Shown in pieces: positions 1 through 57,936 of a stretch of 57,936 nt of DNA. The stretch is from an uncultured delta proteobacterium (GTDB lineage Bacteria; Myxococcota_A; Polyangia; Polyangiales; Ga0077539). The stretch's first letter is position 1. Each line of letters begins with the position of its first letter. The translations under genes and the position numbers were made by a program. The stretch covers positions 1-57,936 of the forward strand of contig CAIMWA010000277.1 of NCBI GenBank assembly GCA_903845045.1. Direction: 5' to 3'. The notes beneath the pieces are model-generated. The model was not told where the DNA came from, searched no databases, and saw only the letters and a list, made by a program, of their open reading frames with translations.

Positions 1-175
1 CGCCGCCGTCGCCGCCGACACCGCCGCCGCCGTCGCCGTCGCCGCCGCCGCCTACGCCGCCGCCGCCGCCGACACCGCCGCCGCCGTCGCCGCGGCGAAA
101 CAGTGCGCTCTCCTTGTGCGGTTGCGCATCCCGTTCCCCGTAATTCATACGCTCTTTAGCCGAGAGGAGGGGTGA
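1..175 (+). CDS. 3' part of the same Ala-rich repeat protein
   Basis: Frame from nt 2 reads AAVAADTAAAVAVAAAAYAAAAADT...KQCALLVRLRIPF...EEG, TGA at 173-175; same GCC/TAC/GAC repeat as the window end. Confidence 0.7.
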   Translation, partial: AAVAADTAAAVAVAAAAYAAAAADTAAAVAAAKQCALLVRLRIPFPVIHTLFSREEG

Positions 176-177
176 GA

Positions 178-690
178 ATGCCCCCGAAGACGTTCGCCGA
201 GAAGCAAGAGGCATGGGACAAACGCTTCCTCGACATGGCGCGGCTCGTCGCGGCGTGGTCGAAAGACCCCTCGACCCAGGTTGGCGCCGTCGTCGTCGAT
301 CCCGACTACCGGGTGCGCGGTATGGGCTACAACGGCTTCCCCGCTGGGATCAAAGACGACGAGCGCTTGCACGACCGACCGGCCAAGCATAAACTCGTCG
401 TCCACGCCGAGACCAACGCCATCGCCACCGCCTGCCGGCACGGCGCGAGCTTCCTCGGCTGCACCCTTTACGTCACGGCGCCGCCCTGCTCTTCCTGCGC
501 TGGCGTCATCATCCAAGCGGGCATCATCCGCGTCGTCTGGTGCGGGGCGTTGCGCGCCGACTGGGCAGAGAGCGAGGCTCTTGCGCGTTCAATGTTTGCC
601 GAGGCTGGGGTCGAGATCGAGGCCGGGGACGGTCGGCACGACGGCGTATGGGGTGCTCTTGAGGCTCCGGGCGAGGGGAGGCGGGCATGA
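178..690 (+). CDS. dCMP deaminase
   Basis: WSKDPSTQVGAVVV, GYNGFP, HAETNAI and PCSSC zinc deaminase motifs; GAGGAGG upstream. Confidence 0.93.
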   Translation: MPPKTFAEKQEAWDKRFLDMARLVAAWSKDPSTQVGAVVVDPDYRVRGMGYNGFPAGIKDDERLHDRPAKHKLVVHAETNAIATACRHGASFLGCTLYVTAPPCSSCAGVIIQAGIIRVVWCGALRADWAESEALARSMFAEAGVEIEAGDGRHDGVWGALEAPGEGRRA

Positions 691-875
691 AGGCGTGTGA
701 CATCGAAACCGCCATGGACGAGGCTGAGCGGTTCGTGGACAGGGCACGTAAAGCCTTGGCAGAGCATGCGGGCGACGCCTTTGGGCTGGCGGCCGGGTCA
801 AAAGCTACGGGCGCCCTCCGGCGGGCAAGCCTAGATCTGACCCGGGCGCTGGCCGACCTGCGCCGAGCGGAATAG
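687..875 (+). CDS. hypothetical phage protein
   Basis: ATGA overlap with previous gene, GGAGG RBS. Confidence 0.7.
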   Translation: MKACDIETAMDEAERFVDRARKALAEHAGDAFGLAAGSKATGALRRASLDLTRALADLRRAE

Positions 876-1046
876 AAAACGCCACCGTATAGCAGCGGTC
901 GGCGGGCCGGGGAAAAGGCGGGACAATCCGCTCGGTTGTGTAGAGTGACGGCGAAAAGCGCAGTACGCACGGACCCGGCAAGCCGCCCCGGCCAACATCA
1001 TTCATGGCGTTTCTGTGCGAAGCGGCGAACGAGGAAAGAGGCTGAA

Positions 1047-2120
1047 ATGGATTTCACGAACGTACACGGCGTCGATCTGCTCGCCGCCTTAGGAAGCGAC
1101 GCTGACGTGTTGGCGTCGATCCCCGAAAAGAACCGCAAAAAAGGCGTCGAGGCCGCAACCAAAGCGCTGGGCTCGATGGTGCGATCCCGGGCGGCCGGCG
1201 CCTTCAAGGCGCTGGTGCTGGGCGACTTGGAAACCTCCCTCGAGACGGCGCTCATGTGCTACGGCGACCGGCCTGCTGGCGACGCTGAAGCTGGCGATTG
1301 GGACGCCGCGGTCGACACGATGGCGGGCGACATTTGGAAGCCGTGGCTCGGCGTCTTGAGCGCGAAGTGGCTGGCCGACCACGGCAAGACCGCGCTGCAC
1401 CTGCCGTCCCAGTGCCATGCCCTGGCTGCCCAGTTTGGCGCCGAGATGTATGACACCGTTGTCGCCCCGCACGCCCCTGCGCTGTTCGCGGCGCTCGGCG
1501 TGACTTCTGAAGCCCTCGCCGCCCACTGCGCCCCGGCCCCCGAGCCCAAAGTCGAGATTGCCGCGCCGACCGCCGCCGAGATCGAAGACGCCGGGCGGAA
1601 GGGCATGGTCCATCTCGTCGCTCTCGCCAAACCCTGGACCGACGAGTACGACGCTTACGAGCAATACACCTTTTTCGAGGGGCTCGTCGCCGGCCCAGAT
1701 CCTGTGTCAGGTACAGCCCCCGACCTCGTACTCAAGTGGGCGAAGTCTGCTGGCCCCGGCGTGACCGGCGACGATATCGCCGCGTGGATGCTGCACGAGT
1801 TTAACGAAGTGCCGTTCGGCGCCCCCGTCCCCGAGCTTCCGAAACAGCCCCTGGCCCCGCCGCCGGTTTCTAAGCGCAGCCGGGCCAAGGCTGACGGCCC
1901 TGATTTTGCGGCCTTCGTCGACCGGATATCAGGACTGTCCATCACTGATCACCAGATGGCTGAAGCCTTCGCTTGCTCCCGGGCGCAGATCAGTAATTTC
2001 CGATCGGGTAAAGCCCGCTGGACGCCGACCGACGAAGTGCGCGAATACGTGGCGAGGCTCTGCGAAGACCGCGCCGCCGGGCTCCAACTGGTGGCCGAGG
2101 AACTGCGGGGGGCCATGTAA
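1047..2120 (+). CDS. hypothetical protein with C-terminal HTH-like segment
   Basis: Start MDFTNV after GAGG; C-terminal ITDHQMAEAFACSRAQISNFRSGK resembles an XRE HTH. Confidence 0.65.
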   Translation: MDFTNVHGVDLLAALGSDADVLASIPEKNRKKGVEAATKALGSMVRSRAAGAFKALVLGDLETSLETALMCYGDRPAGDAEAGDWDAAVDTMAGDIWKPWLGVLSAKWLADHGKTALHLPSQCHALAAQFGAEMYDTVVAPHAPALFAALGVTSEALAAHCAPAPEPKVEIAAPTAAEIEDAGRKGMVHLVALAKPWTDEYDAYEQYTFFEGLVAGPDPVSGTAPDLVLKWAKSAGPGVTGDDIAAWMLHEFNEVPFGAPVPELPKQPLAPPPVSKRSRAKADGPDFAAFVDRISGLSITDHQMAEAFACSRAQISNFRSGKARWTPTDEVREYVARLCEDRAAGLQLVAEELRGAM

Positions 2121-2311
2121 TGGCGTTCCTGACCGAAGACCAAGCGGCGCTGAAATGGTGCCCGAAATCGCCAGCGGACGCGGATAGCGGGGGTTGCATA
2201 GCGAGCGACTGCATGGCCTGGAGGAGCGGTCCTGACGTGTTCCGTGAGACGCCCGGGGGCTGCGAGCGGATACCGAGGGGCTATTGCGGGGCGTTCGGAA
2301 AACCGAGCTAA
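2120..2311 (+). CDS. small Cys-rich hypothetical protein
   Basis: TAATG coupling; KWCP, CIASDCMAWR, GYCG pattern. Confidence 0.7.
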   Translation: MAFLTEDQAALKWCPKSPADADSGGCIASDCMAWRSGPDVFRETPGGCERIPRGYCGAFGKPS

Positions 2312-2315
2312 ACGG

Positions 2316-2855
2316 ATGACCCTCGTCGTCGGCATCGATCCAGGCTTGTCAGGCGCGCTCGCCCTGTGGGATGGCGCCACCCTCGACATCGTCGACATGC
2401 CGACGACAGTCCGCCGTATGTCAAAGAAAGACCGGATCGATCTCGACATGGCCGGCCTCAACGCTATCGTGTGCGGCTTTTGGTCGCGGGGCGTCGGGCT
2501 GGTCGTGATCGAGCGGGTCGGCGGCATCGCAAAACAATCGGCCTCCGCCAGCTTTAATTTCGGCTACGCCTGCGGGCCGCTGGCGATGGCCTGCGTCTGC
2601 CACGGCTTGCGTCATGAGTTGGTGCCGGCGCTGACCTGGAAGGGCTTTATGAGCGTCCGAGGCAAGCGGGCGTCGGCCGTCGGTGGCGAAGCCACAAAGG
2701 CCGAACGCGACACCGCGATCCTTGAGGCTGGGATCGCGGTGTTTGGCCGAAGGCCCGAGTTCCACGGGCCGCGGGGTGGACTGAAGATCGATCGCGTCGA
2801 AGCAGCGTTGATCGCTGAATACGGAAGGCGTCTTATCTTAGGGGGGAAAACATGA
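2316..2855 (+). CDS. RuvC-like Holliday junction resolvase
   Basis: VVGIDPGLSGALA, VVIERV, SASFNFG, VPALTWK, DRVEAALIAEYG. Confidence 0.88.
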   Translation: MTLVVGIDPGLSGALALWDGATLDIVDMPTTVRRMSKKDRIDLDMAGLNAIVCGFWSRGVGLVVIERVGGIAKQSASASFNFGYACGPLAMACVCHGLRHELVPALTWKGFMSVRGKRASAVGGEATKAERDTAILEAGIAVFGRRPEFHGPRGGLKIDRVEAALIAEYGRRLILGGKT

Positions 2856-3541
2856 GCGTTGAATACAAGCCTACCAACCCGAAAGACAGTGTCGGGGTGA
2901 AAAAAGTCCCGTTCTCGACGGTCCCGATGCCAGTCATCGCTGAGGTCGGCCTTGCGATGCTTGAGGGGGCGCGCAAGTACGGCCGCCACAATTACAGAGA
3001 CGGCGGGGTGTTGGCGAGCGTCTACTTTGATGCCGCGCTGCGGCACCTGACGGCGTGGTGGGAGGGCGAAGACCTTGACCCCGAGAGCGGCTTGTCGCAC
3101 ATCACCAAGGCCATCGCTTCGTTGGTGGTGCTGCGCGACGCCATGAGGCAGGGGGTGCTGGTCGACGATCGGCCGCCGGCCTGTTCCGCCGGGTGGGTGG
3201 AGCGCTTGAACGCGAAGGCTGCGGAGATCGTCGAGCGCTACCCGGACGCCAAACCCCCCTACACACAGGCCGCGTGCAAGAGTCCGTGGACGCCAGCGCA
3301 AGAGCAGGCGATGCTCGACGCCTTCGAAGAGGGCCGGGAGTTTGAAATCGCTGAGCGTGCACGTGTCGACCGTGCTTTCAGCCCCACTATGGACGCTGCG
3401 CGCCCGGCCTCCCCAGTGTCGCCGACCTCAGAGTTGTCAGCGGGCCAGCGTTTCGAGACCGAGGCGTTGAAGCCTGCGGCCAACGCCTCTTTTGTCGGCG
3501 GCGATGAGTGCGGAACTCCGATGTGCCGCGCGGAGGCATGA
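2852..3541 (+). CDS. dATP/dGTP diphosphohydrolase domain protein (DUF5664-like)
   Basis: NPKDSVGVKK, GARKYGRHNYR, YFDAALRHLTAWWEGEDLDPESGLSHI. Confidence 0.85.
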   Translation: MSVEYKPTNPKDSVGVKKVPFSTVPMPVIAEVGLAMLEGARKYGRHNYRDGGVLASVYFDAALRHLTAWWEGEDLDPESGLSHITKAIASLVVLRDAMRQGVLVDDRPPACSAGWVERLNAKAAEIVERYPDAKPPYTQAACKSPWTPAQEQAMLDAFEEGREFEIAERARVDRAFSPTMDAARPASPVSPTSELSAGQRFETEALKPAANASFVGGDECGTPMCRAEA

Positions 3542-3542
3542 C

Positions 3543-3848
3543 ATGGGCCGCGCGACGGAGGCTGACCTCTCGAGCCTTGAGTTGACCTTGTCGGACCTCG
3601 CCGAAAAGTACGGGGTGTGCATGTGGACGGCAGGGCATTGGCGTCGGGCGTGGAAGCGAGAGAAAAATCTGGATCGCGCGTATCGGCGCGTAGACGACGC
3701 AGCGCTGAAAGCGCTTCACGCCAAAGGCAAATCTGACGGAGAGATAGGGCGGATTTTAGGGCACGCCAGCGGCACCATACGCCACGCGCGTAAGCGGCTC
3801 GGCCTGCCGCCGCACTTCGCTCCGGGGACACGACGCGCTAAAGCCTGA
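3543..3848 (+). CDS. HTH DNA-binding protein
   Basis: Two HTH-like segments (LSDLAEKYGV; GKSDGEIGRILG...IRHARKRLGL); GGAGG upstream. Confidence 0.65.
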   Translation: MGRATEADLSSLELTLSDLAEKYGVCMWTAGHWRRAWKREKNLDRAYRRVDDAALKALHAKGKSDGEIGRILGHASGTIRHARKRLGLPPHFAPGTRRAKA

Positions 3849-3858
3849 ACACTAAACC

Positions 3859-4107
3859 ATGGGGGTGGTAATGTTTGGTCTACCGGTATCCGCGAACTCT
3901 AATCCAGTCATCGTGCACTTGAGCCCGCGCGCTCACACAGTCCTCGCCGACGGCGTTCCGCTGTTGACTGTGGCGCCCGGTGTATCACGGGCGTATGCGG
4001 CCACGGCCAGCGCTCTCGTCCTCGAGATGCTGCACTCCCGGCCCGACGTGGCCGCCGCGCTAGCCGCCCTGGCCGTCCTGTCTGCGCAAAGCCGCGCCCA
4101 CGGATGA
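3859..4107 (+). CDS. hypothetical protein
   Basis: Fills gap; ATGA overlap with helicase. Confidence 0.5.
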   Translation: MGVVMFGLPVSANSNPVIVHLSPRAHTVLADGVPLLTVAPGVSRAYAATASALVLEMLHSRPDVAAALAALAVLSAQSRAHG

Positions 4108-5456
4108 ACCTTATGCCGCACCAGGAGGCCGGCGCAGAGTGGCTCGCGCCGCGCCTCCGGGCCGGGCTTTTCGACGAAATGGGCGTCGGGAAGACAGCAA
4201 CCCTAGTCCGCACCATCAACTTGATCGCCGGGCAACGCGGTGTCGTTATTTGCCCGGCGATGCTGAGGGAAAACTTTATCAAAGAGTTCCGCCAGTTTTC
4301 GGCCTACCCGCTGAAACTGTGCAAAGGGCGCGACATTCACGACTATTCTGCGTGGAGCAAAGGTGTGTTTGACGTGCTTGTGACATCGTACGAGCAAGCG
4401 ACAAGGTGGTGGCCGCATTTCCGCAACACAAAACAGCGGCTAGATTTCGTCGCGATGGACGAAGCCCACTATCTGAAAAACGCTGAGGCCAAGCGGTCGA
4501 AGGCTATCCTCGGTTATCAGGCGAACGGAGAACACGGATGGGTGTCGAGGGCAGATCAGGCGTGGTGGCTGACGGGGACGCCGATCCCGAACGATCCGAT
4601 GGATTGCTATACTTTTCTGAGATTTGCTGGGGTCATGCCGCTAACTCCAGCGCAATTTTGCAACAGGTACTTCCAATCAGAAGACACACGGTACGGCACA
4701 AGGAATGTCGTTCGGCCAGAATGCGCGGGAGAATTGCGAGCCCTCCTAGAGAACAACTCGATTCGCAGAACAAAGAAAGAAGTTGGGCTTAATCTTCCGC
4801 CCATTTTCTTGACTGAGGTCATCGTTGATGGCGACACGACAGAGGTTACAAAACTCGTTCGGGCGCATGAGGGCTTGGAGGCTGCGATCGTCGAAGCCCT
4901 TGAGCAAGGCGGATTGTCTTTTCTTGATGCGCAACACATCGCGACACTCCGCAGGCTTATCGGCGAGGCGAAAGCCGTCCCCTACGCCCACATGCTCGTC
5001 GAAGAGCTACAGCAAACGACGGAGAAGAAAGTCGTCTTCGGGGTCCATATCGCTGCGCTGTCCACTGTCGCGAGTATTTTACATCGCGCGGGCGTCGGGT
5101 ACGTTCACGTTCAGGGGAGTACCTCTGAAGCGGGACGCCAAGCAGCCATCAAAGCGTTTCAGAACGAACCGAACTGCCGGGTGTTCCTCGGCAACATGAA
5201 GGTGGCGGGCGCAGGCACAACACTAACAGCGGCCTGTGAACTCGACGTGCTAGAAAGCGAATGGTCGCCGGGCGTAAACGCGCAGGCGTTAATGAGGGTC
5301 CACAGGATCGGCCAAACACGCACAGTGCGCGGGCGGTTTATCTCGTTGGCTGACACCTTGGACGAAACAGTCACGGCGATTGTCTGCCGCAAGGTCGCAG
5401 CGATCGCCGAGGTCGAGGGGTTTGAAATGTCGGCCGCCCCTACGATTGCATCTTGA
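4104..5456 (+). CDS. SNF2-family (SF2) helicase
   Basis: DEMGVGKT Walker A, DEAH, LTGTPIPN, QALMRVHRIGQ. Confidence 0.93.
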   Translation: MNLMPHQEAGAEWLAPRLRAGLFDEMGVGKTATLVRTINLIAGQRGVVICPAMLRENFIKEFRQFSAYPLKLCKGRDIHDYSAWSKGVFDVLVTSYEQATRWWPHFRNTKQRLDFVAMDEAHYLKNAEAKRSKAILGYQANGEHGWVSRADQAWWLTGTPIPNDPMDCYTFLRFAGVMPLTPAQFCNRYFQSEDTRYGTRNVVRPECAGELRALLENNSIRRTKKEVGLNLPPIFLTEVIVDGDTTEVTKLVRAHEGLEAAIVEALEQGGLSFLDAQHIATLRRLIGEAKAVPYAHMLVEELQQTTEKKVVFGVHIAALSTVASILHRAGVGYVHVQGSTSEAGRQAAIKAFQNEPNCRVFLGNMKVAGAGTTLTAACELDVLESEWSPGVNAQALMRVHRIGQTRTVRGRFISLADTLDETVTAIVCRKVAAIAEVEGFEMSAAPTIAS

Positions 5457-5508
5457 CAGGCCGGCGTTAAGTTTCGTAAGAAGTTCACACAAACCGAGCG
5501 GAGTTTCC

Positions 5509-5976
5509 ATGTCCACCTTCACGTTTTCCACCCAGGATCACGTCCTGGCCCAAATCCTCACCAAGGTCATCGGCGCCCACTACGACGCGGCCCAAGAGCG
5601 GCATGACGAACTGCGGGGCGTCCCCGCGTCCCCGGTCGCCCGGGCGCCGGCTGATGTCGCCGTCGCCGCCCCCGTCACCCAGGCGGTTCCGCCGCCGGCC
5701 GCTGCCGACGTTGTGCCCCCGCCCCCGCCGGCCGCCGTTGCACCCCCGCCGGCCGCCGCCTCCCCCGTCAATCCGCCCGCCTCAACTGGCGCTTCGAGCA
5801 GCCAGCTCGTCGCAGCTTTCGGCGGCTATAACAAGAAGAACGGCGTCGAAGCCGGCAAGGCCCGGCTGCTCCAGTTCTTCGAGCACCACCAACTCGCGCT
5901 GGGCGCCGCCGGCAAGCCGTCGATCCCCGGCGTTCCCGAAGCGCTGTACGGCACCTTCCTGTCTTGGTTCGCGTAA
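5509..5976 (+). CDS. Pro/Ala-rich hypothetical protein
   Basis: GGAG RBS before MSTFTF; typical position upstream of DUF2800/DUF2815. Confidence 0.7.
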   Translation: MSTFTFSTQDHVLAQILTKVIGAHYDAAQERHDELRGVPASPVARAPADVAVAAPVTQAVPPPAAADVVPPPPPAAVAPPPAAASPVNPPASTGASSSQLVAAFGGYNKKNGVEAGKARLLQFFEHHQLALGAAGKPSIPGVPEALYGTFLSWFA

Positions 5977-7242
5977 GTGGCGGCCGAAGGGCACGCGCCG
6001 TTTTCCGCCAGTTCAGCGGATCGGCGCGCCCTTTGTCCGGGGTCATGGAGGGCTGAGCAGGAAGCGCCAGCAAAGCCCTCCAGCGCCTACGCCGACGAAG
6101 GGACTGCCGCTCACACCGTCCTTGAGTCCCATCTAGGGCAGGGCCTCCGCGCTGTCGAGGCCCGGCTGTGCCGGCACCTGGACGTTCCTGACGACATGCT
6201 GCCGGCGGTCCAGGTTGCTCTCGACTACGTGTACGGCGTTCTCGGCGCCGAGCCCGGCGCTCGGTTGCTGATCGAACAGCGGGTTCAGTTCCCGTCGGCC
6301 TACGCCCCCGACGACGTTTGGGGGACGCTGGACATCGGCATCTGGTCCACTGACGGCAAGCGCCTGTGGGTGGCCGACTACAAGCACGGTGCGGGCATCG
6401 TCGTTGATATCGTCGAGAACCGCCAGCTTATCCAGTACGCGGCGAGCCTCGTGCTGGGCAGTTACGGTTCGGTGCTGCCCGAGGTCATCACCCTGGTCAT
6501 TGTCCAGCCGCGGGCGTTCGGGAGCGATCCGATCCGCGAGTGGACGATCGACCTTGAGACGTTGCTCGACCGGGCGTACCGGTTGGAGATGGAGATCAAG
6601 GCGTGCCTTGAGCCGTCGCCGCTGCTGGTTCCGGGGGAAAAGCAATGCCGGTTTTGCGGGGCACGCCCCGGCTGCCCGGCGATCGAACGCAAGGCGCTGG
6701 CCGTGGCCGGCGAGGCGTTTAAGGGCGTGAAGGACTTGAAGACTGTGGCGCTTCCCGCCCCGTCGTCCTTCGGCCCCGAGCGCATCGCTGATATCCTCGC
6801 CGTGCGCGATCTCGCAATCGACTGGTTCACGGCGGTGTCCGAGTACGCAGCAGCGCAAGCCAAGGCCGGGGTCGTGATCCCAGGCTGGAAGCTGGTCGCG
6901 GGCAACAGCCGGCGGCGATGGGACCAAGCGCCCGAAGTCACGGCGGGCAACATTATCGCCTTGAGCGACGGCGCGCTGACCGAGGACGACGTTCGCCCTC
7001 GCGGGCTGGTCGGCCTCGGCGACGCCGAGCGCCTGCTGAAAACAGCATATGCAGCCAAGCATCCGAGTCTCAAGGCAAAGGAAGTGGCTGAAAAAGTTAC
7101 CACTGACATGGCTTTCCTCACCGTCAAAGAGGCGAGTTCGTCGGTGTCTCTAGTTCCGGCCAGTGACAGGCGGCCGGAAGTCCGCGCGACTGTGGACGCA
7201 TTCAAGTCTGTCGTCGCAATCCCCTCCGAAGTGAAGGAATGA
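5977..7242 (+). CDS. DUF2800 PD-(D/E)xK (Cas4-like) exonuclease
   Basis: HAPFSASS...CPGS, EGTAAH, WGTLD, DYKHGAG, QCRFC...CPA, PGWKLV. Confidence 0.9.
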   Translation: MAAEGHAPFSASSADRRALCPGSWRAEQEAPAKPSSAYADEGTAAHTVLESHLGQGLRAVEARLCRHLDVPDDMLPAVQVALDYVYGVLGAEPGARLLIEQRVQFPSAYAPDDVWGTLDIGIWSTDGKRLWVADYKHGAGIVVDIVENRQLIQYAASLVLGSYGSVLPEVITLVIVQPRAFGSDPIREWTIDLETLLDRAYRLEMEIKACLEPSPLLVPGEKQCRFCGARPGCPAIERKALAVAGEAFKGVKDLKTVALPAPSSFGPERIADILAVRDLAIDWFTAVSEYAAAQAKAGVVIPGWKLVAGNSRRRWDQAPEVTAGNIIALSDGALTEDDVRPRGLVGLGDAERLLKTAYAAKHPSLKAKEVAEKVTTDMAFLTVKEASSSVSLVPASDRRPEVRATVDAFKSVVAIPSEVKE

Positions 7243-8063
7243 AGATGTCGAGCATTATGAGGGACAGCCAAGTTACCGACGATTGGCTGCGTCAAGTCAT
7301 CGCCGCCAATCCGCCCACACGCCAGCCTGACACGACAGGCAAGACGCCCGGTTGCATCACGACCGGCCCCGTGCGACTGGCGTTTTGCGAGCACCCGATC
7401 GGCGGCTTGCTGCGGCCGAACGCTCCGAAGCCCGACCAGTCGGGCAAGGTCAAGAACCCGAATTTCAACACCTCGGTGCTGTTCCCGCCGGGTTTGGATT
7501 TCACCCCGATCGTCGGCCTCTACAACGAAGCCCTCCAGAAGTGGTGGAGTGACAAGTACGACGCGGGCACCCGTGAATACCTCGGCCTGCACAGCCCGTT
7601 TCGCGACCAGAAGGAAAAGGCGGAGTACAAGGGGTACACGCCGGGCGGCATCCTCATGCAATGCTCGTCGCAGTTCAAGCCGACTGTCGTCGACTCCGCG
7701 ATGAACCCGATCGTCGACGAGACCCAGCTTTACGCCGGCATCTGGGCGATCTTGTTGCTCAACGTCTATGCCTATGGCCGCAACCCGCCGCAGCCCAAAA
7801 AGGGCATCGGCTTCGGTCTCCAGGCCGTCATGAAGCTGGACAACGACACGAAACTCGGCGGCGGCGGCGCGGTCGACGCGAAGACAGCGTTCGGCGGCGT
7901 CAACGTCGTGGCGCCCACTGTCAACCCGGCTTCTCTGTTCGGCGCGGCCGGTGGCGCCCCGCCCCCGCCGCCCGCACAACAGGCTCCGAGCCCGTGCTTC
8001 GTCTGCGGGTCGCCGATGGCGGCCGGCGCGGCGGTGTGCGGCGTCTGCGGCTCTCCGCGTTGA
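7239..8063 (+). CDS. DUF2815 ssDNA-binding protein with C-terminal zinc ribbon
   Basis: GPVRLAF, SPFRD, KPTVVD, YAG, KKGIGFGLQAVMK; located between DUF2800 and polymerase. Confidence 0.85.
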   Translation: MKMSSIMRDSQVTDDWLRQVIAANPPTRQPDTTGKTPGCITTGPVRLAFCEHPIGGLLRPNAPKPDQSGKVKNPNFNTSVLFPPGLDFTPIVGLYNEALQKWWSDKYDAGTREYLGLHSPFRDQKEKAEYKGYTPGGILMQCSSQFKPTVVDSAMNPIVDETQLYAGIWAILLLNVYAYGRNPPQPKKGIGFGLQAVMKLDNDTKLGGGGAVDAKTAFGGVNVVAPTVNPASLFGAAGGAPPPPPAQQAPSPCFVCGSPMAAGAAVCGVCGSPR

Positions 8064-8228
8064 GAGGCCGCGGGTACGGCAGCGAGGCGGCGTTTCTCCC
8101 GCCGCTTCGTCTTCGCCAGCGGGCTGTGCGCTTGCTTGTAAGCGCGCAGGTCGCACGAGCCCTGCGGTCCGAGCAGCACCGCGATCCGAAGTACCGCCAG
8201 GTCGGTCGACCAAAGCCCTAGGGGAGAG

Positions 8229-10361
8229 ATGGCCGTGTTGAGAGCCCACTTGGATTTCGAGACGGCCAGTCCCCAGCCGCTGGGCGCCCAGGCGAGCGTC
8301 GGGGTGTATCGGTACGCCGAAGACCCTGACACTCGCATCTGGGGCTTCTGCTGGCGCCTGGGCAGCGGGGGAGTATTTCCCTGGTATCCAGGCGACCCGG
8401 CGCCCCGCCCGCTGCTCGACCACATTGACATGGGCCGCACGATCGTCGCCCACAACGCGCCGTTCGAGTTCAACATCTGGAACACTGTCCTCCCTCGGAT
8501 CGAGCCGACATGGCCGCGCCTGTTGCTCGGCCAGATGAACTGCACGATGGCTCGGGCGATGGCTCTCGGACTGCCCGCCGACCTTGACAGGCTCGGGAAA
8601 GTGCTCGGGACAGCGAACACGAAAGACGACTACGGCCATAGCCTTATGCTGAAAATGGCGAAGCCGCGCGGGAACGACATTGAGGGGGGCTACCTGTGGC
8701 ACGACGACTCCGTCGACATTAAGTATCTTATCGAAACGTATTGCGCCCGTGACGTTCTCACTGAGTGCGACATCGACGCTAAGTTACCAGATTTGTCGCC
8801 GAGTGAACGCGATCTTTGGGATATCGACCAAAAGATAAATATGCGCGGCGTTGGGATAGACGTGGTGTTTGCCCGCCGCGCCGTCGCGCTGGGCGATATA
8901 TCCGTAAAGTTCGCTGACCAAGAAATGCGGCGGTTGACAAACAACCAAGTCAGTCGCTGCACAGAGGTCGCAAAGATCGTCGCGTGGATCCAGAGTCGCG
9001 GCCTACCGGCTACGACGCTACAGAAGCACGAAATCGACGAGTATATCGCTCTCGCTGAGTTCACCGAAGACGACGCCGTGAGGCAAGTCGTACAGTTGCG
9101 GCAAGCGGCGGCAAAAACTTCGACGGCAAAGTACGCGAAGATGATGGCGTGCGCCAACAGCGACGGTAGGGTGCGCGGGATGCTGCAATACCACGGCGCC
9201 CGGACGGGCCGGTGGTGCCTAACAGGCGATCACGAGGTGCTGACGAGGGAAGGCTGGTGCCGGCTTGATGAATATTGGGGCGGAGCGATAGCGTGTTGGA
9301 GCCCTGACGGCGCTATGGCCTTCCTCGACTCCGAGGCTAATGTTTTTGAGTTCTCCGGGGAACTCACCCGGCTGCACAACTTCCGGATAGACCAGACTTC
9401 TACTGACGACCATCGGATGCCGGTGTTTCCGCGCTCGGATCGAGGCGGTAATTTCACGGTACGTACGGCGGCGTCGGTGAAACAGTACGACCGTATCCCC
9501 GTCACAGGGATGATGGCCCGTCCTGCCGGCATTCCGGAAGTCATTCTGCGGATATTAGTGATGGTGCAGGCTGACGCGCACTACCACGCGGACGGAGTTC
9601 GTTTCTCCTTCAAGAAGCCGAGGAAAATATTCAGGTGCGAGCATTTGCTTCGCGCCGCCCGGATAGGCTATAAAAAGTACAGCAAGCACAGCGACGGGCG
9701 CACTTCCATAGAGATCGTCAGGAAGAACGTCCCACATTGGCTAGCCGTATTTAAGGACAAGAAATTCAGATGGGACTGGTTGGACTGCGACGCCGACGTG
9801 TTCTTCGAGGAGTTGGCGCTGTGGGACGGTTCGCAGTGCGGCCCGAAAAGCGTTCAGTACGGCACTAAGGTCAGGAGTAACGCAGACTTCGTGCAGGCGT
9901 TGGCTCACACTTCGGGGCGCGCTGTGCGCATGAGCGTAAGGACTAGCGCGGAGCGAGGCAAATCCCACTGGTCAGACATGTACGTTGCCAGCGTCTGGGA
10001 CAACCCGGGGCCTGCGGAATTGCGGTTTGCCGGAAAGAGCGCGGCGACTTCGACGAAGGTTCCGTACACCGGCCTAGTGTACTGCCCGACTACGCCGACA
10101 GGGTTTTTCTTAGTGCGTCGCGGCGAGACTGCGTGGGTGACGGGAAATTCAGGGAGGGGTCCGCAGCCACAGAATTACCCTCGTTTTGACCACGAGAACG
10201 CCGACGACGTTGCACAAGTCGAAGCGCTGCGCCTCGCGTTGCTGTCAGCGAAGCCTGTTGCCGTCGTTCACGAAGAGTTACGCGCGGCTTACGGGCCAGT
10301 CCTTCCGCTTTTAGCGAAGGCGCTGCGCAGCACATTTGTCACGCAATCCGGGGGGATGTGA
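8229..10361 (+). CDS. Family A DNA polymerase, N-terminal part (3'-5' exonuclease + thumb), intein-containing
   Basis: HLDFET, VAHNAPFE, YCARDV exonuclease motifs; STAKY; HGARTGRW|intein|SGRGPQPQNYPR. Confidence 0.92.
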   Translation: MAVLRAHLDFETASPQPLGAQASVGVYRYAEDPDTRIWGFCWRLGSGGVFPWYPGDPAPRPLLDHIDMGRTIVAHNAPFEFNIWNTVLPRIEPTWPRLLLGQMNCTMARAMALGLPADLDRLGKVLGTANTKDDYGHSLMLKMAKPRGNDIEGGYLWHDDSVDIKYLIETYCARDVLTECDIDAKLPDLSPSERDLWDIDQKINMRGVGIDVVFARRAVALGDISVKFADQEMRRLTNNQVSRCTEVAKIVAWIQSRGLPATTLQKHEIDEYIALAEFTEDDAVRQVVQLRQAAAKTSTAKYAKMMACANSDGRVRGMLQYHGARTGRWCLTGDHEVLTREGWCRLDEYWGGAIACWSPDGAMAFLDSEANVFEFSGELTRLHNFRIDQTSTDDHRMPVFPRSDRGGNFTVRTAASVKQYDRIPVTGMMARPAGIPEVILRILVMVQADAHYHADGVRFSFKKPRKIFRCEHLLRAARIGYKKYSKHSDGRTSIEIVRKNVPHWLAVFKDKKFRWDWLDCDADVFFEELALWDGSQCGPKSVQYGTKVRSNADFVQALAHTSGRAVRMSVRTSAERGKSHWSDMYVASVWDNPGPAELRFAGKSAATSTKVPYTGLVYCPTTPTGFFLVRRGETAWVTGNSGRGPQPQNYPRFDHENADDVAQVEALRLALLSAKPVAVVHEELRAAYGPVLPLLAKALRSTFVTQSGGM
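9216..10148 (+). mobile_element. Intein 1 (311 aa) with in-frame LAGLIDADG-type endonuclease
   Basis: Starts CLTGDHEVLTREGW, block B STDDHRM, ends VYCPTTPTGFFLVRR...VTGN followed by Ser; removal restores TGRWSGRG; VMVQADA and ELALWDG resemble dodecapeptide motifs. Confidence 0.9.
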
Positions 10362-12265
10362 TGTTTGTCGGCGGGGACTTTTCAAACATCGAAGGCCGCG
10401 TCAACGTGTGGCTGGCTGGCGACACTTGGAAACTCGATGCTTTCCGGGCTTACGACGCTGGGCTTGGCCCTGACCTTTACCGAGTGGCGTACGCGAAAGC
10501 GTTTAACGCCTTGGTCGAAAGCGTCACCAAGCCGCAGCGCCAGATCGGGAAGGTCATGGAACTGGCCTGTTTTTCACGAGGCGAACTCGTCCTTACCGAC
10601 CAAGGGCTAGTCCCCATAGAGCACGTTACCCTAGAGCAACGTGTCTGGGACGGGGTTGATTTTGTTAGTCATGATGGGGTAGTGTCGAAGGGTATCAAGG
10701 AGGTCATTCGGTATGACGGGCTCACGGCCACCCCAGATCACCTCGTTTGGACGGAAGGACAGGCCAGTCCGGTTCCCCTTGGCCTCGCCGCCGCCCGCCG
10801 TCTCCACCTCCTTAAATCCGGAGCAGGTGGGAACCCGGTACGGGTGGGTGGAGATTACGGCTCCCGAGCGCAGATACACGAGGTCGAAGTGGAGGGATGC
10901 CTACGTCGCAGTCCGTTGCGCGGGGTGCGGCCGAGAGGGATGGATGCTCTTAGGGAACTTGACGAGCGGCAAAAGCAAAGGATGCCAAGCGTGCTCTCAG
11001 GCGAGAAAAGCGCCTCTGTGGCTGGACCGGCGCGTGACCTCGATGCGCCAGCGTTGTACGAACCCGAAAGACTCGGGGTGGGAGAACTACGGGGGGCGCG
11101 GGATCGAGTTCAAGTTTGCCTCGGTGACCGAGGGCGCTTTGTGGGTGATGCACAATCTCGGTCTGCACCGGGACAAAGACCTGGACCGGGTGGACAACAA
11201 CGGCCATTACGAGGCGGGGAACCTTCGGTACGCCACGAGGTCGCAAAACATGTACAACTGCCGCCTTACGAAGTTGACGGAAGAGGACTTCGAGTGGGCG
11301 CAAACTGTGAGCCCGCTGGGGGTGTCGAAGACTCGGCAATACATGGCTCGGGGTTACACGAGGGATTGCATTCTTGGCGTGGCCGCGATGGCGGTGATCG
11401 AGAAGCGGAAGAACTGGAAAAATATCAAGGCGCGATTGGAAAAGTTGCTGCCTACGACATCCTGAACGCCGGCCCGCGCAACCGCTTCACCGTCTCCGAC
11501 GTGCTCGTCCATAACTGCGGCTACCAGGGCGGCATCGGCGCCTTCATGAAAATGGCCGCCGACTACGGCGTGACGCCCTCGATGCTTGGAAAAGCCGTGT
11601 ACGAGGCGGCTGACAGCGCGACCTGGGACGCTACTGAAGCGCTGTACGAACACGCGCCCGACAAGTACGGCCTTGGGCCTAAAGAGTGGACGGCCATTAA
11701 GATCATTGTCAAAGGCTGGCGGGCCGCGCACCCGAAGACCGTGGCCTCCTGGTGGGCGTATCAGAATGCGGCGATTGAAGCGGTTGGGATGCCGGGCCAA
11801 GTCGTCGGAGTCGAAGATGTCGCCGTAAGCTACTACTCGACGGGCGAGTATCTGTTCTGTTTGCTGCCGAGCGGTCGCTGCATTTCGTACGCGCAACCGT
11901 ACATCAAAGTTGAAGAAGTGACGCGCGTCAACAAGGAGGGCGAAGAGTACACCCGCATGGAGTCGAGCGTGCGGTTCTGGGGTATCCACAGCGTTTCAAA
12001 GCAGTGGACGTGCCTCGGCCTGTACGGCGGCCTCCAGTGCGAGAACATCGTCCAAGCCGTGTCCCGCGACATCATGGTTGAGGCCATGAAGCGCGTCGAG
12101 CGCGCGGGATACCCTTTGATCCTGACCGTCCACGACGAGCTTCTCGCCGAGCATCCGAACCCTGACGTTGAAGAGTTTGAGCGGCTGATGTCTGTCGTCC
12201 CGTCCTGGTGCGCGGGGTTACCGCTGGCTGTGAAAGCGTGGACCGATACGAGGTACGTGAAATGA
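10358..12265 (+). CDS. Family A DNA polymerase, C-terminal catalytic part, intein-containing
   Basis: Motif A GGDFSNIEGR, motif B RQIGKVMELA|intein|CGYQGG, ENIVQAVSRD, motif C TVHDE; start GTG 10358 or ATG 10361. Confidence 0.93.
   Translation: MMFVGGDFSNIEGRVNVWLAGDTWKLDAFRAYDAGLGPDLYRVAYAKAFNALVESVTKPQRQIGKVMELACFSRGELVLTDQGLVPIEHVTLEQRVWDGVDFVSHDGVVSKGIKEVIRYDGLTATPDHLVWTEGQASPVPLGLAAARRLHLLKSGAGGNPVRVGGDYGSRAQIHEVEVEGCLRRSPLRGVRPRGMDALRELDERQKQRMPSVLSGEKSASVAGPARDLDAPALYEPERLGVGELRGARDRVQVCLGDRGRFVGDAQSRSAPGQRPGPGGQQRPLRGGEPSVRHEVAKHVQLPPYEVDGRGLRVGANCEPAGGVEDSAIHGSGLHEGLHSWRGRDGGDREAEELEKYQGAIGKVAAYDILNAGPRNRFTVSDVLVHNCGYQGGIGAFMKMAADYGVTPSMLGKAVYEAADSATWDATEALYEHAPDKYGLGPKEWTAIKIIVKGWRAAHPKTVASWWAYQNAAIEAVGMPGQVVGVEDVAVSYYSTGEYLFCLLPSGRCISYAQPYIKVEEVTRVNKEGEEYTRMESSVRFWGIHSVSKQWTCLGLYGGLQCENIVQAVSRDIMVEAMKRVERAGYPLILTVHDELLAEHPNPDVEEFERLMSVVPSWCAGLPLAVKAWTDTRYVK
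10568..11515 (+). mobile_element. Intein 2 (316 aa) inserted in polymerase motif B
   Basis: Starts CFSRGELVLTDQG, block B TATPDHLVW, ends YDILNAGPRNRFTVSDVLVHN followed by Cys; removal restores ELACGYQGG. Confidence 0.92.
10713..11465 (+). CDS. HNH homing endonuclease nested in the +1 frame of intein 2
   Basis: AAGGAGGT at 10697-10704, 8 nt before ATG; VGTRYGWV, CAGCG...SKGCQAC, SMRQRCTNP...YGGRGI, DLDRVDNNGHYEAGNLRYATRSQNMYN. Confidence 0.85.
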   Translation: MTGSRPPQITSFGRKDRPVRFPLASPPPAVSTSLNPEQVGTRYGWVEITAPERRYTRSKWRDAYVAVRCAGCGREGWMLLGNLTSGKSKGCQACSQARKAPLWLDRRVTSMRQRCTNPKDSGWENYGGRGIEFKFASVTEGALWVMHNLGLHRDKDLDRVDNNGHYEAGNLRYATRSQNMYNCRLTKLTEEDFEWAQTVSPLGVSKTRQYMARGYTRDCILGVAAMAVIEKRKNWKNIKARLEKLLPTTS

Positions 12266-12579
12266 CCGAAGACCAGAAAACCCTGGTTCGGACTCTGCGC
12301 AGGGCCGGGGTTAACCCGCTATCCATCGCGTTCGACAACAACCTCCCCTACGCGGAAGTGTATTGCTTGGCGGAAGACGACGATAAGCGCAGGAAAGAAC
12401 GAGTCAAAACGGAGCGTGCGGCACACGACGCAGCCAAATCGGCGGCTAAGGCCGCAGAGGCTTCCGCCGATGTCGCAGCCTTAGCCTCCGTGAAAGCCAA
12501 CGAGAAAGCGGAGTACGAGCGCCTGCGAGGACTCGGATCGTCAAGTCTTGACGAAGCAGCCACGTGGCGGTGCAGGTGA
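12262..12579 (+). CDS. hypothetical protein
   Basis: ATGA overlap with polymerase stop, GAGG RBS. Confidence 0.6.
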   Translation: MTEDQKTLVRTLRRAGVNPLSIAFDNNLPYAEVYCLAEDDDKRRKERVKTERAAHDAAKSAAKAAEASADVAALASVKANEKAEYERLRGLGSSSLDEAATWRCR

Positions 12580-13466
12580 CGGCGTACTACAACGAGATTG
12601 ATCCGTTCGCCGCCGATTGGTTGCGCAACCTGATCATGGGCGGTCTGCTGCCCGAAGGCGATGTCGACGAGCGCGACATTTGGGACGTTTGCCCGGAGGA
12701 TTTACGTGGATACACTCAGTGCCATTTCTTCGCCGGCATCGGCGGCTGGCCCCTCGCCCTTAGCCTCGCCGACTGGCCCGTCGACCGCCCCGTGTGGACC
12801 GGCTCATGCCCTTGCCAACCTTTCTCCCAGGCAGGCGCGAGGCGCGGGTTCGCTGACGAGCGGCACCACTGGCCCGCTCTCTATCATCTTGCCCGGGAGT
12901 GCCGTCCTCCAGTCTGCTTTGGCGAGCAAGTTGCGAGCCCAGACGGACTTGAATGGCTCGATCTTGTACAAGCTGACTTGGAAATTGCGGGTTACGCCTT
13001 CGCAGCGGTCGATATGGGCGCTGCGGGCGTCAGCGCGCCGCACATTAGACAACGACTGTGGTGGGTGGCCGACGCCAACGACGAAGTTAAAGGCGGGAGG
13101 CGAGTACAAAGACTCGGAGAAAGCGATAGCGCGAGCACTTGGCCCTCACGCCAACGACCTCCGGGATTTCGCCCACTTGGCAGGTTGGCCGACCGCGACC
13201 ACTCGGGATTGGAAGGACGGGGGTTCGGTTGGGACGGTTCCGGACGCTGGATTGCTCGGCCGGGTGTGCTGGCGGGCGCCTGGGACGACGCTGAGTGGAT
13301 CGCCTGCTCAGACGGAAAGTCCAGGCCAGTTGGCGCCGGAGTTCGTGTGTTGGCTCATGGGATACCCGGCCGTGTGGGACGCCTTCGCGGCTACGGTAAC
13401 GCCATTGTGCCGCAAGTCGGCGCGAAATTCATAAAAGCCTTTTTAGACACGGAAACCCGGCGATGA
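12564..13466 (+). CDS. C5 cytosine DNA methyltransferase, large (alpha) polypeptide
   Basis: YYNEID, HFFAGIGGW, GSCPCQPFS, GEQV, APHIRQRLWWVA, LRGYGNAIVPQV. Confidence 0.92.
   Translation: MAVQVTAYYNEIDPFAADWLRNLIMGGLLPEGDVDERDIWDVCPEDLRGYTQCHFFAGIGGWPLALSLADWPVDRPVWTGSCPCQPFSQAGARRGFADERHHWPALYHLARECRPPVCFGEQVASPDGLEWLDLVQADLEIAGYAFAAVDMGAAGVSAPHIRQRLWWVADANDEVKGGRRVQRLGESDSASTWPSRQRPPGFRPLGRLADRDHSGLEGRGFGWDGSGRWIARPGVLAGAWDDAEWIACSDGKSRPVGAGVRVLAHGIPGRVGRLRGYGNAIVPQVGAKFIKAFLDTETRR
12661..13434 (+). CDS. Putative methyltransferase small (beta) polypeptide in overlapping +1 frame
   Basis: GWPTP and GWPTATTRDWKD repeats and GQLAPEFVCWLMGYP (motif IX-like), which is missing from the main frame; true start uncertain. 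Confidence 0.7.
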   Translation: MSTSATFGTFARRIYVDTLSAISSPASAAGPSPLASPTGPSTAPCGPAHALANLSPRQARGAGSLTSGTTGPLSIILPGSAVLQSALASKLRAQTDLNGSILYKLTWKLRVTPSQRSIWALRASARRTLDNDCGGWPTPTTKLKAGGEYKDSEKAIARALGPHANDLRDFAHLAGWPTATTRDWKDGGSVGTVPDAGLLGRVCWRAPGTTLSGSPAQTESPGQLAPEFVCWLMGYPAVWDAFAATVTPLCRKSARNS

Positions 13467-13717
13467 TTAAAGAGCGCGAGCAATTCAAATATCGCATCGC
13501 CCTCAAGACCCTTGAAAGCGCAGGTGTCGGCGTTGACGTGTACATTTCTGACATTTACCATCGCATGGTCGGCGCGCACAAGCGAACAACGCCAACACAA
13601 ATGCAGATGTATGTCGGGGCCGCGATTTCCTACGCGAACCGAAGGTTAGTCGATCATGTCATTGTGCCCGGAGAAAAGAAGCGCACCTACCGTATTGTGC
13701 TAAAGCCGATCGCCTAA
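13463..13717 (+). CDS. hypothetical protein
   Basis: ATGA overlap with MTase. Confidence 0.65.
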   Translation: MIKEREQFKYRIALKTLESAGVGVDVYISDIYHRMVGAHKRTTPTQMQMYVGAAISYANRRLVDHVIVPGEKKRTYRIVLKPIA

Positions 13718-13732
13718 CGCACGGGGTTTCCA

Positions 13733-15772
13733 ATGCCAAAAAGCATGTTGGAAGTCGCGCTCCGTTGGGCGCGTAAAGGCTTCAAGGTCTTCCCTCTCGT
13801 AGAAAATTCAAAACGACATCCGTTGATTACTGACCCGTACGGGCAGTCGACGACTGACGAGGCTGCGATCCGCGCATGGTGGACGTGCCCGGTGACAGGC
13901 GCGGAGCGCAGGCACAACGTCGCGATCGACGCAACAGGGCTGATCATCGCCGATGTTGACGTTGGCAGTGACCCGAACATCGGGAGCAACGAGTACTATA
14001 AGCTCGACGGTCACGACTGCACCCTTGTCGTCAGGACCAGGAGCGGCGGTCACCACTATTTTTTCAACGGCTACGACAGTCACTCGGCCACAAGGTTGCG
14101 CCCGAACTTTGACGTGAAGTCGCACAACGGCTTCGTAGTGGCCGCCGGGAGCGTGGTGGACGGCGTCGAGTATGTCGTCGAGGCCGGTGCCGACCTCGAC
14201 CGCGAGAGCCTGCCCTGGGTTCCCGCTGGGCTCGATGCCGCCACACAGATGTTCGACCCGAACCGGGCGTCGAGCGAAGCCGTGGAGTGGACGGAGGGCG
14301 TGGTCCCCGAGTTGGATCGGCCGAGCCACCTCAGGAGCGCCGTGGAGTGGCTCAAGAGCGCCCCTGGTGCGGTCGAGTTCCAGGGGGGCAACGCCCACAC
14401 CCTGAAGGTCGCGATGGCACTGGTGCGCGATTATGCGCTGTCTGAGGACGCCGCCCACCGGCTCATGCTTGAGGACTGGAACGCCAAGTGCTCGCCGCCG
14501 TGGAGCGCTGACGAACTGCGCGGACTGGTGACAAACGCCGGCAAGTACGCATCAGGCAAACTCGGGTCGGCGCTGCCCGAAGCGCTGTTCGCCGGGGTGG
14601 CGCCGATCGCAGCCGAGTACGAAGGGGGGCAGGCGCCTGCGGCCACTGTAGCGCCGCCGACGGTCATCAGCGCCACGCCGTTCGTCTGGCGCGATCCGGC
14701 CGCCATACCGCCCCGCGAATGGATTTACGGCCGTCACCTGAGCCGGCAGTTCACCTCGATGACCATCGCTCCGGGCGCGGCCGGAAAAAGCTCGCTGCTG
14801 GTGGCCGACGCCTTGGCGATGGCAACTGGCCGGGACTTGACCGGCGCCGCCGTTGTTGGCGGCCCGAAGCGTGTGTGGCTGTGGAACCTAGAAGACCCGC
14901 GGGACGAACTGGAGCGGCGCATCGCCGCCACCATGCTCCGTTACGGGATAACGGCGGCAGACATCGGGGACCGGCTGTTCCTGGACTCCGGGCGGCAGCA
15001 GGGCTTGTGCATCGCGACGCAGGACCGCAACGGTTTCACCATCCTAGAGCCCGTTGTCGACGCGCTCGTGGCCGCGCTGAAAGCGCGGCGGATCGACACG
15101 TTGGTCATTGACCCCTTTGTATCCAGTCACGGCGTCAACGAGAACGACAACAACGCTATTGACACCGTGGCTAAAACGTACGGGCGCGTCGCCGAACTAG
15201 CGAACTGCGCTATCGAATTAGTCCACCATTTGCGGAAGATCGGAGACAACGAGGCTACCGCAGAAAGTTCTCGGGGCGCGGGGGCGTTGGTCAACGCCGC
15301 CCGGTCATGCCGGGTGCTGAACCGGATGACAAAAGACGAAGCCGCAATGGCGGGCGTCGAAAACCACCGTAGCTATTTCCGCGTCGGCGACGATAAAAAC
15401 AATCTTGCCCCGCCGACAGCGGAGAGCGAATGGTTCCAGGTAGAGTCCGTTAACCTCCCGAACGGCGACAATGTCGGCGTCGTGGTCAGGTGGGATCGAG
15501 CCGTCAGCCAGGGCGCGCACTTGGCGAGCATGGCTATGATCCTCAAAGACGCCATGGTGGCCGAGGGGGCGGGCTCTTACAGCGTGTCGGCGGCTATCAC
15601 GCGCCTGCAACTGTCTGATCCGGTGTGGCGGGGTAGAACGACGGGAGTGGCGCGGGCTATGCTTGAGCGCGAGTTTACGCCGGGGGTCAAGGCCGGGAAC
15701 GACATGGTGACGTTCAGCCGGGACGGGAAGAGAGAGGTCGGCCTCCGCTTGGTGAGGGAGGGTGAAAGGTAG
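13733..15772 (+). CDS. Bifunctional primase-polymerase fused to AAA_25/RepA-like helicase
   Basis: GFKVFPL, IIADVD, RTRSGGHHYFF; PriCT-like WNAKCSPPW; APGAAGKS, NLED, LVIDP, LVHH, SRGAGA. Confidence 0.9.
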   Translation: MPKSMLEVALRWARKGFKVFPLVENSKRHPLITDPYGQSTTDEAAIRAWWTCPVTGAERRHNVAIDATGLIIADVDVGSDPNIGSNEYYKLDGHDCTLVVRTRSGGHHYFFNGYDSHSATRLRPNFDVKSHNGFVVAAGSVVDGVEYVVEAGADLDRESLPWVPAGLDAATQMFDPNRASSEAVEWTEGVVPELDRPSHLRSAVEWLKSAPGAVEFQGGNAHTLKVAMALVRDYALSEDAAHRLMLEDWNAKCSPPWSADELRGLVTNAGKYASGKLGSALPEALFAGVAPIAAEYEGGQAPAATVAPPTVISATPFVWRDPAAIPPREWIYGRHLSRQFTSMTIAPGAAGKSSLLVADALAMATGRDLTGAAVVGGPKRVWLWNLEDPRDELERRIAATMLRYGITAADIGDRLFLDSGRQQGLCIATQDRNGFTILEPVVDALVAALKARRIDTLVIDPFVSSHGVNENDNNAIDTVAKTYGRVAELANCAIELVHHLRKIGDNEATAESSRGAGALVNAARSCRVLNRMTKDEAAMAGVENHRSYFRVGDDKNNLAPPTAESEWFQVESVNLPNGDNVGVVVRWDRAVSQGAHLASMAMILKDAMVAEGAGSYSVSAAITRLQLSDPVWRGRTTGVARAMLEREFTPGVKAGNDMVTFSRDGKREVGLRLVREGER

Positions 15773-15817
15773 GGGGAGTGTCGGGCGGTCCGTTCCTATA
15801 GTCAGCGTTCGACCCAG

Positions 15818-15869
15818 CGGCCTGCAATTTCGTTGACGGCCTGCAATTTCGTTGACGGCCTGCAATTTC
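15818..15869. repeat. 19-bp tandem repeat, about 2.7 copies
   Basis: CGGCCTGCAATTTCGTTGA x2 plus CGGCCTGCAATTTC. Confidence 0.95.
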
Positions 15870-15967
15870 TGGCGCCACCGGGCACGTCCGCATCACCGAG
15901 ACTGGCGCGGCGGTTCTGCGCTACGCCTGAACGTCCACAATTCCCCGGCCCTTGGAGGGCCACAAAA

Positions 15968-16230
15968 TGAAAAAGTCTGAAATCGTAGTCGGGAATGTTT
16001 ACGGGAACGGCAATGGAGCGTGGCGAAAAGTCATAGCTGCTGGTCCTGAGTACGTTGCATATCCTAGTCAGGTCGAAACTGACAATCTACGCTATGCGTT
16101 GGTCACCGTCCGCAGATCGGGACCAAAGCGCAGCCCTGACAGCAACTGCACAAGAGCGTCTTTTGCCTCTTGGGCAAAAACTGATGGCACGGGAGCCCCC
16201 GCCGAGGTTCTGAGGGCGCTCTCTCGATAG
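15968..16230 (+). CDS. hypothetical protein
   Basis: GGAGG upstream of MKKSEIVVGNVY; start approximate. Confidence 0.65.
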
Positions 16231-16254
16231 CCCCGGCTGGCGCGGCTGGAACGC

Positions 16255-16821
16255 CTATTTTATCGGCTCCGCCTGGGCTAACAGGGCGGTCTTGGCCGCG
16301 GAGCCGGCTGACGATCCGAAGTAATACGCGAGCACGAGCATCAGGGCAGCGTCGAGCGTACGGAGGCCGTCAGTGACCTGGGGCGGCACGCTGGAAGCGA
16401 ACATCACGGCGGCATAGGCGGCCACCCAGGCGACGAGGACGACGATAGCCAGAGCCCTGGGCGCCCAGTCTTTGACGCTCATCTCGCGCTGGCGGGCGCT
16501 GTCCCTGTCCTTAACGGCGAGGGTTTCGAGGTCAATGCCGGCGGCGGCCAGCTTCTCGGCGTGGGCGAGATCGGCTTGGTGCAGCGCGACGAGCTGATCG
16601 GGCGTCGCCGTGGCGGCGGCTGCGAGGGCCACCTGTGCGCGGGAGGCCAGCGGGGTGTCCTCGGGCGGGGTGAGGCCGAACTGCTGCTCCAGGGCTGACA
16701 CAGCGACGCCAGCGAGGGGTCCGAGCGGCCCGCCCACGGCGGTGCCAAGCATCCCGGCGACAGTGGGGGCGGCTTGCAGCAGAAGGTCGAAGCCTTGGCC
16801 GGCGAGTTTCGAGAGGTCCAT
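16255..16821 (-). CDS. Putative holin-like membrane protein
   Basis: Start MDLSKL coupled to endolysin; APTVAGMLG, DRDSARQRE, two TM segments, YYFGSSAGS. Confidence 0.75.
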   Translation of the reverse strand: MDLSKLAGQGFDLLLQAAPTVAGMLGTAVGGPLGPLAGVAVSALEQQFGLTPPEDTPLASRAQVALAAAATATPDQLVALHQADLAHAEKLAAAGIDLETLAVKDRDSARQREMSVKDWAPRALAIVVLVAWVAAYAAVMFASSVPPQVTDGLRTLDAALMLVLAYYFGSSAGSAAKTALLAQAEPIK

Positions 16822-17309
16822 CACAGGCTCCGGAGCGAAAGGGCGAGGCAGGCCATCAAGCGGCGGGACCAGCCGAGGCCATAGCGGGTGAAGCCCGGCA
16901 GCGAGCCGTAGCGCAGGGCGCGCCGGGCGGCGAACTCGACGATGACGTCGACGAGGGGCACCTTGGTCAGCGCCGACAGAGTGGCGGGGCCGATCGCGCC
17001 GTCGGCGGTGACCCCGAGGACGGCCTGGAGGCTGCGAGCGGCGTAGCCGCAGCCCTGGTTGACGGCGGCGTCGAAGTAGACGATCGCCAGGGCCGGCGGC
17101 AGTTTGTCGGCGTTGCTGCCCAGCCAATAGACCTCGCGATAGATCGCGATCGCCGCCTCACGGGTGAGATTGCGGATGTCCACGTCAGGGTGGCTCTTTT
17201 TGTCGATCCCAAAGTTGGTCTCGCCGCCGGGATCGTTGGGGTCGTTCTCGTACCCGCCCTCTCGCTGCAGGACGAAGGTAACGGCAGTCGTGAAAGCGTC
17301 GTCGGACAT
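16821..17309 (-). CDS. Endolysin, glycoside hydrolase family 108
   Basis: REGGYENDPNDPGGETNFGI, FDAAVNQG, ADGAIGPAT, GWSRR. Confidence 0.92.
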   Translation of the reverse strand: MSDDAFTTAVTFVLQREGGYENDPNDPGGETNFGIDKKSHPDVDIRNLTREAAIAIYREVYWLGSNADKLPPALAIVYFDAAVNQGCGYAARSLQAVLGVTADGAIGPATLSALTKVPLVDVIVEFAARRALRYGSLPGFTRYGLGWSRRLMACLALSLRSL

Positions 17310-17336
17310 TTGGAAGCCTTCGGTCGGAGCCAGAAA

Positions 17337-19202
17337 CTACACGGGCTGGACGTGGCGCGCACGCACCCTATAGTACGAAGACGCCGATCCGCATATCGTG
17401 ATGGAAGTACCCGATATTAGCTTTGCCACGGCCTTATACAGTATGTTGGGGGCAAAACCCCCTATGTCGTAAGTGCCGGCCGCAGTACTCGTATCCTGCA
17501 CGGTCTTCTCGTAAGTGCCCTTGTACGCGATGGATGTCCCGCCCCCGATCGTGCACTCTAACCGGGTGTAGCTCAAGACGGAGTAGGAGGCGCCGTTGTC
17601 GTACGACACCAGCATCTCTATGTCGGCTGCGGCTGCGCCCGAGGCGCTTGTCAGGTAATAATCGAAGCTCACATTAATCTCCCGGAGAAGATCAATGTTT
17701 TGCACCAGCGTAACGTAGGCTGCGCCATCAGTCGTAATGTCGGCGTAGCTTCCAGACGAGATTACTTGGTCGCCGCCTGTCTTCTTCAGCTCCGTCCATT
17801 GCCTACCAAACTGCCCCCCGTACAGAGTAGCCCTTACCGCGCTGCCGTTTCTGGTCGTGAGCAAATCAATAGTGCTATCGCTGGTTTCGTTGTAGTTAAC
17901 GACGACGTTGGCGGCGCCGAGCTGGGCGCCGATGTTGGCTATCTGCCAGTACCTGACATCGTAGCGGTTATTGCCTCCCGCGTCTTGGACTAGGGACGAG
18001 GCGCCCCCGAGGTCCACGTTAAAGTAGTTGCCCGTGCCGACGGTAACTTTGATGCACCTGGCCGCGGTGGGGTCGGTCCACGCTATCCTGACGTTGCCCG
18101 TACCGGCTATTGGCGCCCCAACAAACGTGACGCGAACGTTCGAGCAATGTACGTTCGTTGTGCCAGCCGGGATGTTTACAGAGCCGCTGTCTGTGTTCGC
18201 CAGAGTGTAGTCGGTCGCTATGGCTTTTTTCGACCAAACACCATTGGCGTCTTTAGTGTAGACTTTGATGCCGGACTCTTGCCACAAGTAGTTGCCTGCG
18301 CCAAGCGCCAAGTCGAACGCTACTGTACTGCCGTCACCGTTGTACGAACCGCCGCCCGCCGTGATCTGCCCGTACAGGATGCCGTTGAAATAGCAGGCTT
18401 GCGGCTTGTTAGCTACACCCGTGTCGAGCAAGCAATACCTGGGGTAACCATTCGTGGGGTTAGGGTATTTCGAAAGGCCCACCGTGATATTTTCAAAATG
18501 ATTCAAAGCGTAGCCTACGCTGGCAGCGTCACGAGTGATGCCGTCAACGAAGTCTTGGATGTAAAGGTTACGGAACGTGCAATAGTTACTAGGCCCCGTG
18601 TACAAGCCGCAGGTTACGGTTGCAACAGCGGACACATCAGCGTTGCCCCGCAGAGATAGGTCGGATACCATGACCTGAGTGGTGTTAGCGGAGGGATCGT
18701 TAAACACAAACCCATTGGTGTCAGCGGTAAACCTAAGCTGACAGGTATACATTCCGCCGCCGATGACTTTCGAACCGCCATACAGCTTCAGCGCCGCGCC
18801 AACCTTGTAGTAGCCGTTGCCGCCGCCGGCTTGCGTCGGAGGGTTGGGAATGTACACCGACTGGTCTACAACTTTAGAACTCGCGCGGTAGCAGGCGTCA
18901 ATGGTGGCTTGGATGGCCGAGGCGTTGTCTGTCACCCCGCTATCGCCTTTCGCGCCGAACCACAGTACGCTGTAGGGCAGTCCATCCGTGCTGCGGAGAT
19001 ACCGGTGCCCGCCAGCGTCCACGATGATCGTACCGCCGTTATCTGCGGAGGTGGTGTCAGACGCATTTAAGTAGAACGTTCCTTCGCCCCCGTCCATTCC
19101 TGAGTAGTACCCCTGCACGTACAAGGTCTGGGTGGGGTTCACGTTAAGGCGCAAAGCCGCGATGTTGGCGATGGTGGTAACGGCGGCGGGGTTATAAGCC
19201 AT
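17337..19202 (-). CDS. Tailspike / receptor-binding protein (pectate lyase 3-like beta-helix)
   Basis: GYYSGMDGGEG..DNGGTII N-domain, then VLWFGAKGDSGVTDNASAIQATID; lower GC than neighbours. Confidence 0.8.
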   Translation of the reverse strand: MAYNPAAVTTIANIAALRLNVNPTQTLYVQGYYSGMDGGEGTFYLNASDTTSADNGGTIIVDAGGHRYLRSTDGLPYSVLWFGAKGDSGVTDNASAIQATIDACYRASSKVVDQSVYIPNPPTQAGGGNGYYKVGAALKLYGGSKVIGGGMYTCQLRFTADTNGFVFNDPSANTTQVMVSDLSLRGNADVSAVATVTCGLYTGPSNYCTFRNLYIQDFVDGITRDAASVGYALNHFENITVGLSKYPNPTNGYPRYCLLDTGVANKPQACYFNGILYGQITAGGGSYNGDGSTVAFDLALGAGNYLWQESGIKVYTKDANGVWSKKAIATDYTLANTDSGSVNIPAGTTNVHCSNVRVTFVGAPIAGTGNVRIAWTDPTAARCIKVTVGTGNYFNVDLGGASSLVQDAGGNNRYDVRYWQIANIGAQLGAANVVVNYNETSDSTIDLLTTRNGSAVRATLYGGQFGRQWTELKKTGGDQVISSGSYADITTDGAAYVTLVQNIDLLREINVSFDYYLTSASGAAAADIEMLVSYDNGASYSVLSYTRLECTIGGGTSIAYKGTYEKTVQDTSTAAGTYDIGGFAPNILYKAVAKLISGTSITICGSASSYYRVRARHVQPV

Positions 19203-19219
19203 CCTAGTTATCCTTCACG

Positions 19220-20149
19220 TTACAGTACGTTCCACTGCGTACCGTTCCACACCATGGATATCGACCCATAAGCGCTTGTTACATAGACAGATGCCTGCCC
19301 GTCGATAGTGCAGGACGATCCGGTTATCGTGACGAAGTAAGTGCCCGCGTCCCCTTTGCCGTCTTTAACGGTGATAACCGTGCCAGGGGTTAGGTCGCTG
19401 GGCATCGTAACGGTGGTCGCGGCCCCGACCGTTTTGTTAAGCACCACAATGTTATCGGTGCTGGTGACGGCCACCCCTCCAGGTGCAGTAACCACACGCA
19501 AAGCCTGCAAAATGACGGTCTGGGCCTGCGATACAGGCCCCCAAATCGGCGCGCTACTGCCTTGGGACAGCAAGACTTGCCCAGTGGACCCAGGGCCGAC
19601 GGCGCCCCAAGCTGAAGCGCCCCGAGCCAAAACCACGCCCGGAGTGCTGGACGCCCCGTCCAGCACTCCTGACGTTGTGGGTACGGCAGTGACGGCGCTA
19701 GACCCGTTCCCGAACAAATACCCTGTCAACGGTATGACGGGTGCGGCGCCGAGGGTCGCGGCCCCGCTATCGCTAATCGACAGAACGGTGGTCCCGTTGA
19801 CCTTAAACTGGAGCGGGACGTGCGTCGCGCCGCCATAGGCCGTGTCCGAAAAGATCGCGCCGGTCGAGGTGTCGACGCCCATGCAAAAGGCGTTGTACGC
19901 CCCGGTGGTCGCGCCGCTGTTGATGCAGAACGGTGTTCCGCCAGAGGCTGTGACACCAAGCGTCGTGAGGTACGAGCCGACGGCACCACCGACCGATGTC
20001 CCAGCGTCACCGACAATGCCGTTCGTGACCCATCGGGCGGCATGGCCCGCTGTGACCGTGCCGCTTTGCTGAACAGACTGGGCGCCGCCTGAAGTCGGGG
20101 CGAACGCCAGCAGAACCGCCGCAAAAAAGGCGAGGAAGCGGTTGAACAT
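19220..20149 (-). CDS. Tail fibre-like protein with signal-peptide-like N-terminus
   Basis: Gly/Ser/Thr-rich, GQVLLSQG..PIW, C-terminal VKDGKG...IDG...WNGTQW; likely start MFNRFL. Confidence 0.6.
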   Translation of the reverse strand: MFNRFLAFFAAVLLAFAPTSGGAQSVQQSGTVTAGHAARWVTNGIVGDAGTSVGGAVGSYLTTLGVTASGGTPFCINSGATTGAYNAFCMGVDTSTGAIFSDTAYGGATHVPLQFKVNGTTVLSISDSGAATLGAAPVIPLTGYLFGNGSSAVTAVPTTSGVLDGASSTPGVVLARGASAWGAVGPGSTGQVLLSQGSSAPIWGPVSQAQTVILQALRVVTAPGGVAVTSTDNIVVLNKTVGAATTVTMPSDLTPGTVITVKDGKGDAGTYFVTITGSSCTIDGQASVYVTSAYGSISMVWNGTQWNVL

Positions 20150-20172
20150 GGTGGTTGCCTCGCGCTTGAGGG

Positions 20173-20805
20173 TCAGGTGAAGTCTTCGATCCAGAGGGCT
20201 TCGATCTGGAGCAGGGGCGAGGTGATCGCCGTGCTGTTCAGGTTGAGCACGAACTGCTGGGTGCTGCCGCCGCGCAAGGTCGGGAGCCGCGCACCCGGAA
20301 CGGCCGCAAAGTTCCAATCCAGTGCGTTTTCGACAGTGGCCGCCGCCGTCGTCGCCAGGGTCAAGTACCCAGAGCCGAGGATCGCACCGGTGCCGCCGAG
20401 GGTCGGGTTGGCCGTGGTGTAGGCCGCAAGGGTCGAGGTCGACGCGCCATCAGCGGTGTCAAGCGGGGCCGCAACAGGCAGCGCCAGCGACGTGGCGAGG
20501 GTCGCCGAACCGATCACGGTCGGCGTCGGGCGACGGAGCAGCGTGATCGGCACGGTAATCAGAGTGCCGGCAGTGCCCGTGATGCGCAGGCGGGCCAGCT
20601 TGACGGTCTTTGCACCGGCCGCGATCGTGAAGAAATCGGTGGCACCGGCCGCGACGGGCACGAGGCCGAGCGAGGCCGCGGCGAACGAGGCGCGAGTGCC
20701 TTCGAGCGACGTGGTGCTGGTGTAGCTGCCGTCGAAATTGGGGATCAGGTCGAACTGGCGGATCAATCCAGTGGCATCCGCCAATGGCATAGTGGGGAGC
20801 GTCAT
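20173..20805 (-). CDS. putative virion protein
   Basis: GGAGG RBS; Thr/Ala-rich beta-type sequence in the structural block. Confidence 0.6.
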   Translation of the reverse strand: MTLPTMPLADATGLIRQFDLIPNFDGSYTSTTSLEGTRASFAAASLGLVPVAAGATDFFTIAAGAKTVKLARLRITGTAGTLITVPITLLRRPTPTVIGSATLATSLALPVAAPLDTADGASTSTLAAYTTANPTLGGTGAILGSGYLTLATTAAATVENALDWNFAAVPGARLPTLRGGSTQQFVLNLNSTAITSPLLQIEALWIEDFT

Positions 20806-20821
20806 CGGGGAGCCTCCGAGG

Positions 20822-20989
20822 TCAGAACAGGTTGACGTTTTGGAGCAGGCTGATCCGCTGGTTAGCGGTCAGTTGCTGGTTCGTAGCGGTGGTGGAAGCG
20901 GTCGCGGCGGCTGACGGCAGCCCGGCCACCAGAGCCAGGACGCTGGTCTGCGGGGGCGTCGGGGTCGCGGGGTTGACGATGTAGGCCAT
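20822..20989 (-). CDS. small hypothetical protein
   Basis: MAYIVNP start with TGATG coupling and GAGG. Confidence 0.55.
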   Translation of the reverse strand: MAYIVNPATPTPPQTSVLALVAGLPSAAATASTTATNQQLTANQRISLLQNVNLF

Positions 20990-21270
20990 CAGTGCCGCCT
21001 CATGACGTAGATCAAGACCCCGTACAACGCGAGGCCGCCGAGTTCCATCGGCTTCGGGTCGGGGAGCATGGTCCATAGCAAATACCATGCGGATGCGACG
21101 TAGACCAAGGTTGTCAAGGACGCAATCGCGGCAACCGCGCGCTGGGACAGGGCTTTGAGCGCCATTAACAGCAAGTTGGTGGCAACGGCCTGCTGCTGGA
21201 TCGCGGGGGAGGGCGGAGGCGCGACTTCGCGATCTTCGCCGATCTGCTGGAGGCGTGAAACGTTTGTCAT
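20989..21270 (-). CDS. small two-TM membrane protein
   Basis: Two hydrophobic segments, coupled start/stop. Confidence 0.65.
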   Translation of the reverse strand: MTNVSRLQQIGEDREVAPPPSPAIQQQAVATNLLLMALKALSQRAVAAIASLTTLVYVASAWYLLWTMLPDPKPMELGGLALYGVLIYVMRRH

Positions 21271-21488
21271 GTCATTGTTCCCAGTTTCTTGAACTCGTCG
21301 AACGACTCGCCGTCGTCTTCTTCGGGCTTTTTGAGCTTCTTTATCCCGAGATAATACGACGTGAGTGTCTTAAATGCGTCTAACCGCTCTTGCGGTTCGT
21401 CAGATTGCAGTGCGTCGTCAGCGATGGCGTTTGCCAGTTCAGCAAGCTTTTCGCCGATTGTCGGCGCGGGTTTAGCTTTTGCCATCAC
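21267..21488 (-). CDS. hypothetical protein
   Basis: Overlapping starts/stops with both neighbours. Confidence 0.65.
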   Translation of the reverse strand: MMAKAKPAPTIGEKLAELANAIADDALQSDEPQERLDAFKTLTSYYLGIKKLKKPEEDDGESFDEFKKLGTMT

Positions 21489-23578
21489 TTGTCTTTCCGC
21501 TTACGCTTGTCAGTCTCGCCGCCTTGCGGACCCGCGGTCAAGACCGAGAGGGGCAAGCCGGGCAGGTTCGGCGCCGGGTGGAGGGCGTTTTCGCGGGCCA
21601 CGGACCGGGCGCCCAGCCAAGCCGGCCCCGCCAAGGCGCCGAGGATGCCAGCTCCCTCGCCGACGCCCGTCCCGAACCCGCCGCCGAGCACCGCCGACGC
21701 ACCGCTCGCCTTTGCCATGTCCTCAACGCTCCAGCGCTCCGGCGAGCGGCTGCTCGAGGGGGGCACGGTGAGGTCGTGGTGGTCATTGGCGAACATCGCA
21801 GCGTCCCGCATGGGTCCGGTCAGGCGGACGCCGCTGTCGAGATCGCGGCCAAGAACGCGGGCGTCTACGTTGCCGTTCGCCACGTTTGTAGCTTCCTTCA
21901 GCGTCTCGATCTGGGCTTTGACCCTTCGCGCGTCTTGGAACTTGGCGTAAAGGCCGGAGGTGGTCTTTGCCTCGGCGCTCACGCGGGCGAACAGGGGTTG
22001 GAGTTCGGCGATCTTTGCGTCGAGGGCGGCAATCTCCCCCGCGGCCCCTGCCCGACGCGCTTCGGACCAGTCAGGTAGCTTGTCGAGCATGTCTTGCTTC
22101 GCCGCGCGTTCAGCGGTCGTCTCCGCGAGTTGCTTGGCGTATCTGGCAGGGGCGTCCTTCAGCCCTTTCTCCAGGCCGTCCTCCACGGCGTCGGCGAGCG
22201 CGCGCAGTGCCCTCGCCTCGGCCTTCTGTGCGTTAACGTCGCCCGCCGACCGCAACGTGTCGCGCGCCCGGCTGCGCAATTCGGACATGACCGCGAGCGC
22301 CGTCGGGGTGTCAAGTTCGGCCCCCTGCCCGGCTACCGCGGTCCGAGCCTTGTCCAGTGAGCTACCTTTCAGCAGTTCGGGCACCTTCTCCCGTGCCACG
22401 GCGAGGTCGCCTAGAGCTTTGGTGACGGCGTCTTTAACCTTGCCGTCCAGGGGGATGGTCGGGACGGCGGTTTTCACCTGATCGTAAACGCCGCTGATCT
22501 GGTTCTCCAGCGCGGTGAACCGTGTCGGTTGCTTGGGGTTCTCCGAAACGACAGGGACTTTCGTCACGTCAGGCTCGTAGCCGAACGCCTGCTGTATTTT
22601 CGCGTTCGTGTTCTTTTGGTTTTCCCACCGCGCGGCGGCTTCAGTTTTCAGCTTGCCCGCCGTTCCGCTGACTAAAGCCTCCGCTGTCGACTCCGTGTCG
22701 CTCCGGTAGCCGAGCGGAACCGTGTACCCTGCCTTTTCGTGACCTGCCGTCGTCGGACGTTCGCTCCCTCTGGGCAGCTTGCCTGCGATCGTCCCCGCGA
22801 AAGGCGCGGCTCCGAGGGCCAAGCCAGCTACGGCCTGCCCAAGCGGCCCGGCCCCCATGTCCGCCGCGGTCTGAGCGCCGCCAGCCGCCAAGGCGCCAGA
22901 GACGCCCTGCGCCACTTCTTCGCGGCCGAGGTTCTTGGCCGCCGCCGCGACCTTCGGGCTGACCTTGCCCGAGGCGGCCAGCGCGTTTAGCCCCTTGGCA
23001 CCAAGGAACCCAGAGGCGCCACCGCTGAGAGCGGCCTCTGTGAGCTTCGCGCCCGGGGGCGTCTCAGGGACGCCTGCCGCCGTCAAACCCCTGTCGATCG
23101 TGCCGCCGATCGTCGGCAACTGCGGGGCCTGTGTGCCGGGCTCCCCGGTCAGATAGTGCAGCCCGGCCGACCCGAGGTTACCGAGACCAATCACTGCGTC
23201 CGTGAGGCCGGCAGCGGCGGGAAAGCCCACGGCGCCGAGAAGAGCACCTGGGGGACCGCCGGCCAGTCCACCGGCCACAGCCCCGGCTCCGGCTTCGGCG
23301 AGGTAAGGCGCTGCGGCGCGACCCGCCGCGATCGCTTGGCCTTTCGCGAAGCGCCCCGCCCGCTCCAGGAACGAAGCCGGCGGCTCAGTCTTCGGGGCGT
23401 TCGGTTGGCCCGGAGCGCTCGACGCCGGGGGCGGTTGGGCGGGATCACCATCCACAAAGCGGGAGTAGAAGTTGGCCGGCGGCGCATCCGCGCCCGGCTG
23501 CGGCGACGCGCCCCCGACGGGCGGAAGTGACGCCGACGCAGGGGGAAGCCCCGTGAACTGATCGTAAATTCCGGCCAT
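21485..23578 (-). CDS. Putative internal virion (DNA ejection) protein
   Basis: 697 aa, Ala/Gly-rich hydrophobic hairpins, YDQF N-terminal repeats, position after tail genes. Confidence 0.65.
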   Translation of the reverse strand: MAGIYDQFTGLPPASASLPPVGGASPQPGADAPPANFYSRFVDGDPAQPPPASSAPGQPNAPKTEPPASFLERAGRFAKGQAIAAGRAAAPYLAEAGAGAVAGGLAGGPPGALLGAVGFPAAAGLTDAVIGLGNLGSAGLHYLTGEPGTQAPQLPTIGGTIDRGLTAAGVPETPPGAKLTEAALSGGASGFLGAKGLNALAASGKVSPKVAAAAKNLGREEVAQGVSGALAAGGAQTAADMGAGPLGQAVAGLALGAAPFAGTIAGKLPRGSERPTTAGHEKAGYTVPLGYRSDTESTAEALVSGTAGKLKTEAAARWENQKNTNAKIQQAFGYEPDVTKVPVVSENPKQPTRFTALENQISGVYDQVKTAVPTIPLDGKVKDAVTKALGDLAVAREKVPELLKGSSLDKARTAVAGQGAELDTPTALAVMSELRSRARDTLRSAGDVNAQKAEARALRALADAVEDGLEKGLKDAPARYAKQLAETTAERAAKQDMLDKLPDWSEARRAGAAGEIAALDAKIAELQPLFARVSAEAKTTSGLYAKFQDARRVKAQIETLKEATNVANGNVDARVLGRDLDSGVRLTGPMRDAAMFANDHHDLTVPPSSSRSPERWSVEDMAKASGASAVLGGGFGTGVGEGAGILGALAGPAWLGARSVARENALHPAPNLPGLPLSVLTAGPQGGETDKRKRKDK

Positions 23579-23581
23579 GGT

Positions 23582-26266
23582 TCACTCCGTGGAGAGCACA
23601 AGCCCGGACAGTCCGGGGCCGAAGGTTGCGTCGAAGTCGCCTCGGGTCTCGGGGTGGGCGCGCAGAGCGGAGATCGCTTGGACGGGAGGCTTCGGCCACA
23701 CTTTGGTCGGGGCGCCCAAAAGTCCGCGAATTTTGTCTTGCACCTCGCGCACCTCGGCCGCCGCCGCCACCCGCCGGTTGTTCATGTCGGGGATGATGAC
23801 GTTGTTGAGGACGCCCATGGTCGCGCTGTAACCGTTGTTGATGTTCAACAGCCTGTCCGTTTCAGCCCTCGCGCTGTCGGAGACCGCCGCGATCGATTGA
23901 ACGCCGCCTGATAGGATTTTGGCGTACTCCCCCTTGATCGTCTGCATCATGCCGTCGAGAGCGATCACGTCGGGGTCGCCCGCTATCTCTTTACGGACGT
24001 ACTGGCCCCACTTGTTGAACAACGCGCCCGCGTCCGACGCGGTGCCGCGTCCCAAGAAGTCCTTCATGATGGAGATATTCAGCCGCGCCGTGGTCTCGTA
24101 AGACTCAATGGAGTCCGCTTGCGGCAAAAGGTTTTTGAGGTCTTTATGCAGAGCTTGATTTGTGGCCCGGATGGCCTCCATGTCGCCCGCTGTTTTGTGC
24201 TGCTCCAGCATCATCTCGGAGCCGCGTTTGATGATGCCCAAACGCTCGGCCGTGGCGGCGGGGCCGTAACCAGACGGCAGTTCCTTGGTCAGTATCCAAC
24301 TCTTGGCGCGCTCCGTCAGTTCTTCCGGCGTCAACGCCAGGGCGGCCATGTCTTGGGCGTGGCGCTCGTCATTTCGCTTCATCCGGTCCAGGCGTTCTTT
24401 CGCGACCTCCAGTTCTCCGGCACGAGCGGCTTCGCGCGCGGACTCGGCTTGGTCGGCGCGGTCGTTCACGTGCTGGCGTATGGCGAGGTTTCGCTTGGCG
24501 ATCTCCGCGTTAGCCGTAGCCTTCTGCACCGCAAGCTCGTGCGTCTGGTTAAACTGGCCGGTTTTTCGCGCGGCGTCGGCTTCGTGTTGCGCGGTTTTAA
24601 GCGCCTGATCCGCCGCGTGGACCTCGGCCCGCGCCGTGTTTTCCTCGCGTCGGAGCGTTAGGCGGTTCGTGTCCCTGTCGTTCTGGGCGGCTAGCCGGGC
24701 CGCCGTGGCGCCCCCCTTGACCATCTTGCCCGTCTCAGTGCCAGCCGCCTTGCTCTCTGCCGAAGACTGGTTCGCTTTCTGAAGGCTCTCGACGTGCCGA
24801 ACCGCCTCGGCGCGCTCGTCGTCAGAGGCTTTCGGGTCGTCGGCCACCTGCTGCCACGCTGCGATCTGCCGGTCGACCGGCAGCTTCGCCAAAGCCCCGC
24901 CTGTGCCGCCTGTCGTACCTTTTTTCAATTGAGCAAGGCGGGCAGCCTCTTCGTCCCCCTTGCCCAGTGCTGCCGCGATACCCCGCCGCAACGTCGCGTC
25001 GTCAGGGGCTGTCGGCTTTTCCTCAAGCGCCCACTGGCGCGCGGCCCTCGTCATCTTGTCGAGATCGTTCCAGGGAACTTTGTCGCCGGGCTTCATGCCA
25101 ACGGCCCCGGCCACAGCCTCGGCCATTTTGGCGGGTTTGTTTCCGTCTGACGAGGGCGACAGCGTCTCAAACATCTGTTGAAACGTCCACCCGCCAGCCT
25201 TGTCAGACTTGTTCTTGGCGTTCAGGATCGACGCCGCGATGCCGTTTTCCGGCGTGTCGTATTGGCCGAACTCGTTGCGCGGCCCGCCCCCCTTGGCCCC
25301 CTCGCCCTTCATACCCCCGATGCTCTTGAGGTTGAACGGGTTGTTATCGTACGAGAACCACAGGTCTTTTTCACGTAGGGTCTTTTCTCGGAGCGCAGGC
25401 ATCTCGCCCTCAGACACAGGCGCTTGCCCGATCGCAGCGCGGCGAGTGTTTTCTGCCTTCACCGCCTCGGCCACCGCAGCGTTCTGCTCGCTGTCCTGCA
25501 TCAATTCGCGGCTATTTTTAAGCGCCCGCTGCTGCCGGTCTTGCTGCTTCTCGATGAACTCTAGGTCGCCACGTTCCAGAGCGGCCAGTTCTTGCACGGC
25601 GCCCACCGCCGCGTAATGCGCCTTGAGCCCAGCGGCCCCAAGCGCCCAATCGTTTTGCATAACCTTCAGATGGTCTTCGCGCTGCTTGTTGTCCCACTCC
25701 GTCTGTTTGATGATGTAGTCCATATTTTCTTTCCAAGCGTCATGGGCGCGCTCGTACTCGGCTTCGTCGTGCTTATCCATGGCGGCAATCGCCGCGCCGC
25801 CTGCCGACAGAGCGTTCAATAGCGGTTGGCGCGTTCTCGCGCTCGCCACGAGCCCCATGATCATACCCCACGAACCGAGATATTCGAGCGGCGTGCGCTC
25901 TCGCTTTTTCTCAGTAAACGGTTTGATGTCAGGCTTCTCGAACGGATGCTCGGCGTTAAAAGTGTCGTACTCTTTTTTGCTCGCAGCGGCCTGAGCGCCC
26001 TCTTCACCGGCCAGCTTGAATTTTTCTCGAGCCGCCGCTTGATCAAGCTGGCGAACGTGCGCCATGGACGGGGCGCCCGTCGGCTGCTCGACGAGGCTCA
26101 CGAGGCTTTGGTCGTCGCCCCCGGCCACGGTGAGGGGGACCGCCGGGGTCCGCGGGGGAACGCGGGCAGGGTCAATGCGGGGGGACCCGACGCTGGTGCC
26201 CCCGTCGCTCACGAGGCCGCCCTCGGCGTCGTCATCAGCGGGCGCCTGAGAGGGCTTAGCGGCCAT
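23582..26266 (-). CDS. Large internal virion protein with lysozyme-like NNPxN domain
   Basis: 894 aa helical; NNPFNLK...FGQYDTPENGIAA...SPSSDGN; C-terminal FDATFGPG. Confidence 0.7.
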   Translation of the reverse strand: MAAKPSQAPADDDAEGGLVSDGGTSVGSPRIDPARVPPRTPAVPLTVAGGDDQSLVSLVEQPTGAPSMAHVRQLDQAAAREKFKLAGEEGAQAAASKKEYDTFNAEHPFEKPDIKPFTEKKRERTPLEYLGSWGMIMGLVASARTRQPLLNALSAGGAAIAAMDKHDEAEYERAHDAWKENMDYIIKQTEWDNKQREDHLKVMQNDWALGAAGLKAHYAAVGAVQELAALERGDLEFIEKQQDRQQRALKNSRELMQDSEQNAAVAEAVKAENTRRAAIGQAPVSEGEMPALREKTLREKDLWFSYDNNPFNLKSIGGMKGEGAKGGGPRNEFGQYDTPENGIAASILNAKNKSDKAGGWTFQQMFETLSPSSDGNKPAKMAEAVAGAVGMKPGDKVPWNDLDKMTRAARQWALEEKPTAPDDATLRRGIAAALGKGDEEAARLAQLKKGTTGGTGGALAKLPVDRQIAAWQQVADDPKASDDERAEAVRHVESLQKANQSSAESKAAGTETGKMVKGGATAARLAAQNDRDTNRLTLRREENTARAEVHAADQALKTAQHEADAARKTGQFNQTHELAVQKATANAEIAKRNLAIRQHVNDRADQAESAREAARAGELEVAKERLDRMKRNDERHAQDMAALALTPEELTERAKSWILTKELPSGYGPAATAERLGIIKRGSEMMLEQHKTAGDMEAIRATNQALHKDLKNLLPQADSIESYETTARLNISIMKDFLGRGTASDAGALFNKWGQYVRKEIAGDPDVIALDGMMQTIKGEYAKILSGGVQSIAAVSDSARAETDRLLNINNGYSATMGVLNNVIIPDMNNRRVAAAAEVREVQDKIRGLLGAPTKVWPKPPVQAISALRAHPETRGDFDATFGPGLSGLVLSTE

Positions 26267-27659
26267 AGCGAACCGCCTCTCTGCCGCTGACCACGGCGCC
26301 TATGCACCAACTGAGCCCTGACAGCGCCGCGCCGTATACCCGCCCCACGGCGCTTTGCCTCGCGATGTGGCTGAAGACGTGGCGGGCGACCGCCGTGGCC
26401 GTCGGGCTGCGCCTCATCAGCCCGGTGTACGGAAAGGCCCACGTCCAGTACCCGCGCCAGAACCGCGCGTCGGTGAACCCGTCGCCCCACTTCCGCATCG
26501 CGGCCAGTTCACGCCCGCCGACCAGTCCCGAGGCGTGAAGCTGCGTGCAGATCACACTGCCCCCGCCACCGCCTGAACTCGCCACCTGCTGAACCTGCTG
26601 GGTTTGGGCCGTCTGTAGCTTGGCGTCGATATCGGCCTGCTTCATCTGCATATCGGCTTGGATTCTTGCCTGCTGCTCTCGCGCCGTCAAATCGGCCGTA
26701 GCCTGCTGCACGGCCAGTTGCTCCACGGCCTGTTGGATCGCCGCGGACTGCTGGTCTGAGGACACTGCCGCCTGATACTCGGAGGTCGACATGTTGGCCG
26801 CGGTGAGCGCCTCGGACAGCATCTGAGTGCGGTACGTGTCGGCGGCGGCAGCCTTCTGCGCCTCGATGTTCCCGGCGCCCTGTGCGGCCATCGTGCTGTT
26901 GCCGAGGCCGAGGCGGGCGTAGGTTCCTGAGAGCGCCGCCTTGCTGGCGTCGGCCGAGGCGTTGAGCCCGCCCTGGTATCCGGCGGGCAGCGGGCCGCCG
27001 AGGGCACTCGCCCGCAGCGCCTGTGACAGATCGTTCAGGCCCGCCGCGCCAGACTTCAAAGCGGTTGTGCTGTCGCCGATGCTGCCCACGATCGTGCTCA
27101 GGTCGCGGCCTCCGGTGGGCGTCGTCTGGTAGTCTGTGGGCGAACCCAGCGCCCCGATCTGCGGCGTCTTGCCCACGGTGATTGCGGGCTGGCCTGTGAA
27201 AGCGTTGTACCCGGCGTACCCGAGCGCGGCGAGGCCAGCGGCGCTTTTCGCGATACCCGCGGCGTCCTTCACGTCAGACATAGACGGTAGCCAACTGGAG
27301 TCGCCCGCGATCGTGCCCATCGTGTCAGTGCCGATGCTCAAGTTGGGGATGGCGTTGCCGGCAGCGTCGAACGCTGTCGCCCCGTCCCCGAACCCCGAAG
27401 CCCACCCGACGTTGCCTGAGATGTCAATCAAACCGCTCCCTAGAGCATCTGTGCCCACGCCGCTCACTATAGCGTCTGTGCCCACGCCGCCCGCGATCGT
27501 GCCGAGCGTGTCTGCCGCCAGCATCCCGCCGCCGACATCCGCCGCCGTGAGGCCGGCTCCGACGCCCAGCGCCGTGCCCTCGGCCAGTGCTGCGGTGCCC
27601 ATGGCGCCGCCCACTTCCATCGCCCCGATCGTGCCCGCCGCCGCTGCCCCCGCGCCCAT
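26256..27659 (-). CDS. Putative DNA pilot / ejection protein
   Basis: Gly/Ala-rich N-terminus, Gln-rich helix, GGGGGSVICT-initiated C-terminal domain. Confidence 0.6.
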   Translation of the reverse strand: MGAGAAAAGTIGAMEVGGAMGTAALAEGTALGVGAGLTAADVGGGMLAADTLGTIAGGVGTDAIVSGVGTDALGSGLIDISGNVGWASGFGDGATAFDAAGNAIPNLSIGTDTMGTIAGDSSWLPSMSDVKDAAGIAKSAAGLAALGYAGYNAFTGQPAITVGKTPQIGALGSPTDYQTTPTGGRDLSTIVGSIGDSTTALKSGAAGLNDLSQALRASALGGPLPAGYQGGLNASADASKAALSGTYARLGLGNSTMAAQGAGNIEAQKAAAADTYRTQMLSEALTAANMSTSEYQAAVSSDQQSAAIQQAVEQLAVQQATADLTAREQQARIQADMQMKQADIDAKLQTAQTQQVQQVASSGGGGGSVICTQLHASGLVGGRELAAMRKWGDGFTDARFWRGYWTWAFPYTGLMRRSPTATAVARHVFSHIARQSAVGRVYGAALSGLSWCIGAVVSGREAVRYGR

Positions 27660-27662
27660 GGC

Positions 27663-28730
27663 TCAGTCCTCCAATTTCATCACGTACAGGCTGCCAGCCG
27701 GTTCGGCGCCCAAACCCTTGTACAGTCTGCCAAGGTCCGGGCCTGAGCCCCTGACCCCCGCTTTCATCACGATCTCAGTGACGCCCTCGGCCTTGAGCGC
27801 TGCGTTCGACGCCCTGAACAGGCGCAGGCTTAAGCCGAGTGGCGCATCTGGGGAGGCGAACATGCTGAAATGGGTTGCCGTCATCACGCCCTCGGCGTCC
27901 AAAGCAGGACCAACCACCGACACCAGATACCCGAACATACGCCCGTTCGACCGGGCCGTCATGATCTTGAGAGCGCCCTTGGCCGCCAAACACCGCGCCA
28001 GCGGGACGTTTTTGGTCAGATACGAGTCTGGAGGCTCGCCTACGGCGTGCGAATGCCCCTCGAACAGATGGACTCCGTCCGCGAGCCACGCCTCGAAGTC
28101 CTCGAATTGCAGCGTCATGCCGTCGACTGGCTTGACCGGCTTCTGAAGCGCGACCAGCGAGCGGGCCTTCGCGATCTTCGCGAACGCCTCCATCTGCGGC
28201 TTGTGGGCGCCGCAGTAGCGAAGCAGTGCCACCATGTCGATCTGGAGGTTGAGCGGGGCCATGCCCGCCCAGTACGCGCTGTCGTGGGCGTAGGGCAGGC
28301 AGTGCTCGAACACTTTCGCGCAATCGTCTTCGCGGCTCAAACCGTCGAACGTGACGGATATCACATTCGGCACCCGTTCCTCGATCTGGTCGAGCTTCCG
28401 GTCGATCCCGCGCAGCACCTTCTCGACCACTTTGAGGTCGATCCCGACGTTGAGCCGGGCGAAGCTGTCAACGGCTTCGCCTACGGGCCGGCGCAGCACG
28501 ACGGTCTTGAGATCAGGCCGGAACTTGTGGATCAACCGCCACCACGACGCCGCGCCAGTCTCGACGCTGCCAGTCATCGGTTGCTTAAACCAGGACCGGA
28601 CATCGTCGAATGACCGCATGTGGATCAGTTCATCGTGCCCGGAGCGCCATTTGCCGTACGACAGAAACCGCGACAGCCAATAGCTTCGCGACCTGGGCAT
28701 TGCGTACACGATGAACGGCGCGGCATCCAC
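27663..28730 (-). CDS. Sulfotransferase-like P-loop domain fused to GNAT-like domain
   Basis: FIVYAMPRSRSYWLS, HDE, VVLRRP..EAVDS; C-terminal TARSNGRMFGY...GLSLRLF...LYKGLGA. Confidence 0.6.
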   Translation of the reverse strand: MDAAPFIVYAMPRSRSYWLSRFLSYGKWRSGHDELIHMRSFDDVRSWFKQPMTGSVETGAASWWRLIHKFRPDLKTVVLRRPVGEAVDSFARLNVGIDLKVVEKVLRGIDRKLDQIEERVPNVISVTFDGLSREDDCAKVFEHCLPYAHDSAYWAGMAPLNLQIDMVALLRYCGAHKPQMEAFAKIAKARSLVALQKPVKPVDGMTLQFEDFEAWLADGVHLFEGHSHAVGEPPDSYLTKNVPLARCLAAKGALKIMTARSNGRMFGYLVSVVGPALDAEGVMTATHFSMFASPDAPLGLSLRLFRASNAALKAEGVTEIVMKAGVRGSGPDLGRLYKGLGAEPAGSLYVMKLED

Positions 28731-28737
28731 GGAAACC

Positions 28738-29238
28738 TCACAGGATCGCGTATCTCGACATTCTCTTCTCAGGGAACGGCATGATCTCGTCGAGCACTTT
28801 GGCCGTCAGATCAGTGTCGCGATCGAAGCGAAGATCGACGGCGTGGCGGACCCGAGCCCAGCGAACGAAATGCCGGTAAACCTCGGCGCACGCCCGTTGC
28901 TCGCCTTCCGCGCAGTACCCGAACAGCACTTCGGCGTGAACAGCAGCGTCGAGGCCGTCGCAGTTGATGCGGGCCAGCCCAACAGCTTGGCGCCCGCACG
29001 TCACGAGGTTCATCGAGTTGTCCGACAGAAAACCGAGCAGCCAGCCGGGGCGTGCGGCAGGATGCACGTCAGGCCAGCGCCGTTGGAGTTTCGGCATCAG
29101 CCACGCCATCATCGCCGGGTCTTGCAAATCCTGCGGCGTTACGGCGCGAACGCTGCCGAAAGCAGGCGTTTTCGTGTCGAACCCGCCCGGTGGGGCGGAC
29201 GGTGCCGCGTCGCTGTAGCATTTGGCCGCGAGTGTCAT
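28738..29238 (-). CDS. hypothetical protein, possibly GNAT-like fold
   Basis: Coupled to upstream gene; fold guess weak. Confidence 0.55.
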   Translation of the reverse strand: MTLAAKCYSDAAPSAPPGGFDTKTPAFGSVRAVTPQDLQDPAMMAWLMPKLQRRWPDVHPAARPGWLLGFLSDNSMNLVTCGRQAVGLARINCDGLDAAVHAEVLFGYCAEGEQRACAEVYRHFVRWARVRHAVDLRFDRDTDLTAKVLDEIMPFPEKRMSRYAIL

Positions 29239-29570
29239 TTCAACCCCAGACGTTGAGCAGCGACGAAATGCTCGTTCGCGTGCGTAGTCACCCAGGACGC
29301 TATCATGTCGGGTTTTGAGAAATCAACGCCTGACAGGTCGCTTGAGTTCACCCCGAGCGCTGCGTTCATGTCGAGGTGCATCTGAGCGTGCTGCCGCGCC
29401 CACCTCGCTTGGTCCTCGGGCGTGATCGGATCGAGGGTGTATTGCGTGAGGTCGTGGCCCTGCCCCCGCAGCGATTTGATGATCTGGATATGATGGTCTT
29501 GGTTGGAAAAGCTGAACTCTTCCAACTCGAGGTCTGTCCGGATCGGGCTAAGCAGGGTCGCGAGGCTCAC
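29235..29570 (-). CDS. His-rich conserved-type hypothetical protein
   Basis: NQDHH, HAQMH, HANEH; GAGG RBS. Confidence 0.7.
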   Translation of the reverse strand: MSLATLLSPIRTDLELEEFSFSNQDHHIQIIKSLRGQGHDLTQYTLDPITPEDQARWARQHAQMHLDMNAALGVNSSDLSGVDFSKPDMIASWVTTHANEHFVAAQRLGLK

Positions 29571-29574
29571 GAGG

Positions 29575-30237
29575 TTACCACGCCGGGATGTAGCGGCTGA
29601 CGCCGTTGATGGTCACGCGGAGCCAGAAGTTGGGATTGCCGGCACCGGGCGCGTTGGTCAGCGTCCCCGCGCTGGACGCCGCGGCCGAGGTCTGGTTCGT
29701 GGTCTTGAAGCCGTTGTCCGTGGTCACCGTGGCGCCCGCAAAACTCGGGCTGTCAGCAGTCGTCAAGCCGGCCACGGCCGCCTGATTGAGCGTCGCCAGC
29801 GTACCGTCGCCCCTGACGTATTGCGCCGTGGTGCCGGCCGGCGTGGCGAACCACAGGCGCGACAGCAAGTGGAAGCCGCCAGCCCCGGTGTTCAGGGCGG
29901 CGTCGTACTGGAGGTCGACGACGTTCTTCTGAATGATATCGCCGCTGATCAGCACCGCCGGGCCTGAGGCCGTGTCCTTGTAGACGCTGAGCGCCGCCAA
30001 GCTGCCAAGCTGGGCAGTGACAGCCCCTGAGTTGCTCTGCGCCGCGATGCCTGAGTAAATCTGACCTTGGACGTAGGCCCCGACGGTCGGAGTGTTCGCC
30101 GCCTGCGTCAGAGCCAGAGTGTTGGTGCCGGCCACCGTGCAAGGGATCGGGGCGCAGGCGCCGAGCGCCGCGAAGTTGTTGTCGAGTTCGGCGCCGGTCG
30201 CCGAGGTCAGATTGGTGAAGGCAGTGGGGAGGGCCAT
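29575..30237 (-). CDS. Short tail fibre / needle-like protein
   Basis: ELDNNFA N-terminal motif; C-terminal INGVSRYIPAW. Confidence 0.6.
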   Translation of the reverse strand: MALPTAFTNLTSATGAELDNNFAALGACAPIPCTVAGTNTLALTQAANTPTVGAYVQGQIYSGIAAQSNSGAVTAQLGSLAALSVYKDTASGPAVLISGDIIQKNVVDLQYDAALNTGAGGFHLLSRLWFATPAGTTAQYVRGDGTLATLNQAAVAGLTTADSPSFAGATVTTDNGFKTTNQTSAAASSAGTLTNAPGAGNPNFWLRVTINGVSRYIPAW

Positions 30238-30238
30238 G

Positions 30239-32290
30239 TCAAACTCCAGCGCTGTAAGTCTGTTCAAGAAGGGTGATGTCGAGCACGGACATATCGGCCG
30301 CCGTGGTTGACAGCGTGAGGCCCAAGTACACCCCCGACTGAGCCACCTGGATCGGCCCGAACGCTTGGATGCCCGCCGCGATCCACGTTATGGTCGCGCC
30401 GCTGTTGTTCGTCCAGGTTATCGGTGCTCCGCTGCCGTTTGTCCAAGACAGACTGCCCAGCGGGATTGAGTTGAGCACCAAAGTCTGTCCGGTGCCATTG
30501 TCAACAGCCACGCTGAGCGTGCCGGCAGGTTCGTTGAAGTAGTTCACCGCGCCGTACAGCCTTCTGGACATTTTCCTGTAGTACAGCAACGGGCCGTCCC
30601 ACAGCTTCGACTGAATTGTCTTCGTGATCGACGTTGTCGGAGTCTGAAACAGCGGGAAAATGTTCGTACCGTCCGTGCCCCACGCAACGAGGTTGGAGTT
30701 TAACTCTTGGGTCGCCACTTGCGTTAAAACGCGGTCTTGACTGGCAGTAAACCACTGCTCTCCGTCGAAAAGTACGAGTTTCACCGCTGTTTGGTTCGTG
30801 ACTAAGTCCAAAATCGGCACCAACAGCATGTACACCCGCACGCCAAACATCGAAGCGACGGCACTGGTAGGCTCAAAACTCCCAAGAGACCCAGGCGGCA
30901 AGTATATACCGTCTAACGGCCCTGAAATCTTCTGGACAGAGCCGCCAGCGCACAGATGTACGCCAAACTGGTTGGCAAAAACAATGCTTCGCGAGAACAG
31001 TTGCACCGACCTTGACCACGACGTACCGATCTGCGGGTCAACATTCTGGTTCGAGAAAGTCGTAATGGCACTACCGCCCGAAGCCGTCGTGTTTACGCCA
31101 GAAATGTAGTTGATAGAACTGTCGGCCAGCAGGTACAGGAACCCGCTTGACGAAAAAGCGCGCGAAAACGCCGATTTCAGATAGCTGTCGGTGGAGCCGA
31201 AGGCGCCGCCGCCCGAAGCCGCCGCGAAGTTCACCGCCGAGGCCGGCGCGGAGAACACGACATTCGCCCCGTTGAGCACCCACACTGAACTCTGGAAGCA
31301 CTCGACTTCAGAACCCTGGATGCCGAACGGCATCGCCGGCACTGAGGCCACGGCAATGCCTGTGTTGTTGGCGTCGGTGATGACGAGGGTAGGCGCCGAG
31401 ACGAAACCTTTGCCCCCGCTGACGATGGTGAGGCCGGTGACCACGCCGCCCGCGACGGTGGCTGTGATGTTCGCGCCCCCGCCTCCCCCGCCGAGGGTCG
31501 CCACCGCCGTCGTCGACGTGTAGCCGGTGCCGCCGTTGACCTGGGCTGTGCCCGTGATGACGCCGTTGGTCAGGGTGCAGGTGAACACCGCCGTCGTCTG
31601 GCCGCCACCGCCCGTAAAGGCCAGTCCGGCATCGTCGGCGTAGGTATATCCCGAACCCGGGTTGGTGCAGACGATAGACGCGACGCTGCCATTCGACACC
31701 GTCGCAGTGAACGCCGACCCCGAGCCGGAGCCGCCATAGGCCGTCACTGTCGGAGCCGAAGTGTAACCGGACCCGCCTGAACTGATCGCGACTTCAGGGC
31801 TCAAGGTTCCAGCTTTGTAGAAAACTGAACCGTCCCAGATAAAATAGCCGTTCGTCTGATTGGCGACGATGATCACGAACTGGTTGCCAAACTGAGCGTT
31901 CGCGCAGTTAGCGACATAAGGGTTCGAAATCGTTCCCGCCGCCGCGATAGTCGTAGCCACGCCGGTTTGCGTGTTAACGCCGATGATCGAGCCGTCTGAC
32001 AAAAACACGAGGCAAGCGGGCGTACCGTTTAAGAACGTAAAGTCGTAGTATGCCACTGACAGCCCCGCCGCTGCCGTATACAAGATCGGCCCAGCGCCCC
32101 ACATGGTCCGCGCGTTCGACGTTCCCAGAGGCATGAAGTTGTCGAGGATGTAGCACTGCTGATCTTCGATTGCCGGCCGCGACGGCTTTGTGTTGATGCC
32201 CTCGAACCCACGGAAGACCATGGGCGAGGGGTTTTCGGGGAAACCGGGCGTGCGACCTGGAGCGGCGGGGAAAGATTTTTGGTTAGGCAC
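30239..32290 (-). CDS. Tail nozzle / tubular protein B-like
   Basis: FRGFEGIN..PSRPAIED...DNFMP N-terminus, beta-rich, GSGYT repeat insert, position after adaptors. Confidence 0.7.
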   Translation of the reverse strand: MPNQKSFPAAPGRTPGFPENPSPMVFRGFEGINTKPSRPAIEDQQCYILDNFMPLGTSNARTMWGAGPILYTAAAGLSVAYYDFTFLNGTPACLVFLSDGSIIGVNTQTGVATTIAAAGTISNPYVANCANAQFGNQFVIIVANQTNGYFIWDGSVFYKAGTLSPEVAISSGGSGYTSAPTVTAYGGSGSGSAFTATVSNGSVASIVCTNPGSGYTYADDAGLAFTGGGGQTTAVFTCTLTNGVITGTAQVNGGTGYTSTTAVATLGGGGGGANITATVAGGVVTGLTIVSGGKGFVSAPTLVITDANNTGIAVASVPAMPFGIQGSEVECFQSSVWVLNGANVVFSAPASAVNFAAASGGGAFGSTDSYLKSAFSRAFSSSGFLYLLADSSINYISGVNTTASGGSAITTFSNQNVDPQIGTSWSRSVQLFSRSIVFANQFGVHLCAGGSVQKISGPLDGIYLPPGSLGSFEPTSAVASMFGVRVYMLLVPILDLVTNQTAVKLVLFDGEQWFTASQDRVLTQVATQELNSNLVAWGTDGTNIFPLFQTPTTSITKTIQSKLWDGPLLYYRKMSRRLYGAVNYFNEPAGTLSVAVDNGTGQTLVLNSIPLGSLSWTNGSGAPITWTNNSGATITWIAAGIQAFGPIQVAQSGVYLGLTLSTTAADMSVLDITLLEQTYSAGV

Positions 32291-32293
32291 GGG

Positions 32294-33217
32294 TCAATAC
32301 CTCCCGTACATCGTCGTCGGACGCCCCATGCGCGCATACGCCGAATACCGTTTTGCCATAGCATCGTACAGGTCGAGGTAGCCTTTGGCCGCGTTGAGGT
32401 TTTGAAGCTCAAGATACGCCAAGTGCGCCGCGAAGTATGGCACGACATCAGTCCACGGCTGCGGGATGGCTTCGACGCTAAAATCGTCGGTCAAGTCCTG
32501 CGGCACACAGAAGCAATCCCACTCCATCTGATACGTCTGAGATGGGATCGGATAGAAGTATGCGCTGCCGCCAACCCCTTGCCCGTACTGGGACCAGATT
32601 GTCGGAACAAACTGATACTGGAATGGATAATTGCGAACGTACGCCTGATACTCTGTGAACGACTTGTAGTTACAGACATACCGATAGTTCGCAAATATGA
32701 TCGCAACGCTCTTGACCGCGTAGATCGACGCAACACCCGGCGCGTTGCCGAGCGGCACCCCGGAGAACGGATAGACCTCTTGGTTTTGCAGCAAGAGATT
32801 CATCGGCGTCATGATCGGGCTGGCCGTGGCCCCCGCGCCAGTTGGGTCGGTGATCGTGAGCGACGGCTGGAAATACCCGTAGCCCCCTTGAGCCATCTGC
32901 ACGTCATTGACGGCCCCGCCGATCACAGTGGCCTTTGCCGAAGCTTGGGCGCCGCCGGGTGCGTAGGCCCCGCCCCCTGGAAAGTCAGGCGGGGTCACGC
33001 TCACCTTCGGGTTGGTGTAGCCTGAGCCGCCGGCCGTAACGACGGCTTGCGTGATCGAGCCAGAGATCGGCGGGATCAGCCTGATGCACTGGGTGCGCAT
33101 GGCGACTTCACGTCGGGCGCGGTTGACGTAGCTCACAATGTCTTCGGGGCTGAGCAGCGCTTGGTTGCCGTCCCTCAAAAACCGCTGCGTCTGCTTCATG
33201 TAGTCGAACAGCGGCAT
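32294..33217 (-). CDS. Head-tail adaptor-like protein (paralog 2)
   Basis: YVNRARREVA, YPIPSQTY, IPQPWTDVVPYFAA. Confidence 0.7.
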   Translation of the reverse strand: MPLFDYMKQTQRFLRDGNQALLSPEDIVSYVNRARREVAMRTQCIRLIPPISGSITQAVVTAGGSGYTNPKVSVTPPDFPGGGAYAPGGAQASAKATVIGGAVNDVQMAQGGYGYFQPSLTITDPTGAGATASPIMTPMNLLLQNQEVYPFSGVPLGNAPGVASIYAVKSVAIIFANYRYVCNYKSFTEYQAYVRNYPFQYQFVPTIWSQYGQGVGGSAYFYPIPSQTYQMEWDCFCVPQDLTDDFSVEAIPQPWTDVVPYFAAHLAYLELQNLNAAKGYLDLYDAMAKRYSAYARMGRPTTMYGRY

Positions 33218-33219
33218 CG

Positions 33220-33951
33220 TCAGCCCCCCGATTGCGGCAAGGATTTAAGGCCGAGTTTGTTCGACAAAGTCATGTCCGGGTGTTGCGCGTACGAGTTCGG
33301 CACCACGTCGGAGTTTGACACCCGGCGGGCCTGCGCCACGAACATTTTGAACCTGTTCAGCATTAACTCTGCGTCCTGTTCGCGCTGCGCGCTAAGCAGG
33401 GCGTAGTAGGCGGCCCCGAAGGGGACGGCATCAGTCCAAGGGTACGGCAGCGCTTCGGCCGTGGAGTCGTCGGCCAGGGCCGTCGGCAGACACACGGTGG
33501 CGACAGGAGCCACGTAGGGCTGGTCTGGCACAGGATCGACGAATAGCGTGCCGCTCACCCCTTGGCCGAACTGCGACCACATTGTGGGTTGCCCCTGCTG
33601 CGGCGCCGGATTGTTCAGGTGGTACAACGAGAACCAAGGCCAGGGGCGCGTTTGCGTCCACACCTGACCAGCGCCCACGTTCACCCACAAGGCATCGATG
33701 TTGAGCACGGAGCCAATACCTGCGGTGACGCCGGCCGCCGACACTGTGATCGAACTAAAAGCGTAAGTCCGCGTTCCCGCCGCCAGGGTCAGCGACGAGT
33801 AGTCCCGCACGCAGCGCCCCTCCCCCGCCGCCCAGGACCTCGCCGTGTTGATGTAGGTCGTGAGGTCAGCCGTGGAGTATTCGCTCCCTGTGACGGGGAG
33901 CGGGTTCTGGAGAAGCCGTTGCGTGGCAGCCACGTAGGCGGTCAGGGCCAT
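33220..33951 (-). CDS. Head-tail adaptor-like protein (paralog 1)
   Basis: YINTAR, DPVPDQPY, LPYPWTDAVPFGAA. Confidence 0.7.
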   Translation of the reverse strand: MALTAYVAATQRLLQNPLPVTGSEYSTADLTTYINTARSWAAGEGRCVRDYSSLTLAAGTRTYAFSSITVSAAGVTAGIGSVLNIDALWVNVGAGQVWTQTRPWPWFSLYHLNNPAPQQGQPTMWSQFGQGVSGTLFVDPVPDQPYVAPVATVCLPTALADDSTAEALPYPWTDAVPFGAAYYALLSAQREQDAELMLNRFKMFVAQARRVSNSDVVPNSYAQHPDMTLSNKLGLKSLPQSGG

Positions 33952-33960
33952 GCTGTCCTC

Positions 33961-33995
33961 AGAAACAGAACGGGGGAGGCATTACGCCTCCCCCG
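33961..33995 (-). terminator. Intrinsic terminator after capsid/decoration genes
   Basis: CGGGGGAGGC/GCCTCCCCCG stem followed on - strand by TTCTGTTTCT. Confidence 0.7.
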
Positions 33996-34021
33996 CTGAG
34001 TAGGAAGTCCGGAAGAGGCGA

Positions 34022-35140
34022 TCAGATCGGCTGGAGCACGACCTGATCGGTGGTGAACCCCAAGGTCGGCACGATGGTGGCCGCGGTGGTGATCAGAGCA
34101 GTGGTCTGGACCAGGGCAGTCGGGGTGCCCGAGAACAAGCCGCCGTCGATTACGGTGGTGACCGAAGTGATCGTGGCGCCGCCGGCCAGTGACATCAGCG
34201 CCGGGCGGGGGGTCAGGATCGCGGTCTCGATCGCCGGCTGCGTGTTGACGGCGGTCGCCGAGGTGAGGCCGCCGATGGTGGTCAGCAGGTTCTGGTTGGT
34301 CGCCGAATAGCCGGCTCCACCCGAGGTCACCGAGGCGGTGGTCGCGGTCGAGAGCATGACGGCCGTGGCCGCCGCGCTCGATCCGCCAGCGCCAGCGATG
34401 GTCAGGGTCGGGGCGGTGGCGCTGGTCTGCGCCGTACCGCTGTTGGTGCAGAGCACGGCAGAGATCGAGCCGGTGCCGGTCAGGGTGACCTTGGCGACGG
34501 CGTTGACGATCGAGCCGAGGTTCGGGTCCGAGGGGCACGGCACAATCGCCGGGGTCGGCACCGTGAGGTAGCCCGCGCCCTGGTTGACGACGGTCAGCGC
34601 CGAGACGGTGCCGCTCGCGATGGTGCAGTAGCCGGTGGCCGGCACACCGCCGTTGGGCGGCGCCGGGAAGATCGCCAGCGGCGCGATGGTGTAACCCGAG
34701 CCCGCGGTGGTGATGGTGGTGGTCGTGCTGACCATGCCGCCGACCAAGGCGGTCCAGGTCGAGCCGCCAGCCGAGGCCGTGACCGTGACGTTGCCGGCGG
34801 TGTAGCCGGAGCCGGCGTTGGTCACGACAGCGCCGATCGGGCAACCGGTCAGGTTGGCGACGCGGAAGTTGGTGCCATCGGAGCCGATGAAGGTCGGGGC
34901 GCCCGGGACCGTCGTGTACCGCCACCAGATGTCCATCACCGGGTCGAGGTACTGGATCATCGTGTACTTGCCGACCTGGACCAGCCAGTTGCCCGGCGGG
35001 ATCGGCAGGGTCTGGCCGGCGGCCAGGGTGATCTGGCTGCTGCCCGGAACATAGGGCGCATTCGGAAGCAAATTGGCGGGATACAGCGTCTGCGGAACCT
35101 GGAGCCCGAGACCGGGACCGCCCTGATTACTCGTCGTCAT
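34022..35140 (-). CDS. Putative capsid decoration / minor structural protein
   Basis: Directly after capsid, strong codon bias, GSGYT repeats. Confidence 0.65.
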   Translation of the reverse strand: MTTSNQGGPGLGLQVPQTLYPANLLPNAPYVPGSSQITLAAGQTLPIPPGNWLVQVGKYTMIQYLDPVMDIWWRYTTVPGAPTFIGSDGTNFRVANLTGCPIGAVVTNAGSGYTAGNVTVTASAGGSTWTALVGGMVSTTTTITTAGSGYTIAPLAIFPAPPNGGVPATGYCTIASGTVSALTVVNQGAGYLTVPTPAIVPCPSDPNLGSIVNAVAKVTLTGTGSISAVLCTNSGTAQTSATAPTLTIAGAGGSSAAATAVMLSTATTASVTSGGAGYSATNQNLLTTIGGLTSATAVNTQPAIETAILTPRPALMSLAGGATITSVTTVIDGGLFSGTPTALVQTTALITTAATIVPTLGFTTDQVVLQPI

Positions 35141-35173
35141 GATGGTGATCCTCTCAGTGCCCGGTCAGGGAGA

Positions 35174-36214
35174 TCAGAACGCCGCCGAAGAAATGCCGGT
35201 GATCCAGGCGTTGGCCGAAGGTTTGGTGGTGATGATGTTGTAGCCGAGGACCACGACACCCTGCTGGCCCATCTGTCCGAGCGGCACCAGCGAGTAGAAG
35301 CCGCTGAAGTCGAACGCGGCGTCTTCGTTGATGTACATCGAGGTGTACTTGGTGTTCACGGCGAACGCATTGCCCGCGGGGCAGAAGTGGTCGGCGAAGA
35401 TCGGCACGCCCGCGATGTTCAGGTTCGGGAAGGACGAGCGGTTCGGCGTGCCGATGCTCATTTCCTGGCCGGGGCGAACGAAAATCTGCTCGGCGCCGAT
35501 GAAGTCGTTGTTCAGCGTCGCGAAGTCGCCCGGGTTCATGATGATGAACGTCGGGGCCTCGCCGCCGGCCTTGTCGGTGACCTGGAGGATGTACTGCGAC
35601 ATCGTCTTGCGGGTGAAGCCGACGTTGCCCGGCTGACCCGTGGCCGACGACACGACATAATACTGGCCTTGCCAGTTGCTGTTGCCGGCCGACAGGCGGT
35701 TGATGCCGCCATAAGTCGGGTAGTTCGTGCCATTGTCGAAACCGTCGCTGAAACCGTTCGGAAACAGCGGATTGGCCGAGTTCGGCGTGAACATCAGCGG
35801 CGCGAGGTTCTGCACGGAGACGCTGTAAACGTCGTTCATGCGAGCCTTCAAGATCGAGATTTCCCGCTCAGTCGCCTGGATGACCTGCTCGCCGAACGGC
35901 AGCGGCACCGGCACGACCCAGAAACAAGTGTTGAACTGGGCGTTCTGGATGCCAGGAGTGATGTTCGGCTGGTTGAAGCCGCCAGCATAGCCGGTGAACT
36001 GACCCTGGACCATGCTCGCGCCCTGGATCGGCACGGTGATCTGGGAGAGGCCACCCGCCGACTTCTGCGCGTTGCCCATCATGTGGAAAAACGCGGGGGT
36101 CGCGTAGTACATCTGCACGAACAGGCGCGGAATGTAAGCGCGGCGAGTGGTAGCGGTCAGTTCGTTATAAAGTCCGCCAGACGAGGGGACTACACCGAGG
36201 CCGGGAAGCGGCAT
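35174..36214 (-). CDS. Major capsid protein
   Basis: 346 aa, strong codon bias, YGGINR, IIMNP, GVPIFADHFCP; follows scaffold. Confidence 0.85.
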   Translation of the reverse strand: MPLPGLGVVPSSGGLYNELTATTRRAYIPRLFVQMYYATPAFFHMMGNAQKSAGGLSQITVPIQGASMVQGQFTGYAGGFNQPNITPGIQNAQFNTCFWVVPVPLPFGEQVIQATEREISILKARMNDVYSVSVQNLAPLMFTPNSANPLFPNGFSDGFDNGTNYPTYGGINRLSAGNSNWQGQYYVVSSATGQPGNVGFTRKTMSQYILQVTDKAGGEAPTFIIMNPGDFATLNNDFIGAEQIFVRPGQEMSIGTPNRSSFPNLNIAGVPIFADHFCPAGNAFAVNTKYTSMYINEDAAFDFSGFYSLVPLGQMGQQGVVVLGYNIITTKPSANAWITGISSAAF

Positions 36215-36262
36215 GACATTCTCCGTGGATATCAGTTACGGTTCACACCGCCACTTGCTTGG

Positions 36263-36844
36263 TTAAACGCGACCGCCGCGAACGTCGGCGAGAGTCTTCT
36301 GGGTCATGACGTTGGCGAAAGCGTCCTCGGACATTTTGCCTTCGAACAGCGCCTTGAGTTCGTCTGCGCCACTGTTGGGCTGCGCGAACAGGTCGAAGCG
36401 ATTGGACGAACCGGCGACCGGCTGCGTCGGCGGATGGAGTTTCTCGAAAGCGATGGCCGCGACCTCGTGGTCAGCGATGCCGCGCTTCTCCATAAACTCT
36501 TCGATCTTCTGGACGCCCTCGTCGTTCCAGCCTTCGCGGCGCAGGGTCGACCGGCCCTTCTCCCATTCGGAGCGGGCGTTGGCGGAAACCTTCTCGGCCT
36601 CCCGGGCGGCCTTTTCTTCAGCGCGCTCCTGGCGGAACGCGGTGAGTTCGGCCTGGAGCGCTGCCGACGCTTCGAGAGCGGGCTGCACGGCGTCAAGCTC
36701 GGGGATCGAGACACTGGGGTCGTTCAGCTTCTGAAGTTCCAGGACCTTGGTGCGGGTCTTGGGGTTCTGAAGCATCTTCGCGACCGTGGAGTTCACGGCG
36801 CGGAGACGGGCCAGTTCGCCCTCGTCAATGTCCACGAGTGCCAT
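36263..36844 (-). CDS. Putative scaffolding protein
   Basis: Charged helical protein immediately upstream of capsid. Confidence 0.7.
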   Translation of the reverse strand: MALVDIDEGELARLRAVNSTVAKMLQNPKTRTKVLELQKLNDPSVSIPELDAVQPALEASAALQAELTAFRQERAEEKAAREAEKVSANARSEWEKGRSTLRREGWNDEGVQKIEEFMEKRGIADHEVAAIAFEKLHPPTQPVAGSSNRFDLFAQPNSGADELKALFEGKMSEDAFANVMTQKTLADVRGGRV

Positions 36845-36846
36845 GG

Positions 36847-37014
36847 TCAGCCCCGGCTCGGGATGTGGCTGATCGTCAGTTCACCGCCCTTGGCGCCGTT
36901 CGGGATGTGATCCTTGCGACCGCCGATGTCGATCTGATCCATGGGAACGCGGACGGTCTGGCTGTCCGGGGTCTTCGGGATCGACTTGGTGGGGTTCTGG
37001 AAGACGTTCGCCAT
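36847..37014 (-). CDS. small hypothetical protein (55 aa)
   Basis: AAGGA RBS; MANVFQNPTKSIPKTPDSQTVRVPMDQ; below ORF-track cutoff. Confidence 0.65.
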   Translation of the reverse strand: MANVFQNPTKSIPKTPDSQTVRVPMDQIDIGGRKDHIPNGAKGGELTISHIPSRG

Positions 37015-37025
37015 GGGACTGATCC

Positions 37026-37442
37026 TTACGCGGCGGGAGGGGGTACGGGAGCGCCGGAGGGCGCACCGGGAGGCGGGGGAGCGCCGGGGGCGCCGCGCAT
37101 CGCGGCGATCTGCGGCCCCATCTGGCGCTGCTTCGCGAGCATTTGTTCCATGGAGGTCTGGGTTACCCCTGGAGACACGGCACCCGGCGGCACGTACTTG
37201 CCGAGGTCCGTCATGGCCTTCATCAGTATCCGCCCCGGCTCAGTGTGCGCGCCGAGCATCGGCAGCGCCTTCGCCATGAGGTTGACGACAACACCCAGTT
37301 GAGCGATGCCCGAAGCCTCGTTGCCCCTGTTGGGGGTCGGAACAGAGGTCGGGGAGGAACCGAACGGCGGCTGACCCGGCTGCGTTCCGGCTCCGACAGG
37401 AGCAGCACCGGGCTGCTCAGACTGGGGGTTATCTTCCGGCAT
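37026..37442 (-). CDS. Pro/Gln-rich hypothetical protein
   Basis: Likely start MPEDNPQ; head-gene cluster. Confidence 0.7.
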   Translation of the reverse strand: MPEDNPQSEQPGAAPVGAGTQPGQPPFGSSPTSVPTPNRGNEASGIAQLGVVVNLMAKALPMLGAHTEPGRILMKAMTDLGKYVPPGAVSPGVTQTSMEQMLAKQRQMGPQIAAMRGAPGAPPPPGAPSGAPVPPPAA

Positions 37443-37450
37443 CGGTGGAA

Positions 37451-37489
37451 TTACTTCCGGCCGTGCTTGCGGGTCCGACGAGCGCGCAT
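37451..37489 (-). CDS. 12-aa basic micropeptide MRARRTRKHGRK
   Basis: GGAGA about 7 nt upstream of ATG, TAA stop, 8 of 12 residues basic. Confidence 0.5.
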   Translation of the reverse strand: MRARRTRKHGRK

Positions 37490-37684
37490 GGGATTTCTCC
37501 AATGTTCGGGGTTGCAGACTACCCGGGGTCCTCTTTCAGCCGCCTGCCGACCGCTTACACGACGACGAGACAACTGCCTGGGCGCGCTCATTTCCGGGCC
37601 TTAACCTCTTGACTTCAATCTTCTTGGTGTGACAAAAACGCCGGTAGCTAACCCAGACGGCCAAGCGCGTGCAGGAGTAAACAA

Positions 37685-37891
37685 ATGGAAGTTCTGACAT
37701 TTCCGGATTGGATGAAGCCGCGAGCGGCGGCCGAGTTCTGTGGGGTGTCAGAGGCCACGCTCCGTCGGCTTCGCCAATCGGGCGAGGGGCCTGTTTACGT
37801 GAAGCTGAAACGACGGTTCATGTACGAAACGTCAGAGCTTAAACTGTGGATACAGAAAAACACCGTCAAACCAACGAGAGCGCAGCCATGA
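37685..37891 (+). CDS. AlpA/excisionase-like winged HTH protein
   Basis: AGGAG RBS; AAAEFCGVSEATLRRLR..GEGPVYVKL...Y...L..WI. Confidence 0.85.
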   Translation: MEVLTFPDWMKPRAAAEFCGVSEATLRRLRQSGEGPVYVKLKRRFMYETSELKLWIQKNTVKPTRAQP

Positions 37892-38211
37892 ACGACATTT
37901 ACGTATTGACCGTCACGTATGGCCCGGCCGGAACGCAAACGAGCCTGTTTTTCCGGGACCGTGCGAAGGCCGAAAAGTACCTCGAACCTGCCGCCGAAGA
38001 GCCCGCGTTCATGGAAGTGGTCGACGACTTCGGTTCACGGCTGCTGGTCGCCGATCTGACTTCGATCGGCGTCACGAGCATGGAGCAGTCGCTCAACGTC
38101 CAAGTCGAGCAGACTGTGCTCCAGCAGGCGGCGCAGGCTAAGGCCCAACGCCGGGTTGCGGCCATTCCGTCGCTCGGACGGCCGGCGGGCGTACCGGCCT
38201 TCAACGGCTAA
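37888..38211 (+). CDS. hypothetical protein
   Basis: ATGA overlap with HTH gene. Confidence 0.65.
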   Translation: MNDIYVLTVTYGPAGTQTSLFFRDRAKAEKYLEPAAEEPAFMEVVDDFGSRLLVADLTSIGVTSMEQSLNVQVEQTVLQQAAQAKAQRRVAAIPSLGRPAGVPAFNG

Positions 38212-38768
38212 GGTTCGGGGGGTTTCGCGGGCGGCAATGCGGGCCGCCCGCCCTTCCGTCGCTGTATTTCGTTCAGAACTTCTGGCAGATCAACGGCGAG
38301 GCTTCGCGCCATTGAGTCCTCGGGCAGTTCCCCTTTCAGCGCCGACAAGCAGAACGACATGCGGACCAGATGGATGGTGAGCATGTCTATCGTACGCTCC
38401 GCGTCTTCCATCTCAAGCCGCGCTTGGTCTTTGGCGTTCTCCGAGTCGCGCAACGCTTTTTCGACAGCGAGCAATCGTTGCTGCATCTGCATCACTGAGG
38501 CAGAAGCGCCGCCGCTCGAACCAGATAGTTCGACCAACTTACCTTGAAGGTGGTCGTTCTTGTCTTCGAGTTCTTTTATGCGGGAGCGAAGGTCTTGCCG
38601 GTCTTTGACGCTTTGGTCAAAGAGTTTGTCGGTGTTTACGTCGACTTTGACTTTCCGGAACGTCTGCCAGAGCCACATCCCCAGAGCCCCCGCCCCGAGG
38701 ATCACGGGGCCGGCTGACGGAGCGTCAGTGGGGATAAGGTCGGTTCCTACCACGGCCCGGGCTCCCAT
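38208..38768 (-). CDS. Single-TM coiled-coil protein
   Basis: VILGAGALGMWLW followed by long heptad-like region. Confidence 0.7.
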   Translation of the reverse strand: MGARAVVGTDLIPTDAPSAGPVILGAGALGMWLWQTFRKVKVDVNTDKLFDQSVKDRQDLRSRIKELEDKNDHLQGKLVELSGSSGGASASVMQMQQRLLAVEKALRDSENAKDQARLEMEDAERTIDMLTIHLVRMSFCLSALKGELPEDSMARSLAVDLPEVLNEIQRRKGGRPALPPAKPPEP

Positions 38769-39444
38769 GCGAATAGAGCCACGTTAGGATGGTTGTCCCG
38801 GCGGCGATGCAAATGGCAGCGAAAGACAGCAAGAAAGAAAAACGATCCCAGAACTCAGTCAATATGTCATCGACATAGTCCCCCGTCCCGATCATCAGGT
38901 GCCAAGGCGCAAAGCCCTCAGCGTAAGACACCTTCAAACGGGGACGGGGAGAAGCACCCCCCGCGTCCCATTTGTAAGAGTAAAATCCGCCGCCGCTTTT
39001 AGCAAGGCTTACCCCAGCCTGCACGTATTTTACTCCGTCAGAAGACACTGCGTCGTAGCGATTGACTCCGACAAGATCGGGACGAACTCGGTTCACCTGA
39101 AGGGTATACTCTCCCGGCTTTTCGTATGAATACACAAAGACATAATTGTTGGCGCTGCCGTAGGTCATATGGCTGATCGTTGTCAGCGCCGCCCCACGCG
39201 CTTCGCTCTCTGTCATCTTCGCGTTCATGAATTGATTGTAGTAAAACCACGTCACGTTGACCGCGGCTTCGACTATGCTTTGCGACTTCACCATGCGGGC
39301 GTCTAATTGCGCCGTGCGCAATTCAGCCAACCCAAAGGCCGAGGCAAGCAGGGCGACGAGGGTCGAGATCGCGAGAACCACGGAGCCCCGCGTGGGCGCC
39401 GTGAGATGGGCAAAGGTTTCGGGGATTTGGAGGATGGCGCGCAT
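38725..39444 (-). CDS. Membrane protein with periplasmic single Cache (sCache_2) domain
   Basis: TM1; SEARGAALTTISHMTYG, YVFVY, PDLVGVN, DGVKYV, GGGFYSYKW, KVSYA..FAPW..MIGTGDYVDDI; TM2; GGAGG RBS. Confidence 0.85.
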   Translation of the reverse strand: MRAILQIPETFAHLTAPTRGSVVLAISTLVALLASAFGLAELRTAQLDARMVKSQSIVEAAVNVTWFYYNQFMNAKMTESEARGAALTTISHMTYGSANNYVFVYSYEKPGEYTLQVNRVRPDLVGVNRYDAVSSDGVKYVQAGVSLAKSGGGFYSYKWDAGGASPRPRLKVSYAEGFAPWHLMIGTGDYVDDILTEFWDRFSFLLSFAAICIAAGTTILTWLYSHGSPGRGRNRPYPH

Positions 39445-39563
39445 GGCAGGAGGCCTTAGTCGTCCAGACGGGCTACAGGCCAGTGGCCGAGCGCCACCAG
39501 CACCCTATCCTCTGCCGCCGCGCCCGCCGCGTCAACCCTAACCCCGCCGGCAGCGGGCCGGGC

Positions 39564-41255
39564 CTACTTCTTGCCCTTGCCCCCTTTGTCGAGAAGTTCG
39601 GGGTGCTCGCGGAGCATCTGCTCTTTTTTCTGCTGGGCTTCGCGCCAGCGGGCTTTGAGCACGTCTTTCTCAGGGAACGGCAGCATGTCGATCGCGCTGT
39701 CCCCCTGGATAATGCCGGCCTTGAGGCCGAAGCTGACGAGGTCTTTGTGGCTGTCCTCGTAGATCGGCGAGGCGCTATGGCTGTCGACGGTGACGTGCCG
39801 ATCGTCAGGCAGTTGGGACAGGGTGAACTCACGCACCGTCGCCTCGGACAGCGCTGTGCGGTACACCGTGGCGTCCTTGGCCTGCATCAGATCGAGGGTG
39901 CGATCGGCGGCGTCGGCGCACTGGCGCTCGATCAGCAGCGCGCGGTCTCTCAGGCGTGGCGAGCCAGTTTTGAGCAGGGTCTCGGCGTGGACGCCGGCCC
40001 GCACGCCGCTCTCGCCCTGGCCCGACATGACGCCGCTGAAACCGCTCACGTCGTTCATTAGCTTGATCGTCAGTTCAACCATCTTCAAGGCGTCGGGCGG
40101 CAACGCCGGGGTGAGATCGTTGACCCGGGCGCCAGGGTTGAGGCTGATCGCGCCGCTGGTCTGGAGCTGGTCGTACAGTTCATCGGCGACGCCTTCGTAA
40201 CCCTCAAAGGCCAGCACCTTACGGAACTGGACGCCGAGCACCTGACGAATGTCTTCGAGCATCCGCGACAGCAACCCCTGCGGCTCCATGAGGTCTTCGA
40301 TCTCAGAACGCCCCCAGAAATTGCCGGGAGAATGGTTCGACTGGATCAACGAGTAGGGGAGCGTCTGCGGCACAAACAGGTTTTGCTTCTTGAGGCGGCT
40401 AGAGATCAGGATGTCAGGCTCAAGAACGATCAGCGTACAATAGTCGCCGACACCGTCGCCCATATCTTCGTCGCGCACCCACAGTTCGTGGTACTTGACG
40501 GTGTCAACTGCGATTTCAGCGCCGCTCATCGGGAACGCGGCGGCATTCGCAAGCTGCACGATGCCGCCCGGCCGCGTCGAAGTGTTCGACATGTCAGTGT
40601 TGAGCACTGAGGTCGAAAGGACTTGATGGAAAAAGCTATCCATCGTCGCACCGTCAGAACCTTTACTCGCGTGCGCCATGATACGACGGTACAAACCCTC
40701 GGCGCCGTCCATATGGCTAATGCGGCGCCACACTTCGGCGGCCGTCATGTAACCGCTTTCACAAACAGCTTCCTGATCGCCGAGCCCCGTGAGTTCTTCG
40801 TTGTAAACCCCGAACTGCCAGGGCATCAGCAACCTAGCCTCAACGCCAGCGTGACCCATGCCTTGCTTGAGGATAGCCGCACCGTGCGCGTTCGACACAG
40901 TGACCCCAGAGGCGAAAACCATGTCGATATCGCGGCGTTCCCACGTGCGCGTCAACTGCCGCGCGGCGGTGTCAGCCATCAACAAGAACGGCTTTTCGTA
41001 ATGGTGATCGTAGTCGATCGAAAAGCGCAGCGAAGTCGGCGAGAAAAGGTGCGAAGACAAGCGGTCAACGTGCGAGTAAAGCATGTTGATGAGAGAGCGC
41101 TGCATACCGCCCGCGCTAGCAGCCGCAGAACCGGTTTCGATCCAAGAATTGTAAACTTTCGCCGCAGCGACACGGCGCTGTTGGCTCGCCATGCACGCTT
41201 CGATCACGTCTTTGGCTTTGCGGGTCAAAGCGTCGGTCTTGCTGGGAAGTATCAT
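39564..41255 (-). CDS. Portal protein
   Basis: 563 aa after terminase; FWGRSEIEDL, VMSGQGESGVRAG. Confidence 0.85.
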   Translation of the reverse strand: MILPSKTDALTRKAKDVIEACMASQQRRVAAAKVYNSWIETGSAAASAGGMQRSLINMLYSHVDRLSSHLFSPTSLRFSIDYDHHYEKPFLLMADTAARQLTRTWERRDIDMVFASGVTVSNAHGAAILKQGMGHAGVEARLLMPWQFGVYNEELTGLGDQEAVCESGYMTAAEVWRRISHMDGAEGLYRRIMAHASKGSDGATMDSFFHQVLSTSVLNTDMSNTSTRPGGIVQLANAAAFPMSGAEIAVDTVKYHELWVRDEDMGDGVGDYCTLIVLEPDILISSRLKKQNLFVPQTLPYSLIQSNHSPGNFWGRSEIEDLMEPQGLLSRMLEDIRQVLGVQFRKVLAFEGYEGVADELYDQLQTSGAISLNPGARVNDLTPALPPDALKMVELTIKLMNDVSGFSGVMSGQGESGVRAGVHAETLLKTGSPRLRDRALLIERQCADAADRTLDLMQAKDATVYRTALSEATVREFTLSQLPDDRHVTVDSHSASPIYEDSHKDLVSFGLKAGIIQGDSAIDMLPFPEKDVLKARWREAQQKKEQMLREHPELLDKGGKGKK

Positions 41256-41351
41256 GGCGAGTTCTCCGGGGCGGCTCCGGTATCCATAACGCAGAAAACG
41301 AACGGGCGCGAGACTTTCGTCCCGCGCCCGCCGGCCTTGCCGCTCTGAGCC

Positions 41352-41888
41352 TTAACCGCCCCTCGCCACGCCGACGTTGCCGGCCGCCGTGACCTTGGCG
41401 GCGTTCGACCAGTGCGTCGACTTCATCGGGTCGATCATCGAGCCCCCGACGCCCGCGTACGGCCCGGTTTTTGTCGACCTAGCGTATTCGAGCCCTTGCT
41501 CTGCGGAGATCACACCGGTCGCCCCGCCCGTGCGCTGCATGAAGTCGCTCACCTCGTTGCGGGCGACGACGTTTGAGGTCTCGCCGGCCCGCGCGTTGTC
41601 CTTGAGGTCAGTGATCTTGAGCGCTGACATCTCAGACACGTCGCAGCCGGCGGCCTCGGCTGCCATCTCGGCCCTGGCCGCCGAGGCGTTCTCCATCTGG
41701 CGGTAGACATTGTCCGCCACCTTGCCGATGGACTTGGCGATGTGCGGCGCGGCCATCTCGTGTGTGACCACGCCCATGTCGGCCCTGCACAGTTTGCAAT
41801 GCGTCGGCGGCGGCTCGTCGCGCTGCATGTGGAGGAACTCGAACCGACCGCCGCAGTCGGGGCACTCGTACGTGCGCATCACTGGCAT
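41352..41888 (-). CDS. FmdB-like zinc ribbon protein
   Basis: RTYECPDCGGRFE...CKLC. Confidence 0.75.
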   Translation of the reverse strand: MPVMRTYECPDCGGRFEFLHMQRDEPPPTHCKLCRADMGVVTHEMAAPHIAKSIGKVADNVYRQMENASAARAEMAAEAAGCDVSEMSALKITDLKDNARAGETSNVVARNEVSDFMQRTGGATGVISAEQGLEYARSTKTGPYAGVGGSMIDPMKSTHWSNAAKVTAAGNVGVARGG

Positions 41889-42001
41889 AACAACCAACTC
41901 CACAAAAGGGCCGACAAGATAAACGCGACGATGAACGGCGCGAACATAAACAGCCGCACCTTAACACTCCGCCTCGCGCGGCTCATAAACTTCGGCGTCA
42001 T
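41879..42001 (-). CDS. 40-aa membrane peptide
   Basis: MTPKFMSRARRSVKVRLFMFAPFIVAFILSALLWSWLLCQ. Confidence 0.45.
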   Translation of the reverse strand: MTPKFMSRARRSVKVRLFMFAPFIVAFILSALLWSWLLCQ

Positions 42002-42053
42002 CGCCTGAACCTTTGCAAACGGTAAATGCCGAGGTAAATACGCGCGTCGAGCG

Positions 42054-42200
42054 TCATTGCGCGGTCACGTGGAACGCCACCACGACCTTGAACACGACGA
42101 CGGCGAGCCCGATGGCTACGACCCACGCCGCAAACGCCCCGGCCAACGCCAACGCGCTATCACACCAGTCTTTGATCGCTCTGTACGTCTCGATTTTCAT
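42054..42200 (-). CDS. 48-aa membrane peptide
   Basis: ATGA overlap with terminase; LALAGAFAAWVVAIGLAVVVFKVVV. Confidence 0.55.
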   Translation of the reverse strand: MKIETYRAIKDWCDSALALAGAFAAWVVAIGLAVVVFKVVVAFHVTAQ

Positions 42201-44158
42201 CTCCGTTCCCTCGCCGCCTTACGCGCCGCCATCAGCATAGCGCGGCGCTCTTTGGACTTAGTAGCGAAAAACGAACTGAGTTGGTAGTTCGTAAACATAG
42301 ACATCTGGTCTTTGACGCTCAACCGCCGACGCTGAATTGAAATCTCGCGGGAAAGGCCGCGCGACACTAGGCTCGCGCGCTCATGCTGCTCCCAACACTT
42401 GACGGCCATAGCGGTTGAGTACACGCGATCGTCCCGCCTCATCCCAGGTGCTGCAATCGTGTCGCCATTGCGCACAACGTCGCGCATTTCTTCGACAAGT
42501 TCACGAGACCGAATGATCAGCGCCCCGCCGACGATAAAATCGCGCATCCGTTCAAGGATCATGACCTTGACGCTCGAACTCGTCTTCCAAGATATCGCAG
42601 TGCCTTGGCTCTGGGAGTCTACGCGCGAATAGTAAAAGTGCTTGACGTTGTTGAAGATATCTTTCAGCCCTTTTTCTTCGGCTTCTTTCTTCAGATAGCC
42701 TCGGGCCAGCAGGTTCTTCAGCGACTTGATCTCTTGGAGCACGGCGCTGCCGGGGCCGTTGATCTCGACCATGACACGGGAGTTTCTGTACCACCCCGCC
42801 AGCGACATAATGACCCAGGCGAATTGCTGCGGCCCGATGTCGGCGTTGGCGTACTCGGCCACCTGTTCAATCTTGTCGCTGTAGCAGCGGAACACTTCGC
42901 ACGCCGAGTTATTGTTCTTTTCGTCGTGGCCGTAGGCCGGGTCAGCGGCGATAACGTACACGCCGTCAATGTCTGGTTCCTCCCAGACGCGAAGCTGTTC
43001 CATTCGCTTGTTCGGCGCTTCACGCACAGAGCAAAAGATGAACTCGCTGCCTGGAAAGTACGTGTAGGATTTGAACTTGTTCGAGCACTGATCTGTCGTC
43101 AGGCTTTTGAGCGCATCAAGCGGGAAGAATGAGTTACCAGTTTGCAGGAACGCTTCATGCTCGGTCCAGGGATTTTCCTGCTGCGTTAATTCGTTAACGA
43201 TAAACGAAGAAACGTCTTCATCCTCGTCTACCGGCGCCGGGTTTGCTTGCCTCCTGTACCACGCGAGTTGTTCTTGCGTAACTTCAACGCCGTATACCTG
43301 CTTGACCTGCGCGATTTTGTCCTGTTCTTCTAGGTTCGGCGGTGCTGTCCCATACCTCTCGAACAGGGCGGTGCCCCGGTCGTACTTTTGGCTTTCTTTC
43401 GCCCACCACCCGATGAAAACAGCCCTCTGGCACAGGTCATCGGCCTGCGCCTCGTCCCACATGTCTTTCCAGACGTTGAAGCCGCGCGCCGTGGACTCCC
43501 AAATGAACAGTCGGTTGGGGTTTTCCTTCGCCATCGAGTTTTTCAGAGACTCGACGCCCTCCGGATTGTCCCAAGAACTGACTTCTGATGCCCAAATCAC
43601 GCTGTAACCGTCGCCTCGGCCTAGATTTCCCGATGATTTCGACGCTCGGACACCAGCGGCCAGCAGCGCGAGGCCCGAACGGTTCTCGAAGAACAATCCG
43701 TCACGGTTATCGTCAGTAATTCGGGGGAATTTATACTTCGGCGGCAGTTCAGCGATCATTGTCTTGAACTTACGCCGCGCAGAAGCGACGTGGGCGGCGT
43801 TATCGAAGATAACTGCGCCCTGCATACCGTCATGTATCCCCAACCAGAAGGCAATCAACGGCATTGTGACCGTCGAAATGCCTAACTGGCGGGACTTTAA
43901 GCACTTTACGTCGTGGATATCGTCGCTCAGAGCATCCCAAACGGCTCCGAGCATAACTTTCTGTGCGTTGTAGATGTTATCTGCCAGTCGCGTACCGCCG
44001 CCCGTCTCTTTCGAGTCGATTTTTACGTGCTTGAGGAAGCCGTAAAACGACGACTTGAATGCGTCCACCTTGTTCTTGTTCCACCGACCTGGCTTGATGA
44101 TGGCCTTGGGCTTTGGGACTTCGAACTTTGGCGTTGGTACGACAAGCGGCAGAGCCAT
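42197..44158 (-). CDS. terL: Terminase large subunit
   Basis: LKSRQLGIST, WASEV, WESTARG, YVIAADPAYG, VEING, DDRV. Confidence 0.92.
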   Translation of the reverse strand: MALPLVVPTPKFEVPKPKAIIKPGRWNKNKVDAFKSSFYGFLKHVKIDSKETGGGTRLADNIYNAQKVMLGAVWDALSDDIHDVKCLKSRQLGISTVTMPLIAFWLGIHDGMQGAVIFDNAAHVASARRKFKTMIAELPPKYKFPRITDDNRDGLFFENRSGLALLAAGVRASKSSGNLGRGDGYSVIWASEVSSWDNPEGVESLKNSMAKENPNRLFIWESTARGFNVWKDMWDEAQADDLCQRAVFIGWWAKESQKYDRGTALFERYGTAPPNLEEQDKIAQVKQVYGVEVTQEQLAWYRRQANPAPVDEDEDVSSFIVNELTQQENPWTEHEAFLQTGNSFFPLDALKSLTTDQCSNKFKSYTYFPGSEFIFCSVREAPNKRMEQLRVWEEPDIDGVYVIAADPAYGHDEKNNNSACEVFRCYSDKIEQVAEYANADIGPQQFAWVIMSLAGWYRNSRVMVEINGPGSAVLQEIKSLKNLLARGYLKKEAEEKGLKDIFNNVKHFYYSRVDSQSQGTAISWKTSSSVKVMILERMRDFIVGGALIIRSRELVEEMRDVVRNGDTIAAPGMRRDDRVYSTAMAVKCWEQHERASLVSRGLSREISIQRRRLSVKDQMSMFTNYQLSSFFATKSKERRAMLMAARKAARERR

Positions 44159-44159
44159 G

Positions 44160-44420
44160 TCACTCCCTCACGAGCATATAGCGGGCCGCGTCCAAGATGC
44201 CCAGCATCTCCATTTGGTCCGGATACGCCGCCGAGTACCCTACCGACAGGTCTTCCCTGCGGTAAGCCACGAGCAGCGCGCCTGGTTTTATCTCCCCCCT
44301 GTCGATACCCCGCAGCAGTTCGACAAGCACGTCGCGCGGCGTCCAATCCTTGGCGTCGTGGGACTTCCCCGCCCTGTGTTCGGCGAGGCTGACCGGAGCG
44401 TCGGCGAAGCTGTCCATCAC
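44160..44420 (-). CDS. hypothetical protein
   Basis: SLAEHRA...WTPRDVL; coupled to neighbours. Confidence 0.7.
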   Translation of the reverse strand: MMDSFADAPVSLAEHRAGKSHDAKDWTPRDVLVELLRGIDRGEIKPGALLVAYRREDLSVGYSAAYPDQMEMLGILDAARYMLVRE

Positions 44421-44560
44421 TTACCCCGCTTCGCGCCCTTCGCGGGGACCGGCGGCACGGGGCGGCCCGGAACGGGCGCACCAGTAGCGGCCTTGCCCTT
44501 CGGGTGGGTCGGAGCGGCCTTCGCAGGCACGCTCGGGGTCGTCGTCTTCTTGGTAGCCAT
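44420..44560 (-). CDS. small Lys/Pro-rich basic protein
   Basis: MATKKTTTPSVPAKAAP...GAKRGK, TAATG coupling. Confidence 0.55.
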
Positions 44561-44814
44561 TATCTCATCCTTCCAGTGTTGAAGCGGTCAGCGCCGCGGG
44601 AATTGGCCTCGAACTCGATGCCAGCCTTCTCGACCTCTGCCCGGGCGTAGGCCAGGAAACTCCCGGCGTCGGGCTTGGTCCCTACCATCATGCCGTCAAT
44701 GGCGGGGGCGTCGCCAGGGGGAACCACGAGAAAAGCGCCGCCGAACTCGCCCTCGTTCCTGTCGATCCGATCGGCCATGGCTCGGAACTTGGCGGAGATG
44801 TCGGCGTTACTCAT
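44560..44814 (-). CDS. hypothetical protein
   Basis: GGAGG RBS, coupled. Confidence 0.7.
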   Translation of the reverse strand: MSNADISAKFRAMADRIDRNEGEFGGAFLVVPPGDAPAIDGMMVGTKPDAGSFLAYARAEVEKAGIEFEANSRGADRFNTGRMR

Positions 44815-45316
44815 TGGGCCGCACCTCCGCGAAGACTTGAAACTCTTGGCCTGCCTCGTACTCGGTGGACAAGGTCACCAACCAGGACCGGACCCGCCGC
44901 AAGTAGCCTTCGGCCAACAGCCGATCCAACAGGGCGCTCTTCGTAATATCGCCTTTCGCGAGCGTGTCGAAGTCAACGTCCCGGAGAGCCTCGTACAGCC
45001 CGTCCACCCACTCGCTGTCTCTCTCCACGACGACGAGGGCGCCAGCCGGGACCGTCGGTTGCGGCGGGCGCGGGGGCGGCACGGGGCGCTCGACGACCAC
45101 GGCGCGAGGCTGGACTTCGACGGGCGGCGCCGGGCTTTCCCAGCCCAGGCACGACTCGCCTCCGAACTCGGCGCGCGCCGCAGCCAGGGCGACGTAGTCG
45201 ACGCCAGACACCTTGTGCCGGGCCAGGACCGCGGCGATGGCTTCCTTGCCGGCCCGCACGTCGGGGTCGTCGGCAGAGACTCGCGGCGCCTCGGCCGCTG
45301 ACACAAATCCGCTCAT
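44807..45316 (-). CDS. hypothetical protein
   Basis: ATGA coupling. Confidence 0.6.
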   Translation of the reverse strand: MSGFVSAAEAPRVSADDPDVRAGKEAIAAVLARHKVSGVDYVALAAARAEFGGESCLGWESPAPPVEVQPRAVVVERPVPPPRPPQPTVPAGALVVVERDSEWVDGLYEALRDVDFDTLAKGDITKSALLDRLLAEGYLRRVRSWLVTLSTEYEAGQEFQVFAEVRPNE

Positions 45317-45549
45317 TTCATGCTGTCCACTTTGTCGAGGTACGAGTGGTTGTATTTGTCTTTGATGTGGCGGTGGATCGCCGAGCCAATCGACGAAGCG
45401 CTGACGACGCGGTCGGCGACTTGGGCGGGGACGCCGACATACTCGACGAGATTGCCGTTCTGGTACTCGACGACAAGCCGCTCGTCGTCGGGGTCGTAGC
45501 CCAGGGCAGCGACATGCGACGAGAATACGGACTTCATGCTAAGCGCCAT
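45313..45549 (-). CDS. KTSC domain protein
   Basis: VFSSHVAALGYD...LVVEYQNG..VEYVGVP...ASSIG...HIKDKY. Confidence 0.88.
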   Translation of the reverse strand: MALSMKSVFSSHVAALGYDPDDERLVVEYQNGNLVEYVGVPAQVADRVVSASSIGSAIHRHIKDKYNHSYLDKVDSMK

Positions 45550-45728
45550 TAGTTGAGTCTCCCTCTCACAAACCTCGCCCACAACTCCTCACGGATGTCG
45601 TTTTCCGCCTGGAGCAGCCCCACTAACCGCGCTTGAACCTCTTCGATCAGAGCCATCTGGTTGACTTGCATCGCGGCTAAGGCCGCGCGCAACTGGGCGT
45701 CACTCATGGCCTCGAGCGGCAGCGCCAT
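45549..45728 (-). CDS. small hypothetical protein
   Basis: GAGGAGG RBS before MALPLE. Confidence 0.55.
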   Translation of the reverse strand: MALPLEAMSDAQLRAALAAMQVNQMALIEEVQARLVGLLQAENDIREELWARFVRGRLN

Positions 45729-47197
45729 CACGCCCTCCTCTGCAAGGCGTCGGTGAGATCGCACACAGGCTCAGGCGTCATCGGCTGAAGGGCGTCGTTG
45801 ATCCAAAAGTCGGCCCGCAACTTCTCCGCTTCACGCTGCGGCGAGAACTCATACTCCAACGCCCCTGCGATCTCGTTGACCACTGGGTCCCAGTCGCCGA
45901 CCTTCTCTTGCCTGAAGCTGTACACCGACGGATACCAGGGCGTCGGCGTGGCTGTGAGCGCCTCGCCCTGCCCCCACACCCAATACGCTCCGTGCGCTGG
46001 GAGCGCTACGAAAGTCGGAACGCCGACGCTGCCGGCGATATGCGCCACTGAGGTGCAGACGGTGACCACGGCGTCCATCTGCCGCAACAGGCGCCCGGTG
46101 TCAGAGATCGACCTGATCTCGCCTGAAAGGTCGGTGATCAGGTGCTTGATGGGCTCAAGCTCGTACGCCCGCTTGCCGACTTGAAAACTGAACAACTCGA
46201 TGCCGGGCACTGAGTATAGTCCAAGTAAAACGCGGGGGTCGGGCATTGACCGGTAGCGGTCGTTGTCTTGCTCGGGGCTGCCCGCCCACACGACGCCGAC
46301 TTTCTTGCGTCGGGTCTTAAAGTCGTGTCTAGGGCCTAGCCCTGCATCGCCATCGAGCGGCGGCACGTCGACGATCTCGGCGTCGCTCAGGCCCAGTGCC
46401 ACTGGCAGAGAGACCATAGGAATGAAAGCCTCGGCCTCGGGGATGGCGGCCGGCATCGGCAGATATCCGCCGCACGGCCCGAGCCCTCGCTCCATCCAAC
46501 TGATCAGTTCTTTCTGCGCGGCGATCACGACGTTGAGTCGGCCGACGCGCGCGAACGCCATTTTGATGAACCGCGCGAACATAACGGTGTCGCCCAGCCC
46601 TTGCTCGGCGACGATCAGCAATTTGCCGACAGCCTCACCGCGCCACATGGGCATCGGATAGTTGAGCATGTCAGGCATCTTGTAGGCAAACCTCGCCTCA
46701 GACTGCTTTAGCCCCTCGGCAAACTGCCCGTCGGCGAGGAGCGCAAAGGCGTAGGCCAGCCGCGCGTGGGCGTCTTCCGGGTCAATCTGAACAGCGGTTT
46801 TCCCAAAAACAGCCGCCTGCCGAGCCTCTCCGAGTTCAACCAACGTGCGCGACATATTGGCGTAGGCCAGCGGTTTGTCTGGCGCGGCCTCGATCGCCTT
46901 GAGCAGCGTCAAGTGGCTCTCGTGGTAGCGCCCCGCCTGAAACAACTGCCAGCCCAGGTTTGTGAGGGAGAAGGGTTCGCCCGGCATCAGTTCGAGCACA
47001 CGCCTGAAAGCCGCGATGGCCGCGACGCTGTCCTTGGCCTTGATAGCGTCGAGGCCGAGCCGATACCACGCGCCGGGCACGTCGCGGCTTACGCGCAGCG
47101 CGCCGTCGAGGTAGCGGCCCCCGAGGCCAGGGTTTCCCGCCTCGTAGGCGGCGTGAGCCTGGAGGAACAGACTCTGCCCGTGCTCGATGTCAGTCAT
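45728..47197 (-). CDS. TPR repeat + GT-B (GT9-like) glycosyltransferase
   Basis: N-terminal TPRs; WRGE, AEQGLGDTVMFARF, VGVVWAGSP, MDAVVTVCTSVAHIAGSVGVP. Confidence 0.85.
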   Translation of the reverse strand: MTDIEHGQSLFLQAHAAYEAGNPGLGGRYLDGALRVSRDVPGAWYRLGLDAIKAKDSVAAIAAFRRVLELMPGEPFSLTNLGWQLFQAGRYHESHLTLLKAIEAAPDKPLAYANMSRTLVELGEARQAAVFGKTAVQIDPEDAHARLAYAFALLADGQFAEGLKQSEARFAYKMPDMLNYPMPMWRGEAVGKLLIVAEQGLGDTVMFARFIKMAFARVGRLNVVIAAQKELISWMERGLGPCGGYLPMPAAIPEAEAFIPMVSLPVALGLSDAEIVDVPPLDGDAGLGPRHDFKTRRKKVGVVWAGSPEQDNDRYRSMPDPRVLLGLYSVPGIELFSFQVGKRAYELEPIKHLITDLSGEIRSISDTGRLLRQMDAVVTVCTSVAHIAGSVGVPTFVALPAHGAYWVWGQGEALTATPTPWYPSVYSFRQEKVGDWDPVVNEIAGALEYEFSPQREAEKLRADFWINDALQPMTPEPVCDLTDALQRRA

Positions 47198-47351
47198 TAC
47201 GCCGCCCCACCATGAACCACCAACCCAGGCCGACTAAGGTCCACCCGGTCAGCGTCAAGGCCAGGGCTTCGCGGTACTCTGCGGAAAAACTGGTGCAGCC
47301 AGTCGCAACCGGCGCCTTTTTGCGGAAATCATCGAGTTTCACGACAGCCAT
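47197..47351 (-). CDS. small C-terminal-TM peptide
   Basis: MAVVKLDDFRKK...LVGLGWWFMW; GGAG RBS; boundaries approximate. Confidence 0.45.
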
Positions 47352-47354
47352 GGT

Positions 47355-47522
47355 TCACTCCCAGAAAAGGCATCCGTCATCGTCAGCGTCGACGATCTCG
47401 GCGAAACGAGGCGACACCGATCGGGCGCAGGTCAAGATGCCGCGCAACTCCCACCGGCTGTGGTCGCACGTACCGCATTTACACTGAGCCTCACCCTCGT
47501 TTTCGTTTTCGTCTTCGTTCAT
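47355..47522 (-). CDS. small Cys-rich protein
   Basis: MNEDENENEG..CKCGTC...C...GCLFWE, ATGA overlap. Confidence 0.5.
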   Translation of the reverse strand: MNEDENENEGEAQCKCGTCDHSRWELRGILTCARSVSPRFAEIVDADDDGCLFWE

Positions 47523-48154
47523 CGTTTCCTCCACACCCCGTAGAAAGACGCGCCCGCGACGGCGTCGCCGACGGCGGCCGGGTCGAGCAGGCGTTGGACG
47601 ACGGGCTCGAACCGCGCGTCGAGTTCAGCCTCGACATTGATCCCGTCGTCCAGCCAGCCCTGATCGGTCGGAACGCAGCGTCGTCGGCTGTTGACGACTA
47701 CGAGCCGCGCCCCGGGCTTCAGCGCGCCGGACAACTGCTCGACCGCCTCTTTGAAGTTCAGCGCATGCTGGAGCGCCCAAACGGCGATCGCACCGTCGGC
47801 GAACTCCCTGGTCGCCAGAAGAGCAAAAGCGTGCGGGGTAGCCACTGTTAAGCCGGGCACCGCCACCCGCGCCATCTCTCGCGTCGAAAGACTGGTGTCG
47901 ACGCCGAGCACTTTGCACCCCGCGGCGGCCAAGGGGTCGGCCAGCCGGCCGACCCCGCATCCGAAGTCAATGACGTGGGGCCGGTGGGCGCCCTGAAGTT
48001 TGAGGTCTTCGAGAATCAGCGCCGCGAGATACGGCGTCTCCAGCAGCCAGCGCTCTGCCGACGAGCGATCGCCCTCTGCCGTGAGAATGATCTCGCGGGC
48101 GCTCGCTTCGTCGGCGCGCTCAAACACTCTCGGTTCGTGGCGGAACTCAGTCAT
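47519..48154 (-). CDS. Class I SAM-dependent methyltransferase
   Basis: VIDFGCGVGR, LGVD, WALQH, LKPGA; GGGAG before MTEFRH. Confidence 0.88.
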   Translation of the reverse strand: MTEFRHEPRVFERADEASAREIILTAEGDRSSAERWLLETPYLAALILEDLKLQGAHRPHVIDFGCGVGRLADPLAAAGCKVLGVDTSLSTREMARVAVPGLTVATPHAFALLATREFADGAIAVWALQHALNFKEAVEQLSGALKPGARLVVVNSRRRCVPTDQGWLDDGINVEAELDARFEPVVQRLLDPAAVGDAVAGASFYGVWRKR

Positions 48155-48200
48155 CGCAGCGCTCCCTCGCGTTTGCGCGTGTTTGCGCGCTCTAGGACGC

Positions 48201-48229
48201 TTATTACCGTCATAGCCCGCCTCTGTCAA
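48201..48229 (-). promoter_or_regulatory. Putative sigma70-type promoter for the leftward operon
   Basis: TTGACA-17 nt-TAATAA on - strand, about 45 nt upstream of the methyltransferase start. Confidence 0.45.
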
Positions 48230-48395
48230 CTATGGACAATGCCGGCCTCTTGATAGATGGTTGGTTCTGCCGCCGGGGCCGCCTGCGCTTGTCACGCCCG
48301 GGAGGCACGGCGCGTCGAGGCTTCTCCGGCGGCAGCCCCTCGACGTACGTGAATGCAATTGTGAAATTTTGCACACGTTTCGTTAGGATCAGGAA

Positions 48396-48615
48396 CTTTA
48401 CGGGCGTTCAGTCTCTTTACGGGCGTTCAGTCTCTTTACGTTACGTCGTGGGCTAGACGGACGTTCAGGTTTACAAGCGGAATGTAGGTTTGTTCAGGAG
48501 GGTAAAATGGAAAATTTTCTGGGGGCTCTGCGCGTTCAGTGCACAGCGGACGTTCAGCCCGCTCAGGCAAGTTTACGGGGGTTAAGGACTGTGAAAATGG
48601 AAAATTTTCTGGGGG
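48396..48615. repeat. Direct-repeat cluster in divergent non-coding region
   Basis: CTTTACGGGCGTTCAGTCT x2 tandem; six GTTCAG; AAAATGGAAAATTTTCTGGGGG at 48504 and 48594. Confidence 0.9.
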
Positions 48616-49123
48616 GCGATGGCGTGGACGTACTCGAAATGCGCAGCGCCGCGTCCCGGTGCCCGCCGCGCCGGAGCACGTACCGGAACGCGAAACAGGT
48701 TTCGCTTTTTGCGCGCGCGGCACCGGCCGCGCCATCGCTCCTGGGCGCCCCCTCCCGTGGTCCCTCAATCAAAAGACCCCGTCACGAGCGAGAAAGCCCT
48801 ACCCTCCCGCTCGGGTTTAGGCACAAAGCCGGTCAAGCCCTTGAAAGTAAAGGGATGACCGTTTTCCATAATATACCTTATAATACGACGGAAACGATAG
48901 TGGGTTTACAACCCGCCGGGATTATGGAAAACGAGGGTGCGACAGTGCGGTGCGACAAGCCATTGAAAACGCTGGATTGTGGTTCGTGGTTCCGCCGACA
49001 AAAAGCCGGAAAAGACAGGAGCCGCAACGTCTTTCGCGTATTTAACACCCCTCTCGCCTGACTGTGTTCTGCTGTGTAATGTTATAACGTAACGTTTTCC
49101 TGTCCCGCCGAGTCCGTCTAGCC

Positions 49124-49492
49124 ATGTCCCGCTCCCGTAAACCGCCAGCCCGCGACACCACACCTGCCTTCGAACGAACGTGCCGCCTAATGTGGGGGCG
49201 AGACGCTACCACCGAACTCGTGGCCTTGCTTGGCGGCATAGCCATGCCAAGCACGTGCCGCGCCTGGATACGAGGCTTTCAGCCTCCGCCCCCCTATGCC
49301 TTGGAAGCTGTCGCGGATCATGCTCGCCAACGCGCATCCGCCTTGCTGGCGATAGCTCCATCCGTTGACATCGAGGCTGTCGCACGGCATCGCACCTACA
49401 TGCCGCCACCAACAAAAGGGTGTAAGCGCGTCATGGAACGTGACGGCCCGGGCTCGATCCCTCGCGATGCTAGGCGCCGCAAGGCGACATAA
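49124..49492 (+). CDS. hypothetical protein, possible HTH
   Basis: ORF track; STCRAWIRG...PP. Confidence 0.45.
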   Translation: MSRSRKPPARDTTPAFERTCRLMWGRDATTELVALLGGIAMPSTCRAWIRGFQPPPPYALEAVADHARQRASALLAIAPSVDIEAVARHRTYMPPPTKGCKRVMERDGPGSIPRDARRRKAT

Positions 49493-49725
49493 GCTAGGGT
49501 ATGATCATACCGCGACACGGTGCACCTGAAACACCGTGACAATCTAAGAAAAGAATAATCGCAAAAACTATGCCAACCGTACGCGAAAACGTGCGGCGTT
49601 TTTGCGCGTCTGAACTAACGTAAACGCATAGCGATTTACCGAGACAGTGCCCGGAAAAGCGATCATAAAAGAACCACGAAACAAGCGCGGCGGATTACGC
49701 GCCGCAAACACGAGGAAACGGGACC

Positions 49726-50301
49726 ATGGCAACCACCTACACCGTAATCCGCGCGCACCACAGCGGATACCACGGCGCCGCTCAATATGACGTGAAAACG
49801 AGCGACAATCGCTTTTATGTCGTCACCGTCTATGATGGATTGCGCGGCCGCGTTATCCACAGCGACTACCATGTAGCGCGTGACACTGGAGACACCACGT
49901 TTGAAGGCACGCCTCGTCTCGCGTCTTTTCGCTTTCTCAATCGCGAGGGCGCGACAGCCCGAAAACTCGACGCGGCCATTGAAGCGCATAACTCGGCGCC
50001 GGCCGCACCGCATGAGGCGCCGACGCTATCCGACGCAGAAACGGAACTAGCGGCCGATATCGCGGTTATCGCCGCAAATTTCGAGACGACTCCGATCGCC
50101 GAAATGGAGTCTGCCATGAAAACCTACACCATCGCGAACCGGGTCAGCGGCTTTGAAATCGGCGAGTACCAGGGCTCCACCAAAGCCGAAGCCCTTGACG
50201 TCATGGCACGTGACGCCGGGTATCGCGACTTTTCCCAAGCTTGCGACGTGACTGGAAATGATGGAGACGATTTGATCGTCACTGAGGTGGTCGGTGACTA
50301 G
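49726..50301 (+). CDS. hypothetical early protein
   Basis: GAGGA RBS; possible internal start MKTYTI after GGAG. Confidence 0.7.
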   Translation: MATTYTVIRAHHSGYHGAAQYDVKTSDNRFYVVTVYDGLRGRVIHSDYHVARDTGDTTFEGTPRLASFRFLNREGATARKLDAAIEAHNSAPAAPHEAPTLSDAETELAADIAVIAANFETTPIAEMESAMKTYTIANRVSGFEIGEYQGSTKAEALDVMARDAGYRDFSQACDVTGNDGDDLIVTEVVGD

Positions 50302-50602
50302 GTATCGGCAAAGGAAGGTCAGACGACGCGAGAAAATGCGCACCGCATCTATCATCCTTAGTAAACCAGGGCATGGAGGTGTTCGGCCCCACAAAAAGAA
50401 AGGGGGTAGAACAGGTAATCAAAAGCCCAAGCACAGCCAAAGCCCTTGATGCCGAATGAGGTGTCGCGTCATGAAAGGGAGCCGGACTTTGGACGAAAAA
50501 GCCGTGCGTATCCTTGATCGATTGCCAGCCAAAACGCCAGACGGCGTGCCGTACACTTTCGCCAGCGTTCGCGCGGCAATCGCTAATTGGGAGGGTTGAG
50601 CT

Positions 50603-50932
50603 ATGTCAGACTTCATGCAACATGAAATCACGCGCAAACAAGATTGGTGGCAAGGCGAAAGCCAACACGGTGGTGCGGTGTGGGTGCCGCGCTATAACTT
50701 CACGGCAAAGCAATTTGCGGAGGGTTGCTTAGGTTATGACGCGGAAGAACTCGAAGGGTATAGCGACGCTGAATTGGCCGCTACAGGCATCATGACCACG
50801 GTTGAAGGTTATGGTGCACGGCTCTCGGCACCGGGATACATGGATTGTACGGAATGGTGCGTTTTCGCCACAGAGAAAGAAGCGCGCGAGTATCTGGCGG
50901 AAATGTATGACGACGATTGCGACACGGAGTGA
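50603..50932 (+). CDS. hypothetical phage protein
   Basis: GGAGG RBS; GYGARLSAPGYMDCTEW. Confidence 0.75.
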   Translation: MSDFMQHEITRKQDWWQGESQHGGAVWVPRYNFTAKQFAEGCLGYDAEELEGYSDAELAATGIMTTVEGYGARLSAPGYMDCTEWCVFATEKEAREYLAEMYDDDCDTE

Positions 50933-50995
50933 CTTTCAGTGGGCACACACCGCGCGGTGTGTGCCAGCATGAAGGCCAACCGAAAGGGTAAAGCT

Positions 50996-51343
50996 ATGTC
51001 GCACCATCATGAAGTCGTTTGGACGTTTAAGACGCGAAATTTCCATCTTGAACTCCAAATCAGTGAGTGCCTGGAAAGTCCGCGCGGCCAATTCGACGAC
51101 GAAGACGACGTTGCGGCGATCGAAAGCGGCGATATCTTGTGGTTTGACGCCGCAATGATCGTGTATGGGCCTTGCGGCATGAAAGTCGGTTCCGATTACC
51201 TCGGTTGCTGCGCATACGAGAAAATCAGCGACTTCATTGCGCATGGAGAGAAGGGGTATTTCGGCGATATGGTCCGCAACGCTGTTGCGCACGCAAGGGA
51301 AAATCTGGCGGAAATACCGAAGCTTAGAGTGAAAGGGGAATGA
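50996..51343 (+). CDS. hypothetical phage protein
   Basis: MSHHHE start; GSDYLGCC...YFGDMV. Confidence 0.7.
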   Translation: MSHHHEVVWTFKTRNFHLELQISECLESPRGQFDDEDDVAAIESGDILWFDAAMIVYGPCGMKVGSDYLGCCAYEKISDFIAHGEKGYFGDMVRNAVAHARENLAEIPKLRVKGE

Positions 51344-51546
51344 CCATGGCACGCTACCACGACAACATCGAGCCTAGCATATTCCGCGACGGGCAGTATG
51401 TCGGCTATGGATCGGGTCTCGTTTGGCGTATTCGTCGCAATGGGTCGCATGGGTGGAATGCAACAGCGACCACGTTACCGGCGAAGTGTGTCTCGGCGCG
51501 TACGCTGCGCGAAATTGCCGATAAAATCCGAACCGTAGGGGAATGA
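51340..51546 (+). CDS. hypothetical protein
   Basis: ATGA coupling. Confidence 0.65.
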   Translation: MTMARYHDNIEPSIFRDGQYVGYGSGLVWRIRRNGSHGWNATATTLPAKCVSARTLREIADKIRTVGE

Positions 51547-51860
51547 TCATGGCCTTAGAATACACGATCACCACAGATCACAAGTGGAAGCCGTTCAAAG
51601 GTGATCACGAAGTCTCGAAAAGCGTTTTAGCTTCGGATTTCGATTACCAAGACCGCGACGAAGTGCGCGACGGCTTTTTTCGATATCGAAAGTGTTGGTA
51701 TCACCTAGACCAGTTTATGCGCTTGTCGCATAACCACGCTAACGGCAAAAACCCGTTCGCGGGTTGGCATGGATACTACGGCGATAGTTATTCCTCGGGT
51801 GTACTGATCAAACTGTCAAACGACGGCGAGAGCTATCAGGTTGCCACCTATTGCTGTTAA
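51543..51860 (+). CDS. hypothetical phage protein
   Basis: ATGA coupling; FFRYRK.WYHL..FMR, GWHGY..DSY.SGVLI. Confidence 0.75.
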   Translation: MIMALEYTITTDHKWKPFKGDHEVSKSVLASDFDYQDRDEVRDGFFRYRKCWYHLDQFMRLSHNHANGKNPFAGWHGYYGDSYSSGVLIKLSNDGESYQVATYCC

Positions 51861-51875
51861 TCGGAGGGTAAAACC

Positions 51876-52187
51876 ATGGAAAACATACACGGAACCATGA
51901 AAATTTACAGCGAAACCGATTGCCGTGGTCGCGGTGGGGATTTGCTATCCGTGGCACATTTCGGTTGCGACATTGAATTATTCCTTGACGCTATCGCGGC
52001 CCAAATGATGCTGCACCGCGACGTTTGGGTTGACTTAAATAATGGGCAATACCTTTCGTTCGCGTTCGTGCGAGCGTTCGCGGTATCCCCTATGCAATGG
52101 CGAAACGAGGCTATGACTTCGATTGCGCGCAAATATCCGATCGCCGAACCTGTCGAATACAAGCGTTACAGTCGCACCGGACGTTAG
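51876..52187 (+). CDS. hypothetical protein
   Basis: GGAGG RBS. Confidence 0.65.
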   Translation: MENIHGTMKIYSETDCRGRGGDLLSVAHFGCDIELFLDAIAAQMMLHRDVWVDLNNGQYLSFAFVRAFAVSPMQWRNEAMTSIARKYPIAEPVEYKRYSRTGR

Positions 52188-52257
52188 TGTGCTGTTAAAA
52201 CCAGCGCAACCATTGCGCTGGTTTTTGCGGACACACTAACGGAGGAAAACACAATGA
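52184..52257 (+). repeat. Intergenic hairpin + RBS cassette, copy 1
   Basis: TTAGTGTG..AAAACCAGCGCAA-cca-TTGCGCTGGTTTT..CACACTAACGGAGGAAAACACAATG. Confidence 0.9.
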
Positions 52258-52436
52258 CAAAAGCGAAAGGCATCCGCCTTGTGGAAAAGAATAACCACAA
52301 CGCTGTTCATGCCTTGTTTGACAACATGGAAAGGGCAAAACTACACTTGCGCGAAGTTATCCCCACGTATGTCGCACGAGGGTTTTTCACGGATAAAACA
52401 CTGACCGTTGACAGCTTCGAGATATTGGAGGATTGA
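52254..52436 (+). CDS. hypothetical protein
   Basis: GGAGG RBS. Confidence 0.7.
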   Translation: MTKAKGIRLVEKNNHNAVHALFDNMERAKLHLREVIPTYVARGFFTDKTLTVDSFEILED

Positions 52437-52690
52437 CCATGCATGACGATTACGCATACTTTCGTGTCCTTGTCGCGCAACGCCAAATCTTGCGCGAGCA
52501 AGCTTTCGCCTTGCAAGAAAAGCTAAACACTATCACCAATTCAACCGATCGCAACGGGGTTGAATTTAACGCAACGTGGGATGCGTGGGGCGATGCTTGC
52601 GACGCCATCGCGCGTAAAAACGACGCGATTGACGCGGAATACAAAGCCGCGACAAAAATCCAATGCCATCGGGCAGGCATTGCCGCTTAG
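52433..52690 (+). CDS. hypothetical protein
   Basis: GGAGG RBS, coupled. Confidence 0.65.
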   Translation: MTMHDDYAYFRVLVAQRQILREQAFALQEKLNTITNSTDRNGVEFNATWDAWGDACDAIARKNDAIDAEYKAATKIQCHRAGIAA

Positions 52691-52760
52691 CGTACTGTTA
52701 AAACCAGCGCAATCGTTGCGCTGGTTTTTGCGAGCACACTAACGGAGGAAAACACAATGA
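52687..52760 (+). repeat. Intergenic hairpin + RBS cassette, copy 2
   Basis: Near-identical to 52184-52257. Confidence 0.9.
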
Positions 52761-53023
52761 ACACATATGTTATAGACGGGTTTATCCGGACCAAAACTCT
52801 AGGCCCGGAAGATAAAACCCTTCGCTACCATGGTGTAGCCTATGAAACGCGAGGAACACTAATCCGCGCTTATGAACTAAGCGATGGTTCGTTCATTGTC
52901 GCGAAAAACGGAAAGCAATTGGATGCTTTCCCGTCGCACACCAAGCAAGGCCGCGCCATCAAACAGCTTTGGGCGGAAAAATACGGCACTGAGTCTCTAT
53001 CGTACCAATACCACATGAATTGA
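52757..53023 (+). CDS. hypothetical protein
   Basis: GGAGG RBS. Confidence 0.7.
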   Translation: MNTYVIDGFIRTKTLGPEDKTLRYHGVAYETRGTLIRAYELSDGSFIVAKNGKQLDAFPSHTKQGRAIKQLWAEKYGTESLSYQYHMN

Positions 53024-53037
53024 AAGGTGTACCTGTC

Positions 53038-53319
53038 ATGACGACGATTTACGCTGAGGGCTTGCAATTAGTACAGCATCTAAAGGCGCCACACTCGCCG
53101 AACGGTAATCCGCAAAGGCTTTACCTCGTGACAACTTTCGCCGAACGTGTATACAACGGTATGCGCCGCGACACTGTGACAATGGCTTATAACGAGGGTT
53201 TTTCAGGTGACCAAGCCATACCACCGATACCACCCGGAGGTATGAGGCGAGAGCTACCAAGCTGCAACATCACGCGCAGTGAGTATCACAGGCTCTTGAA
53301 ACAATACCCTCCGGCATGA
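53038..53319 (+). CDS. hypothetical protein
   Basis: AAGG upstream; NGNPQRLY. Confidence 0.65.
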   Translation: MTTIYAEGLQLVQHLKAPHSPNGNPQRLYLVTTFAERVYNGMRRDTVTMAYNEGFSGDQAIPPIPPGGMRRELPSCNITRSEYHRLLKQYPPA

Positions 53320-53357
53320 CATAAAAGCCCATACCGCTATCCAATCGTCCGGGAATG

Positions 53358-53398
53358 GAAACCCCGCTGCCTACCAAGGCAGCGGGGTTTCTCTTTTT
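53358..53398 (+). terminator. Intrinsic terminator ending the small-gene cluster
   Basis: 15-bp stem GAAACCCCGCTGCCT/AGGCAGCGGGGTTTC followed by TCTTTTT. Confidence 0.85.
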
Positions 53399-53468
53399 GG
53401 GCGCTGGGCAGGCTCGGGCGCTGGGCGCTGGGCAGGCTCGGGCGCTGGGCAGGCTCGGCGGCTGGGCG
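53399..53468. repeat. GC-rich short tandem repeat
   Basis: GGGCGCTGGGCAGGCTC x3 with extra GGGCGCT units. Confidence 0.9.
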
Positions 53469-53627
53469 CCCAGGAGCCCCCGAACGCCTTTTTCGCGGTT
53501 TTTCCAAAACCGTTTGGCTTCCCCGCGCGGCGGCCTGAAATATCCTCCCTTGCGATTTTCCGAAATCAAAAACTGGTTTCCAAAAGTCGAAATCCAAACC
53601 TATTCTCGGCCCCAGCCGCCAGGGGGC

Positions 53628-55025
53628 CTATTTTCCGCTGCGTTTTTTCCAGTACGGGTTCCACTTTTTCTTTTTTACCTCCCCTTTGTCTTCAGGCACA
53701 ATATCCGCGGGCGACCAAGCGGCTTCATCCGCAGGGACGACCTTCCCCGCCTTCCTAAACTTTCGTTCAGGATTAGCCTCCTGCCATTTAGCGAGCCCAA
53801 CCTCTGCGTCTTCACGAGTCCTGTAGCTGCCGACGTGGACGCGCTCGCCCTGCGCCTGCACCTTGACCACGTAACGGGCCAGTGTGCGATCCCAATAGAT
53901 ATTCCGCGGCAAGTCTCTCTCCCGCAGACACAAGTCTCCGTTGGCCCCTTCGATCCGAGCCGCGCGGGCTTTAGCGCGCGCCAAGGCCAGTTCTTCGGCG
54001 GCGTAAACCGGATTAACGTGGAAAAGCGTCTCAAACAACTCCCCGCTAATAACGCCAAGCCCCTTGTATTTATGCTCGTCGAACCTATGCACGCCGTCTT
54101 TCATGTTTGTCTTCGCCGGCCACTTCCGCTCGACCAAATCCCGCAAAATCCGATCGTGATGGGCTTGCGCCTCTTCCCGTGTGTCGTAAGTCTTGAGATA
54201 GCGCTTGGCCTCGTCCCATAGGATCGTCGCCCGGAACCGGCCGTCGGCCATCTTCGACACCCCTGTTTGCCGGGCGACCAGTGTTTCAATCATTTTAGCG
54301 CCGATGCTATCCGGGTCGCGCCCCTCGACCAGCGCTCGGATCGTCTCCCGCGCCTCCATCTCCGTGGCGCAACCTTCTGTCCGCACAGGCACGCCGTTCC
54401 TGATCCTGTAGCCCCGCCACAGCCGGTCAGCGCCTCGCACCACCCCGTCCTTCCCTGGTGTGCTGGCGGGCCAGTTGTCGAACTCAAGGATCGCATCCAC
54501 CTCGTCGCACGCCGCTTGCGCCTCCTCCTGCGTCGGGTAGGCGCCAAGCAGGCGCGCCTTGTGGTTCCACCACGTCCACGCCGCCCAATCGTCCCCGTCC
54601 TCCTGGACCCTGTAGAACGCGCGTGGGGGCTCCCGTTTCTTCCACGGGGTCTCGGGGGCGGCCCCACCCTCAGAACGCACAGGCGGGGCGTTTCCGTCGC
54701 TTGGCGGCACGTCCCCCGCAACAGGGGCCGGTAGCGCTTTCGCCTTCACGTAGCCTCGGTCGTCCAGGTGCTCGTCGCCCTCTGGTGAAGCGGCCGAAAA
54801 CCGAACGATCGCATCTCGCCCCTTGGCGACCGCCCACCGCCCAGCGTCCCACCGCTTCACCAACCATTCTGGAGCCGTCGCGTGGGTCACAAACCGGCAC
54901 TGCGGCTGGGGGCCGCCGGGCGCTGAGATCGTCGCCGCGTCGTGAACGCCGTCGCCGTATTCGTCCTCGAACCATTCGAACTCCCCGCCGTACGGCCAGA
55001 ACGGGTTGTTGTCTCTGTGGACCAT
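53628..55025 (-). CDS. Protein with multiple AP2-like DNA-binding domains
   Basis: Repeats such as LLGAYPTQEEA, GVSK...FRATI...YLKTYDTREEA, NIYWD...YVVKV...HVGSYRTREDA; GAGGA RBS. Confidence 0.7.
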   Translation of the reverse strand: MVHRDNNPFWPYGGEFEWFEDEYGDGVHDAATISAPGGPQPQCRFVTHATAPEWLVKRWDAGRWAVAKGRDAIVRFSAASPEGDEHLDDRGYVKAKALPAPVAGDVPPSDGNAPPVRSEGGAAPETPWKKREPPRAFYRVQEDGDDWAAWTWWNHKARLLGAYPTQEEAQAACDEVDAILEFDNWPASTPGKDGVVRGADRLWRGYRIRNGVPVRTEGCATEMEARETIRALVEGRDPDSIGAKMIETLVARQTGVSKMADGRFRATILWDEAKRYLKTYDTREEAQAHHDRILRDLVERKWPAKTNMKDGVHRFDEHKYKGLGVISGELFETLFHVNPVYAAEELALARAKARAARIEGANGDLCLRERDLPRNIYWDRTLARYVVKVQAQGERVHVGSYRTREDAEVGLAKWQEANPERKFRKAGKVVPADEAAWSPADIVPEDKGEVKKKKWNPYWKKRSGK

Positions 55026-55140
55026 GTTTCATTCCTCGCCGGGTTTTGTGTTTTTCTTTTTACTCGCCGCAGGCGCCGCGCGCAAGCGCCACCGCTGAAA
55101 GCGATCATATTTATATCAGCGGGGGCAGCGGTAGCGACCG

Positions 55141-55191
55141 CCCCCTCTGATATACTATATTATAGCTAGGCTATGATAGTATATCAAGGGG
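55141..55191. promoter_or_regulatory. AT-rich imperfect palindrome
   Basis: CCCC..TGATATACTAT..ATAGC tag GCTAT..ATAGTATATCA..GGGG. Confidence 0.55.
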
Positions 55192-55670
55192 TGAGGCTGT
55201 GGTTGTATCTTTGACCACATACCACTGGATATTGTGTACGAGGTAAGAGCGTTCTCGGGCAGTAATCTAAGCATTTAACGCTGGTTTTACTGCCTTAGCC
55301 ACAACCGGCCCAGAAGACCTACGTGTCCAAGTATATCAGATTTTCTTTCGGATACATCAGAACACGTTGTTCACAGGCGGGTTCGGCTAATACACCGCAG
55401 TTTCTGCCGACGGCTGACACTTGCACCAAGGGGCGCATAAGGCAAAACCCGGTTTTATACTTGGCGGTCCAGCAGGTGGAGCGCGCTTAGGCCACGTTCC
55501 GACCCCACCCGCAGCCGTGTATCTCGAAAAATCAAAAATATGTAACAGTATCTGCGGCATGCGTTTCACGCCGCCCCTGCTATGACGTTTACGCATACGT
55601 ATTCCTGTTTACAGTCTCGTGAAATTTTGTATACCTTCGTTTTCACCAAAACCGAGCGAAAGTTCACCAA

Positions 55671-56012
55671 ATGGCCCACACATACGTTGACGGAAAGTGT
55701 CGTTGGTGCAGCGTTCACCGCGACGACGTGGCCCGTGGCAAAGCAACGCCGTGGTGCCATCGAGGCGGTTCCCGCGCTTTGGCCGCGATCCGCCCCGCCG
55801 AGAAGCCCGCTTGTGACCCGTGCTTCCTGGAAGGCGCCTGCGGCAATGACGCCCAGCCCTGCGTCGACACCTTCGCAAAGGTCACTGCGGCTCTTGCGAC
55901 GAAGGCCCACCTCTGCCCGTCGCCTGTGCCGGCCTGCGGGGCCGACGTTTCCGAAGCCAGCGAGCCCAGCTTCAAAGTCCTGTGCCGGGCGTGCGTAGGA
56001 GACGCCCCATGA
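55671..56012 (+). CDS. Cys-rich (zinc-binding) hypothetical protein
   Basis: CRWC, CDPC, C....C, CRAC. Confidence 0.5.
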   Translation: MAHTYVDGKCRWCSVHRDDVARGKATPWCHRGGSRALAAIRPAEKPACDPCFLEGACGNDAQPCVDTFAKVTAALATKAHLCPSPVPACGADVSEASEPSFKVLCRACVGDAP

Positions 56013-56230
56013 CCGCCCGCTCCACCCCCGAGCACCCTGCGTTCGGCCCGCTGTTCCGCGAAGTCGACAGGCAAGGTATGGGGCGCAAAGAACTGGCCTA
56101 TCGGTCAGGGCTCAACCTGAGCACCCTGTCAAGATGGAGGGAGAACGCTACAGAGCCGCGCTATAGCAATCTCGCGGCTGCCTGGGGGGCTCTCGGGTAC
56201 GATCTGCTGCCCGTCAGGAGGAAACTATGA
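56009..56230 (+). CDS. XRE/Cro-type HTH regulator
   Basis: AGGAG RBS; KELAYRSGLNLSTLSRWR....PRYSNL...ALG. Confidence 0.85.
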   Translation: MTARSTPEHPAFGPLFREVDRQGMGRKELAYRSGLNLSTLSRWRENATEPRYSNLAAAWGALGYDLLPVRRKL

Positions 56231-56364
56231 TCGAACCCTCAATCTGGCTGTGCCTCGTCGTTCTCGTCGTTCTCGTCGTTCTCGTCGGAGCGCTTGGAGT
56301 AGCCCTCGACGCTCTGACTTACGGAGAGCTTCCCCACGGAGATGACCCCGAGGACGAAGGATGA
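56227..56364 (+). CDS. small membrane peptide with LVV repeats
   Basis: AGGAGG RBS; MIEPSIWLCLVVLVVLVVLVGALG; CTCGTCGTT x3. Confidence 0.55.
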   Translation: MIEPSIWLCLVVLVVLVVLVGALGVALDALTYGELPHGDDPEDEG

Positions 56365-56669
56365 AACACGAAGACGTTCTTGACCGGTTAAACCCCGGAA
56401 CCCGGGGCGCGACTGTGGAACTGGTCGACGAGTACGGACGGCACCACGCCTCTGTCACTGAGACCAACGTTGGCGTTCTTGTCTCACTACCGCCCTGCCC
56501 CGGACGGTTGACGACACGCCGATATCTGGCGGTCGACGATTGCAAGTCGTTCGACGGCTGGCGGGTCAGTGTTTTACGGAACGGATCGCCGCACAACGCT
56601 TGTGTTCTGCGCATTGGCCCGGCACGCAAGGCCGTGCTTCACGCTATTAAGGGAGCGCTCTATGCCTGA
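56361..56669 (+). CDS. hypothetical protein
   Basis: ATGA coupling. Confidence 0.55.
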   Translation: MKHEDVLDRLNPGTRGATVELVDEYGRHHASVTETNVGVLVSLPPCPGRLTTRRYLAVDDCKSFDGWRVSVLRNGSPHNACVLRIGPARKAVLHAIKGALYA

Positions 56670-56918
56670 CGTTATTGCCATGCACCAGTGGTTTACCTGC
56701 GGTTCCGCCGGCCGCTGGACCGTCCGCAATAAGACGCATCAGGTGTGTGGGACGTTTTCGCCCCACAACGCCGCTGAACTCGCCGACCGCCTGAACCGTG
56801 GAGAAAAATGCACACTGTCGATAATTTCTCTTGACCGACGCCGCGTGGTTTCGCTAAGCACCTGTGTACCGACCACGCAGGTCAAGGCCCTCGCCGATCT
56901 TATCTCCGGAGTACTCTT

Positions 56919-57353
56919 ATGAGCCATACCCCGCACATTCGTATTGCGACGACGCCGCTTCCGATCCCCGAACGCAAGCGCGGTGGCGCCATTCGCGCCG
57001 CGGCCCCGATCGCATACCCGTTCGCCTCTCTCACTGTCGGCGGCGCTCCGTGCTTGGTCACTTTCGATCCGAGCACGCCTGATCTTGCCAAGGTCCTCAA
57101 GGCCGAGAGCACCAAGGTGTTCAATCAGGTCCGGCGTTTCATCAGCGCGCACCCCCATTTCGAATTCACCGTGCGCACCGTCGAAGTCGGTGAAGGCCCC
57201 GCCCACCAGATTGGCATCTGGCGCATCCCCGCCGACCCGATCGCCCGCGCCGAGGCCAAGGCCCGCCGCGCCGTCGCCCGGAGCACTCCCGAGGCCATCG
57301 CCAAGCGCGCAGCCAAGCGTGCGGCGAAAGCCTCTCTGAACGCTGCCGCCTGA
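56919..57353 (+). CDS. hypothetical basic protein
   Basis: GGAG RBS, strong codon bias, IGIWRI. Confidence 0.7.
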   Translation: MSHTPHIRIATTPLPIPERKRGGAIRAAAPIAYPFASLTVGGAPCLVTFDPSTPDLAKVLKAESTKVFNQVRRFISAHPHFEFTVRTVEVGEGPAHQIGIWRIPADPIARAEAKARRAVARSTPEAIAKRAAKRAAKASLNAAA

Positions 57354-57374
57354 CACTTCTCAAGCTGGCGCGAC

Positions 57375-57418
57375 ACCCCTGGAGGGCGGTCCCCCACCGC
57401 TGCCCTCCAGGGGTTTTT
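57375..57418 (+). terminator. Intrinsic terminator
   Basis: ACCCCTGGAGGGC/GCCCTCCAGGGGT stem followed by TTTT. Confidence 0.75.
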
Positions 57419-57491
57419 ACCGGGAAATGGTGTGAGAAAGTTAACAGAAGTTCGGGCTCGCCTAACAGCACCGGGGAAAGAGGACACGGTC

Positions 57492-57936
57492 ATGACCAGC
57501 GCGCTTGATGCTATCCGACATCTGTTCCCGTGCAGCGACGCGGCGGCGTGGCTCGCACGCCAGCCCGACGCCGAGACCGCATGGAACGCTTGCGATCGCG
57601 GGGATTGGCTTCTGTGGGCCGCCGCGCGGCTTGGCGTGCCCCGCCCCGTCCTTGCGCTGGCCGCGTGTGATTGCGCCCGCTCTGCGCTTCGCTATGTGCC
57701 CGTTGGGGAAGCGAGGCCGCTGGCTGCGGTCGAGGCGGCTGAGGCGTGGGCGCGGGAGCCGACGGAGGCGAACCGCGCCGCCGCCGCCGACGCCGCCACA
57801 TACGCCGCCGACGCCGCCACCTCCGCCGCCGCAGACGCCGTCGCCGACGCCCCATCCGCCGCTGCCGCCGCCGCTGCCGCCTACGCCGCCGCCGCCGCCG
57901 CCGCCGCCGCCGCTGCCGCCTACGCCGCCGACGCCG
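57492..57936 (+). CDS. Ala-rich repeat phage protein (Imm5-like N-terminus), 5' part; continues across the window end
   Basis: ATG at 57492 after GGAAAGAGG; reads MTSALDAIRHLFPCSDAAAWLARQ...GDWLLWAAARLG...LAACDCAR...EAWAREPTEANRAAAADAATYAADAA with no stop before the window end; absent from ORF track because truncated. Confidence 0.75.
   Translation, partial: MTSALDAIRHLFPCSDAAAWLARQPDAETAWNACDRGDWLLWAAARLGVPRPVLALAACDCARSALRYVPVGEARPLAAVEAAEAWAREPTEANRAAAADAATYAADAATSAAADAVADAPSAAAAAAAAYAAAAAAAAAAAAYAADA

Follow-up and report, generated by a model that had tools for sequence, protein, structure and literature searches.

A putative homing-endonuclease gene nested in the +1 frame of an intein in a family-A DNA polymerase

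Canonical inteins combine splicing and homing in one polypeptide. The 57,936-nucleotide stretch of DNA analysed here (the window), which is one whole contig of a 685-contig genome with no close relative among the genomes searched, carries an intein in a phage family-A DNA polymerase gene, and the reading frame one base further on encodes a 250-residue protein across most of the same nucleotides. Are these two frames an accident of composition or assembly, or does the locus encode two products, a splicing protein and a separately initiated second protein, as a sequence-only reading had proposed? The comparative data presented below lead us to propose that this is a mobile class-1-type intein in polymerase motif B with a homing-endonuclease gene nested in its +1 frame and not fused to it, a reading to which we assign a probability of about 0.8.

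The host polymerase is distributed over two open reading frames, the first of which contains an intein of its own.

8229..10361, + strand: ORF 1, exonuclease and N-terminal polymerase part of the family-A DNA polymerase, holding intein 1 (710 residues; match to phrog_17, DNA polymerase, E = 6.5e-35)
9216..10148, + strand: intein 1 (311 residues, RW/C...VTGN/S), all in frame, used as an internal control
10350..10363, + strand: frame break between ORF 1 and ORF 2, a run of six G followed by ATG TGA overlapping GTG ATG (from the sequence)
10358..12265, + strand: ORF 2, a 635-residue precursor that carries motifs A, B and C and into which intein 2 is inserted (DNA_pol_A, E = 1.1e-8; phrog_7766, E = 2.6e-43)

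The 635-residue precursor described earlier is present as an open reading frame at 10358–12265 (+), but it is the C-terminal part of the polymerase and not the whole enzyme, the frame changing at 10350–10361; ORF 2 sits in the −1 frame relative to ORF 1. The break is spanned by contigs of four sequencing runs with 0 gaps, and in the homologue L086 the polymerase is contiguous at this point. Because it is broken by the upstream frame change, the window's copy may be non-working, and a working enzyme may not be made from it. A megablast search among phages gave no near-identical DNA for the gene, and at the DNA level 40 related genomes contained nothing beyond a 26-nucleotide chance match.

Within ORF 2 the elements of intein 2 and of the second frame are arranged as follows.

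10568..11515, + strand: intein 2, 316 codons long, inserted in motif B after ...MELA and before CGYQGG (junctions, invariant residues, empty allele)
10568..10870, + strand: N-terminal splicing region with blocks A and B; the final ~52 codons are shared with the +1 frame (extent from the 135-residue mini-intein L069)
10697..10704, + strand: Shine–Dalgarno sequence AAGGAGGT, in intein codons K-E-V, 8 nt ahead of an ATG (same octamer in L086 and L087)
10713..11465, + strand: +1-frame ORF, 250 residues, putative homing endonuclease, I-HmuI/HNH_3-like (ORF list, PHROGs, alignments, pN/pS)
10827..10829, + strand: GTG, an alternative start aligned with the conserved second Met of relatives (MVGEQYGW)
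11414..11515, + strand: C-terminal splicing region (blocks F and G; YDIL...RFTV...LVHN), containing the +1 stop (sequence, conservation, mini-inteins)
11516..11518, + strand: Cys+1 of the C-extein (TGC; junction sequence)

Both junctions of the intein that had been placed in motif B are evident in the sequence: GCC/TGT at 10565–10570 encodes Ala−1/Cys1 and CAT AAC/TGC at 11510–11518 encodes His-Asn/Cys+1, and the insert therefore measures 948 nt, or 316 codons. Cys1, the T55-x-x-H58 of block B and H315-N316 are invariant in all 30 aligned inteins, and Cys+1 is present at each of the 67 loci with the C junction on the contig. Profile matches fall short of thresholds, with TIGR01445 (intein_Nterm) at 12.5–13.1 bits, below its cut-off of 24.5, and Hint_2 at E = 0.18; the top PDB matches are inteins but are not significant (Npu DnaE, E = 0.074; Neq Pol, E = 0.38). 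Judged by its junctions and conserved residues, intein 2 is a class-1-type intein, from which we infer that it splices.

The description of the in-frame middle as Gly/Arg-rich and devoid of an endonuclease motif agrees with its composition (G 30, R 25, E 19 and A 18 lead among the 195 residues examined) and with the lack of any matching family in Pfam and PHROGs. Counted around position 11000, open stretches run to 691 codons in the polymerase frame, 260 in the +1 frame and 24 in the third, in line with the two frames said to be open together for about 750 nt. The +1 ORF ends at TGA 11463–11465 within codons of block F, and so inside the C-terminal splicing block, as had been noted. In intein 1 the other forward frames reach at most 67 open codons; its centre is likewise without a family match.

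The same layout recurs widely. The +1 protein has matches (41–49% over 94–98% of its length) within 'DNA polymerase I' genes of Streptococcus and Gardnerella phages. All of the 70 sources (the window and loci L001–L069) keep the frame one base upstream open along the full length of the match, and none yielded an in-frame HNH homologue; the polymerase frame crosses the intein without interruption in 69, the exception being L032, which has stops in the N-terminal region of the intein. The 69 loci come from isolates, metagenome-assembled genomes and phages, low-GC prophages included. Six of 11 metagenome loci were analysed and have the same layout, among them L086 (60% identity) and L087 (55%). 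A junction pattern delimited 55 of the 70 inteins; the other 15 comprise 12 with an intact N junction formed by other residues, two that run off the contig and the broken L032.

That the polymerase frame stays open is not expected by chance. Synonymous shuffling of the window's +1 ORF predicts 6.2 stops in the polymerase frame, where there are none, and not one of 2000 shuffles was free of stops; in the third frame, 10 stops compare with 8.9 expected. The calculation was extended to the 63 sources that matched over nearly the full length and had 240 or more open +1 codons, which reduce to 54 distinct DNAs. All 54 have 0 polymerase-frame stops against 4.7–17.0 expected; for none of them did more than 3 of 2000 shuffles lack stops, and the third frame behaved as expected. 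The rule imposed by the host frame is that no +1 codon ending in T may precede a codon starting AA, AG or GA.

Substitution patterns were compared in 43 distinct sequences among 51 inteins of exactly 309 codons, leaving out the window (316), L052 (310) and both mini-inteins. Variability peaks at the third position of the polymerase frame in codons 1–60 and at its first position, which is position 3 of the +1 frame, in codons 61–280. In 32 pairs limited to 75–98.5% nucleotide identity, pN/pS in codons 1–48 is 1.15 in the +1 frame versus 0.20 in the polymerase frame, and in the centre it is 0.15 in the +1 frame versus 1.65 in the polymerase frame. By these measures purifying selection changes frame within the intein.

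The start signal of the nested ORF was found as claimed, with AAGGAGGT at 10697–10704 written into intein codons 8 nt before the ATG at 10713. Of 47 distinct inteins, 44 have an ATG at the equivalent place and 37 a Shine–Dalgarno core 8–9 nt upstream of it; the first ATG is missing in one locus, L052. The Glu codon within the Shine–Dalgarno sequence is GAG in 42 of 44 inteins, compared with 951 of 2358 (40%) in the exteins, and the ATG of the window arises from a Tyr codon spelled TAT, in a gene that uses TAT 9 times and TAC 30 times. To judge from this codon usage, the signal and the ATG are maintained through synonymous choice. No RNA runs holding the stretch are listed. The sequence-only reading had named two comparative checks, that homologues should keep both frames open along with the Shine–Dalgarno sequence and that selection should be assessed frame by frame, and both came out in its favour.

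Alleles without the intein, or with a reduced one, are also present. In phiGBSVK-A the site is empty (KIAELA/CGYGG), with ~90% extein identity to an intein-bearing allele from which it differs by an exact insertion of 927 nt between GCT and TGT. Two mini-inteins, of 135 (L069) and 168 residues, lack the middle of the +1 ORF and nothing else, and their frame is preserved; such ORF-less forms are rare (2 of 55 delimited inteins). Some inteins are 96–99% identical within exteins that are 75–87% identical. The intein-less alleles, the mini-inteins and the discordant identities of intein and extein all indicate that the motif-B intein is mobile.

The identity of the nested protein is less certain. 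Its principal features are the following.

10917..10994, + strand: CxxC...CxxC (C69, C72, C91 and C94 in the +1 protein); these Cys residues, presumably a zinc ribbon, do not vary among the 30 aligned family members
11031..11258, + strand: conserved core R..QRC.NP....Y.NYGGRGI...DRVDNNG.YE.GNLR....N, aligned to the DH...N...N motif of I-HmuI
11184–11189, + strand: D158-R159 of the +1 protein, within the conserved core

The 250-residue ORF and its CxxC pairs stand as described, but the term 'clean HNH' does not: neither Pfam nor NCBIfam gives a match for the window protein, and the 30 aligned members of the family share no invariant His. A proposed HMM check gave a divided result, with matches to PHROGs annotated HNH (phrog_374 at 8e-19), with the window's intein below threshold for Hint_2 and TIGR01445 and with its +1 protein unmatched by the Pfam HNH models. 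HNH_3 is matched by five of 30 relatives (best E = 0.0042), and hhalign against seven true HNH_3 domains gave a probability of 0.1%. Among solved structures the family profile agrees best with the homing endonuclease I-HmuI (PDB code 1u3e), a marginal similarity at E = 0.016 over D-x-x-D...N-L-R...N; a close-family profile matched nothing in the PDB at E up to 1, and the 92-residue core alone gave a single chance match. The +1 protein thus weakly resembles I-HmuI and HNH_3. All 30 aligned members keep N170, N179 and N182, but the general-base position, usually the His of D-H, is Arg in every one (D158-R159), Arg159 aligning to the catalytic His of I-HmuI, and D-R also replaces D-H in seven of seven wider relatives, including free-standing phage genes annotated HNH. 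I-HmuI differs further in being intron-encoded. Since Arg replaces the general base and no His is invariant, nuclease activity of the putative endonuclease is uncertain.

Relatives of the +1 protein also exist as free-standing phage genes. Those of Bacillus phage B4 and Clostridium phage phiCP26F, annotated HNH, were considered as an anchor for the family and rejected, having no Pfam HNH match. The window protein is absent from the ESM Atlas; for the homologue P0068 the closest clusters there that bear a name are I-HmuI_NUMOD-like (0.91), NUMOD1 and AP2, which we take as leads only. In metagenomes the +1 product corresponds to ~1500 unnamed protein clusters.

The identity of the protein bears on the strongest competing explanation, which we regard as improbable: the +1 protein is real and separately made, yet acts as a sequence-specific DNA-binding or helper protein, the intein spreading by means of another nuclease or ordinary recombination. 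The D-R pair throughout the family and its wider relatives, the want of an invariant His and the unmatched curated HNH models all suit a non-nuclease. Set against them are the strong purifying selection over the whole ORF, inteins much more alike than their exteins, the rarity of mini-inteins lacking the ORF and a best structural match that is a homing endonuclease, aligned exactly over the D-R motif; moreover, at least one HNH-fold restriction enzyme, PacI, is without the usual His. Far less probable is that ribosomes reach the +1 frame by programmed frameshifting, with the Shine–Dalgarno-like sequence as stimulator and a fusion of N-extein, N-terminal intein region and HNH protein as product. 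Internal sequences of this kind do stimulate frameshifting in prfB and dnaX, and the one here lies in a translated region, but its spacing of 8–9 nt to a conserved ATG is that of initiation, a conserved slippery motif was not seen and the window's +1 frame opens at 10683, just 30 nt ahead of the ATG. Such a fusion would, in addition, be without the C-terminal splicing region and would waste the polymerase.

Three further explanations are less probable still. If the element were a decaying canonical intein, its once in-frame endonuclease would be a frameshifted pseudogene and the open frames a by-product of GC-rich DNA. A stop-free off-frame is indeed not very rare in GC-rich relatives (P0 = 0.0145 in L087, 0.086 in L088 and 0.069 in L089), but the same layout occurs where the matched stretch has 39–45% GC and 8–17 stops are expected; these loci, the +1 pN/pS of 0.15, the lack of any in-frame homologue in 70 sources and the conserved start signal contradict decay, which we consider highly improbable. 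A group I intron with a free-standing HNH gene is less credible again. The +1 protein has free-standing phage relatives and phage polymerase genes are reportedly intron targets, but the polymerase frame is held open by selection, intein blocks are conserved in that frame and the deletion derivatives, at 135 and 168 codons, still keep to multiples of three. Rfam gave no intron family over 8000–12600 at E up to 1, the sole match being SNORD66 at E = 0.46. Least probable of all is an artefact in which two compensating indels have displaced an in-frame HNH domain. The source is a low-depth lake-water metagenome assembly (word depth 2–10) and the polymerase frame does break at the G6 run; nevertheless, separately assembled contigs of runs X2, X3 and X4 match the window exactly wherever they cover it (X2 over 10677–11838 and X3 over 10633–12007, with 0 differences and 0 gaps). 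The search for indel errors that had been called for revealed none in these three other runs and no displaced in-frame HNH, and together with the shared frame relation of the 69 loci this refutes an artefact.

The two-product element of the sequence-only reading is therefore supported by all the comparative tests that were run, on conserved layout, stops, selection, Shine–Dalgarno sequence and ATG, and alleles. In the mechanism that we propose, ribosomes in the polymerase frame would cross ~190 codons as a stop-free, unconstrained Gly/Arg-rich linker between the splicing regions, and splicing of the precursor would yield ...MELA-CGYQGG.... Other ribosomes would start at AAGGAGGT-N8-ATG (10697–10715), within the N-terminal intein region, and produce a free 250-residue protein that combines a presumed zinc ribbon with an I-HmuI-like core. 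Its presumed role is to cut or nick polymerase alleles that lack the intein, at GAACTGGCC/TGCGGCTAC, whereupon repair would copy the whole element into them. Initiation at 10713, splicing, DNA cleavage and the cleavage target are all deduced here from sequence comparison.

Precedent had been suspected, and out-of-frame endonucleases in inteins have in fact been reported (Gorbalenya, 1998, cited as 'Non-canonical inteins'; Gogarten-laboratory preprints of 2025 and 2026). The features of a non-canonical intein, namely an ORF in another frame, a stop-free intein frame and split selection, are all found here. The preprint of Gosselin (2025) likewise describes true inteins with an endonuclease ORF on the same strand, in another frame and between the splicing blocks, and an in-frame read-through without a recognisable fold; its authors propose that a free-standing endonuclease gene invades the intein. 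Their endonuclease is endonuclease VII-like and in 'frame 3', whereas ours is I-HmuI/HNH_3-like and in +1 (+2 in sister lineages). The hosts are actinophage genes, including DNA polymerase III alpha, with 'DNA polymerase' among four host types; some cases might overlap with the motif-B family. The sections consulted mention no conserved Shine–Dalgarno sequence, which is conserved here. Phillips, DeSimone & Gogarten (bioRxiv 10.64898/2026.09.14.751524) report a cyanobacterial dnaX intein with an out-of-frame endonuclease that shows a low dN/dS in the endonuclease frame and a raised one in the intein frame of the overlap, and for which mini-intein and intein-free alleles coexist; it differs in its LAGLIDADG family, chromosomal dnaX host and +2 frame. 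The ShiLan domain (Arsenault et al., 2025; PMC11855218), an out-of-frame HNH within a mycobacteriophage DNA methylase, similarly hides an HNH-type ORF in a host frame without stops and has a distribution suggestive of homing. It lacks splicing motifs and is thought to be retained in the protein, unlike the intein blocks here, and it has a GTG start without a detectable ribosome-binding site in place of our conserved strong Shine–Dalgarno sequence and ATG. The fractured genes of Dassa et al. (2009; PMC2677866) also place a separate endonuclease gene between N and C intein parts, with short coding overlaps with an intein part, but there the host gene is two ORFs joined by trans-splicing; here it is not divided at the intein, and the polymerase frame runs through unstopped. 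In the parts seen of two further sources, the Jerseyvirus paper (PMC8425127) treats inteins and homing endonucleases in general terms only and Novikova (2016; PMC4760082) contains no 'HNH' or 'PolA' term. Inteins with an out-of-frame endonuclease are accordingly not new as such, but no paper was found on an out-of-frame HNH in a family-A polymerase intein; the tables of the Gosselin preprint might include related cases.

A separate, overlapping endonuclease gene bears on how inteins gained their endonucleases and on how homing and splicing diverge. The motif-B family is an unusually clean and large example, with a strong internal ribosome-binding site in intein codons, and its empty, full and mini alleles lie in phages and prophages whose genomes have been sequenced, cultured bacteria being the source of some, which makes it directly testable. 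Annotation pipelines call the polymerase as one long gene and miss the nested one. The nested frame is +1 in the window and the 309-residue family and +2 in EBPR siphovirus 2 and Salmonella Jerseyviruses. On a broader view, which is speculative and which we hold to be possible although on balance doubtful, motif-B inteins of phage family-A polymerases would be a large, actively homing group with a His-less I-HmuI-like gene nested in different frames, of GC-rich origin and later spread to low-GC hosts. The layout may have arisen in GC-rich phages, in which chance alone leaves the off-frame without stops in ~1–9% of shuffles, and selection at synonymous sites would have held the frame open after the spread. 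If true, the group would provide a natural series from free-standing endonuclease gene to intein endonuclease ('splicing first'), and a variant HNH site with Arg in place of His would still support homing.

The window looks like phage DNA, with genes for a helicase, an exonuclease, a family-A polymerase and a Gp2.5-like single-strand binding protein; it further encodes a primase and a C5 methyltransferase, as well as a tail fibre and the large subunit of a terminase. It is a whole contig of a genome in 685 contigs. Both contig ends (1-118 and 57740-57935) carry the same type of GCC-rich repeat with a 9-nt period; the likely cause is a break in the assembly within a single repetitive gene, in a genome of about 58 kb that would be circular or permuted. 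Two 74-nt copies (52184-52257 and 52687-52760), 92% alike and 503 nt apart, each contain a hairpin followed by GGAGG and ATG. The features of the polymerase region are as follows.

8229-10361 and 10358-12265, + strand: family-A polymerase in two ORFs
9216-10148, + strand: intein 1, 311 aa, RW|CLTGDHE...VTGN|S, just upstream of the PQNYP motif of the same polymerase
10350-10363: polymerase frame break at a run of six Gs, TCC GGG GGG ATG TGA overlapping GTG ATG TTT
10568-11515, + strand: motif-B insert (intein 2), 948 nt, splitting ...RQIGKVMELA from CGYQGG
10697-10704, + strand: Shine-Dalgarno sequence AAGGAGGT, 8 nt ahead of the ATG at 10713
10713-11465, + strand: +1 ORF, open from 10683, with its first start codon ATG at 10713 and stop TGA at 11463-11465

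When the sequence was re-read, the coordinates that the sequence-only reading had assigned to the insert, the +1 ORF, the Shine-Dalgarno sequence and the stop all proved correct. The second polymerase ORF contains motif A (DFSNIEGR) and motif B. A -1 shift within the G6 run would read SGGDVMFVGGDFS, in agreement with the contiguous homologue L086, a metagenome locus (PGHVLMAADFA); the same six Gs, without a gap, are found in contigs of four sequencing runs. The break could be a real frameshift mutation, a site of programmed or transcriptional slippage, or the point, at the TGATG overlap, where translation restarts to give a polymerase in two pieces. Intein 1, which is missing from L086, reads wholly in frame, and its centre gave no family match.

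Judged from its sequence, the motif-B insert has the complete motif logic of an intein. Its first residue is Cys, TATPDH lies 55 residues in, and LVHN closes it ahead of the next Cys; all 30 aligned sequences share C1, T55, H58, H315 and N316, followed by Cys+1. Exactly the 309 codons of the related inteins are missing from Streptococcus prophage polymerases whose exteins are 86-91% identical (32 of the 40 rows among the matches listed), and in phiGBSVK-A the site reads KIAELACGYGG uninterrupted, with the DNA junction at exactly GCT|TGT. Two mini-inteins arise by internal deletion of the nested ORF, one of 135 aa in Streptococcus sciuri (L069, 2856-3260) and one of 168 aa in Streptococcus porci (L068, 2838-3341); in both, the middle of the +1 ORF alone is lost and the polymerase frame is kept. 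The splicing core that they mark would comprise about 100 N-terminal and about 35 C-terminal residues. Model-based support for intein identity is weak: TIGR01445 scores below its cut-off for the insert, the Hint_2 match has an E value of 0.18 and the top PDB matches are the Npu DnaE (E 0.074) and Neq Pol (E 0.38) inteins. A search of Rfam over the insert region found no intron.

At a G+C content of 62%, long open off-frames in the window need a test against chance. When synonymous codons of the +1 ORF were shuffled 2000 times, 6.2 polymerase-frame stops were expected and none is observed; no shuffle was stop-free. The third frame has ten stops (8.9 expected from the same shuffles), and in intein 1, a control within the same gene, the other forward frames are open for at most 67 codons. 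The window is matched by contigs that Logan built separately for each of four lake-water runs from a single study; over 10677-11838 (run X2) and 10633-12007 (run X3) there are 0 differences and 0 gaps. Run X1 was not counted as independent, as it may be the source sample. The sequence-only reading had raised the possibility of two compensating indels that would place the HNH gene in frame with the intein; this is contradicted by the X2 and X3 contigs, and such an artefact is excluded.

A tblastn search with the +1 protein matched 657 phage records, 13 of them with a query coverage of at least 80%. In each of the seven top matches (41-45% identity, 94-98% coverage), the gene annotated at that position is a 'DNA polymerase I' gene of a Streptococcus or Gardnerella phage. 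The polymerase ORFs of Javan113 and vB_Gva_AB1 (965 and 967 aa) share the insert and its site (KIAELA|C...VHN|CGYGG), with a 257- or 267-aa ORF in the +1 frame of the insert, in stretches of only about 43% G+C. Ten further loci came from IMG/VR and 57 from a scan of one genome per species; these are mostly from Bacillota, with Gardnerella, Corynebacterium and an Actinomycetaceae genome among the other hosts, as well as metagenome-assembled genomes labelled Alistipes, Spirochaetaceae, Synergistales and Desulfovibrionaceae. In each of the 70 sources, the window and 69 loci, reading one base upstream of the match gives a frame that is open over the entire match; the match itself lies in the polymerase frame in none of the 70. 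Of 11 loci added by a metagenome scan, six were analysed; in the two nearest to the window, L086 (60% identity) and L087 (55%), both frames are kept, as is the AAGGAGGT-N8-ATG arrangement. A profile search of 5.8 billion proteins returned 1507 clusters at E <=0.001; the best 120 of these are unnamed, and one alone has a precomputed Pfam domain. In the locus from Eubacterium plexicaudatum ASF492 (L032, about 2829-2950), the sole one with polymerase-frame stops in the N-terminal region of the intein, the +1 ORF is open for 272 codons despite these stops.

None of the 54 distinct DNAs has a stop in the polymerase frame, where synonymous shuffles predict 4.7-17.0. A polymerase-frame stop arises only where a +1 codon with T as its last base precedes a codon that begins AA, AG or GA, and such stops are therefore avoidable without amino-acid cost to the +1 protein. 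Across 43 distinct 309-codon inteins, the codon position with most variation shifts along the element, and Nei-Gojobori ratios from 32 pairs of 309-codon inteins agree with this variability.

Codon-position variability and pN/pS along the intein
Codons 1-60: polymerase position 3 most variable (0.45-0.57)
Codons 61-280: polymerase position 1, equal to +1-frame position 3, most variable (0.35-0.61)
Codons 281-300: low at all three positions
Codons 301-309: position 3 most variable again
Codons 1-48: pN/pS 0.20 in the polymerase frame, 1.15 in the +1 frame
Codons 49-100 (overlap): pN/pS 0.65 in the polymerase frame, 0.33 in the +1 frame
Codons 101-280: pN/pS 1.65 in the polymerase frame, 0.15 in the +1 frame
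Codons 281-300 (overlap): pN/pS 0.70 in the polymerase frame, 0.46 in the +1 frame

Selection differs by frame in the per-frame comparison that had been proposed (in the centre, 0.15 in the +1 frame against 1.65 in the polymerase frame), and both overlap ends, of about 52 and about 17-25 codons, are doubly constrained.

Conservation of the start signal, likewise proposed as a check, was found in most of the distinct inteins: the position of the ATG is shared by 44 of 47, and a Shine-Dalgarno core (GAGG, GGAGG or AAGGAGGT) ends 8-9 nt upstream of it in 37 of 47. The exceptions are L004, which has ATGATG, the Streptococcus porci mini-intein, where the ATG is one codon later, and L052, where it is lost and a downstream Met alone is present. 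The Glu codon within the Shine-Dalgarno sequence is GAG in 42 of 44 cases, compared with 951 of 2358 in exteins of the same genes, a contrast that is not an independent-sample statistic because the sequences are related. The AT of the window's ATG comes from a Tyr codon, TAT; in the rest of the gene, Tyr is TAT 9 times and TAC 30 times. The +1-frame selection pattern is present already upstream of a conserved second Met, which favours the first ATG as the start.

The description of the +1 protein as a clean HNH protein overstates the case. PHROG families annotated as HNH endonuclease match it (phrog_374, 8e-19; phrog_3377, 8.6e-17), free-standing relatives are annotated HNH in GenBank, and the top PDB match of the wider family profile is I-HmuI (1u3e; E 0.016), aligning elDRidtngnYE.pgNirfvtrseN with vvDHkDgnkdnnlstNlrwvtqkiN. 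Against this, the general-base His is replaced by Arg in 30 of 30 and 7 of 7 aligned members, and the window protein has no match in Pfam or NCBIfam. No His is invariant among the 30 aligned relatives and the wider seven, and that of the originally quoted motif NNGHYE is Asn in most relatives. Curated evidence for HNH identity is thin: HNH_3 is matched by five of 30 relatives (best E 0.0042), and hhalign against seven true HNH_3 domains gives a probability of 0.1%. The family looks like an I-HmuI-type core with a preceding CxxC...CxxC ribbon, and the +1 protein is a putative nuclease. The inteins of L049 and of L054, L056 and L067 are 96% identical, compared with 75-78% for the flanking exteins, and in pairs involving L033, L040 and L042 the values are 98-99% and 81-94%; this gap suggests mobility, and would indirectly support nuclease function.

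Weaker tblastn matches extended the pattern to two further lineages, where the +2 frame of a motif-B polymerase intein holds a relative of the +1 protein (29-31% identity); the window itself has a second nested pair.

EBPR siphovirus 2 (L073), 828-3965 and nested 2333-3106: +2 frame, same ELA|C site
Salmonella Jerseyvirus SE-W109 (L074), 1263-4091 and nested 2426-3169: +2 frame
Window 12564-13466, + strand: C5 cytosine methyltransferase ORF, 300 aa (phrog_363, 1e-77; Pfam DNA_methylase, 4.9e-9)
Window 12661-13434, +1 frame: nested ORF in the methyltransferase gene, 257 aa, fully contained
L097, 681-1553 and nested 787-1527: dual-coding methyltransferase locus

In SE-W109 the intein sits four residues farther upstream (GKA|C...VVHN|CELGLGY), and some Jerseyvirus records annotate the intein and not the nested gene. 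Both lineages have 0 polymerase-frame stops, where synonymous shuffles predict 4.1 for L073 (P0 0.0006) and 5.5 for L074 (P0 0.0004). For GC-rich members, 1-9% of shuffles give a stop-free off-frame by chance alone, which may be the starting point of nested layouts. The 257-aa ORF matches other 'DNA methyltransferase' PHROGs (phrog_1008, 5.8e-17; phrog_31772, 1.8e-13) and has two WPTP-type repeats and a 'WLMGYP..W' stretch, which we take to resemble methyltransferase motif IX. It has homologues in 219 phage records; in Edwardsiella phage PVN06 the homologue is again in the +1 frame within an annotated methyltransferase. Partner-frame stops in the dual-coding methyltransferases are 0 (3.8-7.5 expected, P0 <=0.005, synonymous shuffles). 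The arrangement is possibly a methyltransferase with its target-recognition part as a nested second product; M.AquI is a two-polypeptide methyltransferase for comparison.

The idea of an out-of-frame intein endonuclease is already known, and novelty here is moderate. One preprint describes an endonuclease VII-like gene set in a different frame of actinophage inteins, as well as antisense LAGLIDADG or VSR-like genes, and cites Gorbalenya 1998 (Gosselin et al., 2025). Another describes a LAGLIDADG gene out of frame in a dnaX intein, with a dN/dS contrast like that of the present family (Phillips et al., 2026; bioRxiv 10.64898/2026.09.14.751524). The out-of-frame HNH in a methylase insert differs in that the insert is not an intein and has no detectable ribosome-binding site (Arsenault et al., 2025; PMC11855218). 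A literature search outside supplementary material found no report of this polymerase intein family, which is distinct in its endonuclease family, host gene, strong conserved Shine-Dalgarno sequence, wide host range and complete allele series.

The nested layout is confirmed and comparative evidence supports its interpretation as a two-product element, with functions that we infer from sequence. The +1 ORF of the window stops earlier than that of the relatives with 309-codon inteins, which suggests that the C-terminal tail in the latter is a by-product of block F. One mRNA would be read in two ways, as a polymerase-frame precursor and as an internally started protein. In the polymerase frame, the intein would carry an unconstrained, stop-free linker where canonical inteins hold the endonuclease domain, and splicing would restore polymerase motif B. 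Internal initiation at the Shine-Dalgarno-ATG signal would yield a free endonuclease-like protein, which may target empty polymerase alleles (window site GAACTGGCC|TGCGGCTAC).
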